Positions 1 through 64,000 of a DNA stretch of 64,000 bases are shown in pieces (positions within the stretch are counted from its first letter, which is position 1; every line of letters starts with the position of its first letter). The position numbers and the translations under genes were made by a program. Under the pieces are notes generated by a model that saw only the letters and a program-made list of their open reading frames with translations, was not told where the DNA came from and made no database searches. This DNA is from Octopus vulgaris. Its lineage: Eukaryota. The stretch lies in NCBI GenBank assembly GCA_951406725.2, contig OX597822.1, positions 14,818,001-14,882,000 on the forward strand. The letters are read 5' to 3'.

Positions 1-412
1 GTTTTAGCCATTAGACTGCGGTCGTGCTGGGCTACCGGCTTGAAGAAGTTTTAGTCGGATAAACCGACGCCAGTACTTATTATATTTTTAAGCATGAGAC
101 TTATTCTATCGATCTCTTTTGCCGAACCGTTAAGTTACGGGGATGTAAGCACAGCAACACTGGTTATAATGTAGTGATGGGTGACAGACACACACGAAAA
201 CACACATACACACACACACTCTCTCTCTCTCACATGGATACACATACACAAATATATAGAGCGGGCTTCCCTTTACTAAATCCACTCAGAAAGACTTGGT
301 CGGTCCAAGACTATTGTAGATGACACTTGCCCAAGGTGCCACGCAGTGGGACTGAACCCGAAACCATGTGGTTGAGAAGCACGTCTCTTACCACACAGCC
401 ACTTTTGCGCCT
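1..412 (-). mobile_element. tRNA-derived SINE, family B (GGCGCAGGAGTGGCTGTGTGGTAAG head), cut by window start
   Basis: Reverse complement matches the full copy at 53096-53517: tRNA-like head, GGCACCTTGGGCAAGTGTC, internal (CA)/(TA) tract, 3' body. Confidence 0.85.
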
Positions 413-526
413 CTTTATATAGGTTTATGTGCATGTGTATTTGTGTTTGTGTTTGTAGGTATATATATATATATATATATAGATATATATATGTATGTAT
501 GCATATAATATATATGTATATATATA

Positions 527-1790
527 TTTTGGAAGAAGCTTCTAACACTGATGTCATATACCTTGATTGCAGCAAGGCATTTGACCGAGTGGACGACAAA
601 ACCCAGCTGAAGAAACTGTCCAACATTGGAGTTCGTGGAAAGCTGGTGCAGTGGATAAAGTGTTTCCTGACGAACAGAACGCAACACGTTGTGCTCGAGG
701 GAATACGATCCAGCTCAGCCAAAGTTAGTAAGTGGTGTCCTACAAGGTGCTGTGTTGGGCCCACTCCTCTTCATTATCTACATCAATGACATGGTGGACG
801 TCATCAAACATTCTACATTGAAAATCTTTGCAGATGATTCCAAACTCCAGAAAGCCATAAGCGGTATGGGAGACAGAACATGCCTTCAGTCGGATCTGTT
901 TACTGTTGTCCAATGGGCGGGAAAAAAACAATATGCTTCTAAATGAAGATAAGTTTAATTTGATCCACTTTGGGAAGGAGGTTACTCTGAAAGTAATATG
1001 TGCCCTTACCTCGGGTGACTCCCTAGTGTCTTCCAACAACACCACAGACCTTGGAGTAACTGTTGATAACAATTTAAGCTGGAGTTCCCATGTAAACACG
1101 AAGGTTGACGTGACCCGCAAGATGTGCTCCTGGATTCTAAGGACTTTCCGGTCTAGAGATGCCCATACTATCATCCTTCTCTACTCTACTTTTGTTTGAC
1201 CGACCCCGCCTTGAATACTGCTGCCCACTGTGGTGGTCTCTCCACACGAAGTAACTCATTATGAAAGTAGAAGTACTCCAGAGGTCCATAACAAGAAAGG
1301 TAGACGGCATGAGATGCATTGATTATTGGGGTCGACTAAGAAATTCAATCTCTACTCTTTCCAACGCCACCATCATTTGTGTGATGTGGAAAACATTCCA
1401 TCAATATTGCACAAATGATATTGGCATCAATTTTAAAATCCATTCAAAACTTGGCCCCCATGCTATACCCCCGCTACAAAATCGATCTCAGGCCACATAG
1501 CAACATTACGTCACAATTACTTTACCTCAACTGGTCCAGCTCCCTTTAATACCAAAATACGTCAAAACGGAAACGGTTCTCATAAAATACAAATGTTCAC
1601 TGGACAAATTTCTTCAAAAAATCCTAGACCAACCTCCTACACCCGGATATGTCTCCAACAATAATAGCTCTTTGTTAGAGTGGGCTATGGTGCCTCATGT
1701 ATGACTAAAACCCTTCCCCAGGTGGTGCTATTAAGTTAGACATGGCCTGGGCTTTTACTGGCCGAAACCTATCAAAGTTATCAAAATTAT
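527..1790 (+). mobile_element. 5'-truncated, frameshifted LINE reverse transcriptase remnant (CR1/L2-like) with 3' end
   Basis: Motifs across frames: DVIYLDCSKAFDRV, SGVLQGAVLGPLLFIIYIND, KIFADDSKL, DLGVTVDNNLSWSSHV, RPRLEYCCPLW. Ends in TATCAAAG-like repeats. Confidence 0.9.
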
Positions 1791-1848
1791 ATATGTATAC
1801 ATATATGTATACATGTATGTACATAGATCTATGTCTGTCTGTCTGTCA

Positions 1849-1942
<94 letters not shown>

Positions 1943-1969
1943 TAATATATATATATATATATAAATAGT

Positions 1970-2314
1970 AAAGGGGTAAAGACCCCCTTCGGTCATGAAT
2001 GACCATGGGATTGCACCTAGAAAGTTACCCTCCTAGACACAAGTCCGGGCAAGGTTGCTTATGGAAGACCAGCAGTCGCCCATGCATACCAGCCTCCCCT
2101 CTCCACGCCACCAGTGTTATCCAAGGGAAAGACAAATGTCGATACAGCTTGGCACCAGTGACGTCGCAACTCATTTCTACAGCTGAGTGAACTGGAGCAA
2201 CGTGAAATAAAGTGCCTTGCTCAAGAACACAACACCCAGCCCGGTCCGGGATTCGAGCTCACAACCTCACGATCGTAAGCTCGACGCTCTAACCACTGAG
2301 CCATGCGCCTTCAC
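1970..2314 (-). mobile_element. tRNA-derived SINE, family C (GTGAAGGCGCATGGCTCAGTGGTTAGAGCG head), full length
   Basis: A/B-box tRNA head. Homologous to 19066-19350 and 38699-38995. TATAAATAGTAA occurs on both flanks (probable TSD). Confidence 0.9.
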
Positions 2315-2600
2315 TATAAATAGTAATATATATATATATTCATACATATATATATACATGCGTATACATCCGTATGTGTGTGTGTGCGTGTGTGTGTGTG
2401 TGTGTGCGCGCGAGCTTGCGCGCGTATTTATAATGGATACACCCAAAGATACCCATCACGTTTCGGCAGTCTAATGAGTTAACTTTTTTTTTATACTTGC
2501 ATTTTCTTCCGTACTGAAATGTTTACTTCATGAAGAACCCAATGGAAGGCGCTTGGTTAAAGAAATGAATATATATTCAACTCTCAAACTTATTACTCCA

Positions 2601-3163
2601 TCTATCTATCTGTCTATCTAGCTGTCTATCTATCTATCTATCTATTTATTTTTTGTCTGTCTGTACCCCCCCCCTTGCATGCGTCTGTCCGTCTGTCCGA
2701 CACCCACCTGTCGGCCTGCCTGCCTGTCTGTCTATCTATCTGCTCATCCGTCTGTCTGTCTGTCCGTCTGTCTGCTCGTCTGTCTGTCAGTCCGTCCGTC
2801 AGCCCATCCGATCCTCCGTCGTCCGTCTTTCTGTCCGTCTGTTTGTCCGTCCATCCGTCCGTCTGTCCGTCTGCCTGCCCGTCCATTCTCCCTTCCGTCT
2901 GTGTCTGCTCGTCCATCTGTCTGTTTGCCCGTCCCTCTGTCCGTCCGTCTGTCTGTCCATCCGTCCGTTTGCCTGCCCGTCCGTCCGTTCCTCCATCCGT
3001 CCGTCTGTATGTCCCTCTATCTGTCTGTCTGTCTGTCCGTCCGTCCGTCCGTCCGTCCGTCCGTCTGTATGTCCCTCTATCTGTCTGTCTGTCTGTCCGT
3101 CCGTCCATCTGTCTGCCCGTCTGTCTACCCTCTATCTGTCCGTCCGTCCGTCTGTCTGTCTGT
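2601..3163. repeat. Compound (TCTA)/(TCTG)/(TCCG)n tetranucleotide array
   Basis: Direct reading. Explains the spurious long ORFs at 2638-3404. Confidence 0.95.
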
Positions 3164-3639
3164 GCTGCAGCGTCCAGTCGATTACCCTGACATTTCACGC
3201 AGCAATGATCGTAGAGATCCGATAATTCCACTTAAGTCAATGTATCTAAATTGTTTTGTCTTCGTCATAGAAAGACTCATTGATATTTCGGATAGATTTC
3301 TCGCGAAAAGGCCAATGGATGTCTATTTTCCTTTAAATAACAATGGCCGAAACATATCTCCATCAACGTTGCTGAACTTTTCATTAAACATGTCGAGGAT
3401 TTGAAGTAATATTGTCTGCTGTTTTGAAGTGTTTCTTTATCTGAATATCATTAAAGGCGGTGAATTGGTAAAATCATTATATCATCGTTATTTGTTCCGG
3501 CTGAGTGTGTATTGTTGACTGCGTTTAAACTCTGTTGAGGTCGATTTTGACTATCGTCCTCTTTGGGGTCAATAAATAAAGTCTCACACAGTGGAGGTGT
3601 TGTCTTCTCAATTGTTATGGAATTCGGGGCGGCGCCATC

Positions 3640-3920
3640 GTGATAGAAGGCGTGTATTGTACATTTTAAATTAGGGTCAGCCCACGTGTTGCACTCACAA
3701 TCGAAAAATCGTAGTTTCGATTCCGGAACCAGGCGGCACGTTGCATTCTTGAGCGAGTCGTTTCGTTTCACATTGCCGTATTCCACTCATCTGTACATGG
3801 GTAACAACCCTGTGACGGACTGGCCTCTTGTCCAAAAGGGGTGTTGTGATCTAGGCCACTTATATGCCATGGAATCCGAGTAGCCGGTCCTACGAGTCGT
3901 AGGACTCGAGACAGTGTTGT
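3640..3920 (+). mobile_element. Degenerate tRNA-derived SINE
   Basis: tRNA-like head remnant (TTCGATTCC B-box) and TTCTTGAGC...TTTCAC...CCACTCA.CTGTA body shared with other SINEs here. Confidence 0.55.
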
Positions 3921-4113
3921 TCACAGGTTGTTGTGGTTGTTGTTGTAGATGTTTATGATGTTGATGATGATGATGATGATCCCATCTCTCCCTAGGTCCG
4001 GACGTTGCCGAATTTTCAGAGAAAAGCTGTGAATAGGTGTACGAGCGAAAGAGAAAGATAGAGAGAGGATATAGAGTGAGAGAGGGGAGAGAGAGACAGA
4101 CAGACAGAAAGAA

Positions 4114-4176
<63 letters not shown>

Positions 4177-4529
4177 AGAACAGGGCCCTATGGAGGAGAT
4201 GCCTGAAGATTCTACCACCACCATCCAGCCAGGAATTGTGGGCGGAGAAGATGAATGGATAGTTAAGCAGGAATTATAATACGCCTGTTTTGGCAACGAG
4301 TATCACTTAAGCGTATAAGTTATCGTACCTAATTGAATCTCGTCTCACCCATTCGTTACGACGCGCCAATCTACAATCGTCACAAAGTTAATTAAACTTG
4401 TACATTTAATGTAATGATAGAAGTAAAGCTTAAGAGAAATAATAAGCGGGAAAATTATGAGCGGAGGGCAAAGTTAAAGATATTGTTACTAAGATAGTTT
4501 GCCTCAAAAACTTATAAGAGTGATTTCTG

Positions 4530-4970
4530 CAGGGAAAAGAGTTTGAGGTGAGGGAGAAATTCGATTACATCGAACCCAGTACTTGATTGGTACTTATTTT
4601 ATCGATTTTATCGACTCCGAAAGGATGAAAGCTAAAACTGACCTCAGTGGAATCTGAACTCAGAACACAGATAATCAAGGCGAATACTGGAAAGCGTTTT
4701 ATCTGACTCTCCACCCACGACTACCAAGGCGATAGAGGAGAGAATACAATAATGCCGTTTAAAATAGTAAAAGGCAGTGAGCTAGAAGAATCGTCGGACA
4801 AAATGCTTAGAGATATTTCTTCCGGCTTCTTACGTTCTGAATTCAAATTGTTGCCGACGTTAAATTTTCCTTTCATCCCTTCGGGTTCGATAAAATATAG
4901 GGCCAGCCGAGAACTTCATTCAATCTAACCAATTTATTCTCTGACCCTCAAAATTGATGGCCTTGAAATG
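4530..4970. mobile_element. Two degenerate family-A SINEs in opposite orientation (about 4530-4720 minus, 4775-4970 plus)
   Basis: TCGAC.CCGAAAGGATGAAAG and CCTTTCATCCCTTCGGG motifs plus the B-box region. Confidence 0.7.
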
Positions 4971-5097
4971 TGCTACAGCCCGGGGAGACGTTCAGGGGGA
5001 GTGTATTGTGATGTTGGTCATCTATATGCCATGGAGACCGGGTGGCCGGCCTTGTGAATCGTAGAGCTCAAAGGAAAGTAAGAAAGGAAAAAAATAC

Positions 5098-5865
5098 CTC
5101 CAATAGGTGGTCCGATCAGTGAGCCAATTCCTGTGAAGAACATGAGTAACCCGTATCCAGCTGGTAACTGTTCCACTCCTACCAAACGTACAACAATCGG
5201 TCCTTGGACGGATATATTAGCACCCGTATATAAACCCCAACAAACTGAAAACACAGCTTGCCCCAAATATGTTTGTGCGAATGTTTTGAAAAATAGTGTA
5301 CCAAATCCCAAAACCCCTGATGTACCAAAATATATCACAATGCTGTCAACATTAGAATCATTGGCAGTAATGCCACCCAACAGGCGCCCAAAAATGCTGC
5401 CGATTCCGGCAATGGACAATAAAAATGCAGCTTCGTATTTCGTATGCCCTGTAGAGTTTGAATAATATGGTAAACCTTGGGCGATGAATGTGTAGGCAAG
5501 ATTCCACCAAAGGATGCTCATGATATAGAAATCAAAGGATAAATTCCGGAAAATGGAAGGTCTTTGTGGAATGTTTTCTGCTGCTAAGTATTGTTGTTTT
5601 TTGAAATGTCTTTTCGATCTAATTTCCAATTGATTTGGGGCAATAAGAAGTCCAAAGGCGGAGAAATGCAAGCATACGGCGGAAATTAGCATTAAACCTC
5701 CTTGAAATTGATAGTAGTTGAAGATGTGTTGAATTGCTGGCGGGAAGACTACCATGGCTATACCAGCACCCGAAGTAGCAATACCAGCTGCAAAATAGAG
5801 TCGTTTCTTGAAATAATAACCGAGTCCAACAACATTCAGAGTATAGCAGAATCCATGGCCAATTC
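5098..5865 (-). CDS. Coding exon 3 of MFS monocarboxylate transporter (SLC16/MCT-like)
   Basis: 768 nt with AG acceptor (5866-5867) and GT donor (5096-5097), phase 1/1. Encodes YFKKRLYFAAGIATSGAG, FPP, AAFLLSIAGIGSIFGRL, GLLMFFTGIGSLIGPPIG, all typical of SLC16 TM segments. Confidence 0.93.
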
Positions 5866-6059
5866 CTAAAAGAAATAAGAAAAAAACATAATTATTTGAC
5901 AACTTACAACAGTTCCCGGCATTGCGTGCGTTTATAAATAACTACATAAAATCTCATCAATACCCTTCAGGTTGTCTTCAGGTTGCCTTGGAAGGTTGAT
6001 CCGCTTAGAATTATTCCATATAAACCACCCAGAATGCTTCTTCAAAATAAAAACAAAAT

Positions 6060-6250
6060 GGCTGTGGTACGTCGTTGGTTACGATGACGGGTGTTCCAAC
6101 AGACTAAATCAAAGGAACAGCCTTCCCGTAAAAATTTAAGTGCAGATGGATGAGCGCTTCACAGACAAAACGCACCCGTAATGTAGTTCTGAAAAAAATT
6201 CAGCGTAGCACAGTTTGTGACAAGGCCGACCCTCTACACTACAGGTAGAA
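6060..6250. mobile_element. Degenerate interspersed repeat (SINE body/tail), homologous to 42480-42660 and 42830-42990
   Basis: Shared GGTTACGA.GAC, GGAACAGCCT and CACAGACA...GTAGTTCT segments. Confidence 0.65.
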
Positions 6251-6280
6251 CTAATTTAAAATAAAATAAATATATATATA

Positions 6281-6884
6281 CCCCTACTCCACCTTCCCTA
6301 TCCTTCCCACCCCTTCCCCCCACTCCTCCCCTACACACCTCAACCCTATTCCACACCTCTCCCCCACATACCTCACCCATATCCCATACCCCTCCCCCAC
6401 ATACTTCACCTCTAACCCCACCCTCTACCTACCCACAACCCCCACTCTACCCCAACCCCTAGCCGAACCCACACACCCATCCCCACATCTCCACACCCAC
6501 ACATACATACACACACACACGTCCAGACCACCAACCTCCTTCACACGCACATACATACTCTCTTATACATACACGCACTTAATGCATTTTGTTTAACAGG
6601 GTCGTATTGGAAGTCACTTGACCCTGTTATCTCCCCTACTGTCCCTCTCGCGTCTGACCACTGTCCGAAGTCAGGACGCCATGATAGATCGTTAGCTCCT
6701 TCACGCATTTTTTTCTCTCCTTGTTTCTCTCCTTGTTTTTTTTCTGTGTATCTTTCTGTCGAAGAGCGTAGGCTCGAAACGTAAAAGACTTTTTCTATTT
6801 CTATTGCTGAGCGCTATACTAATACATTTGTTTGTTTGTACTCCACCTGCCTTCGTCATTTGTTTATTTTCGTAAACTTTCCCG

Positions 6885-6888
<4 letters not shown>
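6281..6888 (+). mobile_element. Solo 3' terminal fragment of the Penelope-like family (C-rich tract plus terminal repeat), ending at (TA)n
   Basis: 6600-6888 aligns by eye to the reverse complement of 34572-34870, the end of the PLE. Both are preceded by a pyrimidine-rich tract. Confidence 0.85.
6751..6788 (+). ncRNA. Minimal type-I hammerhead ribozyme-like motif (A6U core variant)
   Basis: TCTTT-CTGTCGA-A-GAGC(GTAG)GCTC-GAAA-CGT-A-AAAGA: 5-bp stem I, 4-bp stem II, palindromic ACGT stem III, GUA site. Confidence 0.75.
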
Positions 6889-6945
<57 letters not shown>

Positions 6946-7552
6946 ATTTTACTCAAATTGTTTTTCATTATTTTTTGGTGAACAACTTTCTTTTCTAAAA
7001 TAAAAATAATTAAAAGATATAATTTTACTAACTGATAATATTTTCCATTAATTATTGCAGTTCTAAGGGTTATACAAAGATTGTGACAATCTTTGCTGGT
7101 AATGTATAGGTTTCACTCAATCAAACTGTAACTGCCGTCAAGTTGTTTGGTGACCCAAGAAGAATTTTAGGGGACTCTGTGTTACGGCCAACTAGTTTTT
7201 CTACGTAGCTATTGTTGTTGTTGTCGTGTCATCTGTTTCAACATTCACTTATACAACCAGAAAATGGACAACAAAAACGCACAAATAATCTAATAACAAC
7301 ACATAAATTATAAAATTCCCGTTGAAAACATGTTGGCTGCTAAAGTGACAGCATCTACCGTCTGATAAAACATATCAACAGCGTTCATCCTCTTTCAAAT
7401 TATAATTATCGGATACTTTCCGTGCATTATTCTTTTTATTCCATAGTAAGCCATTCCTTAACTCATTTTTGCCAATAGTAATGAAAGGTAAAGTATTTTC
7501 CGTCCCTGTTGAGAAGATCCTGTGATTGGGGTGCCTCGCTTTATATGTCAAA

Positions 7553-7855
7553 CTAGCAGTATCGCCCGCCGTTGCTCGGGTTTGTAAGGGAAATAACTAT
7601 ATAAGCATTTTTAGAGAGTTATAGCCAAAAAATAGCAAAAAAATGCATTAAAAATGGAAAAAAAAATGATGGTAATTTTTTTTTTTTAAATCGTAGACTT
7701 ATCGTAGACGCGCGCTAATACCCAGAAGGGCTCGATATGAATCACGACTATAAGATACCCGGTTTTGGTTAAACTGCACCGCAAAATGTGGGAGTAGTTA
7801 GGAATCTAAATCGTAGGAGACAGACAGCACACAACCTTACTTTTATATATAAAGA
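7553..7855 (-). mobile_element. Non-autonomous Helitron (303 bp)
   Basis: Minus strand reads A|TCTTTATATATAAAAG...CCCGAGCAACGGCGGGCGATACTG-CTAG|T: 5' TC, 3' CTAG, subterminal GC-rich hairpin, A|T insertion, no TSD. Ends shared with 57043-57432. Confidence 0.85.
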
Positions 7856-7898
7856 TGAGCTAAATGCATAAAATATATAAAAACGGAGACCAACTTAC

Positions 7899-8042
7899 CT
7901 GCCACTACCCCGAATGTGATATATAGAATGTAGATATTTTTTATGAAAGCACTACTTAGTGATCCAATAAATACCAATAACCCGCCAAAGAATATTGTTG
8001 GTCGACAATGGAAGCGACTGACGACAAGACTAACCACTGGGC
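7899..8042 (-). CDS. Coding exon 2 of SLC16/MCT-like transporter
   Basis: 144 nt with TTTTAG acceptor and GTAAGT donor, phase 1/1. Encodes GPVVSLVVSRFHCRPTIFFGGLL...LYITFGVVAG. Confidence 0.93.
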
Positions 8043-8164
8043 CTAAAATAAAAAAAATATAGAATATGTGAAAACGGTACAAAGTAGGGATTATGATTTG
8101 TATTTAGGTTTGAATTATAATTAAATTGTTCCGATATAATAAATCTTCAGGAATTATTACTTCG

Positions 8165-8800
8165 AAAGCGGCGAGCCAACAGAATCATCAGAACGGTGGA
8201 AGAAAACCGCCTTGCAGCATTGCTCTGGATCTTTACATTAAGTTCAAATTCCCTCGAGGTCGACTTTCTTTTCTGCTCTAGGCACAAAACCCGAATTTTT
8301 TGTGGGGGCGGTGAAAGGCAAAGTCCACCTCTGCGGAATTTGAACTAAGAAGGTAAAGACAGACGAAATACCGCTAAGCATTCCGCCCGGCGCGCTAACG
8401 ATTCTTTTCTACTCCAGGAACAAAGCCCGAAATTTTGGGGGAGTGGGGTCAGTCGATTAGATCGACCCCAGAACGCAACTGGTACTTAATTTATCGACCC
8501 TGAAAGGATGAAAGGCAAAGTCGACCTTGGCAGAATTTGAACTCAGAACGTAACGACAGACGAAATACCTGTTTCTTTATTACCCACAAGGGGCTAAACA
8601 CAGAGGGGACAAACAAGGACAGACATAGGTATTAAGTCGATTACATCGACCCCAGTGCGTAACTGGTACTTAATTTATCGGCCCCGAAAGGATGAAAAGC
8701 AAAGTCGACCTCGGCGGAATTTGAACTCAGAACGTAACGGCAGACGAAATACCGCTAAGCATTTCGCCCGGCGTGCTAATGTTTCTGCCAGCTCGCCGCC
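8165..8800 (-). mobile_element. Cluster of family-A SINEs, including a multimeric copy with head at about 8800
   Basis: GCCAGCTCGCCGCC head and repeated GAAAGGATGAAAGGCAAAGTCGACCTCGGCGGAATTTGAACTCAG units. Confidence 0.85.
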
Positions 8801-9099
8801 GCCTTCCCTCGAGATGAACTTTGCCTTCCATTTCTCCTTCGGTGATGAAACAAAACATCAGTCAATACTGAGTTGGGGCTATCAGCTAACTCGCTTTCTT
8901 CAAAATTGCTGGTCTTCTGCATAAATTAAAGACCGTCATTAGTTATAAGTTACTTTATTTAGAAAATCCTATTAGCCTCATGAAATTACCGGTATTAACA
9001 TGAAACCAGTAAATATTTGAAACTAAATCGACCAAAGCAAAACAAAAAAACACCCTCAAATATAAAAAACTACGGGCCTTGTACCTAAACTGGTTTCAA

Positions 9100-9295
9100 A
9101 TTTTGGCACAAGGCCAGCAATTTCGGACAGGGTGTAAGTCGATTATATTCACCCCAGTTTTCAACTGGTACTTGTTTTATCGATCCCGGAAGGATACAAA
9201 GCAAAGTCGACATCGTTATAATTTGAAATCAAAGACAGACGAAATACTGCTAAGTATTTCACCCGGCGCGGTAACGATTCTGCCAGCTCGCTGTC
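9100..9295 (-). mobile_element. Degenerate family-A SINE
   Basis: Same head and central motif as 10394-10961. Confidence 0.75.
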
Positions 9296-9380
9296 TTTAG
9301 GCTGGTACTTTAATTACAAGCCATTTCTACCTGAATTCTTTATTTCGAAATAAAAATAAATACGTAGAAAGTACATTTAC

Positions 9381-9579
9381 CTATAACTTGAGAACATGCT
9401 ACATGAAGAGAGCCAAGCCAATCTACTTTGATGAGATCTTCTTTAAACTCGTCTAGAATGGCTAGTTTCATTATACCAGTACCATAGATAAACATTGCAG
9501 ATAACATCTGAATAAAGAAACTTGAGATTAACACCATCCATGCCCATCCTGTGTCAGGAGTGTTTCTTGACAAAGCCAT
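9381..9579 (-). CDS. Coding exon 1 of SLC16/MCT-like transporter
   Basis: ATG at 9579. MALSRNTPDTGWAWMV matches the SLC16 N-terminal PD-G-WGW-V motif. 199 nt, GT donor at 9379-9380, phase 1, splices in frame to exon 2. An acceptor at 9616-9617 implies an upstream non-coding exon. Confidence 0.92.
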
Positions 9580-10393
9580 TGTTAATTAACTTCTTAGAAA
9601 GTGAAATCGATAGCTCTGAAAAACAAAAACAAAAAAAAAATCAAATGAAAAATACGTATTATTGATGATGAATGAATTAACAAAGGTCCGAGGGTACCTT
9701 TGTGGATGTGGGTTCAGTTCCACTGCGCGGCAGCTTGAAAAATCGGAGTGAGAAAAAAGAAATGTGTTTGAGAAAAGAAAAACCAAAAACAAAGCCGAAA
9801 GACACTGGCGAAATATTAAGAGCGAGATGTGAATGCGGTTGTATCCTAAGAGGGAGTTGTGTGTGTGTAGAGGTATATAAGTGATGCGGGTCAGTGGGAT
9901 GAAAAATGTGTTTTGTTTCTTCCTTTTTCCTTTCTACACGCATGCATACATTCCAAAACACCACGCCCAAACACCATTCACCCCTTAGGCATATCTCAAA
10001 ATACGGATAATCTCCTACTCAAGCAGGCAACCGCTAGCCATTCTTTCTATCTTCTCCATAGGATTGCATTTTCATCTGGTTTCCAGCCCTTCACCCGTTA
10101 TTTTGGTTTTGACTAATTCTTTTTTCCTTTTTCACAGCCCTCCAATGCTTTTCCTTTCATGAAGAATCAACGTCCGAAATGTTAACATTCCCGCCATTCC
10201 TTTTAAGCATTATGCTAAAACTATATTTGCTAAAACGTGTTCCTCCTGCACTGCCTTTTGCTTAATCTTGTTACTTGCAGCTTAAGCTTTCGTAAGATCG
10301 CTTCAGGAAGCCAGCTCGACCTGCTCAGAATTCGATCTCTGAATCCGATGAGCTGGGGCTGAAGCAAACTGTTTTCAAGAACAATATAAGTAA

Positions 10394-10961
10394 AGGCGGC
10401 GAGCTGGCAGAATCGTTAGCACGCCGGGCGAAATGCTTAGCGGTATTTCGTCTGCGTTACGTTGTGAGTTCAAATTCCGCCGAGGTCGACTTTGCCTTTC
10501 ATCCTTTCGGGGTCGATAAATTAAGTACCAGTTACGCACTGGGGTCGATGTAATCGACTTAATACCTATGTCTGTCCTTGTTTGTCCCCTCTGTGTTTAG
10601 CCCCTTGTGGGTAATAAAGAAATAGGTATTTCGTCTGCCGTTACGTTCTGAGTTCAAATTCCGCCGAGGTCGACTTTGCCTTTAATCCTTTAGGGGTCGA
10701 TTAAATAAGTACCAGTTACTGGGGTCGATATAATCGGCTTAATCCATTTGTCTGTCCTTGTTTGTCCTCTCTGTGTTTAGCCCTTTGTAGGTAGTAAAGA
10801 AATAGGTATTTCGTCTGCCGCTACGTTCTGAGTTCAAATTCCGCCGGGGTCGACTTCGCATTGCATCCGATAAATTAAGTACCAGTTGTGTACTGAGGTC
10901 GATCTGAGGGACTGGACTCCTCCTTGAAATTCCTGGCCTTGTGCTTATAATAGAAAGGAAT
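10394..10961 (+). mobile_element. Family-A tRNA-derived SINE with three tandem internal units and a 14-bp TSD
   Basis: Head GGCGGCGAGCTGGCAGAATCGTTAGC and three GAGTTCAAATTCCGCCG units. AACAATATAAGTAA at 10380-10393 and 10962-10975. Confidence 0.92.
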
Positions 10962-11272
10962 AACAATATAAGTAACACTTCTTTCTTTCCTTTATCCACA
11001 CACACATACACACACACACACACACCTACGCGCGCGCACACACAAACATAGAGAGGATAGGTCTGTCGTCGAAAACGAGATATGGCTGTTTTTTAATGAG
11101 AAGAGAAGCGACCCCAGCAAACTTGAGGTAACGGGAAGGGGCCAGTCATTCAGACAAATGACAAAGTTGAACTGGGATGTCACAGCGTGCAAACACAAGA
11201 ATGGCGCGCACACACACAAACACATTGTCCATAGATAAAATCCTACAATATAGTATAGTTAATCTGTTTTCA

Positions 11273-11323
<51 letters not shown>

Positions 11324-11589
11324 GAAGCACACATATATAATACCTGTACATATATATTATATATATATATATACATGCATATATATATATATGTATATGT
11401 ACTTTCATCCTTTCGCGGTCGATAAATAAAGTACCAGTTTCACACTGGGGTCGATATAATCGACTTAATCCCTTTGTGCTTGTTTGTCCTCTCTATATTT
11501 AGCCCCTTGTGGGCAATAAAGAAATATATATATGTTTATGTATATATCTTTATTAAATTATATATATATATATTATGTATATGTGTATG

Positions 11590-11621
<32 letters not shown>

Positions 11622-11863
11622 AATACATAATATATATGTATACATATAACACACACATACACACACACACACACGCGCGCACACATATACATATATATAT
11701 GCGAACATAGTTTATATGTGGACAGTTAAAATTATTGCGCACATTTCTTCTTTCACTTGCTTAAACAACCTGTCAGCGTTTCGAGGAATTATTCTGTGAG
11801 TGAAAACATCCAAAGTATCGTAGCACATAGCAAATAATTGCCTGCGACATATATGTCAAAAGG

Positions 11864-11864
<1 letters not shown>

Positions 11865-11914
<50 letters not shown>

Positions 11915-11915
11915 C

Positions 11916-11949
<34 letters not shown>

Positions 11950-11950
11950 T

Positions 11951-12002
<52 letters not shown>
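11865..12002. repeat. (GATA)n followed by (GA)n microsatellite
   Basis: Direct reading. Confidence 0.95.
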
Positions 12003-12005
<3 letters not shown>

Positions 12006-12606
12006 TGAGAATGAGAGAGAAAATGAGAAAGAGAGGCAGAGATGGAGAATGCCAATTATTCTATAATACTTCAAATTTGAGCAAGCTGTGAAGGACTTAA
12101 TTAAATACACTGGGGAAATGTAAACAAACGTTTGCACCGTCTCTTTGTGACCGCGAGAAGTTTGCATAGATGTTTGCTTACATTATTTGTCTGAAGTATT
12201 TGATTACGCTCTGCAACCTATACGAAAAGTAGGACTACCACAATACACACACACACACACACATTCATATACTGTAGTATACGCGCACACATACACATAG
12301 ACACACACACACATGCATATACACATACACGCACATGTTCTGTATTTTGTATCTTTTATCTTGTACTTTCTTCAGTCACTGGACCGCGGCCATGCTGAAG
12401 CACCGCCTTGAAATGTTCAGTTGGACAAATTGATCCCTGTACTAATTTTGTCTTAAGTTTGCTAATTATTCTATCAGTCTCTTATTGCAAACCGCTAACT
12501 TAGGGGACTCTAAACTAAGCAACACTGGTTTTCAGGAGATGGAGGGGGACAACCACAAAGACAGACAGACAGAAACACAAACACACATACGTACATACAT
12601 GCATGA

Positions 12607-12645
<39 letters not shown>

Positions 12646-12649
12646 TATA

Positions 12650-12790
12650 TAGTTCAAATTTACAGTAAAGCAAAAGACGCAGAACAACAAGCAGGTGTAT
12701 TAGTTTAACGCTCAGTAAAAATAGAAAAGTCTTTCACGTTTCGAGCCTTCTCTCTTCGACAGAAAGGAATAAGGCAAAAATTAATACGTA
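12650..12790 (-). mobile_element. Short PLE-terminal-repeat relative with hammerhead-like motif at 12731-12766
   Basis: Minus strand CTTT-CTGTCGA-A-GAGAGAAGGCTC-GAAA-CGT-G-AAAG. Flank resembles 6790-6888. Confidence 0.65.
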
Positions 12791-12810
12791 TATATATATA
12801 TATATATATA

Positions 12811-13740
<930 letters not shown>

Positions 13741-13754
13741 CATCCACAAAATTA

Positions 13755-13850
<96 letters not shown>

Positions 13851-14399
13851 CATTATAAATAATTATACAGGTTTGGTCAAAAGTCATCTGACAGTAAATC
13901 AAAACCAAGATTAAAACAAAAATTAATTTTATTTGAGACTTCGCTAATAAATAGACAAATGTTGGAAAATATCGGTGATTTGAACTCACTTGAACGTTGA
14001 CTATTTACAGAATTTTGATTTACTGTCGGGTGACTTTTTGCCAACCCTGTGCATAATTTCCGCCAGTTAACAATCCAGTGACAAGGCTTCGGTCGACACG
14101 GGCCTACTGCAGAAGACACTCACTCAAGGCGCTACGCAGCGGGACTAAACCCGAAACCAGGTGGTTGCAAAGCGAAGTTTTTAACCGCACAGCCATGCAA
14201 GTGCGTATTAAATTTTTTTTATAAGAGTAGTTAGAAATGGTAGTCTTTTGTGTCCGTGAGAGACGGTTCCGCCATTTCTTGCTGAACAAACGGCACAGAT
14301 GATTGTTTTGTAGTGATCTAATATTTGTGCTGTGTGTTAGGTCTCTATCACCCTCCAATCAACTTCACTTTTGCAGGCGCCTGGTGTATCGCCAGTTAG

Positions 14400-14815
14400 A
14401 TATCAATTCTGATCGCAGAGCATGGTGAGATGAAGTGTTTTGCACGAGAACACAACGCACCGCTTGGTCCGGGAATCAAACCCTCGATCCGGCGGTCGTG
14501 AGATCCACACCCTAACCACCACTCCACTTGCCCTTACATCGCAATTATTGACAGCAATATATCTAGCGATGGTAAGGCGGCGAGCTGGCAGAACCGTTAG
14601 CACGCCGGGCGAAATGCTTTGCGGTATTTCGTCTGCCGCTACGTTCTGAGTTCAAATTCCGCCGAGGTCGACTTTGCCTTTCATCCTTTCGGGGTCGATT
14701 AAATAAGTACCAGTTACGCATTGGTTTCGATGTAATCGACTTAATCCCTTTGTCCCTTTGCCTGCCCTTGTTTGTCCCCTCTATGTTTAGCCTTTTGTTA
14801 CCAATAAGGAAATGA
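14400..14815. mobile_element. tRNA-head SINE fragment (minus, about 14400-14537) and monomeric family-A SINE (plus, 14575-14815)
   Basis: Heads and B-boxes are visible. An imperfect AATATATCTAGCGATG duplication flanks the family-A copy. Confidence 0.8.
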
Positions 14816-16309
14816 ATATAATCTAACGATGTTCATATTGCTTCGCGTGTCGCAATATTATTCACTTTTCAATAGTTAATGGTGTTATCAATGATAACAC
14901 CTTTATCAATTGTCAAAACATAAATTACCTAATTACAAAAAATAAAAATAATAGCACACACGCTATGACGCACAATGCGGTGTTTGCAGCATTTACTTAC
15001 ACCATGGTCAACTTCCTTTGTTTCCTAAGATATTAACCCTATCAGACCTGGACCCTGGATGTAACTTTTTCCGTCACCTCTGCTCTTGAGCAAAAATAAA
15101 AAAGAAAAGAAAGAAAAGTTGTTGCATGTACAGATCAAGGCTAACGATTGCAGACAAACCAATGGACCGAATCGGCTGCATCTTCTTTTTCAGTGTGTTG
15201 TTCATAACCACTTTGCCAGGAATCCGGTAGATATGACGTTTAACCTATTCCTGTTATAGCGACAGGGTTAAGAGAAACAGTAGCGACTTCTTCCTCGTTC
15301 CTATTTGTCGCTAAACTTTCTCGCGTTAGTTCAGTTTCAGCAGAAGTTCGCGGTAATTTCTTGGCAACTTTATGGTATGATGTGGTTTCAGTAATATTTT
15401 ACGCCCCTGATGCCCTCGAAAGAAGCATGAATGAATGTCCTTATACTTTTCCAGCTTTCTAAAGTCTAAGACTGTCTTAAACGACAGATTACTGGCTTAC
15501 ATTTGAAATCCCACTACCTCCACCAGCAACTTTAGTCTTATATTTCTGTTTTGGGAAAAAAACCCAAAAAATCTTAACCAATTTAGATACCCATAGTAAG
15601 ATCTTGATCCTCAACCTCTTGATGTCTCTGATTATTAAAGAATATGACACTGCGACAAAATCATAATACCAACACACGCGCTAACGTTTCTATCGTTTTG
15701 TGGTCTCGTGCCAATGTTTTATTGTTTTAAAAAAATCAATATTTTATCGTGTTTACACAAAATTTATGTTACGTTTCCAATATATACATTTTATGATTCA
15801 TCATTATCCGCCAGTGATGATCAAATATATCAATGATTAGCCTGGTCACAAATTTCTCAGAAAACTTTGCTATAATACAGGTGGAAACTATTTTCTCCGT
15901 CTACAGAAAAAGCTGTTAATCCTTAATCTAGTCCTTCCTATATTGTTTTTATTCCGGGTAACCACTGTTTGTTTTCAAATTTTTACTATCGAAACCTGTT
16001 TTAACAAATTAAAATTCTCCCCTCCCAGGGGTTCCACCCATTTACTTTTCGTTTATATTTCATCGGGGAACTCTTAACGCATGAAAGATTCCTCAGTTGT
16101 TCATATTTAACCTCTTAGTTAGAGAGGGAAGGGCGTCACCAGTGATGCTCCACTTCCCCATGCCCCTCACCCTCGAACTGGTGATAGTTAAAAAAATAAC
16201 TGACCCGAGCGATTGGAATCAAGTGAATTCCGTTAAAGGCTTACAGGGACCAGAGGATGGCATTATTTGGGTGAGGGGTAAAATTCATTATTTCGTAGTA
16301 AATATTATG

Positions 16310-16612
16310 CGTAAGGATTATGCGTGCAATGATTATTGTGTGTAATGATTATTGTGTGTAAGGATTATGTGTGCAATGATTTTTGTATGTAATGATTATT
16401 GTATGTAATGATTATTGCAATGATTATGTGTGTAATGATTATTGTATGTAAGGATTATTGTGTGTAATGATTATGTGTATAATGATGATTGTGTGTAATG
16501 ATTATTGTGTGTAATGATTATGTGTGTAATGATTATTGCAATGATTATTGTGTATAATGATTATTGGGTGTACTGAATATTGTGTGTAATGATTGTGTGC
16601 GTAATGATTATG
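16310..16612. repeat. Minisatellite with 15-16 bp unit AATGATTATTGTGTGT
   Basis: About 20 imperfect tandem copies read directly. Confidence 0.92.
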
Positions 16613-16939
16613 AGTACGAATTATTGTATAATATATTTATGAACGCACGCACACGTTTAAATTGAACTGTAAAACGTTCTTACTTCTTAATGAATCTAAA
16701 CTGTTGAATTCATAAGGTATTCGATAATCAATTCACAATCTATGGAATCATTACCTCTCTCTAGTTCTTTCGCTGTACCATTGTGCCTTTTATATCATTC
16801 TACCTAAGAGTAGGACTTCAAGGGCTTGATTGTTTTGACAGTTGTCTTAACCATCAACATCATACAGTAGTTTTCTTTATTTCTCTTCTTACCAATTTAT
16901 AAATAAGGCTTCGATGATATAGGCCGATATTTAAGCAAC

Positions 16940-17270
16940 TGATGGAATCATACCCGATGGACACTTCATTTCTCTCAGCGTGCATTCAATTGTTTTGCAC
17001 CAGGTGGGGTTTCGCCTTCCAGCCTTTCTATTCCAAGATGTCGCTCATTTTAAAGTTACCTTTGGTGTCCTGTTCTGATACAAAAATTCTGCTGTTTTAC
17101 TCCCAATCTCATATATTGCAACCAGTTTGGGAGCACTTCCTCTCATTCGGCAATTTGTTGGATCCGGATATGTGACAGATTTTCCCCAAGCACCTTCCGC
17201 CTATTGCATTGACCTTATTCACTTCACATTTTATACTCACCATCCTTCGTAGCCCTTAGAAAGACTGATT
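16940..17270 (-). mobile_element. Highly decayed RTE-like LINE C-terminal remnant
   Basis: Minus-strand peptides RCLGKICHISGSNKLPNE and RKAGRRNPTWCKTIECTLRE resemble the RTE motifs RCLRKIL.I.W.D.I.NE and R..GRP..TW...I. Confidence 0.55.
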
Positions 17271-18321
17271 TTAAATCTAAAACTATTATACTTTCAGATC
17301 GACTGAATTCCTCACATACTTTGGTAAATCTTGTATTTTTTATTTACCTCATTTATTTAGACATTTTTTATTTTTGTAGAAACCTCCTCGACGATAGAAC
17401 ACAAGACTATGATGCAATTACATCTATCAAATACTGGTTAAATTGTTCGGTATATTAGGGCCTTGTGCCTAGAGTAGAAACAAATATATTAGGTGTTTCT
17501 ATCATCCCTTTTTCTTATGATTTAGCCTTCGTCATTTATTGCTAAAACTATGTCCAAAGCCAAGTCATTAGCCTAGAAATAATTTATATAAATAAGATGT
17601 AGTGTTAACCACAAATATTAGAGATGAATATTCTATCTAGATAATGGCTTAAGATGAAACTATCGTTAATCTAAATCATAGATTTTAAAATCTAAGCATG
17701 TAATTGAACTAATTGTGTACTTGTAGAGAATCCACTCAGAACAACCAACAAATACGTGGCATAGAAATACAGATTACAAACTGGTGCACGTGATATAAAT
17801 GTGACTACTGATAACTTATATCACTTTTGATTTCAACCTAGGAGTTAATCAATTCGTAATCAGCAGTTCTGACATTTATGAATTAAAACACGTCGTTTAT
17901 ATCAGTGTTTATCTAACGGCTAAAGGTTTATATTGTCAGGCGGAATATGTCAAGAGAACTCTGTAACAACTTTTACATAAGGGTTACAAATATTAGGTCT
18001 AAACAACCTGTGAAGGATAACAACAGTCAAAAACAGTCTTTGGCTTAGTTGTGCCACTCTAATTCTAAACCATGCTTCCTACATATTTTACTTTCTATGA
18101 TACTTATCAATCATATGTTCGGTGTCAGCCATATCAAGAGCAAAGTCCTCAAGAGGCCGGCCTTGCAATGTATGTTAATTCCGATGTCTCGTATCACTTC
18201 GTGTTCATTACTATACAGTTCCTTAAATCCAATGAAGTTAACTCTATTTGCCTTATTCCACGTGACAATATATTGATAAAAACTAAATGTTTAATTTAAT
18301 TAAACTTATTTACCTCGGGTT

Positions 18322-18600
18322 GTGGAAGCGTAATGGCCCAGTGGTTAGGGCAGCGGACATGCAGTCGTAGGATCGCGGTTTTGATTCCCAGACCGGGCGT
18401 TGCGAGTGTTTATTGAGCGAAAAATACCTAAAGCTCTACGACGCTCCGGCGGTGGTAGGGGCGATCCCTGCTGTACTCTTTCGCCACAACTTTCACCCTT
18501 TCTTCTGTTGGTCATTTGAAGGCTAAAACAATGCGAAGCGCATTGTGACCAGCGATGTGTAGCAACATCTGATAACCTGGTCGGTCACGGTGATCACGTG
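18322..18600 (+). mobile_element. tRNA-derived SINE, family D (GTGGAGGCGCAATGGCCCAGTGGTTAGGG head)
   Basis: Homologous to 52487-52790, 42995-43173 and 60282-60437. Confidence 0.85.
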
Positions 18601-19065
18601 ATTTATCTCGGGTTATGCCATGCTGACGGTTTCTAATAAGAATGAAATGGCACTCTATATGATTACTAATGACTAGCATTTTAAGATCTTCAAAATAAAT
18701 AACCAACAATAAAAAGTAAATTTAGATATGTATATTCTACATATTTTCTACTTTGTTCTTCGGTTTTAAATTCAAACTTGTAATGCGGCAAAATATTATG
18801 TAGAAATGATTATCTCCCTTACACAAATTGGCCACCAGGGAACGCCACGTACTAAATGTACCGTTGAGAAACGAAAACGAGTAGAAATATTCTCGATCGA
18901 CTGTTTCCGAGCAGTGTTGAGTACAAAATTGACACTTGAGTTGATGCCCATCCACGTCCTCATAGAAGCAGACATACATTAGTAAACATGACTCTTAATG
19001 TTGGCACAACGCCTCAAGATATGAAGGAAGGGTGCAATATTATAATAAACCACTACCCTTGAGAG

Positions 19066-19350
19066 TGAGACCCCCTTCGGTCATGAAGGACCATGGGATT
19101 GCACCTAGAAAGTTACCCTCCGAGGCACAAGTCTGGGCAAGGTTTTTTGTGTAAGGCCAGCAGTGGCCATGCATACCAACCTCCCCTCTCCACGCCACCG
19201 ATGTTATCCAAGGGAAAGGCAAAGGGGCCGATACAGCTTGGCACCAGTGATGTCGCAACTCATTTCTACAGCTGAATTAACTGGAGCAACGTGAAATAAT
19301 GTGTCTTTCTCAAGAACACAACACGCAGCCCGGTCCGGGAATCGAACCCA
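19066..19350 (-). mobile_element. Family-C SINE, 5'-truncated
   Basis: Near-identical to 1980-2260. Confidence 0.88.
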
Positions 19351-19663
19351 CAAAAGAACCAATAGAATAAGTCGGAAACTTTTTTTAAAATGCCTACGTG
19401 GTGGCCGTGGTGGTGGCCGTGGTGGGGGCAATATGTTTGACTAAAGCTTTCCAGAGGCGGTGACCCAGCATGGCCGCATTTCAATGACAGAAAGAAGTTA
19501 AAGATAGAAAAGTAAAATATTAATTGACCTGCGGATACATAATATCTGAATTAATTTTGGTTAATTGAAGACTAAAAGCTCTGGATAGCAATTTCGGGTT
19601 CATTTCGCAAGTGAACAGAAATTGAAAGAAGGCAAGGCAGAAATTGGTTATAATTCTAGTAAT

Positions 19664-20063
19664 ATTCTTTTCTACTCTATGCACAAGGCCAGAAATTTTT
19701 GGGGAGAGGCGTAGTGGATTAGATCGACCCCAGTACGCAACTGGTACTTAATTTATTGACCCAGAAAAGTAAAAGGCAAATCGACCTCAGCGGAATTTGA
19801 ACTCAGAACATAAAGACAGACGAAATACCTATTTCTTTTCTACCCTCAAGGGGCTAAACACAGAGAGGACAAACAAGGACAGACAAACGGATTAAGTCGA
19901 TTACATCGACCCCCAGTGCGTAACTGGTACTTATTTAATCGACTCCGAAAGGATGAAATACAAAGTCGACCTCGGCGGAATTTGAACTCAGTACGTAGCG
20001 GCAGGCGAAATACCGCTAAACATTTCGCCTGGCGTGCTAACGATTCTGCCAGCTCGCCGCCTT
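19664..20063 (-). mobile_element. Dimeric family-A SINE with 17-bp TSD
   Basis: GTTATAATTCTAGTAAT at 19647-19663 and 20064-20080; two internal units. Confidence 0.9.
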
Positions 20064-21804
20064 GTTATAATTCTAGTAATGACAATCTGATGACTGAGAT
20101 ATAAGTGAAATAGATGTACACTCGGGCCTCCATAGTTCAATGTTGACCATCCATATAAACGTGAGTGTACAGGCCAAGGAAAGGAATTGTTAGGGAAACA
20201 AGTTGTTAGCCATACCTGCAAGTCTTTCCTCTCCGCACCATGTCTATCCAAAGTCCGTCCACTTAGACTAATACAGTGCAGTACTAATGTCGCAAACGTT
20301 GCTGTCAGAACGCAAAAATCAGGATCAGAGGCCGAAAAGCATCCTGTCCTATTCTCAAATAGTTCTGCTATTTCGACGCCTTGAATCGTTGCTGTTATAA
20401 ATGGTTCTCAAAGACCTGTGAATCTTGGCAATATTTGAATTCAGGAGGTAAAAAGTCGAGGCAAATAACTGGAAGCATTCTCCCAGCGTTCTAACAACTC
20501 AGCCTTTGATACTGCTTAGAATAATTTATTGATTTCGTATTTCGATACAAAGCAATAACTGAGAGAGACAGATTGCGCATCGCTTGTTTAAGAACCTCAA
20601 CTACAAAGGTGAAGTGACGCGATTTTAATCGTAAATCGAATCCCATTTTAGCTGTTAATGGAAGCTTATCAGTTCTAGTAGCGTTTGCTATTATTTTCTC
20701 AATTATCTAAAGAAGATCCACTAAATCGTTTGATTATATTATCTCTTTAGTATAGGGGATGTCCTATATTTGTAAGGATATGAAAATATTTGGCTGTGAC
20801 GCTGTGATATTCATGTCTTTCGCAAATAGAAAGCATATTAAGACAATTTGAACGAGGAAACTTAAATCAAAACTTGGGCAGCAGAACCGATGAGACACGT
20901 CTCACTAGAAATGTGCCACTATTTTGCAACGAGTTCACCATTATTTTCTTGTATATTTAAAAAAAGAGTAATTTTAATATTAATTTAATACAGGCGTTAA
21001 ACAAAGACAAACACCACAAAACATGGTTTAATTGATTAATTAATTAATTAAAAATACACAAAAGAAAATTTTATCAGTAAAGTTTTTAAACACCTTTATA
21101 CGAAGTGTAAATTGAATATAATATAATATGTAGCAGGTGAAAAAAGTATCACTCACTAATTTAGTTAAAAATTTTACAAGATTTAAAATAAAAATATCTA
21201 TAATTATAATTTTCACTATCAAAAACAGAGCAAGGCGCGTACATACATAGCTGGCGATGAGCAATCAATATATTCTGTTATCTTTGTTCTAAAGAATTTA
21301 ACATTTTCAGGTGTCCATTATTGGAATAAAAGATAAAAGATTAAAAAGTAAACTGATTAATGTAGGAGCCCACATCGAAGATCATATCAGAAGAGATCTG
21401 ATTAAAAATTCCTAGTTAAGCAATAAAAGAACTAACGGGCGGATACCTTCAGTAATCAGAGAAAGGAAACAAATGGCGAATTAACGGGGTTCATTTTAGA
21501 AATTTTTAATCAGTGTCATGATAAAGGAATCAAAATGTATGTGTGTGTGTATGTATGTTGGTACACACACACACACACATATATATATATGCCTGTATAT
21601 ACCTATGTATTTGTGTGAGTGTGTGCCCATATATATATATATATATATATAAACGCACAGCACATAAATATATACACAAGGGAGACAAGTTCAAAAGAAA
21701 CTATGTCAGACTACTTAGAATTTAGTCTAAAAGATTAGTCTCAGAGAGAATGAAATAAATTTATTGATTAAAAATCTTAAACACACACACATATACATAT
21801 ATGT

Positions 21805-21838
<34 letters not shown>

Positions 21839-22277
21839 ACACATACATACGTACATGGATACATACGTATTGAAGATATGACAAAGTTTATCAAAAATTT
21901 ACCTTCGCTCTGTTCAGGTAAGTGCAGATTTATAGATTTAAAACCGAAACTAAGCAGGAGATTATAATAAAGAAAAACTCCTGTGTTTAACAAATTGAAA
22001 AAGGAATTAATTTGATATCAGACGAATAGCATCGCCATTTCAAAGAAGATAACAAGCCTCTTACAGCTAAAACAAACGAAAACAACTGAATAACACATCA
22101 TATTCTGCTGAGAATGGACAGAAACGTGAAAGTACCAAGTAGTATTATTACCTATATCTCTTTGATCTACATTTATGATCCTGTTGGATCGATTATATCT
22201 TTTATCAGTAATAGATTGATGAAATAAATTCTAGCTATATACTTCGATTAAATTTATTTAGATATTATTGTCGTTGC

Positions 22278-22493
22278 TCTTCTTCTTCTTCTTCTTCTTC
22301 TTCTTCTTCTTCTTCTTCTTCTTCTTCTTCTTCTTCTTCTTCTTCTTCTTCTTCTTCTTCTTCTTCTTCTTCTTCTTCTTCTTCTTCTTCTTCTTCTTCT
22401 TCTTCTTCTTCTTCTTCTTCTTCTTCTTCTTCTTCTTCTTCTTCTTCTTCTTCTTCTTCTTCTTCTTCTTCTTCTTCTTCTTCTTCTTCTTCT
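22278..22493. repeat. Long pure (TTC)n/(GAA)n tract, about 215 bp
   Basis: Direct reading. Confidence 0.97.
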
Positions 22494-23005
22494 GAGAGAG
22501 CAGTGCATGCCATCAAAGTGATAATGGGATAAAATATACGAAGCTCAGTATACCATATAATGACTACCCGTGTGATAAGGGTACACCAAGCACATGCATC
22601 ACAACCATATGTGCGCGACATGGTGAGCTCACATCAAGATAAACAGCGCATGAACTTACGGGTGGGGCCCAGTTACAATTTTCTCAAAAGGTCCCCGAAT
22701 AAGGATTGTTTAAGGATGTTGAACGAACCACCCATGTTTCCTAAGGTGAATTATCCAATACTCTAAGAATTCCTTTCAACACACGGCTATGATGCTCCCC
22801 CGCTACTTCTGTACGTGATCAGAGATATACATATCGTCAGCCACCAAGGGACATGCTCAAGTGATTAAGGTCAAACAACTGACAAGCAAATCTGTGGTAT
22901 TGAGCAGAATATTTGCTGTAGCCCATCTTTTATACCAACACAAAACAATGTACATGTTAACTCTTCCAATCAGTCAAGATCAGAAGCCATGAGAGCCAAT
23001 GCTCG

Positions 23006-23006
<1 letters not shown>

Positions 23007-23070
<64 letters not shown>

Positions 23071-23104
23071 AGCCCAAGATTCCGAGTTCGATTTCAGGCA
23101 GTGA

Positions 23105-23184
<80 letters not shown>

Positions 23185-23197
23185 CCAACAACAACAA
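23007..23197. repeat. (ATT)n and (AAT)n tracts in inverted orientation around a 40-bp spacer
   Basis: Tracts at 23007-23069 and 23109-23183. Confidence 0.95.
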
Positions 23198-24046
23198 CAT
23201 CGAAAAATACCTTGGAAATGAGAACCCAGGTTCGAAATTTCCCCAAGACACCCGATGAAGGCTGGAGGGTATATCGTTGTGCTAACAATAAACATGATGA
23301 GGACAAATATCCGGGAATTTTAAATAATTTAAATAAAGGAATATTGTCTAAATATAAATGAATCCTTAAATTCGGGTCACCGATTTATATACGGTACCAT
23401 GGTTATGTTAGAAGTTCCCTTTTTACACACGTGCTTCAAGCGGAAGCTGTACGGTCGCCAGTTATATAGATTGACATGTTTGTGGGTGTGTGTCGGTGTG
23501 TATACATGTGTGTACGTGTGTGTGAATATGTGTGTCTGTGTGTGCGTATATATCAAAACACACACATATACATAAGTATACATATAATTATACACATATA
23601 TACAGGTATTGTTAAAATATATACTTTTATCAATATGCAGATGGATGTATGCATACACACACACAGACACACACATGGGAGGGCATAGCTATTGACTGTA
23701 GCAGGTGGAGAAGGATTGTGCATGAGGGGACAGTTGCTTTTGAGAAATCCCGTCAATTTCGGGAAAATAATTGACACTCACTTGATCATTTTGTTCTGAT
23801 AATTACTGAACTCCGTACATTAAAAGACTACGTCTCTCGGACACTCGCGCACACATTGAACATAGACGCATAAACGTAAACACTCGCACAATGAAAGACA
23901 GCGAAAATTCAACATTGCAAAAAGCTCTAAGAATACTGAACAAAAACCTAGCATCTCGTTTCATTTGTTGTGAGAAGCAGAAATGTGGAATTTCGCAAGA
24001 TGCTTACCTAATGATGAAAGAAAATTTGAAAGAATATAGAAGAAAA

Positions 24047-24439
24047 CTTTTTACTCTTTTTACTTGTTTCAGTCATTTGACTGCGGCCATGCTGGAGCAC
24101 TGCCTTTAATCGAGCAAATCGACCCCAGGACTTATTCTTTGTAAGCCCAGTACTTATTTAATCGGTCTCTTTTGCCGAACCGCTAAGTGACGGGGACGTA
24201 AACACACCAGCATCGGTTGTCAAACAATGCTAGGGGGACAAACACAGACACACACACATATATATATACATATATACGACGGGCTTCTTTCAGTTTCCGT
24301 CTACCAAATCCACTCACAAGGCATTGGTCGGCCTGGGGCTATAGCAGAAGACACTTGCCCAAGATGCCACGCAGTGGGACTGAACCCGGACCATGTAGCT
24401 GGTTAGCAAGCTACTTACCACACAGCCACTCCTGCACCT
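24047..24439 (-). mobile_element. Full-length family-B SINE with long flanking duplication
   Basis: Near-identical to 53096-53517. A 41-bp direct repeat lies at 24006-24046 and 24436-24476. Confidence 0.92.
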
Positions 24440-24781
24440 AATGATGAAAGAAAATTTGAAAGAATATAGAAGAAAATTATTTTTATAAAATGATTTATAC
24501 ATAAACACGCACACATCTTTCAGTGTGTGTGTGTGTGTGTTTATATTTATGTGTGTATGTATCGATGTGTGTGTGCGGGTGACATTGTCTTTCAATGTAT
24601 GGAGTTGAGTATCAGAAGAGTTTGCTCGAGTGAGAGACCAGAGAAGACAGAAACCGTATCTTGATGACTTACCAATTTTTCGCACATTTACTAATTAAAT
24701 ATAAGAGTTCTTTATAATTTCCACGATTATTAGATTCTTCAGATTCAAAATAACCCCAAAATGATAATTCCTGACTACCTA

Positions 24782-26055
24782 CGAGGGACGTCCAATAAGT
24801 AATGCCCCTGACCCACTTGCAGTTGTTTGATCTAGCATGTGCAATTATTTATATCTCTATAGATTAAGTGGCAAATTACAGCTCTGAACTAATTGTAGTT
24901 TCTGATTTACAGGTGTTTGAACTGAGTCAAGTGTGAAATGGAACCTGTTGAGTGTCGAGCAGTGATCCGGTTTTTGTATTTGAAAGGATGCACAGCACGG
25001 GAGACTTTTGATGAAATGAAAGTAACTTATGGTGAGGATGCCCCATCATATGACCTTGTAAAACGCTGGCATCGTGAATTCAAACATGGTCGGAACTCTG
25101 TGGAAACAGCTCCCAGATCTGGTCGCCCCCCTTCTGCCATTCATGAGGCATCTGTCCGTCAAGTTGAGGCTGCCATTTTGGAAGATCGACGCATAACAAT
25201 TCGCCAAATAGCCCATCAGGTCAAGATTAGTACCGGGTCTGTGGAAACTATCATTCATGACCATTTGCATATGCAAAAGGTGTCTGCCAGATGGATTTCC
25301 AGGTTGCTCACACCTTTCCAGAAGCAAGAACGCGTCAAGTGCTCAAGGATGAATTTGGAGATGTGCCAAGAAGATGAGTCAACATTTTTCAAAAGACTGA
25401 TTACACAGAATGAAACCTGGGTCCATCACTATGATCCAGAGACCAAAGCCCGGTCAATGTAGTGGAAGCACCGTGACTCACCTCCTCCAAAGAAGGCAAG
25501 GGTGCAGCCCTTCGCTGGCAACGTCATGTTCACAGTCTTCTGGGACCAGGACAGAGTAGTGATGACAGATTTCCTGGCAAAGGGTACCACAATTACAGGA
25601 GCCTATTATGCTTCACTTTTGAGGAAATTAAGAGAAGCTATCAAAATCAAGAGGCGGGGCAATATCAGCAAAGACATCCTCCTCCTGCAGGACAACGCTC
25701 CGGTCCACAACTCGCTTGTCGCCAGATCAGAAGCACAGGCGTGCGGCTATGAACTCCTCCCCCATCTCTCCTGACCTTGCACCCTCTGATTTTCACCTCT
25801 TTCCATCCATGAAGTTGTTTTTGAAAGGAAAGCGTTTCCCAGATTGTGCAGCCTTGATTTCTGAAGTCACGTCGTGGTTGGAGGACCAAGCTGGGGTCTT
25901 CTACAAAAACGGTCTCTAGAGCTGCATCAAACGAGGGAAGAAATGCGTAACTCTGGGTGATTCCTATGTAGAAAAAGACTAATAACTGTGCCAAGTTTCG
26001 TTGCTCTACTACTATGGGAAGTGGGTCAGGGGCATTACTTATTGAACGCCCCTCA
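24782..26055 (+). mobile_element. Full-length mariner (DD34D-type) DNA transposon
   Basis: About 38-bp TIRs (CGAGGGACGTCCAATAAGTAATGCCCCTGACCCACTT and its near reverse complement), TA on both sides, about 1.27 kb. Confidence 0.95.
24938..25983 (+). pseudogene. Mariner transposase pseudogene
   Basis: HTH N-terminus, RSGRP, KVSARWI, ITQNETWVHHYDPE, LLQDNAPVH, SPDLAPSDFHLF. Stops near 25460 and 25917, frameshift near 25770. Confidence 0.93.
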
Positions 26056-27483
26056 TAAACAAATAATAACATCGATCAATCGTTGCAGAATGGATCAGTT
26101 TCGTCTAACATCCTCATTATGATGTTGTATGCTCTGTTTTAACACGCATCTAATTGTAAGTCCATCCGAACATTCCCGAATGTTTTAAGATCTATCATGG
26201 ATCTTATATGCTATAGCATAGCCATATATAAATCATCATCATCATAACCTTTACCATTCCAAACAGTTTTTTCTAAACAAAGCAACACACATGGCCAGCA
26301 GATTAACTTATTAAGCGTAGCACTACCAGTTAACTAGTTTTTCTTTTCATACAAATTAACCCGAAATTGTCTCATGAATTTTTTGCACTAGCGTCGAAAA
26401 TCGTAATTTCGGTGTTGGTCGACCACCATTTATAATTAATTGCTTCCTTTCAAATTATTTTTATTTGAAAAACTATTTTACAAAATTACTTCCATAACAC
26501 ACATTTCAGTTATTTGCACAACTATTTGGAAAATCCAAGAGAAATCTTATGAAAATAATAGTGTGCGTGTGTGTGTGAGTGTGTGCGTGAATTTACAAAT
26601 CAATTTCAACAAAACAAAAAGATAATTTTAGTAAATCAATGAAAGATTAATTAGCTATATTATATTTCTGAGTTCAGAATTTTTGAAAATTTGTTCAATA
26701 CAGAGAATGGTTAAATATAATAATTTCAAAATTTGTGACCGAACGAAATAGATATTCGTAAGTCACGGCAACATTTCAGCTAAATAATTAAGAATTATGG
26801 GATTATTGATGTTTTGGTTAGAATTTTTACGGGTCAAAAAGTCAAACCCTGTCAACCATTTAGCTTGTCGTGTTAGCGACATCAATTCAAAGAATTATTG
26901 ACAAAGAAAAACTGATAGAAGCTGTAACACTCGTTTTACTCAAAGTATTTCTTCTGTTGTTATTTTATCGAGTTTTACAGAAAAGCAGGAGAGAAATGAA
27001 AGAAAGGGAGAGGAGCACAAAATATTTCATATGCATTTTTCTTTAAGTATGCCTAGAAGAAGCTGAATTGAGCATGTAAATACAGGAAAGTATCGAATAT
27101 GGACGGGTTTCCTTTGAAACAAAGTATTTCAGCTCAGTTTCCAATGATTTTGACAACTTAAATTAATTTTTCAGTTATATAAAAAAATGAACGGACATGG
27201 AGTATATATGATTTGCATGTCTCAACTGCACGCCACTGATACATATACATATATTTATATACATACATATATATATATATAAATACATATATATATATAT
27301 ACATAAATTATAAGAGAGTTACCACTATGTGGATAGCTCTAGTGCTAAAAATAGCTCCGTTACTAGTATAGCCACAGAAAGATGTTTCCAAGAAGAAATA
27401 ACATTACATAACATTACATTTAACGGAAACTGGTGTTAAACTGATGGTATTATTAAATTAATATCAAATTTGTCACCCTCATT

Positions 27484-27536
<53 letters not shown>

Positions 27537-29759
27537 TTGTGTGTGTGTAAACGTTATATATATATATATGTATACATACACACACATATATATATATACG
27601 CAATAATAAATCCCTGAACGAGGTATAAAAAGTAACTGCACGACAATGTGAAGTATATTTGCTATCTAAATGTGGCTACCCACTAAGGGTAGATGTTACT
27701 GTAGCTTGTAGCCCCAGGAGCTATTGACACACTTTCTGTGCCCTATCGGTATATATATATATATATATGAAAAACTTCCTCAGACCCCTATATGTAAAGT
27801 TGGACCTTCAATACATTTTTAGCACTAAAACCGGTTTTTCTGAATATGAGCTGCTAAACTGAGGAGTGCATCTAATAGGCCCGTGCGTGTTTTGGAACAT
27901 CCAATGCTGTGGCTATCTTTCGTGGATACCATTTGTAAAGAAGTTACTAGAAATGGTATTACACCTGTCCTAATCCATGTATATGGAATATCATGCATGG
28001 GATTTTGAAGAAAGTTTTCTCAGCAATTTCTTGTGTCCCATTCACAACGCTGGCGTGTTCTGCAATACAGGATATTGCAATATCGATATCTTATTCGATG
28101 TTTTCCATTATTTTTTTTACCAGATATCTCATCAAAAGAGAGAAAAAATGTCGTATTGAATGAAACCAACATTCTAAATAATTTTAATATATTTAAACAC
28201 ATCGACAGTAATATTAATGACAATGATGACGATGACGATGACGATGACTATGATGATGATGATAATGATGATGTTAGGGAATTGCTGTTCGTATCATTTC
28301 TTTGCCCTTATAAATTTATACTTTTTTACGTAATTCCCTGCAGAGATAAATTCCTGCAACTTTTAAGATAATAGCCATAGCAAAGAAATGATGACCGCGA
28401 TGACGACGATGATGATGATGGTGGTGGCGGTGGCGGTGGTGGTGGGCGATGCAATGAAGACTGCGGTGTAGAAAGTGATGATGTTTTAATGGTGATGATA
28501 CAAACTCTTCTTTCCTGCATATCTTAATCTTCTCACTATACCTATTTGTATGCATATACATATACAAGCACATATGTTCACATATACATAAATGTATATA
28601 TATATATAAATGCACAAACGCACACACATATATATGTTTGTATATCTATATAGATATGTATATATGAATATGTGTGTGTGTTTGTGTACGATATATATAC
28701 ATACGCTTATATATAATATACATGTATATGTATACACTTATATATCTATCTATCTATGCATCCCTTTATCTCTCTCTCTTCATATATATATATGTATAAA
28801 TGTATATATATATATATATGTATATATATACACGCACACAGATATACCTTGCTTTCTGTATCAGTTTGCTGCTTTCACTTTTTACAATTTTTCCCTCCAA
28901 TATTGCCCATCAAGATAATGCTGATTGAATGATCTTATCTAGTTGGAATTTGGCAAAGTTATATTCCCAGGGCTTATTCAGTCATGAGCTACAAAAAAAG
29001 ATCAGTGCTCCAAAAATAAGATTTGATTTCCCTACTCACTCATAAATATGATTAACCAGATCAACACTTCCTTGCAATCTCTTTAAGAAAATAGTCTTTT
29101 CTTGCAACTTTATGCACCATTTCCACACATTTTAATATTTTCGACAAGACTACAACATGATATTTTTCGACAAAATGTCTTTTTTTTCATTTCACCATTT
29201 TATATTCTTCAACATTTTTTCTACCTCTTCTAACAGCGATTTCAATGGATTTTCTTTTCTCCTTTTTGTTTTCTTTTGCATATTAGGCTATAGTAGTTTC
29301 ATAATATTTTCCTCAATCTGTAATCTCCAACTCCCCAAAGGTGGGAGATGAATAATACAAGCGGTTGGGTCCAAGAAAAGAAGGCCGTTGAAAATCGGTC
29401 ACCCTATCTCTAAGCATCGAATGTTTGGCGTGATTAATGTTATGGAAGAAGGAGAGCAGCTAACCAAGCAGTTCCATATTACGATTGCAACAATAATATT
29501 ATCGACAACAACAACACAACAGCAAAGGAGCATAACAGAAAGGAATCTCGCAAACACAACAATAACCATTGCAACTATGGCAACAACAAAAACAGCAACT
29601 GCAACAACAAAAGCGAAAAGAGGAATTTAAGCACCAAGAAGGTATAAAGATTGCATAAAAGCATCACAGAAAACCAGTTATGAACGAGGGGATGTTGAGC
29701 TTACAATGGACCTTTTATGCAGAAATTCCCCCCCCCCCGCTGAAGTTCTTCAAATTTCG

Positions 29760-30370
29760 TTCTATTGCTATATGCAAGGTGATTTTTAACATTCACGGAA
29801 TGGGTTCGCAGTCGAGTGCCTCAAAGCAAGGGTGAAAATTAGTGTTCTAAAGACTGAAAAATTGGTCCTCTCAAGAAAGAGTTCTCGTACACTCTGTATC
29901 TTAGGAGAACTACATTAAGGCGAGTAGAGAAGTTTAAGTATCTCACAGCCGTATTAATTTGCGTTTTGATGCAGGAGGATAGACGAACGGTAACGCGACA
30001 GTTTCTATTCATATAAAAGGAGAGAGATTCGTAAAAATTAAAAGGCCAAAGTTGTCGTTCTGATCTACAATCATGAATGTTGAGTAATGGCCGAAAGTGT
30101 ATTATTATGAAAACATGTGACCAGAATGGGATTCTTCCGAAGAAACTCCTGGGTCATGTTACTCGACAGAGTAAGTAGCTCGGCCGAACCAATTGGCAGG
30201 AGTCCTTAGGGTAGTCCAAGAATGAGATGGCAGGGTAATGCTCATAGTATCAGTTGGTCACGCTTCAGAATCAGCCGGAAAGTGGTTGCTCCTGATAGAA
30301 CCGTTTGGATGAAAATGCCTGAGGACTTCCATGAGCTTCTCAGGAAAATTAGCGGAGAAAATTAATGGAT
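29760..30370 (+). mobile_element. Highly decayed RTE-like LINE remnant
   Basis: Fragments such as LRRVEKFKYL, VLIYNHEC and GRSP*GSPRMRW resemble RTE RT C-terminal motifs. Ends in (ATGG)n. Confidence 0.5.
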
Positions 30371-31137
30371 GGATGGATGTGCTAAAAGGGAATGGAAAAG
30401 GTCTCATCATTCGAGGTTGATTGTGCCGAAACTACACACTGCTGTAATATTAATCACGGCTAATAAAAGGAAAATAAACGTCAAAACTGTCCAAATACAA
30501 ACGGGGGAGGACATGGATGAAAGCCTCTCCTTAATACCGACCATTCTAATAAAAACGTTTCTGTGAAATTTTGAGAAGTGTTTTGCTAATGGGCGTCACA
30601 CATTCTCCGAGGGATTTTCAGTAAAAAATATTTTAAATGAAAGGTAAAATAAAAAAAAAGTTTCCTTACCACATTCTCTCTTTTGTACCTGGTTGACTTT
30701 AATTGTTTCAATTAAAGATGAGCGTTTGAGAATCAGACAAAATACTCTGTGGGTTTTCCTGTCTGATTCTTTACGTTCCGATTTCAAATCACATCCAGAC
30801 TAATATTACATTTCATGTTTTCGAGGCTGATAAAATAAATTGCCACTAAAGTAAGTCAATAGCATGAGGGTCTATGCTATTGACTTACTTCCATAAAAAT
30901 TCTTGCGCTTAAGCCTAAAGGAGAAGCCATTATGAAGGAGAGAAATTGGTCCCGTAGTTAGTGTAACAAATGGAAATTATCCCTGAGACTTGATGTCAGG
31001 TCAAGCCAGCATTAACTTATGCATTCATTGTAGATAAATAAAGTACCAGTCAAGTACTGGAGTGGTTTTTAAATAGCAACAGCTATTATTGTTATAATCA
31101 TTATTGTTATTAATAGTCTTCTGCTCCTCCTCTCCCC

Positions 31138-31203
<66 letters not shown>

Positions 31204-31356
31204 TTACTACTACAGGGCACAGAGATGGTGGAGCAGAAGAAACGTTAGAACGTCCCTTTATATTCAGATCTCAAAGTCCTCTTCCATCAATCACGACTGG
31301 ATGAAATAGGGCCAAGGTGTGTATATATATTTATATTATATATATGTATGTATTTA

Positions 31357-31437
<81 letters not shown>

Positions 31438-31489
31438 CTGTGTGTGTGTGTGTGTGTTTGTCTGTGTTTGTCTGTGTGTGTGTGTGTAT

Positions 31490-31685
31490 AATGAATCCAA
31501 ACAAAGAAGAACAAACAAGAAAAAACAATCACGCGAGGACGTGGTACAAATACTGTATTATCAGACACTCAGGAAAGAGAGATTTAACGTTTCGAGCCTT
31601 GCTCTTCTTCAGAAATAGAGCAAAGTCCAAAGGAAGGGAAGACGGAGGAAGAAAATCGCCAACGATACGCACGTGGTTACAGAGA
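31490..31685 (-). mobile_element. Diverged PLE-terminal-repeat relative adjacent to (TG)n/(TA)n
   Basis: Layout and short blocks (GTACAAA...TGTATTA...CTCAGGAA; AACGAT) shared with 34572-34770. Confidence 0.6.
31582..31616 (-). ncRNA. Minimal type-I hammerhead-like motif with canonical core
   Basis: Minus: ATTT-CTGAAGA-A-GAGC(AAG)GCTC-GAAA-CGT-T-AAAT. Confidence 0.75.
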
Positions 31686-32614
31686 CCAATTAGAACATTT
31701 TTACTTTGTGGGGGTGGGTGGGTCCATAGTTAGATTTCGAATAAAGGTTCTTCATATCAAATTTGTAGCTTACTATTGCAAGTATTTTATTAAAAATATG
31801 AACATTTTACAGGTATAAGGTGTTATGAGCATTTATAGAACGCAGTCTTATATTAAACTCAACAAACAATTAAAAGCTAAAAGTTTTATAAAATTTTAAT
31901 CCATGCATACGATCGTTTCAAATGATAACACCAGCAAGTAAGAAACATGGAAGAAATTAAATTAATGATAATTATAATTAAATTGATTTAATTACATATT
32001 ACCTATTTCATTACTACCCACAAGGGGCTAAACACAGAGGGGACAAACAAGGACAGACACACGGATCAAGTCGATTACATCGACCCCAGTGCGTAACACA
32101 CACACACACACACACACACATAATTGACTAATGAAAAGAGCCCAAAATTTGAGCAGTGTCGAGAATGTACAGGAGACGGCAACAATGAGAAAAATCAGAA
32201 TGAGAAAAATCAGAAAAAGAATTTAAACGATTTCCATCGACTTACATTTTGTATTCAGAAATCCCGTGCAATAATAATAATAACTTTCAGCAGAAATTTC
32301 ACGTCATAAATAATCAGAGGTAAAGTATTCACCTTGTGTCTTTTCACTTTTAAATCCAACAACTGTAACAATGCTGAAACGCCTAAATTATAACTTCTAA
32401 CTACTGGTTTGACTGAAGCTAATGACACTTCACTTCTGTACTTTACTTATCTGATCAGAGGTCGAGATTTTAGGCTTGTTTCTTATCTTAATGAATGGAT
32501 TACCGATGGTTTCAATAAAGGATAGATAAATCTTGATTAGTTACTGATCAGCATTTCCGGAGCAAAGTCAGTTCGAATGAGACTCCAAAATCAATCACAT
32601 ACACACATATATGG

Positions 32615-32693
<79 letters not shown>

Positions 32694-32739
32694 GCATGTG
32701 TGTGTATGTGTGTGTATATTTCGCTATGCATATATATAC

Positions 32740-33130
32740 TTTTCTACTCAGGCACAAGACCCGAAATTGTGGGGGAGGGATCCAGTCAATTAGATCAACA
32801 CCAGTACGTAACTGGTACTTAATTTATCGATCCTGAGAGGATAAAAGCAAACTCGAGCTCGGGGGAATTTGTACTCAGAACGTAAAGACAGACGAAATAC
32901 CTATTTCTTTACTACTCACAAGGGAGGACAAACAAGGACAGACAAGGACAGACAAACAGATTAAGTTGCTTATATCGACCCCAGTGCGTAACTGGAACTT
33001 ATTTAATCGACCCCGAAAGGATGAGAGGCAAAGTCGACCTCGGCGGAATTTGAACTCAGAACGTAGCGGCAGACGAAATACCGCTAAGACTTTCACCCGG
33101 CGTCCTAACGTTTCTGCCAGTTCGCCGCCT
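32740..33130 (-). mobile_element. Dimeric family-A SINE
   Basis: Head at about 33130 and two internal units. Confidence 0.88.
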
Positions 33131-33471
33131 TGGTATATATGTATTTAGAGACACATACAATACGAACTTCTAAGATTTGTGTTATTCAATATTTTAGAGA
33201 TATTTTTTCATATATGATTAATAATTTTTAATTTAAGAAAATCATTCTTCAAATATTGTCACTGAAAGAGAAATCTTGTAAAAAAACACTTGTTTCCTAT
33301 CTTCATCTGTTTTCTCTCCTCATATCATTCCTTAGAAGAGCGTTAGCTCGAAATTTCAAAGACTTCTCCCACTTTTCCTGTGTGTGAAGACTATTACATC
33401 TTGTTTATTGCTCCCCTACCTGTTTCGGCATCTTGTTTTGGGAGTTTTCTACAACAATTTATATATATATA

Positions 33472-33672
33472 TTACGGAGATGTACTTGCATAGCAATTGA
33501 TTTGATCTGAGATCGTGTGCTGGAACGAAAACAATTGCTGCGTGGAAGGTGTTTGTAAGCCATTTAAGAAACACACAAAAGCCGTTCGATTCACTTCAAC
33601 ATTTAAGTTTAATTTGTCAAAATATTTTCGTCGCTATAAGACCGCGACCTGTTCACTGACAAAAATCCGTGC

Positions 33673-33676
<4 letters not shown>
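33472..33676 (-). mobile_element. About 205-bp (TA)n-flanked repeat carrying a hammerhead-like motif; second copy at 13319-13488
   Basis: Near-identical to 13319-13453; (TA)n on both sides. Confidence 0.8.
33613..33663 (-). ncRNA. Minimal type-I hammerhead-like motif, G3-C8 core variant (copy 2, intact stems)
   Basis: Minus: TTTGTCA-GTGAACA-G-GTCGC(GGTCTTATA)GCGAC-GAAA-ATAT-T-T-TGACAAA: 7-bp stem I, 5-bp stem II, AATATT palindromic stem III. Confidence 0.78.
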
Positions 33677-33758
<82 letters not shown>

Positions 33759-33859
33759 AATGCACAACGGATAGAGATCATAAAAATGATGGAGAGTACT
33801 GACTAGCAGCAAATTATGCTAAAATAAGAGTTAAATTAACTCTAAAGCTTTATACTCAA

Positions 33860-34498
33860 TGACTGGCAATGGGAGTTAAGTTCGAATGGTGGATGAACGC
33901 ACACCCGAACAGCTGTTTTACGGTGAACTTGTAGATGCGGAATGCTATAGGTGTAAACCTAAAAAGAGGTTTAAGGACGGTATAAGGACTACCATGAAGT
34001 CCCTTACTTTGGATCAAGCTGGATGGTGGACAAAAGTGTGGAGTGGAATGAAAACGTTTGGAGAGGTCAGGATTACACATGCAAGACCCAAGAGAGATTT
34101 AAAGAAGAATGTTATGACCGAGGTGAATCACAATGACTTTATTTGTGTGTACAGTTTGTGACAGACTATGCCTTTCTTTTACTGGGCTCAAATCTCATTT
34201 GCTGGCCCAGGAAAAACGAACCTCTACCAACTATTCTGCCTATATGTCTGTGCGCACCTTTCAATGCCCTGTATGCCGTAAATACTCAAACCTAATGGAG
34301 GCCTTAAAAGGCATTTTAAGATCCACAAAAATCAGAACTTAGCTGTAGCTCTTGGTGGTCGAAATCAGATATGCAATCTATGTGGGTGTCTTTTCAAGAC
34401 ATTGCCTGGTTTAAAAGGCTACATGAGACGCCATGATGGATCTAGGGTTTAGGTACAGGAGGTGGTCAGACTCTGCATAGTGAGTAGACAACTACTTT

Positions 34499-34500
<2 letters not shown>
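33860..34500 (+). mobile_element. 3' end of an RTE-like LINE with three C-terminal C2H2-like zinc fingers, decayed
   Basis: DERTPEQLFYGEL...KPKKRFKD, then CTVCDRLCLSFTGLKSH, FQCPVCRK...GLKRHFKIH and CNLCGCLFKTLPGLKGYMRRH across frames. Confidence 0.75.
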
Positions 34501-34571
<71 letters not shown>

Positions 34572-34574
<3 letters not shown>

Positions 34575-36868
34575 CGGAAGGTTTACGAAAATAAACAAAA
34601 GACGAAGGCAGGTGGAGTACAAACAAATAATGTATTAGTATGGTGCTCAGGAATAGAAATAGAACAAGTCTTTTACGTTTCAAGCCTACGCGCTTCGACA
34701 GAAAGATGCACAGAAAAGAAAGAAAGAGAGAAAAAAATTGCGTGTAGGGGCTAACGATCCAACATGACGTTCTGATTTCAGAAGTCAGAGATCGGAGGTC
34801 AAACGTTAGAGGTCAGACGTTAGACGCTAGAGGGATAGTAGGGGAGATAACAGGGTCAAGTGACCTCGCTCCAACCTGAAGGTTCGTGTGTGCATAAGAG
34901 AGTATGTATGTGCATGTGGAAGAGGGCTGGTGGTTTGGACGTGTGTATGTATGATGTGATGTGTAATGTCGTATGGTGTAGTGTAGTGTGGTGTGGGGGA
35001 GAGAGGGGGAGAGAAGAAAGGGGATGAGGGGATAGAGGAGGGGGATATGGGAGGAGGAGGAGGGAGAGGAGAAGGAAGGAGAGGAGGAGAAGAAGAGAAG
35101 GAGGAGAGGAGGAGAAAGAAGGAGAGAAGGAGAAGGAAGGGGAAGGGGAGGAGAAGGGAGGGGAGAAGGAGAGGAGGGGAGAGGGAGAGGAAGAGGAGGG
35201 AAAAGGAGGGGAGAGGGAGCGCAGGGGAATGGAGGGGAGAGGGAGAGGAGGAGGAGGGGAAGAGAAGGGGAGTGAGGGAGCAGAGAGAAAGAGAGAGGGG
35301 AAGAGGGAAGAAGAAAGAAGAAAGAAGAAGAGGGAAGAATGGAAAGGAGGGAAGAGGAGGGAAAGAGAGTAGGGGTGAAAAGATGAAGGACTGAAGAGAA
35401 GTAGGAGTCGGAGGGTGGGTTAGATGGAAAGGGGGGAGAGTTGAAACCAAATGGCGTAAAAGAGCGAAGAGAGAAGATTAATCTCTGTTCACGGCGCAAA
35501 CGGGAATCCGGATGGCCTCTGTGCAAGGACAATCCGAATACAGACAGGTGTTCCAAGGAGTGACCGGTGGAGCGGAAATGGCGTGAGACCGATGTATCGT
35601 TGGCAAGGCGGATGTCTCGAAGGTATTCCGCGAACCGGTCAGCCAAGCGGCGTCTCGTTTGTCCGATGTACAGGGAATGGCAGAGAGAGCAGGAGATGCA
35701 ATAGATGATATTGCTGGAGGTGCAGGTGAAGGAGTCGAGGATGCGATAGGGTCGGTGATGGGTGCCAGTGAGGAGGGTGGTGTTGGAGAGGTAAGGGCAA
35801 GTGCGGCAACGTGGGCGGGAGCAGGGGAACGAGCCAGGCTGGGAGGTAGGGTCAGGGAAGAAGCTGTGGACCAAGAGGTTTCGTAGGTTATGGGCTCGTT
35901 TGAAAGAGGGGAGGGCTCGGTTAGGGAAGAGGTGTGAAGTGGACAGGTCAGACTGGAGATGCCGGAAAGCTCTAAGAATGGTGCGTTGGAGAGGTAGGGT
36001 CGTGGGGTGGTAAGTGAGGGGAAAAGGGAGGCGGGACACTACAGGGCGGGTTCGGGGGAGAGAGCAGATGCACGGTCTACGGAACGTGCAAGGGCGGTGT
36101 GGATAGTGGTGAGGGGATATCCACGTAGGATGAAGTGGCGAGCCATGAGTTGAGACTGAGTCTCAAAGTCATGATCGTCACTACAGAGCCTACGTAGACG
36201 GAGGAATTGGGAATAGGGGATGGAAAGCTTAGTGTGTTTGAGGTGGGAGGAAGAGAAGTTTAGGTATGAGTGTGAGTCTGTGTGTTTGTAGTGAATGGAG
36301 GTGGTAAGAGTGGAGTGATGAATGCTGACCGAAATGTCGAGGAAGGAGACAGAGGTGTAGGAGATAGTGGAGGTGAAGTGGATGGCAGGATGGAAGGATT
36401 GAACGAAAGAGAGGAAGGAATCTAGATGTTCACGGGAGAGTGAGGTGGCACCGATAATGTCGTCAATGTAACGACCGTATAGTTCGGGAGTGGAACCAGT
36501 GAAATTAGAGAATATTTGGGCCTCAACATAGCCAACGAACAGGTTCGCATAGTTGGGGCTCATTCGCGTTCCCATGGCCACTCCCGAGATCTGTTGGTAG
36601 AACTCACCCGCGAACGAGAAACAGTTAAGAGAAAGACGAATGAGTGTGGAGGTGTCGGGTTCAGGGTTGGGGCGGAGGTCGAGAAAGTATTGAAGTGCCT
36701 GCAGTCCTTCGTGGTGAGGGATGACGGTATAGAGGCTCTGGATGTCCATAGTAAAAAGGATTTTGGAGGAGCCGGGAGGAAAGGAGAAAGAGTTGAAAAG
36801 CCGGAGAGCCTGGTTGGTATCGTGGATGTGGGAGGGAAGAGACGCCACTAGGGGGGCAAGGACACGTA
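34572..36868 (-). mobile_element. 5'-truncated Penelope-like element (RT plus C-terminal GIY-YIG, Neptune-like Cys linker) with pyrimidine-rich 3' region and terminal repeat
   Basis: RT motifs LFTMDIQSLYT, GVAMGTRMSPNYANLF, YGRYIDDI, SFLDI; linker CSRPRCRTC; NIIYCISC...LYIGQT...REQRLI. One frameshift near 36055. Ends at (TA)n. Confidence 0.95.
34669..34706 (-). ncRNA. Hammerhead-like motif in the PLE terminal repeat (A6U core, damaged stem II)
   Basis: Minus: TCTTT-CTGTCGA-A-GCGC(GTAG)GCTT-GAAA-CGT-A-AAAGA. Confidence 0.65.
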
Positions 36869-36966
36869 GAATACACTTGTACAAGGTGCCATGCAGTGGT
36901 ACTGAACCCAGAACCATATAGTCGGGAAGCAAGCTTGTTACGTTACTACACAGCCACTCCTGCGCC
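36869..36966 (-). mobile_element. Family-B SINE head abutting the PLE 5' truncation
   Basis: GGCGCAGGAGTGGCTGTGTAGTAA...GGTTCAGTACCACTGCATGGCACCTTGTACAAGTGT. Confidence 0.85.
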
Positions 36967-37883
36967 AATATATATATATATATATATAAAGGAAGAAAGA
37001 GAGAGAGAGAGAGAAGGAGAGAGAAACACACACACATTCACACACACACACATACACATTTATACATACACACACATATTTATGTATTTTTGATGTATGT
37101 TTGAGTTACTATGTAAAAGCGTGTGAATGTATGCGTTTGTGTGTGTTTTCGTACCTATTTGTGTATGTATGTAAGAGTCAGTCCGTACCGACCGATAACA
37201 AGAATTTAAGTACAAAACGTAAGATATATATATATAAAAAATGAAAAACACACAGTCAGAAAAACAGTCATCTTGAAATGTTCATTATATTTAGTATCTT
37301 TTGAAACGTGAATAAGTATTTAAATGTTGGAAAGAAGGCAAACAACAAAAGGAAACTTTGAAATATTCTAAATAAAAGAGATTGTACAAGTTACTCTAGT
37401 GGAAGTTTGACGTGTATCGGAGTGGAAATATTTAAGATGAGAAGCGGATAAAAATAACACTAAATTTACAGCTACGTTGAACAATTGTCACTGCGTGCAG
37501 TTTGGTCGTGTTGAGTTGGTGAGAATTAGTTGAGAATTGGTGCGAACAAATAGCGTATATACAGAAAGGAGATGATAGCTTAATGATTTAGAACAAAAAC
37601 AAAAGGTAAAAGGTGTAAGCCGAGATTTAGGTAGGGCTAGGAACTGGACGGAAGCAAGGAGAGAATTATACACGTGGACATAGACGTGTGTTTGCCTGTG
37701 AATATGTGCGTGTGTGCGTGTGAATGTAGGTGTTCGTTTTGTGTGTATATACGTATATACATGCGTTTTTACATGACAGAAAGTATGTATACGTATATAT
37801 ACATACGTACATAAATAGGTCTATACATACATATGTGCTCACACACAGACACAACCTCGCACACATCTAACTTATGCCAATGT

Positions 37884-38432
37884 AAGGCGGCGAGGTGGCA
37901 GAAACGTTAGCACGTCGGGAGAAATGCTTAGTGGTATTTCGTCTGCGGTTACGTTCTGAGTTCAAATTCCGCCGAGGTCGACTTTGCATTTCATCCTTTC
38001 GGGGTCGATACATTAATTACCAGTTACGCACTGGGGTCGATGTAATCGACTTAATCCGTGTGTCTGTCCTTGTTTGTCCCCTCTGTGTTTAGCCCCTTGT
38101 GGGTAGTAAAGAAATAGGTATTTCGTCTGCCGTGACGTTCTGAGTTCAAATTCCGCCGAGGTCGACTTTGCCTTTCATCCTTTCGGGGTCGATTAAATAA
38201 GTACCAGTTACGCACTGGGGTCAATATAATCGACTTACTCCCTTTGTCTGTCCTTGTTTGTCCTCTCTGTGTTTAGCCCCTTGTGGGTAGTAAAGAGATA
38301 GGTATTCGTCTGTCTTTACGTTCTGAGTTCAAATCCTGCCGACGTTGCCTTTAATCCTTTCGGTGTCCATAAATTAAGTACCAGTCGATCTAATCGACTG
38401 GCCCCTTCCTTGTACCTAGAGTAGAAAAGAAA
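37884..38432 (+). mobile_element. Trimeric family-A SINE
   Basis: Head plus three GAGTTCAAAT units, as in 10394-10961. Confidence 0.9.
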
Positions 38433-38504
38433 AGAATATATGCAAATGCACGAAACTATATTCATTTATATATACATATGTGTGTATGTGTATATATATA
38501 TGTG

Positions 38505-38571
<67 letters not shown>

Positions 38572-38650
38572 GCATACAGATGCATATATGTATATATATA
38601 TATATGCATACATATACATATATATGTGTGTATATATATATATGCATATG

Positions 38651-38696
<46 letters not shown>

Positions 38697-38698
38697 TG

Positions 38699-38995
38699 TA
38701 TGACCATGGATTGCACCTAGAAAGTTACCCTCCGAGGTACAAGTCCGGGCAAGGTTGTTTATGGAAGACCAGCGGTCGCCCATGCATACCGGCATCCCCT
38801 CTCTATGCCACCGATGTTATCCAAGGGAAAGGCAAAGGAACCAATACAGCTTGGGATTTCTACAGCTGAGTGAACTGGAGCAATGTGAAATAAAGTGTCT
38901 TGCTCAAGAACACAACTCGCAGCCCGGTTAGGAATCGAACTCACAACCTCACGATCGTGAGCTCGACGCTCTAACCACTGAGCCATGCGCCTTCA
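38699..38995 (-). mobile_element. Family-C SINE
   Basis: Homologous to 1970-2314. Confidence 0.88.
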
Positions 38996-39469
38996 CACAA
39001 ACACACACACACACACACATATTTATATATACATATATTTACATATATCTATATATGCATATATTTATATATAAGAGAATATAAAAAAGAATGCGTACAT
39101 ATACACATCTATACATATGTATCTATACTTAAAGTTTATGCGTGTGTCTGTATATATATGTGTGTGTATATGTACATTTGGAATGCAATTAAATCTGTTC
39201 ATCTTGTTCCCGCCACCTTTCTTTTGCTATTTACATTCTAAATTATTCGACGCGGGTTCTAATTACTGGCTGGAACCATTCTGTTTCATTTTGTGTTCGA
39301 ATGTTCGATCTGTTGTCTCCTTTGTCTCATAATTCTCAGCTAATGTTTTTGTTTTTTAACTCTGATCAGTCAATTTATTTTCTCCGTTTTCTCATCCGTA
39401 AATCTAATCAATATATATAACACGTTGTCAGCAATACATATTTAATACGCTACAAGTATTTCGATTCTT

Positions 39470-40435
39470 TTATTCATATATTTGTTTCAGTCATTTGACT
39501 GCGACTATGCTGGAGCACCACCTTTAGTCGAACAAATCAGCTTCAGTACTTATTCTTTGTAAGCCTAGTACTCATTCTATAGACCTCTTTTGCCGAAGCG
39601 CTATGTTACGGGGATGTAAATACATCAACATCGGTTGTCGTGCGATGGTGGGACCAAACACAGACACACAAACATATACAAACACACACACATATACGTT
39701 TTGAGTGAGGAGGGCAGTTGATTAGATCGACCCCAGTACGCAACTTGTACTTAATTTATCGACTCTGAAAGGATGAAAGGCAAAGCCGACCTCAGCGAAA
39801 TTTGAAGTCAGACAGACTAAGCAGTTTGGCCGGCGAGCTAACGTTTCTTATTTCTTTATTGCCCACAAGGGCCTAAGCATAGAGGGGACAAACAAGGACA
39901 GACAAAGGGATTATGTTGATTACATCGATCCCAGTGCGTAACTTTATCAACCCCGAAAGGATGAAAGGCAAAGTAGGCCTCGGCGGAATTTGAACTCAGA
40001 ACGTAGCGGCAGACGAAATAATGCTAAGCCTCTCGCCCGGCGTGCTAACGTTTTTGCCAGCTCGTCGCCTAGAATTCAAACATACAGATATGACTCCTGA
40101 ACGAAATAGGGATTTTAGCATTGAATGCAGTACCATTTCTTGTGAAATTAAATGATTCTGCTTAATTGTTTCTTTTCCTTTGTCTCATTCCTCACTTTTC
40201 AATATATTTCAGTAAAACACAAATACTACAAATACCTCTTTCTAATTTCAGCATAAATCTTGAAATTTTGGAGAAGGGAGCAGGTTCATTACATCGACTC
40301 GAGCACTTAACTGGTTGTTATACCATCGACCCCAAAAGACGAAATGCAAAGTGGACCTCGGCGGAATTCGAACTCAGAAAGGAACGACAGACACATGCCG
40401 CTAAGCATTTTGTTCGACGCGTTAACGATTCTCGC
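39470..40435 (-). mobile_element. SINE cluster: family-B 3' half (39470-39695), dimeric family A (39700-40070), degenerate family A (40260-40435)
   Basis: Homology to full copies elsewhere in the window. Confidence 0.8.
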
Positions 40436-41017
40436 CACGTTTACCGCTACAAATATCACTTCTGCTCTAGTGAACTACTGAGACTTCTTTCGACTACAAC
40501 AACTCGTTTCACTCAAATTGCTAATTTAAAACCCCTGCCTTAGTTCATTCACTTTGTATATTTTCCTGATTTTGGTGAGCATAAGAGTTAAGTTTTGCCC
40601 TTTGCTCTCTTCTTTCTATGTATCCATTACTTACTTGTCCTCCCCTCCAATAACGCCCCTTGTTAAATACTTGATACTGTTACTTCATTTCTCCCAAAGC
40701 TTCTGCATAAACGTGTCATCCACACGTCATCCGGACATCTTGTCACAAGTTTGATCTCATTTTTATGAACAGAGACATTGAAAACAAACTCCAATGAGAT
40801 CATAATAACATTGTCTCTTTAATTATTACAAAACAAAACAAAATGGAAATATAATCACTCCACATAGCAAGAAATAATTACCAGCTTCAATGAACGAGAA
40901 CAGAAGATAAAGAGCAAAGTCAAAGTCTACAAATGGAAGCCCTAATCACGGAGGATCACTTTTGATGAACACATCTGCAATACGCTTTATCTTTTATCGT
41001 ATATTTCTTTCAGTCAT

Positions 41018-41078
<61 letters not shown>

Positions 41079-41403
41079 AAATAATTCCAGAACTACTTAA
41101 CTCCCTTACAAATAATCTTTTTTCTCATGAACTATTAGACCTGACACCGTGTATTAGCCGGTGTTTTTCAAACGATTAATAGCTTTGTGTAAACCATGGT
41201 CCGTTTTGTTCTCTTACTTTATTATCATCTCATAATAATGACTTTTATGAATCGTATTACCACCTCAGTCAATCTAAATGTATATATTTGTCGTTACCTG
41301 TCATAAATAGCTTTTTTTTTTATCTGCAATGAGGATTTTCGTTGATTTTTCATATTTGACCCTTACATTTCCACATGTATTTTATATTTTCTTTTTTGTA
41401 ACA

Positions 41404-41452
<49 letters not shown>

Positions 41453-41767
41453 GACAGGGATGACCACTATGTGGACAACCCTTATGCTAGAAGAAAATCC
41501 GCTATGGTCTTACAACTAAGAAGTGTTCTCAAGAAAATTTTGCAAACACGAGAACGTAAGACAAATGAAAAGTAACAAAAATATAGATTAATCACAAACA
41601 ATGTTTCACTATCAACAGATTACGTAACTTTACTTACGCAATTTGTCCGTAGATCTTTTGGTCATCCCTCTCAATTTAATACAATTTACTGAACCTTCAG
41701 TTTTTAATATGCTGGTTTTAAATTGACGTTAATCAATTTAATATCCAAATTTTCACCCTCATTTTAA

Positions 41768-41823
<56 letters not shown>

Positions 41824-42479
41824 CATACATATATAATTATATTATATATATATAGATGCATATCAATACATACACGACGAGCTTCGATACAGTTTTTACA
41901 GTGTACTTAATTCACTCACATGACTTTGCTGTACGAAGTTATAATAGAAGATCAACGGTGTTGCAAGGGAAGGGGGTCCTTATACTCCTAGCCTCGCTTG
42001 CACCTATTTCCATGCGTCGCCTATACCAAAAAATGCCATATAATATATGGCCTTTTTCTTCAGTATTAAGAATGAAGAGCAAAGGTCATCCCTCCCCAAC
42101 AGCTACTGCAGATTTTAGGTAAGATAAAAGTATTACTCCACACCTGGGGTGCTGCTGCTGCTGCTGCTGCTAGACACATCTAGGCCAAACTTAGACTGTG
42201 TCTCAAGAAATGGAACACGACTGATAAAGATGAAATCGAGCTGCCAACCAACCATCGCAACACAACATCTGACACACATATACACCGTTTTACCCCTCTG
42301 ATTAGATTACTTACACAAAAGTTCCTAAAATCTGACCGATGTTACGTTACTCAGACTTAACATTTCTGTAATTTCAAATTCTTTTTGTCCTTTGTTCGGC
42401 TTAAAGAAATACCTCCATGTAGTGTAATAAGTAAATAGGCTAAACAGAATACATCGTATATGTCAGTGACTAAACTGAA

Positions 42480-43321
42480 GATTCTTCTGTTAAGTGTTCC
42501 AGTTGGTCCGCTCAATGAAACAGCCTGCACGTGAAATTAACGTGCAAGTGGTTGAGCACACCACAGACACGCCTACACTTAGTGTAGTTTTCAAGGAGAT
42601 TCAGTATGACACAATGTGACACGGCTGACTCTTTGAAATACATGTACCACTCACTTTTTGCCAGTTGAGAGGAGCAAGGTGAAGTAAAGCACCTTGCTCA
42701 AGGACACAAAGCGTTGCATAAAGCGAACTTCCAACCATACGATCGTGAGCTCGAATACACTGACCCTTAAGCCATACTCCTTCACAACATGGCAACAAGT
42801 TAAATTTAAAAGGGAATAGTGGAATACATGGAGTCGTGGCACTCCGTCGGTTACGACGACGAGGGTTCCATTTGATCTGATCAACGGAACAGCCTGCTCG
42901 TGAAATTAACGTGCAAGTGGCTGAGAACTCCACAGACACGAGTACTCTTAACGTAGTTCTCGGGGAGATTCGGCGTGACACAGAGTGTACAACAGAAACA
43001 GGAAGAAAGAGTGAGAGAAAGTTGTAGTGAAAGAATATAGCAGGGTTCGCTACCACCCACTGCCGGAGCAAGGTGTTTTCGCTCAATAAACACTCACAAC
43101 GCCCTGCCTGGGAATGGAAACCGCGATCCCACTGTGAGTCCACTGCCTAACCACTAGGCCATTGCGCCTCCACTGAAGTAGAATAATCAAATGTGGAATG
43201 TTTACATACAGGCGCAGGAGTGGCTGTGTGGTAAGTAGCTTGTTTACCAACCACATGGTTCTGGGTTCAGTCCCACTGTATGGCACCTTGGGCAGGCTTT
43301 GTGAGTGGATTTGGCAGACAG

Positions 43322-43325
<4 letters not shown>
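42480..43325. mobile_element. Nested SINE cluster: duplicated body 42480-42660 and 42830-42990, tRNA head 42660-42785 (minus), family D 42995-43173 (minus), family B head 43209-43325 (plus)
   Basis: Repeated GAAATTAACGTGCAAGTGG block and recognisable heads. Confidence 0.8.
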
Positions 43326-43371
<46 letters not shown>

Positions 43372-43677
43372 CCCAAGAGAGTTAGGGGTTGTGAATCCAA
43401 CCAACTAAGGGATAATATCTATCCAATATACTGCTGGTAGAAGACCGAATTATTAATACACAAGTGTGTTTTATTGCGTGGCAATTACATTACCGAGTGT
43501 AATAAATGGGTGAAGGTAAAGAGATATTTTACCTTTAATTTATAGAGCAATAAGAAAATGGAGGCTATCAAGAGGCAACCTTCATCAACTTTTAGACATT
43601 ATATTATGTCTATTTATTTTTTGGAACAAATTTTCTTGTTGCCGTATATATATCTATATATCTATATATGTGTGTGC

Positions 43678-43735
<58 letters not shown>

Positions 43736-43924
43736 TCTTTTACTTTTTTCAGTCAGCTGACTACGGCCATGCTGAAGCACCACCTCTGCACTTATTTTTT
43801 GTAAGCCTAGTGCTTATTCTATCGGTCTCTTTACCGAAGCGCTAATTTACGGGGACATAAGCACACCAGCATCGGTCGTCAAGCGATGGCGGTGGGACAA
43901 ACACAGGCACACACACACACCTGA

Positions 43925-43962
<38 letters not shown>

Positions 43963-44685
43963 TGGGCTTCTTTTAGCTTCCGTCTACAAAATCCACTCAC
44001 AGGGCTTTGGTTGGTCTGAGGCTAGAGTATGTACCTAGAACCATGTGGTTGGTAAGCAAGCTTCTTACCACACAGCCACACACATATATGTATGTTTGTA
44101 TATATGTATGCATGTATGTGTGTGTGCGTGCGTGTGTGTGTGTGTGTGTTTGTGTGTGTGTGACTGTCCCCAATGCTTCACAACCGGTCTTGGTTTCTTT
44201 ATGTTCCCGTAACTTGGCTGTTCGGCATAAAGCGATAAATAGAATAAGACCAGACATGAATTTGTTTGACTTAACATGACAAGGCGTTGCCACAGCGTGG
44301 CCGCAGTCCAAAGATTGACAAAGAAAAATATCAGCGATATTTTAAAATATAATGTTTAGATTGCACCCTTTTTGATGGAAGTTATGAAAAGAATTTGCTT
44401 AGCGCTGGTTTCGGGCTGGAGTAGATCAAAAGGGAAACTTCAGCGGCATCCAGTGGCACCCGATTTTCGTACGGAGATGGAAAGGTGGCGAACTGGCAGA
44501 ATCGTTAGCACGCCGGGCGAATTGCTTAGCGGTGTTTCGTCTGCCGCTACGTTCTGAGTTCAAATTCTTTGTCTTTCATCCTTTCGGGGTCGATAAATTA
44601 AGTATCAGTTGCGTACTGGGGCCGATCTAATCGACTGGCCCCCTCCCCAAAAATTTCGGGCCTTGTGTATTGAGTAGAAAAGAAC
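43736..44685. mobile_element. SINE cluster: family B minus (43736-44080), family B 3' half plus (44160-44320), family A plus (44483-44685)
   Basis: Homology to full copies. Confidence 0.8.
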
Positions 44686-46762
44686 GGTACGTAGATTGAT
44701 AGTTCATTGCAGAGAGCTTTTGAGAAGTATTTGGAGAGGTAGGCTTAAAAATAGACAATGTCTGTGTGTGCCAGTCAAATAACTGATGTTTTATTTTTGG
44801 TATCGTCTGTTTGTGTGCGCTGAGACTGGTCAGTTTAGAATACGTAAGCAACAGCCCACAGAATCAGTGTAGGGCATCATGAAATTGATGAGAACTGATG
44901 TTGTTTCGAGTTTTGAAGAGAATATCTAGTCTTCTAGGTTTGAGTTTTTGGCAACGTCCTATGTGTCAGTTTGTTATGAGAGGCCATGAGGGACTGCAGC
45001 CGTAATCATTTGAAGCGACATCGATATGTTTGTTCCTGTGGTTTCCATGCAAAATGGCATTGAAGTACAATGCCATTTCCTCGGTGTATTGTGGAAGTGA
45101 ACATCCTGGAATTTCAACTCTATGAAAGGCAGGAGCGAAAGTTGGTTAGCATTAATTGGAAACATGATATCGTTACCTGATTTTGTTACACGAAGGACGA
45201 CAAATTAACACCTGGTAAAATTGACTGTCATTTTCAAGCTGAAAATAAACATCACCACTCGATCCCTTGACTCTTACGTGGTTTATGGGTGTCAATTAAC
45301 GCAGAATAAATTGATCACATTTCCTTTATCTTGTAAAAAATAATGGTTCTATTTTTTAAAATCCCGACTGACTAAAAGAACGAATTTACGTATTAATACG
45401 GACAGTAAAATGAGTTATTACACAAATTAAACCCAATCAATTGATATATTAGTAGCAGGTCTTATCAGTCGGTTCGATAACATCAATAAAATCGTTCGAA
45501 AAACTAAAACATAAATGAGCTGAAAATTACATCAATGTTTAAAACGCAGACATGTTTTTTTTTTATTTGAGTAATCTAAAATCTATCTCTATACACGCTG
45601 TTAGCTATTTAGTATTTATGTATGTAGATGTCTTTCTCAGTATCACTTTCTCTCCCTCCTTCCCCCTCTCTGCCTCTTTTCTCCTCTCTTTCTATATATG
45701 TACACATACATATAAATATATATATATGTATATATGTGTGTATGCATATATACATATTTATATACATACATGCATTGATATATATATATATATATGCATT
45801 GCTATATACATATATATATATATATATGTGTGTGTATGTGTGTGTGTGTGTGTGTATGTGTGTGTGTGTGTGTGTGTTTGTGTATGTGTGTGTGTGCATC
45901 TAAAGATAACGAATAGATAAATGGATTGATAATATGTAAATAAAAATAGACCATAACAGACATAATTGGAATCGACTTTTCAATATATAAGTGCATATAT
46001 ATATATATATACATTTTTAAACACACTCGCACATTAGATAACAAATATATGCTTATATATGTGTGTGTGTATTTAGATAAATACATACATACACTCTAGA
46101 CTAAGATGCAGACACACAGCAGTAGAGCAAGATATATGTATTGTGACAAGGTTATATGCGTAGATCAATCGATAGTTTAAACAAAGAAGACCAGAATACA
46201 AAGAATAGCGCCATAGGCGGGAGAGAAATCGAACTAGAAATAAAGAAGACGTGAGAAAATGAGAGAGAGAAGAGGAGGTGGGTGAATCTGGAAAAGAATC
46301 TATCCAGAGTGAGCTTTATTGAAGGAGACAACACCACTGGAGTTTCGAATGTCGTGTAGATAGGACATAATTATGATACAGTCAGAATTTGTTTCAAATC
46401 TTTATAGCTTTGGTTTTCTAACAATTTCCTTTTGTTTCATTAACACCAAAGACTGGTAATATCAATTTCACACGTAGTTAAGTTTCTTCTGTTATATTTA
46501 ATTTGTAGTTGAAGTCACAATGCATTGGTGTTGTTAATGATATTAACTGGAAACAGCTCACCGGAATTCCGTGGCCGTATTCTTATTTCTAAAACGCAAA
46601 TATATTCAAAAGAAATACCGAATGCATTTGATACTCTGTGTCATTATTTAAGCGGTTGGCAGCATTGTTTCGTTAACTTTTAAATACTGTAAGACTTAGA
46701 TTAAGAATTAGATTAAGAATTAGCGACGACAACTGGGCGAATAAAGTGTGATTAAAGTTTCT

Positions 46763-47435
46763 TGTGGAGGCGCGTGGCTTACCGGTTAGGGTGCTGGATT
46801 CATGATCGTAAGATTGTTGTTTCGTTTCCAGGACCGAGTGACGCGTTGTATTCTTGAGCAAAATACATCATTTCACATGGCTTTAGTCTAGCCAGACGCC
46901 AAAAAGGACTAATTTTGCGACGCACTGGTGTCTCGTCTCGGTGGTGAATGTATAAGCCATGGAAACCCGGAAATCATTGCTACGAGTCTATATGCCTCGG
47001 GAAGGAACTTTATATCTGCTTTTCCTGCCGGAATCCTTGACTGGAGAATATCCACTTTTGCATTGAAGATACCTAAATCCACAACATGGAGCATCATCAG
47101 GCTTTTCGAAACGATGTTGAGAGTCATTATATCGACCCCAGTGGTCAGGAGGTACTTAATTTATCGGCCCCGAAGGGATGAAAGGCAAAGTTGATCTCAG
47201 CGGAATTTGAACTCAGAACATAAACACAGACGAAATGCCGCTAAGAATTTTGCCTGGCGTGCAAATGATTTTGCCAGCTCGCCGTCTCTGTTACACACAC
47301 ACACACACACACATACACAGGGGGAGTGTGGCCTAGTGGTTAAAAAATTGCACTCATCATCTAAAATTGTGGTTTCGATTCCTGGATTGGGCGATGCGTT
47401 GTATTCTTGAGCAAAACACTTCATTTCACGTTGGC
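46763..47435. mobile_element. SINE cluster: tRNA-head SINE plus (from 46763), family A minus (47130-47285), tRNA head plus (47320-47435)
   Basis: tRNA-like heads and TTCTTGAGCAAAACAC.TCATTTCAC body. Confidence 0.7.
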
Positions 47436-48528
47436 TTTTTTTATGTCCCGTACCGGGACACACAGAGGGAACAATACAGTAAAAGATGTGAGACATAAAG
47501 CAAATAAAATAAAACAAAATTGTAGGTTATAAAACAAGAGAACACGAATAAGAAAAATGTAAATGGAACCACTCGCCCCACTCACGGGTGGCCTCATTTT
47601 CTACCTTTTGAACCCTGATCTTTGCAAAAGATCAATTCCCGTCTCCTCTAACCACCTATTGTATGTTGTAACACCTGGGAGTGAGTTCCAGCTGCAGTCC
47701 ACCTCCCCAAAACTAAATCCGACATCAAATGCAAGTATTTTGCCCTCCTACTTCTTATCGGGTACCATACACTTGTGATATCCCTCAATGGTATCAAACC
47801 CAGTAGTTTCAACACACTTTATATCCCGTGTCACCATTTCATTTAACAGTTCATCACTAAACATGTACAGTTTCCATTTTTTCCGTCTTTTTTGCCATGG
47901 GAGAGGGGTTTAGCGCTTCTTTGTGCGTGTTTGTTTTTTGTTTCTGTGCCGGATGGGAATAGGTAAGCTTGGTGACTGCAGGGAAAGGGTGGGTCTAAAA
48001 ACACTTCATTTCACGTTGTTACAATCCACTCTCCTGGCACAAATGAGCAATCCTGCGACGGATTGGCGTCCCATCCAGGTGTATAATTATGCCATGGAAA
48101 CCGGCCTAGCATTGCTCGGGAAGGAAATATTTATTATTTTATTTTTAAGTATCTTGTAGTGAATAATTATGTTCCTTTATGTTATGAGTTCAAATCCCGC
48201 TGAGGTCACATCTCTGAATATAAAATAATATCAGTCAATTCTATCAACTATACGGCTCCTTTGCAATTTGTGGATTAGTGTCAATTGTTTAAAACCTTGT
48301 GCATCAGTAGCTGATGGTGTGTAGTAAAGTGGCAGAATCTCTAAAATCCTACGAAAAATTATTTGCAATAGTCATCCTAATTCTTCGACTTGAGTTCAAA
48401 TCCCGGCAAGGTAAACTTTACCTTTCAAACGTGTCTAGGGTCGATATCACGTTAGGCTGAAAGGTTAGAGTATCACACGAAATGCCTTGTAGAAAACTTT
48501 CCCAGTTGCATTTCAAGTTAATATCTCG

Positions 48529-48569
<41 letters not shown>

Positions 48570-48575
<6 letters not shown>

Positions 48576-49453
48576 CATGCAGGCAATAAATAGACACCTT
48601 TAATTTTGAAAATTTCTGATCAAAGTGTCTTAATATGTTTTCAGCGGAGTAGAATTTACAATGTAATTATTCTTTTTCATTCCAGGTGCCATTATATTAA
48701 ACATTTGCAAAGAGTAACCATGCGACGCATGGTTTTCAAAAAGGTCGTATTGTTGGGCAATCTGAAGCTGGTCCAAGCCAGCGAAAAATTGCCAAAAGTC
48801 TTCAAATTCCTCTTGCTACTGTTAATAGAATTATAGTGCAATTCAAAAGCCAAGGAAAAGAATCAACAGATTCTCGTCCCAGCCGACCTGCGCCCTCGGA
48901 AAGGAAGCTTCGCTGTTTGAAGAGAATTGTGGAAAACGAACCCCGTTCGAAGGTTTCTGACATTGCGAAACGTTAGTCCAAGTTAGTCCAAGAACGTGTG
49001 TTACATATCTGCATAAGCTTGGGTACTATGGACGAGCAGCTAGAGGAAAACCTCTCCTTCAACCAATTAATATCAAGAAAAGAAAGAAATGGGCAAAGGA
49101 GATGTCAGAAAAATCCAGTTCATTTTGGGATAGAGTGATTTTATCAGATGAATCCAGATTTGCATTATTTTCAGACAGTGGATGTGTTTGGGTCTGGAGG
49201 CTTCCCAGTCAATAATTTGATTTGAAACGTCTCCAACCAACAATGAAACATGGCGGTATCTCAGTAATGGTATGGGGAGCTGTCACCAGCAATGGTCGTT
49301 CCGAGCTGATCGAATGTGTTGGAACCATAAACTCTGAAAAATACATCGAAATACTTAAGCAAGGACTATTTCCGATGTATTCATACGATTACATAACGAA
49401 AAATGAGTTTTTATTCATGGAAGATGGGGCTCCATGCCACACTGCGAAAATGA
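48570..49453 (+). mobile_element. Truncated Tc1-like transposon with decayed transposase
   Basis: Begins after (TA)n. HTH region (FQKGRIVG...[20 protein letters not shown]), [39 protein letters not shown]. Third catalytic residue and right TIR are missing. Confidence 0.9.
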
Positions 49454-49711
49454 AGATATAAGACTAAAAGCTGTCGCTGATTAGCTCCATGAGGCCATCG
49501 CCTTAAGATAACTATATGACACACAAACTGTGTCCATTAGAACCTTCGAACAAGGGAGGTCAGCCGCCGTCTGTAGCTGTCTGACTAGCAGTGTGAAGCG
49601 GCTGACCTCCCTTGTTCGAAGGTTATAATGGACACAGTTTGTGTGTCATATAGCTATCTTAAGGCGATGGCCTCATGGAGCTAATCAGCGACAGCTTTTA
49701 GTCTTATATCT
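49454..49711. repeat. Long inverted repeat: 114-bp arms, 30-nt loop
   Basis: 49454-49567 is the reverse complement of 49598-49711, with about two mismatches by eye. Confidence 0.95.
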
Positions 49712-49803
49712 ATAAGATTGCCATATTAATATGGCGATAACAATTAATTTCCAGTAACGCTGTCGTAATCTCTTTTGCAGAGACTTAGTAATTTTAATAT
49801 TTC

Positions 49804-49853
<50 letters not shown>

Positions 49854-51040
49854 GTATGTATATATGTACATGTATGTATGTATATATGTACACTCACAAT
49901 CGTATGTACATACAGTGAAAATATTTGTATTCGTATTTTTGCTGGTCTCTGATAAACAAACAACCAATGTTATTTATTCGCCGCCATCTTGAAAGATGAT
50001 TCGTTTTTAAACATATATTTCTATTTGTAAATATGTACTGGAACTATTCGCTGTCAGTTGCTTTATCATCGTGTTTATTCAATGTTCGCTGTCATTTAAC
50101 ATCTTCTGTTATCTCTCTCCCTGTATTTTTTTAATGAAGAACATTGGGTAATATTTCTTGTGAATGACAATTTTTGTGAATGTATGTCTTTCTGTCGAAG
50201 AGAAAACCACGTAAAGATATCAAATATAAAAGACACAAAAAGCGTAGCCTTTGGTTGCTTCCGCTTTGCTGCTGGTGTAAATTCGAGAATTCTATATGAA
50301 GTAGGATGGCTTCTGTTATTTTCCGATAGATTTTGTTTCTTTCCAAATATATAATGCGTTTATTCCTCTGCAGCTTCTTCAGGGTTTTCACTTTTAGTTT
50401 TTCATTTGTGTATGCGCTTATGTCTTTCACTTAGTGTGTGCATGTGTATGTGTATTTGTATGGGTGTACGCGAATCAGTGATGGATTTCTCTAGAAGTGT
50501 GTTGTGAGCTTTTGCTTAAGCTTGAGCGCGATTAAGAATTGATTGTGAGATGCATTAATTCACATACATTTAAGTGTGGACAAGTATGTGTTTTAAATAC
50601 ATGCAGAAGTATAAGTATGTGTTAAATGGAAAGTGAAGGAGTGAAGATAATCCGGAACAGGAGCCACAAAAAGGAGAAATGAGAGGGTGTGGGAGGGAAA
50701 GAAACAAAGTGAGGTAAGGAGAGAGAGAGAGAAGGAGTGAAAGAGAGAAGGAGAGAAGGAAAGAGAGGGAGAGTTTCACGAAAAGAAATCATCTTAAAGT
50801 TATGGTCTTGGAATTGGTAGCTAGCGATACATTTGAGAGGCATCAGATTGAATTTTTATAGAATATTTAGCAGATTCAATGAAATCTTTGCATGCTTCTT
50901 AACTTAGCTTACCAACCACAGAATCGTAGTGGAAAATGGATCTTGAAAATAAAATAAGAGACCTCAATGTTGTACAGCATGAGCTCTGGTATTCTGCTAT
51001 CTCGACAGTCTGAAGCGTCAACATATTCATAGAAGAGGTC

Positions 51041-51170
51041 TATTCTGCCGAGGTCGACTTTGCCTTTCATCCTTTCGGGGTCGATAAATTAAGTACCAGT
51101 TGCGTACTGGGGTCGATCTAACCACCTCCCCAAAAATTTCGGGCCTTGGCCTAGAGTAGTAGAAAAGAAT
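51041..51170 (+). mobile_element. 5'-truncated family-A SINE with about 18-bp TSD
   Basis: Flanked by ATATTCATAGAAGAGGTC and ATATTCATAAAAGAGGTC. Confidence 0.85.
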
Positions 51171-52486
51171 ATTCATAAAAGAGGTCCTAGAGCAGTGGTT
51201 TTCAACTAATGCCCACATAACCCCTGGAAGTCAATATAAGATTTGGATTTTGTTACTAAAATTTATCTGTAATAAATTGGTTATATTTCTACAATGCACC
51301 AAATATTATAGCAATTTTGTTTCATGCAATTCCTAAAATTTATCTAATCATAAAAATACAGTAAAGTTTTTTGTAACATCGAATGGCTATGTGGTGGATA
51401 ATGGAAATAAAATGACTCAGCCCTCCTTCCGAAACAGAGAAAGCATAGAGGTCCAAACAAACCAGACAAATTATTAAACAGAGATAAAACACAGTGCTGT
51501 AACTGTATGGAATAGGGAAGGGGGAAAATACTTTATCGGAAGAATTCGGACTTCCTTCTGATTACCAGTTTTGGAAACACTGAAAATAAAATATAACAGA
51601 AGCATTGTGGGTGATTCCCAACCTCCTTTAACTCTTCAATTATAACTTGTCTGTTAATCTATATTTTATGGTTTTTGTCAATGAAGATGTACCTGTACTC
51701 TTAACCCTCAGGCTCTGAGGTTGAACAGATCGATGTGATTGATGAATTTGGTGCAGTTACTTGGTGGGCTCCCAAACCATTCCACAAAGGCTAACCACAA
51801 ATTTGCTTTCCGTCAACAAAGTATCCTAGATACATCACACATTTTACTGTCATCACCTTCTCGTCCATTGACCGTACTGGACTCTTTTGCTTTTTCTGCC
51901 ATTTCAGTCTTAGTGGGTGACGCCCTTCCTGCAGCAATTCTTCCGAGATTTCTGACACCCTCTACTTAGTTTTATGCATAAGCCTAAGTAAGGTAGCATC
52001 GTGTGGCTATTGGTGTGCACTACTAGCTTCTGGGAGCCATAAGTGAGAGCTATGCGGCAGTCGGAGTCTAATGCTCTTATCCATGTCTGAATATGCGCGC
52101 TTGACACGTTGAGAGGGGTCTAACTCCTTACGCTCTAAACAAAACACCACGACGCTCAGTTTAATTAACTGAAATTAGAGAGACTTTGCTAAAAAGAAAA
52201 AAAAACGTGAATGTGAAAGGTCAACAAGGAAAACTCGACGGAGTCATAGATCTTCTAGAAATAGCAAGCAAATCTCCCTAAAATCTAAAATTACTGCTAT
52301 AAATAAGAAAGGTACATCGGGTAATATAGTCTTATACCTAAACAGATGGAACGGTCATGGCTGGAATATCAAAAACAGTAAATTTGCTGAATCAGAAAGC
52401 ACTAATAACAACATCAAACGTCGGGGAATAGATAGGTGATGACATGATGAGGTGAAAGAATTAGGTTTAGTTGTTAATCTATGCCT

Positions 52487-52790
52487 GTGGAGGCGCAATG
52501 GCCCAATGGTTAGGGTAGCGGACTCGCGGTCGGAGGATTGCGGTTTCCCAGACCGGGCGTTGTGTGTGTTTATTGAGCGAAAACACATAAAAGCTCCACG
52601 AGCCCCTGGCAGAGGGTGGTGGTGACCCCTGTTGTACTCTTTTGCCACAACTTTCTATCACTCTCTCTTCCTGTTTTTTGAGTAACGCTGCGATGGACTG
52701 GCGTCCCTTCTAGCTGGGGGGAAACACATACGCCACAGAAACCGGGAAACCGGGCCCATGAGCCTGGCTAGGCGTGAAAAGGGCGACGTT
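52487..52790 (+). mobile_element. Family-D SINE
   Basis: tRNA-like head; homologous to 18322-18600. Confidence 0.85.
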
Positions 52791-53095
52791 TATGGTTTTT
52801 TTAAATCTATGCCTATGACTCGAGCGATATGAGGAGAGACAGGTTTGTTAAATGGATTCGGCTAAAAGTTGTACGGAATAAACAAGGAATGATAAGCAGT
52901 GATCACTGTTGCAGTGGTACAAAGAAAGAGAATATTCGGCTAGAAATGCGTTAGTGATTGAGAGATTTCAGTGAAGCGGCTGGATTTCATTAGGATGCTG
53001 TCAAGGATGTGTTTTGTGGTCGAAGCACCGCTGAAAATGTAGGTGTGGCATACCATTGTGTATCTCATATGAATTTTGTAAAAATAACAGTTGTT

Positions 53096-53261
53096 AGGCG
53101 CAGGAGTGGCTGTGTGGTAAGTAGCTTGCTAACCAACCACATGGTTCCAGGTTCAGTCCCACTGCGTGACATCTTGGGCAAGTGTCTTCTGCTATAGCCT
53201 CGGGCCGACCAATGCCTTGTGAGTGGATTTGGTAGACGGAAACTGAAAGAAGCCTGTCGTA

Positions 53262-53294
<33 letters not shown>

Positions 53295-53517
53295 TCGTGT
53301 GTGTGTTTGTGTGTCTGTGTTTGTCCCCCTAGCATTGCTTGACAACCGATGCTGGTGTGTTTACGACCCCGTCACTTAGCGGTTCGGCAAAAGAGACCGA
53401 TAGAATAAGTACTGGGCTTACAAAGAATAAGTCCCGGGGTCGATTTGCTCGACTAAAGGCGGTGCTCCAGCATGGCCGCAGTAAAATGACTGAAACAAGT
53501 AAAAGAGTAAAAGAGAG
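53096..53517 (+). mobile_element. Full-length family-B SINE
   Basis: tRNA head, internal (TA)n(TG)n, and tail GACTGAAACAAGTAAAAGAGTAAAAGAG. Confidence 0.92.
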
Positions 53518-54696
53518 AGTTTGGGACTGAAGTAAGAGCAGGTTTTGGAGAGCAAGGCGACGCTTCTGGATCCGATTTCTGTCACGTGTGAAAAGTAAAC
53601 GAGGTCGTTAGGATTCGTAGCAACTCTGAGGCTTTTAACTGCTGTGCGTTTCTGCAAGCCATCGTAATTATTACACAGCATATGTACCTCTACAAAAACT
53701 GGTAGTACTACCAGTTAGAAATAGTCATATTTTCCTCCTCATCATACCAAAGCGCAGTTTGACAGATAAGGTAGCTTACTAGCTTCGTCGTGAACGAAGA
53801 TGTATTTTGATTTCTTCGTTGCAGTCATATGTGTCTTCATACAGCATGCGAAAGCCATTCTTCTGTTATTTTCTTTTCAAAAAGTTTTAGTTACCCGTGA
53901 ACTCGTTCTTGAATGAGCATCAGTCGTGTGTGGAACGTAAAAGGAAAATACTGTTGTTTTCTGTCAACAACACGTGTAAATCGGTTTGGTATTTCTTTAA
54001 TATGCATTACAATTTATTAATTATTTGGCAAAATAATATGGTTTAATCCTTCCCCAAACCATATTGAAACATTCTCATAACGAAGTGTTAAGAAGGAAAT
54101 ATTATAAACACTTGTAGATATTTTATTGCAAATTTCTTTTGTCATAAAACAGGAAGCCATATAGAATAGATTCTTATCTGTTGCCATGGCATAAAGGAAA
54201 AAAAAATGTTTATAATATATGGGAAAATAATACAATAAATATTTTCAACGCTAAACCTGCTCTAGAAATACTATTTAACTAAAACATTTGCATTTCATCC
54301 GTGCATTTGTGAGTTCAAATTTCACAAGGGACGACTCTGGCTTTCAGGTGAAATGAGGCAAAGCGAATAAATCTTAATGATGAATAGTAGTCGGTTCGTT
54401 AGAATAGAATCCCTGACTTTTTACCGACATAAAATCAATAGTTTAAGAGTGAAGGACACTGAATAAGCATAAATTGTTACAGCATATCGCTAAATGTTTG
54501 ACAATATTTACTTCATCCTTGTGCGCAGAGACCTGAAAATAAAATAAGTTTGGCTTGGTATATATTCCCTTTCGGTTTGAGACAATATGTATTATACTAA
54601 TACGTATAACACTCTAATCCCCTGTGCACAAACAAGAAATCAATAGCTGCTATGTGATCTTCTTGTTTTAGAGAGAAGAAAATGCACTTTGGGTAA

Positions 54697-54750
<54 letters not shown>

Positions 54751-54931
54751 TATAATATATAAATATATGCACTCAAAAAAACACAGCCCACATATACGTA
54801 TGCACAATCCTTCACATACGCACACACATATATATTTCATCGCATCACCCATGATTTATTGCTCATATCAGTTACTATTGCATATTTATTTCACCTCACA
54901 AATATTGCATTTTTTCGGATTGAACACGAAC

Positions 54932-54988
<57 letters not shown>

Positions 54989-55350
54989 TATCTTTTCTCT
55001 CTTCAAAGAAAATATTTCTCCAGCGTTTGCTATTTTACCCTTGTTTGGGACTAATGACTCGGTTTCCTTCTATATTTCCATTGTTCTGTTTTCGTTCTGA
55101 ATTTTACCCTCCATAAATCCCAAATTTTATTTTGGTACTTATAGGAGCAACTGTCTTCGAAGACTCATATTGTCGTTCAGTGCTCGGAGTGAGGAGTAGA
55201 TAGAGAGCCGAAAACTGATGAAGGGTCATTCTTTGTGTGACTTGTCCTGTTTTCTATTTGTTTCTCTGGTTATTTGCGCATTGAACTTATTTGTTTTCGT
55301 ATTTCATGTTCTTTACTGTTGGTGACGTCCTGTACCCACACATGCATGTG

Positions 55351-55418
<68 letters not shown>

Positions 55419-55769
55419 CATAGACTAGTGCAGTGTTCTATTATTGGTAGGATTAACAAAAACACTCCATCTTCCAAGAAATAGATATCATTTAACAAAT
55501 AGGATTTAAATGCGAGCTGCCCTAAGTTCCATGCTCCAATAATACAATAATCAAACGAACGTGTATAGCGTGGTTTGTACTAGCCTGAAAGAAAAGAGGG
55601 AACACATGCACATACACACACGACGGGCTTCTTTTAGTTTCCGCCTACCAAATATTGGATCACGGAAATTATGGTAGTTTTGTGTTTTATTAAACTCATT
55701 AATGAATCAATTATATATATCGCCACCTTTTTTCATTCTTTCTCTATTTCCTCTTATTCTTTCGAGATC

Positions 55770-56740
55770 GAAAAAAATATATAGGTCAAACAAAGCTTAC
55801 TCTAAGAAATAAACTGACCATTCACTGACAACAAATACGAGACCCCAGTACTTGACAGATTCCACTTTGTGATCACATAGATATTTTGTGTAAAAAATAA
55901 GGCCTCCCAATTCCAGGTTTTCCCACTCTACCTATGTTCAGCGACTACCACAGATGAAGCACGGATAAACAAAGAAAATATCTTCATACAGAAATGCAAA
56001 CCGAGACTTAACACACTTTAACAGAGTACATACACAAATGGCTGTTAAGACAAAATTCGTTCTACCAAATTCACACTGCCACATCATAAGGAAGCTACAC
56101 AGTTAACGACATAAAATTTTAGCTATTGGTCTACATTTAAGGGACTCCTGTTTACTCTCCCACCAGACAGACTAAATTGGGAGTACCTTGATTATAACTA
56201 AGCATGTTCGATCATCCGTATCGGCCTCCTTTTTAGGCGCAGAATATATTCTCACGTGACAATAATGCACGGACGTAGCGGGAAACGTACAAAATCATGT
56301 GTTTATTCGCTACAAATACTTTACAGAAAACATTCAGAGCATTGATTGTTTGGACACCTGCAATCAACCGTGTCAGCCTTAAATTACGACACCAAATATT
56401 GTCACTAGATACTAATACGCAGACGTTGCGGAGAACCTATAAAAATTTCTAAGATCAGTCATGTGACTAACCTTTACCATTCAAACCCTATTCAAAACAT
56501 ATACTCATTTGAACCATGATGACCCTATCAAAATAGGGCAAGCTTCAAACACTAGTCAGAAGCATGACAGCTGCGACATAAGCCACGTCTTTCTATATGA
56601 ACTTTTTGAAAATCAGTTTAAACTGTGAAACCGGTGAAAGCTTTAAATATATTAATAAAATATATTTTAACTATTCTTGGTGCATTTTCAGTTTCTATTT
56701 TTCTTATATTTCTACCCGTGTAGAATGAAATAACTTTGTA
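55770..56740 (+). mobile_element. Second Penelope-like family remnant: GIY-YIG C-terminus plus 3' region
   Basis: KKYIGQTKLTLRNKLTIH*QQIRDP...PLCDHID and ARINKENIFIQKCKPRLNTL* (stop 56019-56021). Ends at (CA)n. Confidence 0.8.
56602..56640 (+). ncRNA. Hammerhead-like motif, U3-A8 core variant
   Basis: CTTT-TTGAAAA-T-CAGT(TTAA)ACTG-T-GAAA-CCGGT-G-AAAG with palindromic ACCGGT stem III. The GUG triplet is non-optimal. Confidence 0.55.
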
Positions 56741-57042
56741 TACACACACACACACACACACACATATTAAAAGGGGAGAATAGCCTAGTGTTTAGGGTGC
56801 TACACTCACGATTGTGAGGCCGTGGTTTTATTTCCTAGAGCGGTTGGTGTGTTGTGTTCTTGGGCAAAACACTTCATCTTGCAACGTTAATTTGATGGAG
56901 AGAATGAGCTAATGTGCGACGGCACTACCATTTGATCTCTATAAACAAATCATTTGTGCAGGTCGTTCGGCAAGCAGAACGCTCATGCATCGTCTTCGAT
57001 GGGTGAGTCTGTCATATCATTAAAGATATCTTTTAAAGTATA

Positions 57043-57432
57043 CTAGCAGTATCGCCCGGCGTTGCTCGGGTTTGTTTCGACCCTTTAGAATTGGAAATTT
57101 TGAAAAGTAAAAAATTTGCATTATGTAGCTTGTTATTCTCTTTAAGTGAACATTTGTCTGGATGAAATACACCGAAAAATGGTGACACAGCAGTAAAAAA
57201 ATCGTAAAATAGAGGGATTTTCATAGAAAAAAGGCACCTTTTTGATGTCAATAATTTTTGGTGTTAACATGGTCCGATTTGAATTTTTTCACCTACGATT
57301 TGAATTTTTTCCACTATCATACTCTCAATTTTGGTCAACTTGCGCCAAACCTGTCATACACTATACCAAACCTGTCATACACTATACCAAACCTGCCATA
57401 CACAGACAACTTTAGCTTTATATATCTAGAGA
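57043..57432 (-). mobile_element. Non-autonomous Helitron (390 bp) with internal 21-bp tandem repeat
   Basis: Minus: A|TCTCTAGATATATAAAG...CCCGAGCAACGCCGGGCGATACTG-CTAG|T. CCAAACCTGTCATACACTATA repeated at 57345-57402. Confidence 0.85.
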
Positions 57433-58818
57433 TGAAACATCACCAGCGAGTTAGAACATCCTTTGCCTCTCTACACTCTAAAACAAATGTCTGTGAAGAA
57501 AATTCCTGTTATTACACGTATGATTTCATGTCACAGCTTAGTAGGTTATAACGGTCATTGAGTAGAGATGAAGATGTAGAACGATTAAGACCATAATTGT
57601 TAAGCGTAACTTATAAAAAAAAAACTCAGCTTGGAAAAGATGTTGATTAGTTCAGATTTTTATATATGTAAGGGAAAGCCGGACGAAATTCATAGCGGCA
57701 TTTCGTCCGCCTTTACTTTCTGAATTCAAATTCCGCGGAGATTGCCTTTCATCCTTTCAGGGTCGAAAATATATGTACCAGTTGAGTACCCTTACTAGAA
57801 ATTGCTGGCCTTGTGCCGAAATTTGAAGCCAATATTAATAAGTGATTATTCTAATCAATGTTGTATACGTTTCAATAATGGATTTATAAAATAAATAGTC
57901 ATCATTTCTCCAGCAATTCAATTTGAATACATGCCAAGAATGAATATATATATATATATATATATATATGAACGTATAAGTGTGTGTATGTATTCATATC
58001 AAGTGAGATAGAGAGAGAGAAGGGGGATAGGGAGAGGGGGAGAGGGATGAGAGAGAGAATGAAGGAAAGAAAGAGTGGGGGATAGATGAAATAGATGCCA
58101 ATGCTTGCCTGGTACGCTATTTATGCAATTTGTAGAGTTAGAGATAAGAGGCAAAGACGTCGCCGGCAGAAGCCAATGAGACATTGCACTCTAATCAACG
58201 ATTTCAGATGGCGTTCATAGAGTGCAGGCGCTTGACTTTTAAGCGACAACACAAGCGAAAGCATAAATATTCTTACTTTCCATTGCCACACGACACATAT
58301 CAAGATGAAAAGAAAATGAAGTGTAAAGGAGCCTAAATCTTCTGAATTGAAACCAAATTTATGATAACTACATTACTAATACCGAAAGAATGGAAAAACA
58401 CTGTTGACTCGAATAAGATCTGAAATGAGAACACACGGAAACCTCAGTAAGTATTGTTTTGCATTCATTCTGACGCCGTACTGCACTCAAGTTTCCATTA
58501 AAAAGTCTTCACAATCAGCGGAATTGCGATACGTCATGTCTATATGGATAAGCACATCAACAAGGACGCCACTAGATGGCCGTTCGACTTGTTACAGATA
58601 GCAACCAAATTTTTCCTCTTATTATATCTAAATGCATTTTTAAAACGAAAGGACACATCACGGAATTTCATTCCCACACGTAAAATGCGAACATAACATG
58701 GGAGAACTGTTTTTAAGATAGAGAAAAAATAGCAACAACACATTCCAGAGTGCTTGAATGCATGAATCATAGAGCAATTGCATCCGGATCGAGCATATGT
58801 ACGAGTGTGTGTGTGTGT

Positions 58819-58853
<35 letters not shown>

Positions 58854-58999
58854 CGTATGTTTATGTGGAGTACATATAGACACACACACACAATCATATA
58901 TGTATGTATGTATGTATGTATGAAATGTATGAAAGAAACGGTACACAATGCTCAGGTGCACTACAACTAAGAAAAAAAAGGCTACCGGGTGTACCATTG

Positions 59000-59590
59000 G
59001 CGGATTTCAGGAAGCACGGAAATTTTGAAGGATGTAATGTCTCGACAGCTAACGACTGATGCGTAAAGTTTATTCCATGCTTCAACAATTCTGAGCGTGA
59101 AAAATGTTCCCGAAAGTCATGAATGTTGTGTTATTTTTTTGATTTTGTGAGCATGTCTGCGAGTGTTTGTTATATGGAACTCAAAAAGGTGCTCAAGGTT
59201 GTTGTTGGAAAGATGGTGGATGGTCCCGTGGGTGTCTACCAAGTCAGTTGCCAGATGTCTGAGTTTCAATGTATCCATGCCCAGGGAAGTAAGACGTTCA
59301 GAGTATGGTAGGTGCCTGACGGTGGGTATTTGTTTAGTTGCACGTTTCTGAACAGTTTCCAAGAGACTTATATGCTCATGAAGAGAGGGGTTCCAGACTA
59401 TTGATGCAAATTCTAAGTGTGGGAGATACAGCTTGATATCATCTGCATATTTCAGCACCGTAACATTCTTATAGTTGGCATCTATGTCATTAATATATGC
59501 AACAAACAGTAGGAGTTCTAGAACGGATCCCTGTGGTGCACCAGAAGTCATCTCGTAGGCTGAATAATGATTTCCTAGAATCGTAACTAC
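59000..59590 (-). mobile_element. CR1-like LINE RT remnant with internal deletion
   Basis: SGAPQGSVLELLLFVAYIND and KYADDIKLY joined directly to PHLEFASIVWNP, then LETVQKRATK and PYSERL. Confidence 0.88.
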
Positions 59591-60281
59591 TAATTTATAT
59601 AATATTATATTTAGAGGCATTGATTTGTAGGGATGGAGTCTGTTGGAGCATATAAGTGTGTATAAGAGCATGTGAAATTGTATATACAAAGATGTGAGAG
59701 TGCGTGTGTGGGCGTGGAAGAAAAGGAACTGAAGAAGTACATGGAATAACAGAAACAAGGTGGAAAGATGTGTTATCTGTATGTGTCAGTGTTAAAAAAA
59801 GTAAGTGTGGGGCGAGAAGTTTCTTTTTTCAGGTTTGCAATTGGAAAAGAATGAAATAAAGTTTATTCGAAAGTGAAAGGAAAAGCGTTTTGAGAAATTC
59901 GAAATCCGAGATGAAAGGAAATGTCCAAGAAGTTGGTAGAATCCACGAAAATGATAAAAAGTTCAGAGATATTAGTAAAGATTTCAGAAGAAAGTGTCTG
60001 AGGGAGACCTTACAATCCAGGGCGAAGATACAAGAACGTGAAAGCAAAAAGGAAAAAAAGCAAGAAGTTATTAAACACATGGTACAGGGAAGGCAAAAAA
60101 ATGGCAGACGGCGGTGACAGAGAACACACACGTACATACTCGTACACACGCACACAGACATTATATATTTATTAATTTTATCTCATTCCCACACATATAA
60201 CACACTCACAAATATATACTCACACTTCTGTATAATTTTAAAATGATGTTTGAGCAAACGGATATAATCTCGATTTTATTG

Positions 60282-60437
60282 CAAAGTTGTGAAAGAATAC
60301 AGCCCCACTGCCGGAGCCACGTGGAGTTTTAGGAGTTTTCGATCAATAAACACTCACAACACCCGATCTGGGAATCGTAACCGCGATTGTGCAACCGCGA
60401 GTCCGCTGCCCTAACCACTGGGCCATTCCGCCTCCAC
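60282..60437 (-). mobile_element. Family-D SINE 5' part
   Basis: Reverse complement of the 52487 head. Confidence 0.8.
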
Positions 60438-60822
60438 TCTTGTCATGTAACAAGTAGCGTTTACAGTACTCGTTTACCACAACGAACAACATCAAGCAAA
60501 GTTTAGTCTAACAAATTGATGGATAAAAAGCACGGTTTTCTTCACAACGTATATTCATTGCAAATATTTAAAGAAGTCATAATTTAATAGTAATGTTTTG
60601 AAAATTAGTTTTCATTTAATTATTTTATAGAAGCGACACAAAATTTTAAGAAACTATAATTAGGTTCGATATTTGTAACTATGTAACTTTATTTTATATT
60701 ACTCTCAGTGAGAAAATTAGATTCCAGATATTCGCCACTATGTGAAGAGAAACACCACTCCATCTACCTATCTGTATTTCTATGTACCTATCTAACCAAC
60801 CGTCTATGCTATATATATATAC

Positions 60823-60883
<61 letters not shown>

Positions 60884-61234
60884 TATGTATATATATATAT
60901 ATATATAAATATATATATACATATATATTTAAATACATATATACATATATATTTATGTTTACATATATGTATGCATGTATGTATGTGTGAGTGCGTGTAC
61001 GTGCATTTGTGTCTAAATTAAATGATTCTACAACATGTTTTGTCTCTTTCATTTACATCTTTCATTTTGTTCCTTTCTTTCGTTCTCTATTACCGATGAA
61101 GAAATTATGTCCGAAATATTAACGTTGTTTTTATTTAATGGAACGTCAACAAAATACATTTATTTTAATCTTCTCTTCCTTGTTAATTTTGGTTTATCCT
61201 TTTTCACACAAACACTCACAGAAAAATACATGTT

Positions 61235-61274
<40 letters not shown>

Positions 61275-61825
61275 TTCTTGTATAGGTACATTCATTTTAA
61301 AAGTGCGTGCCATTTGTGTATATATGTGTGGAGATGTGAAAATAGAAAGGTGTGCGTGGAACAGGATAAGAAAGAGAGATTATATGCGGTAGCTAGTAAA
61401 CGGAATAAAATAACTTAGAGAAAGGAAATGATATTTTATGTAAATAATAAGAAATATTAAAGAAAGAAAGTAAATAAAATTGCCAATAAAATAAAATCAT
61501 TTCATGATAATTAATGGCCGTTAGCAATGTGTTGTCCTATTTCAAGTGCAAAGTAGTGTCTTTAGTTTTACCTTACTACATAGAATCTGTGTAGATAATA
61601 AGGTTGAATAGCAATCTAAATATGTTTATTTAAGGAAAGAGATTTCTTCCTTTTTGTATCAATATTCTTCAGTATTATAATATCATTGGTCATAAATTTC
61701 CAAATGAACAACCGCTGGTCCTATACATTCATTATTGTAGAACTGAGAAAGGGTTGTCTGTAACATAATGCGGAACAAATATATGAATTCTTAGAAAGAA
61801 TAAAGGATATTTTAACTTTATTTCC

Positions 61826-61980
61826 AGGCGAAATCGTGGCTGTGTGGTAAGAAGCTTGCTTCTCAACATCATGGTTCCGGGTTCAGTCCCATTGCGTGGC
61901 ACCTTGGGAAAGAGTCCTCTACTATAAACTTGAGTCGATGTGAATGGATTTGGTAGATGAAAACTGAAAGAAACCCATGA
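61826..61980 (+). mobile_element. Family-B SINE 5' half
   Basis: GTGGCTGTGTGGTAAGAAGC...GGCACCTTGGG...GAAAACTGAAAGAA. Confidence 0.82.
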
Positions 61981-62095
61981 GTTCTCTCTATATATTAACA
62001 TTGTCTGATTTTCACGTTTTATTATTTACAATTTTCGCAATTTTATAATAAAATAATGTTAGGTTATTATATATTTATTTATTTATTGTGATAAA

Positions 62096-62252
62096 ACTAG
62101 TACTTTCATGCGTTACGCAATGAACAGGTTTATGTAGTAGTAGTAGTAGTAGTAATAGTAGTAGTAGTAGTAGCAGCAGCAGCAGTAGTAGTAGTAGTAG
62201 TAATAGTGACAGTCGTGTTCCACAGTTGTCGATTATGGAACACGGCTGCCAC

Positions 62253-62285
<33 letters not shown>

Positions 62286-62323
62286 ATAAATCTGGTGATT
62301 GCGTAACGCATGAAAGTACTAGT
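62096..62323. repeat. Foldback with (TAG)n/(CTA)n microsatellite inside the arms
   Basis: ACTAGTACTTTCATGCGTTACGCAAT...CGTGTTCCA pairs with TGGAACACG...ATTGCGTAACGCATGAAAGTACTAGT; 13-nt loop. Confidence 0.92.
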
Positions 62324-62924
62324 ACCTCTTGAAATCGCTTTATTTCTCGGTGATTTATAAATTGGTCACTTCGTTCCTTATTCTCTTCCTGGTCAAATTA
62401 TATTCCACTCAACTATAATATCAACCATCGATATACACACATAAACACACACACACACAGATATATAATTCGTAAACATGAATAGTATTGACTGTGACTT
62501 CGAAGTTTCGCTAGTGAATTAAGCCAACGAATTGAAGTTGATCTTGGCTTGATCTGTTGAATTCATGTCTTCCTTCGGTATGTCGGTTTGAATGGAGTGG
62601 CTATTTAGTTTTAGGGCAGGTTGTATATGGAGAGGTGTTTTGAAGAAATTTTTAGTGATTAAATTTGGGCTTATGTTACTGTTTAGAATTTTTTTTTTGT
62701 GTGTAGAACTTTGTAAGCAACTTTGTAGGTTTAGGTGTGTTCTCGTGTTTCAGAATGATAAATTTGTACTCTACAGAAGTATAGGAGTAATCGATAAGAT
62801 TAAAATTGTTTTTTTATAACTGAGCATAAAACAAACATTAACTATCATATGTGTGTGTGTGTGTGTATTTTGCGCGCGTATACATACATGTATGTACATG
62901 TGTATGCATTTATAAATATATATC

Positions 62925-62994
<70 letters not shown>

Positions 62995-63126
62995 ATGCAT
63001 GTATGTGTATAGTATTAATTAATAGCACGAGATGGATTTTGTATAGGTACAGCATGTTTCTACCCATCAGTCTGGGTCTACTCAACATTTAAACACACTC
63101 ATCGAATTATACGTATTCGTACAAAT

Positions 63127-63224
<98 letters not shown>

Positions 63225-63273
63225 CATATATATACGGTGGTACATCAGCATTGCTCTGAGCTGAAACTTAAAA

Positions 63274-63316
<43 letters not shown>

Positions 63317-64000
63317 AAGCATACAGTGCGTATACATACATATGTGTACACCTGGGCTTCTTAGCATACTGTTCCTACACTCGTATAAATATAGGAAACA
63401 CATTTAGACAGGTACACATGCAAACAATCACACGCCAATACACACATACACGCGAGCGCACGTATACTGTAATGCAATTATAAATACTCACATGAAAAAG
63501 TAACACATTCACACACACGCAAATAACAACAACAACAACATCGACAACAAGAAGAAATAATAACGATACTAATAATAAAAATTATAATTAAGGTAAATTC
63601 TTCAAAGAATAATTGTCTCGTTGCATGGTTATAAATATATATATTTGGCAATCATTCAATTCACCCGTTTTCGAAATTTAACAACAACAACGACAACAAC
63701 AACAACAACAACAACAACAATAATAATAATGTGTGTATGTGTGAGGAGAGAAACATATATAGAATGCATGCCTACACATACGGCCAAATATATGGAACTC
63801 TTTATCAGACAAGATTCTATCATATTTGTAGACATGCAACGGACGTACAAGAAATTATTTAAAGAAATATAAAAAAAGTGTTGAAGTGGAAAAGGAAACT
63901 CGTATCTATACAAAAATCTTATCAAACTTTTGAAATGTTGTTTATAAGTATCTCAGTTCCGTATTGAAGTTTTCAATGTAAGTATTTAAATTATATTTAG

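Follow-up and report, generated by a model that had tools for sequence, protein, structure and literature searches.

What is the 205-base sequence that interrupts a (TA)n tract of the Octopus vulgaris genome and carries a predicted hammerhead ribozyme with the two bases of its 3–8 pair exchanged? A preliminary description had proposed either a small non-autonomous retroelement bearing its own ribozyme or the solo terminal repeat of a Penelope-like element (PLE). We examined the element in its genomic setting, a 64,000-nucleotide stretch of contig OX597822.1 (hereafter the window), and in short-read contigs from several organisms.

A hammerhead motif with an exchanged 3–8 pair

All the hammerhead parts previously claimed for the minus strand of 33472..33676 are present there, and the ends given for the element are right to within 1–2 nt (33471–33677, ambiguous with the TA flanks). 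The motif is composed as follows:

33613..33663 (−): type I minimal hammerhead motif with a G3–C8 core, as located by motif scan
33657..33663 (−): stem I 5′ strand, following a U-run and preceding G3; its possible likeness to a splice acceptor is a lead
33650..33656 (−): core GUGAACA, with G3 at 33656, C8 at 33651 and A9 at 33650
33630..33649 (−): an extra G (33649) and stem II (5 bp), whose 9-nt loop varies at two positions within the family
33620..33629 (−): G12-A13-A14-A15.1 (GAAA, 33629–33626), palindrome AAUAUU (33626–33621) and U17 (33620)
33613..33619 (−): stem I 3′ strand, in which a common change at 33617 converts a U-A pair to U.G

Stem I consists of seven Watson–Crick pairs (33663–33657 with 33619–33613) and stem II of five (33648–33644 with 33634–33630), the extra G at 33649 between A9 and stem II having been missing from the earlier account. 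The core elements U4 G5 A6, A9, G12 A13 A14, the A15.1–U16.1 pair and an NUH site are all in place, together with both stems and the palindromic 15.1–16.1 stretch AAUAUU; from the hammerhead numbering, the cut is predicted to fall between 33620 and 33619. The 3–8 pair is Watson–Crick, in the form of G3–C8, in both window copies and family-wide; the literal consensus C3 and G8 (CUGANGA) is absent. Rfam yielded no hammerhead family among the 150 listed of 179 matches to the window, and the element alone, searched at an E of 10, gave two matches, neither of them a hammerhead. Given the GUGAACA core and the lack of an Rfam match, we refer to the hammerhead as a variant. The motif is nonetheless confirmed as a real feature: a relaxed search for type I hammerheads of minimal form, open to any Watson–Crick 3–8 pair, picked out three in the window and not one in any of 40 block-shuffled versions of it, and 199 of 200 shuffles fold less well than the 53-nt motif (z −2.99). 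The fold of the whole element is on par with its shuffles (z 0.16).

There are two copies of the element in the window, both solo rather than in tandem and both ending at the identical 5′ base. Together with their flanks they comprise these features:

33471..33677 (−): probable solo pLTR of a Penelope-like element, made up of a 114-nt leader and ORF codons 1–31; ends ambiguous by 1–2 nt with TA
33471..33533 (−): optional tail of about 62 nt between the two 3′ ends found among copies (loose ends at 33471/33472 and 33534)
33460..33472 (no strand): (TA)6 at the 3′ end of the element
33676..33719 (no strand): (TA)22 at the 5′ end of the element, then (GT)n
13318..13455 (−): copy 2, tail-less, with the same 5′ end, G3 at 13434 and one stem I mismatch
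13454..13490 (+): inverted 5′-truncated piece of tail attached where copy 2 has its 5′ end, an inverted-end signature of PLEs
13041..13063 (−): 23-nt fragment that follows (TA)25 and shares the tail-less 3′ end

Copy 2 has six bases deleted from its first 30 nt, is without the last 61 nt, and bears an inverted 35-nt piece of that absent end. It keeps stem II with a changed loop, as had been reported, but one broken stem I pair had been overlooked, and stem I does not form in the predicted structure of this copy. The same loop recurs at the head of a group of ten loose-end contigs in run X4 and is for that reason likely to be real. Wedged between the 23-nt fragment and copy 2 is an inverted duplicate, 13064–13276 (+), a reversed repeat of 12447–12703 that over 254 columns has lost 42 bases, gained none and differs by a single mismatch. 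This is probably unpolished long-read sequence and possibly a templated insertion; since copy 2 starts beside this unpolished-looking stretch, we regard it as a weak witness.

The stretch or a part of it is contained in 21 of 24 runs, 17 of which hold half or more of its words; we analysed four, one for each of the coded organisms A–D, leaving out the small-share runs X20–X24. Contigs of at least 80% likeness number 7,337, 14,625, 10,054 and 6,475 per run, at a cut-off that would leave out more distant sister families. The family exists in thousands of copies or more, as an order of magnitude only; depth, which is not itself a copy number, sets bounds of about 1,200 to 180,000. In the four runs 34 variant rows reach 3% or more; not one of them falls in 33647–33663 or 33618–33629, and the 5′ strand of stem I, core positions 3–9, the GAAA, the palindrome and U17 are free of any variant at that level. 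G3–C8 is thus the state of the family, and the retention of G3, C8 and GAAA among copies, on which the preliminary description had let its reading depend, extends across all four runs. Ten sites are polymorphic at 8–92% in every run; only two of them lie within the motif, 33617 (a U.G wobble in stem I) and 33638 (in the loop), and both leave the structure intact. Structural changes in the family are only one-sided or in the loop. Chance alone would keep all ten out of the 15 core positions with P 0.46 and out of the core plus stems with P 0.12, one site in fact being in stem I; with such values (P 0.12–0.46) the pattern of variation fits selection on the ribozyme without demonstrating it. CpG sites, those of stem II included, decay at about 2–8%, which is the expectation after insertion.

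Several further observations concern the reach of the family. Behind 33664, three runs have 39–49 contigs that depart from the element immediately 5′ of stem I and continue in partly common sequence, possibly a sister subfamily or a longer parent leader. Family-specific patterns recovered no loci in metagenome, prokaryote-genome and viral contigs. A looser G3–C8 pattern gave 119 metagenome loci in 14 of 64 collection parts, which we rejected as relatives: none has both stems of at least 3 bp, the pair checked by hand is bacterial coding sequence, and four PLE proteins match none of them. Finally, no tRNA was found in 33000–34200, and there is hence no tRNA-derived SINE head in that interval.

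The start of a Penelope-like reading frame

The element had been taken to be non-coding. This view has to be given up, as its last 93 nt are codons 1–31 of an Octopus protein:

33471..33563 (−): codons 1–31 of the parent PLE ORF, with an in-frame TAA directly before the ATG

By itself, an open frame of 31 codons is weak evidence, arising in 1,735 of 20,000 shuffles. Searched against 1.84 billion proteins, the 31-codon peptide has three matches, one of which runs from Met1, namely P0141 of Octopus bimaculoides (E 5.8e-4); the other two, P0139 and P0140, were dropped as repeat-driven chance matches. P0141 in turn led to two longer proteins among 340 candidates. In P0142 of O. sinensis, 28 of 31 residues are identical to the frame of the element and the protein extends beyond its last codon; P0141 continues like P0142 past codon 31, so that two species agree, and two of the three differences from P0142 are private to the window copy. 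Residues 74–223 of P0142 share 79% identity with P0144 of O. vulgaris, which aligns over 402 columns (E 4e-8) with a PLE protein possessing both RT and GIY-YIG. Moreover, a profile of 40 long PLE proteins matches P0144 with an E of 1.7e-18 and also P0142 and P0141 at about 5e-6, values that refer to a file of three sequences. The alignment of P0144 with PLE proteins spans the GxKF-like, DKG-like and first RT-aspartate-like motifs, named in part after PMC8557442. The five common variants within the frame comprise three silent changes, one K/R and one S/F, with no indel listed.

Pfam reported no RT in P0144, PDB gave no useful match to it, and the atlas offered no useful neighbour of P0141 (best 0.75). 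Both P0143 and P0144 stop short of the GIY-YIG region, and the proteins recovered include neither a GIY-YIG nor a YxDD region for the family. In P0142 the N-terminal PLE part is fused to a methyltransferase-like exon, probably as a gene-prediction chimera, a real exonisation also being conceivable. The link to the ORF is one of protein to gene models rather than of DNA to DNA, full-length parent DNA being absent from the sequences seen. With codons 1–31 matching the PLE-related P0142, the element is consequently read as a solo pLTR, that is, a leader plus the start of the ORF. The second of the two original proposals, a solo PLE terminal repeat in TA microsatellites, is supported by the ORF link, the (TA)n flanks, the two 3′ ends and the inverted tails. 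We hold it probable that the 205-base element is the solo pLTR of an octopus Penelope-like retrotransposon, a judgement that covers the whole explanation, including the run-off origin proposed below.

It had also been stated that no coding partner is visible in the window. This is correct for the parent ORF, which was not found beyond codon 31 within the 64 kb, but not for PLEs as such, as a PLE ORF lies only 0.9 kb away at about 35430–36820 (−). It is part of a 5′-truncated PLE (34570–36880 (−)) with a frame change within, which ends in (TA)n and displays an RT (PF00078), a CX4CxxC linker that appears by motif to be Neptune/Nematis-like, and a GIY-YIG region with 48% identity to that of P0028. 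Its pLTR belongs to a family, A6U, with three occurrences in the window (also at 6535–6889 (+) and 12696–12766 (−)) and with a minimal hammerhead of its own, of core CUGUCGA, which is clearest at 6756 (+). We rejected this neighbour as the parent: its pLTR reaches a similarity score of 19 against a shuffled mean of 17.3, with 70 of 300 shuffles as good, and its RT relatives are only about 22–27% identical to P0144.

A third PLE-type end at 31480–31720 (−) carries a canonical minimal hammerhead (core CUGAAGA at 31612, ACGU palindrome), which is 85% alike to the A6U family motif over 34 nt. The tailed end at 33471 and two A6U-family ends (34574 and 6885) all terminate in CCGT and one further base ahead of (TA)n, which is perhaps a shared signal for the start of reverse transcription and perhaps chance; other ends differ. 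The rest of the window features exons of a monocarboxylate (MFS) transporter at 5021–5941, 7843–8103 and 9340–9585 (−), the first with 92% identity to an Octopus bimaculoides transporter and the last two recognised by translation only. There are also Tc1/mariner transposase remnants at 24926–25919 (+) (PF17906, PF01359) and 48701–49461 (+) (translation only), and LINE RT remnants at 376–1200 (+), 33880–34161 (+) and 59117–59785 (−), with a weak PF00078 match at 671–943 and the others by translation only.

A proposed origin of the solo copies and the predicted state of the ribozyme

The copies have two 3′ ends. One lies at codon 31, with loose ends at 33471/33472 in 45–72 contigs per run, and a second near codon 10, seen at 33534 in run X3, in copy 2 and in the fragment at 13041. 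Copies also have a preferred 5′ end, which is shared by both window copies and by five of the six opposite-strand joints listed, these falling at 33673–33677 and coming from different inner points; because the reference stretch stops at 33677, loose ends, though not direct joints, are biased towards that position. These joints are among 15 joints and 12 spacer rows listed, besides which a further 45 joints and 1,023 loose-end rows exist. An inverted joint at 33621, only 1–2 nt from the predicted cut (four contigs in two runs), is not counted as evidence of cleavage, because other inner joints are equally common.

According to PMC8557442, where the legend of Fig. 2 gives the inverted arrangement, PLE insertions are marked by truncated ends in inverted orientation, by optional tails and by (TA)n targets; here copy 2 bears an inverted 5′-truncated copy at its 5′ end, six opposite-strand joints are listed, and two 3′ ends occur. 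In vitro work on an Anolis PLE (PMC11167929) reports that reverse transcription starts 111–118 nt inside the ORF at two sites bounding the tail, that cDNA length tracks the 5′ end of the RNA, that targets are AT-rich, and that the hammerhead is protein-assisted and dispensable for insertion. In D. virilis, the pLTR of the Penelope element contains an internal promoter (PMC2377424). We propose a course of events along these lines. An internal promoter would start transcription near 33677, and the parent protein would nick AT-rich DNA and initiate cDNA synthesis either at codon 31 or close to codon 10. On an RNA starting at 33677, the cDNA would run off after about 207 or 145 nt and leave a solo copy in (TA)n; on a tandem read-through RNA, the same start would yield a copy of the whole element. 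The hammerhead, for which slow cleavage dependent on a dimer or on the PLE protein is predicted, would leave most templates uncut; a cut, where it occurred, would take off the 5′ 58 nt, 56 nt upstream of the AUG. The solo copies would then be run-off products of ORF-internal reverse transcription, an account to which, with a transcription start that is postulated, the probability given above for the whole explanation applies. The tail of 62 nt counts against it, exceeding the usual 30–40 nt.

As to cleavage itself, the C3G/G8C double swap had been said to restore the catalytic 3–8 pair. Activity is regained, but only in part (PMC11167929, PMC8495972). In our models the double hammerhead has a free energy of −25.4 kcal/mol, as against −24.8 for two monomers and −30.6 for a competing dimer; G3 is predicted to be paired with a probability of 0.87–0.91, its partner in the best structure being U17, and the all-A-U palindrome AAUAUU contributes a mere −0.2 kcal/mol. 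The G3–U17 pairing resembles an inactive C3–G17 form discussed in PMC3884650, where a G3–C8 variant is also reported to work better with G17 than with C17. Together, the A-U palindrome, the little gained by dimerization and the G3–U17 pairing suggest that the hammerhead would be slow. The genomic copies retain the leader 5′ of the cut site, which means that their templates were uncut. We lean modestly towards predicting real, if slow and assisted, cleavage.

The strongest competitor shares the pLTR origin and differs over the ribozyme, which would be a dead or near-dead relic whose swap hitchhiked with a parent not needing cleavage. Such a relic would readily account for the retained leader, for the absence of 33619/33620 from the best-supported loose-end rows listed, and for the want of a significant sign of purifying selection; the possible G3–U17 pairing and the weak AU-only palindrome are likewise in keeping with it, as is the finding that hammerhead mutants left insertion of the Anolis PLE unaffected in vitro (PMC11167929). 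Yet two simultaneous changes that restore the 3–8 pair would be hard to obtain without past selection, the remaining core bases and both stems are intact, the two common variants within the motif (33617 and 33638) preserve its structure, and the double mutant is partly active in a PLE hammerhead (PMC11167929). We regard the relic as a serious but minority possibility.

One further feature touches on the swap. A U-run followed by CAG at 33656–33667 (−) resembles a 3′ splice site, the G of the CAG being G3 of the hammerhead; no splice donor site was found inside the element. It is conceivable, though improbable when taken as one joint proposal, that the swap is functional, with G3 doubling as the last base of a splice acceptor and C8 co-selected for the 3–8 pair, such that splicing would disarm the ribozyme. 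As part of the same proposal, splicing would drop the 5′ strand of stem I and G3 from the translated mRNA, and unspliced templates would keep an active G3–C8 hammerhead invisible to CUGANGA searches. We raise it on two grounds, the likeness of the sequence and the intron of D. virilis Penelope that ends at helix I.

Returning to run-off as the preferred origin, the alternative at the head of the preliminary description was a separate non-autonomous element, SINE-like or retrozyme-like, that is recopied from the 205-bp copies themselves, possibly via circular RNA. The very high copy number and the preferred 5′ end would suit such an element, as would the few go-back joints (e.g., 33666 to 33543, at a depth of 1,588 in X3) and the proposal that animal retrozymes are PLE derivatives (10.64898/2026.07.22.740005). 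However, both window copies are solo and the 15 joints and 12 spacer rows listed include no dominant unit-length head-to-tail joint, for which reason we do not favour this alternative. The fold of the element (z 0.16) likewise differs from the highly self-paired circles described for retrozymes (PMC7229834), and its ORF start is open with variants that are mostly silent or conservative, as coding parents would give. All told, an independent element is unlikely.

Marginally less likely still is ordinary random 5′ truncation, by which the copies would derive from the downstream pLTR of full-length elements and 33677 would be an accidental stop. PLE insertions are mostly 5′-truncated (PMC8557442, section 6), and loose ends behind 33677 begin alike across runs while a second group exits at 33664, which together point to longer forms. 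An accidental stop, however, sits poorly with two of two window copies stopping at one base, with five of the six inverted joints listed falling at 33673–33677 despite differing inner points, and with a mixed loose-end consensus (agreement 0.43–0.45). As for a chance likeness to a hammerhead or an assembly error behind the G3/C8 swap, which the missing Rfam match and the partly unpolished-looking sequence near copy 2 might have suggested, the empty shuffled windows and the agreement of both copies with the short-read contigs of all four runs at G3 and C8 refute it to the point of near-certainty, and the motif sits directly 5′ of an ORF start, the usual site of PLE hammerheads.

Comparison with known systems

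The closest counterparts of the motif are the minimal type I hammerheads in the pLTRs of metazoan PLEs (Cervera and de la Pena 2014, PMC4209133), which have the same type I layout with no real stem III, a palindrome for dimers, an extra base after A9, G10.1–C11.1, and U-rich and AU-rich flanks, and whose copies are mostly solo. In the supplement to that paper, the Drosophila Penelope hammerhead combines a 6-nt AU palindrome with U17, and that of a Crassostrea PLE has a UUU site, both as here. The 3–8 pair is where the octopus element, with G3–C8, departs: in the 44 rows of Fig. S3 that were examined, C3 occurs in 41, U3 in three and G3 in none, under descriptors that demanded a CUGANGA or U3–A8 core and so excluded G3. 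Likewise, all 34 hammerhead rows of File S2 in PMC8557442 are C3–G8, again under descriptors that leave no room for G3. Covariation of the 3–8 pair in nature is itself on record, in the form of U3–A8 hammerheads (Perreault et al. 2011, PMC3088659; also PMC4209133). These differ from the C3–G8 consensus by two transitions, whereas the octopus G3–C8 is a purine–pyrimidine swap requiring two transversions, and its G3 can mispair with position 17.

In the geometry of its pLTR and ORF start, the element is most like Poseidon of Anolis carolinensis, PAc (Frangieh et al. 2024, PMC11167929), a likeness that within Penelope/Poseidon extends to this geometry only. In both, the pLTR overlaps the start of the ORF, an optional tail lies between two starts, targets are AT-rich and the hammerhead is near the start codon. 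The copies end inside the ORF at about +111–118 in PAc and at +93 and about +30 in the octopus element. The PAc hammerhead overlaps its start codon, whereas the octopus cut site lies 56 nt before the start, with a tail of about 62 nt; the PAc core is naturally C3–G8, its G3–C8 form being a partly active laboratory mutant only.

The octopus PLEs Hydra-1_Obim, Naiad_Obim and Naiad_Ovul (Craig et al. 2021, PMC8557442) share with the element a (TA)n preference, inverted ends and tails. In the supplement of that paper, five DNA motifs of the element have no true match, the one 10-letter chance match being to unrelated GC-rich sequence, and three protein motifs of its ORF have no match. Animal non-LTR retrozymes (PMC7229834; 10.64898/2026.07.22.740005) resemble it in being short, high-copy and PLE-related, with a type I hammerhead; they are, however, described as non-coding tandem units forming self-paired circles, whereas the element is solo, contains an ORF start and is not unusually folded. 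Retrozyme identity was rejected on this basis: head-to-tail units are seen neither in the window nor as a dominant joint among those listed, rare arrays being possible, and an element that carries the start of an ORF is not non-coding.

A natural G3–C8 core common to a whole PLE family would thus appear to be new, in that the literature searched contains neither a natural G3–C8 hammerhead nor an account of this element. Small variants of PLE hammerheads are reportedly the subject of work by Lunse, Weinberg and Breaker from 2017, and Przybilski and Hammann are said to have studied 3–8 exchanges in vitro in 2007. The search extended neither to the 2017 work of Lunse et al. nor to Arkhipova et al. 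2017, both of which may bear on the matter. If the ribozyme cleaves, the family would provide a natural test of the hammerhead 3–8 pair in an orientation otherwise known to us from laboratory mutants only, and genome surveys built on CUGANGA would miss whole PLE families. If it does not, it would be a clean example of a PLE that has spread widely with a crippled ribozyme, bearing on the purpose of PLE hammerheads. Through its link to the ORF start, an otherwise anonymous repeat of the octopus would become a record, left in vivo, of the internal initiation seen in vitro with one lizard PLE, and the link would offer a simple reason why PLE hammerheads are mostly solo.
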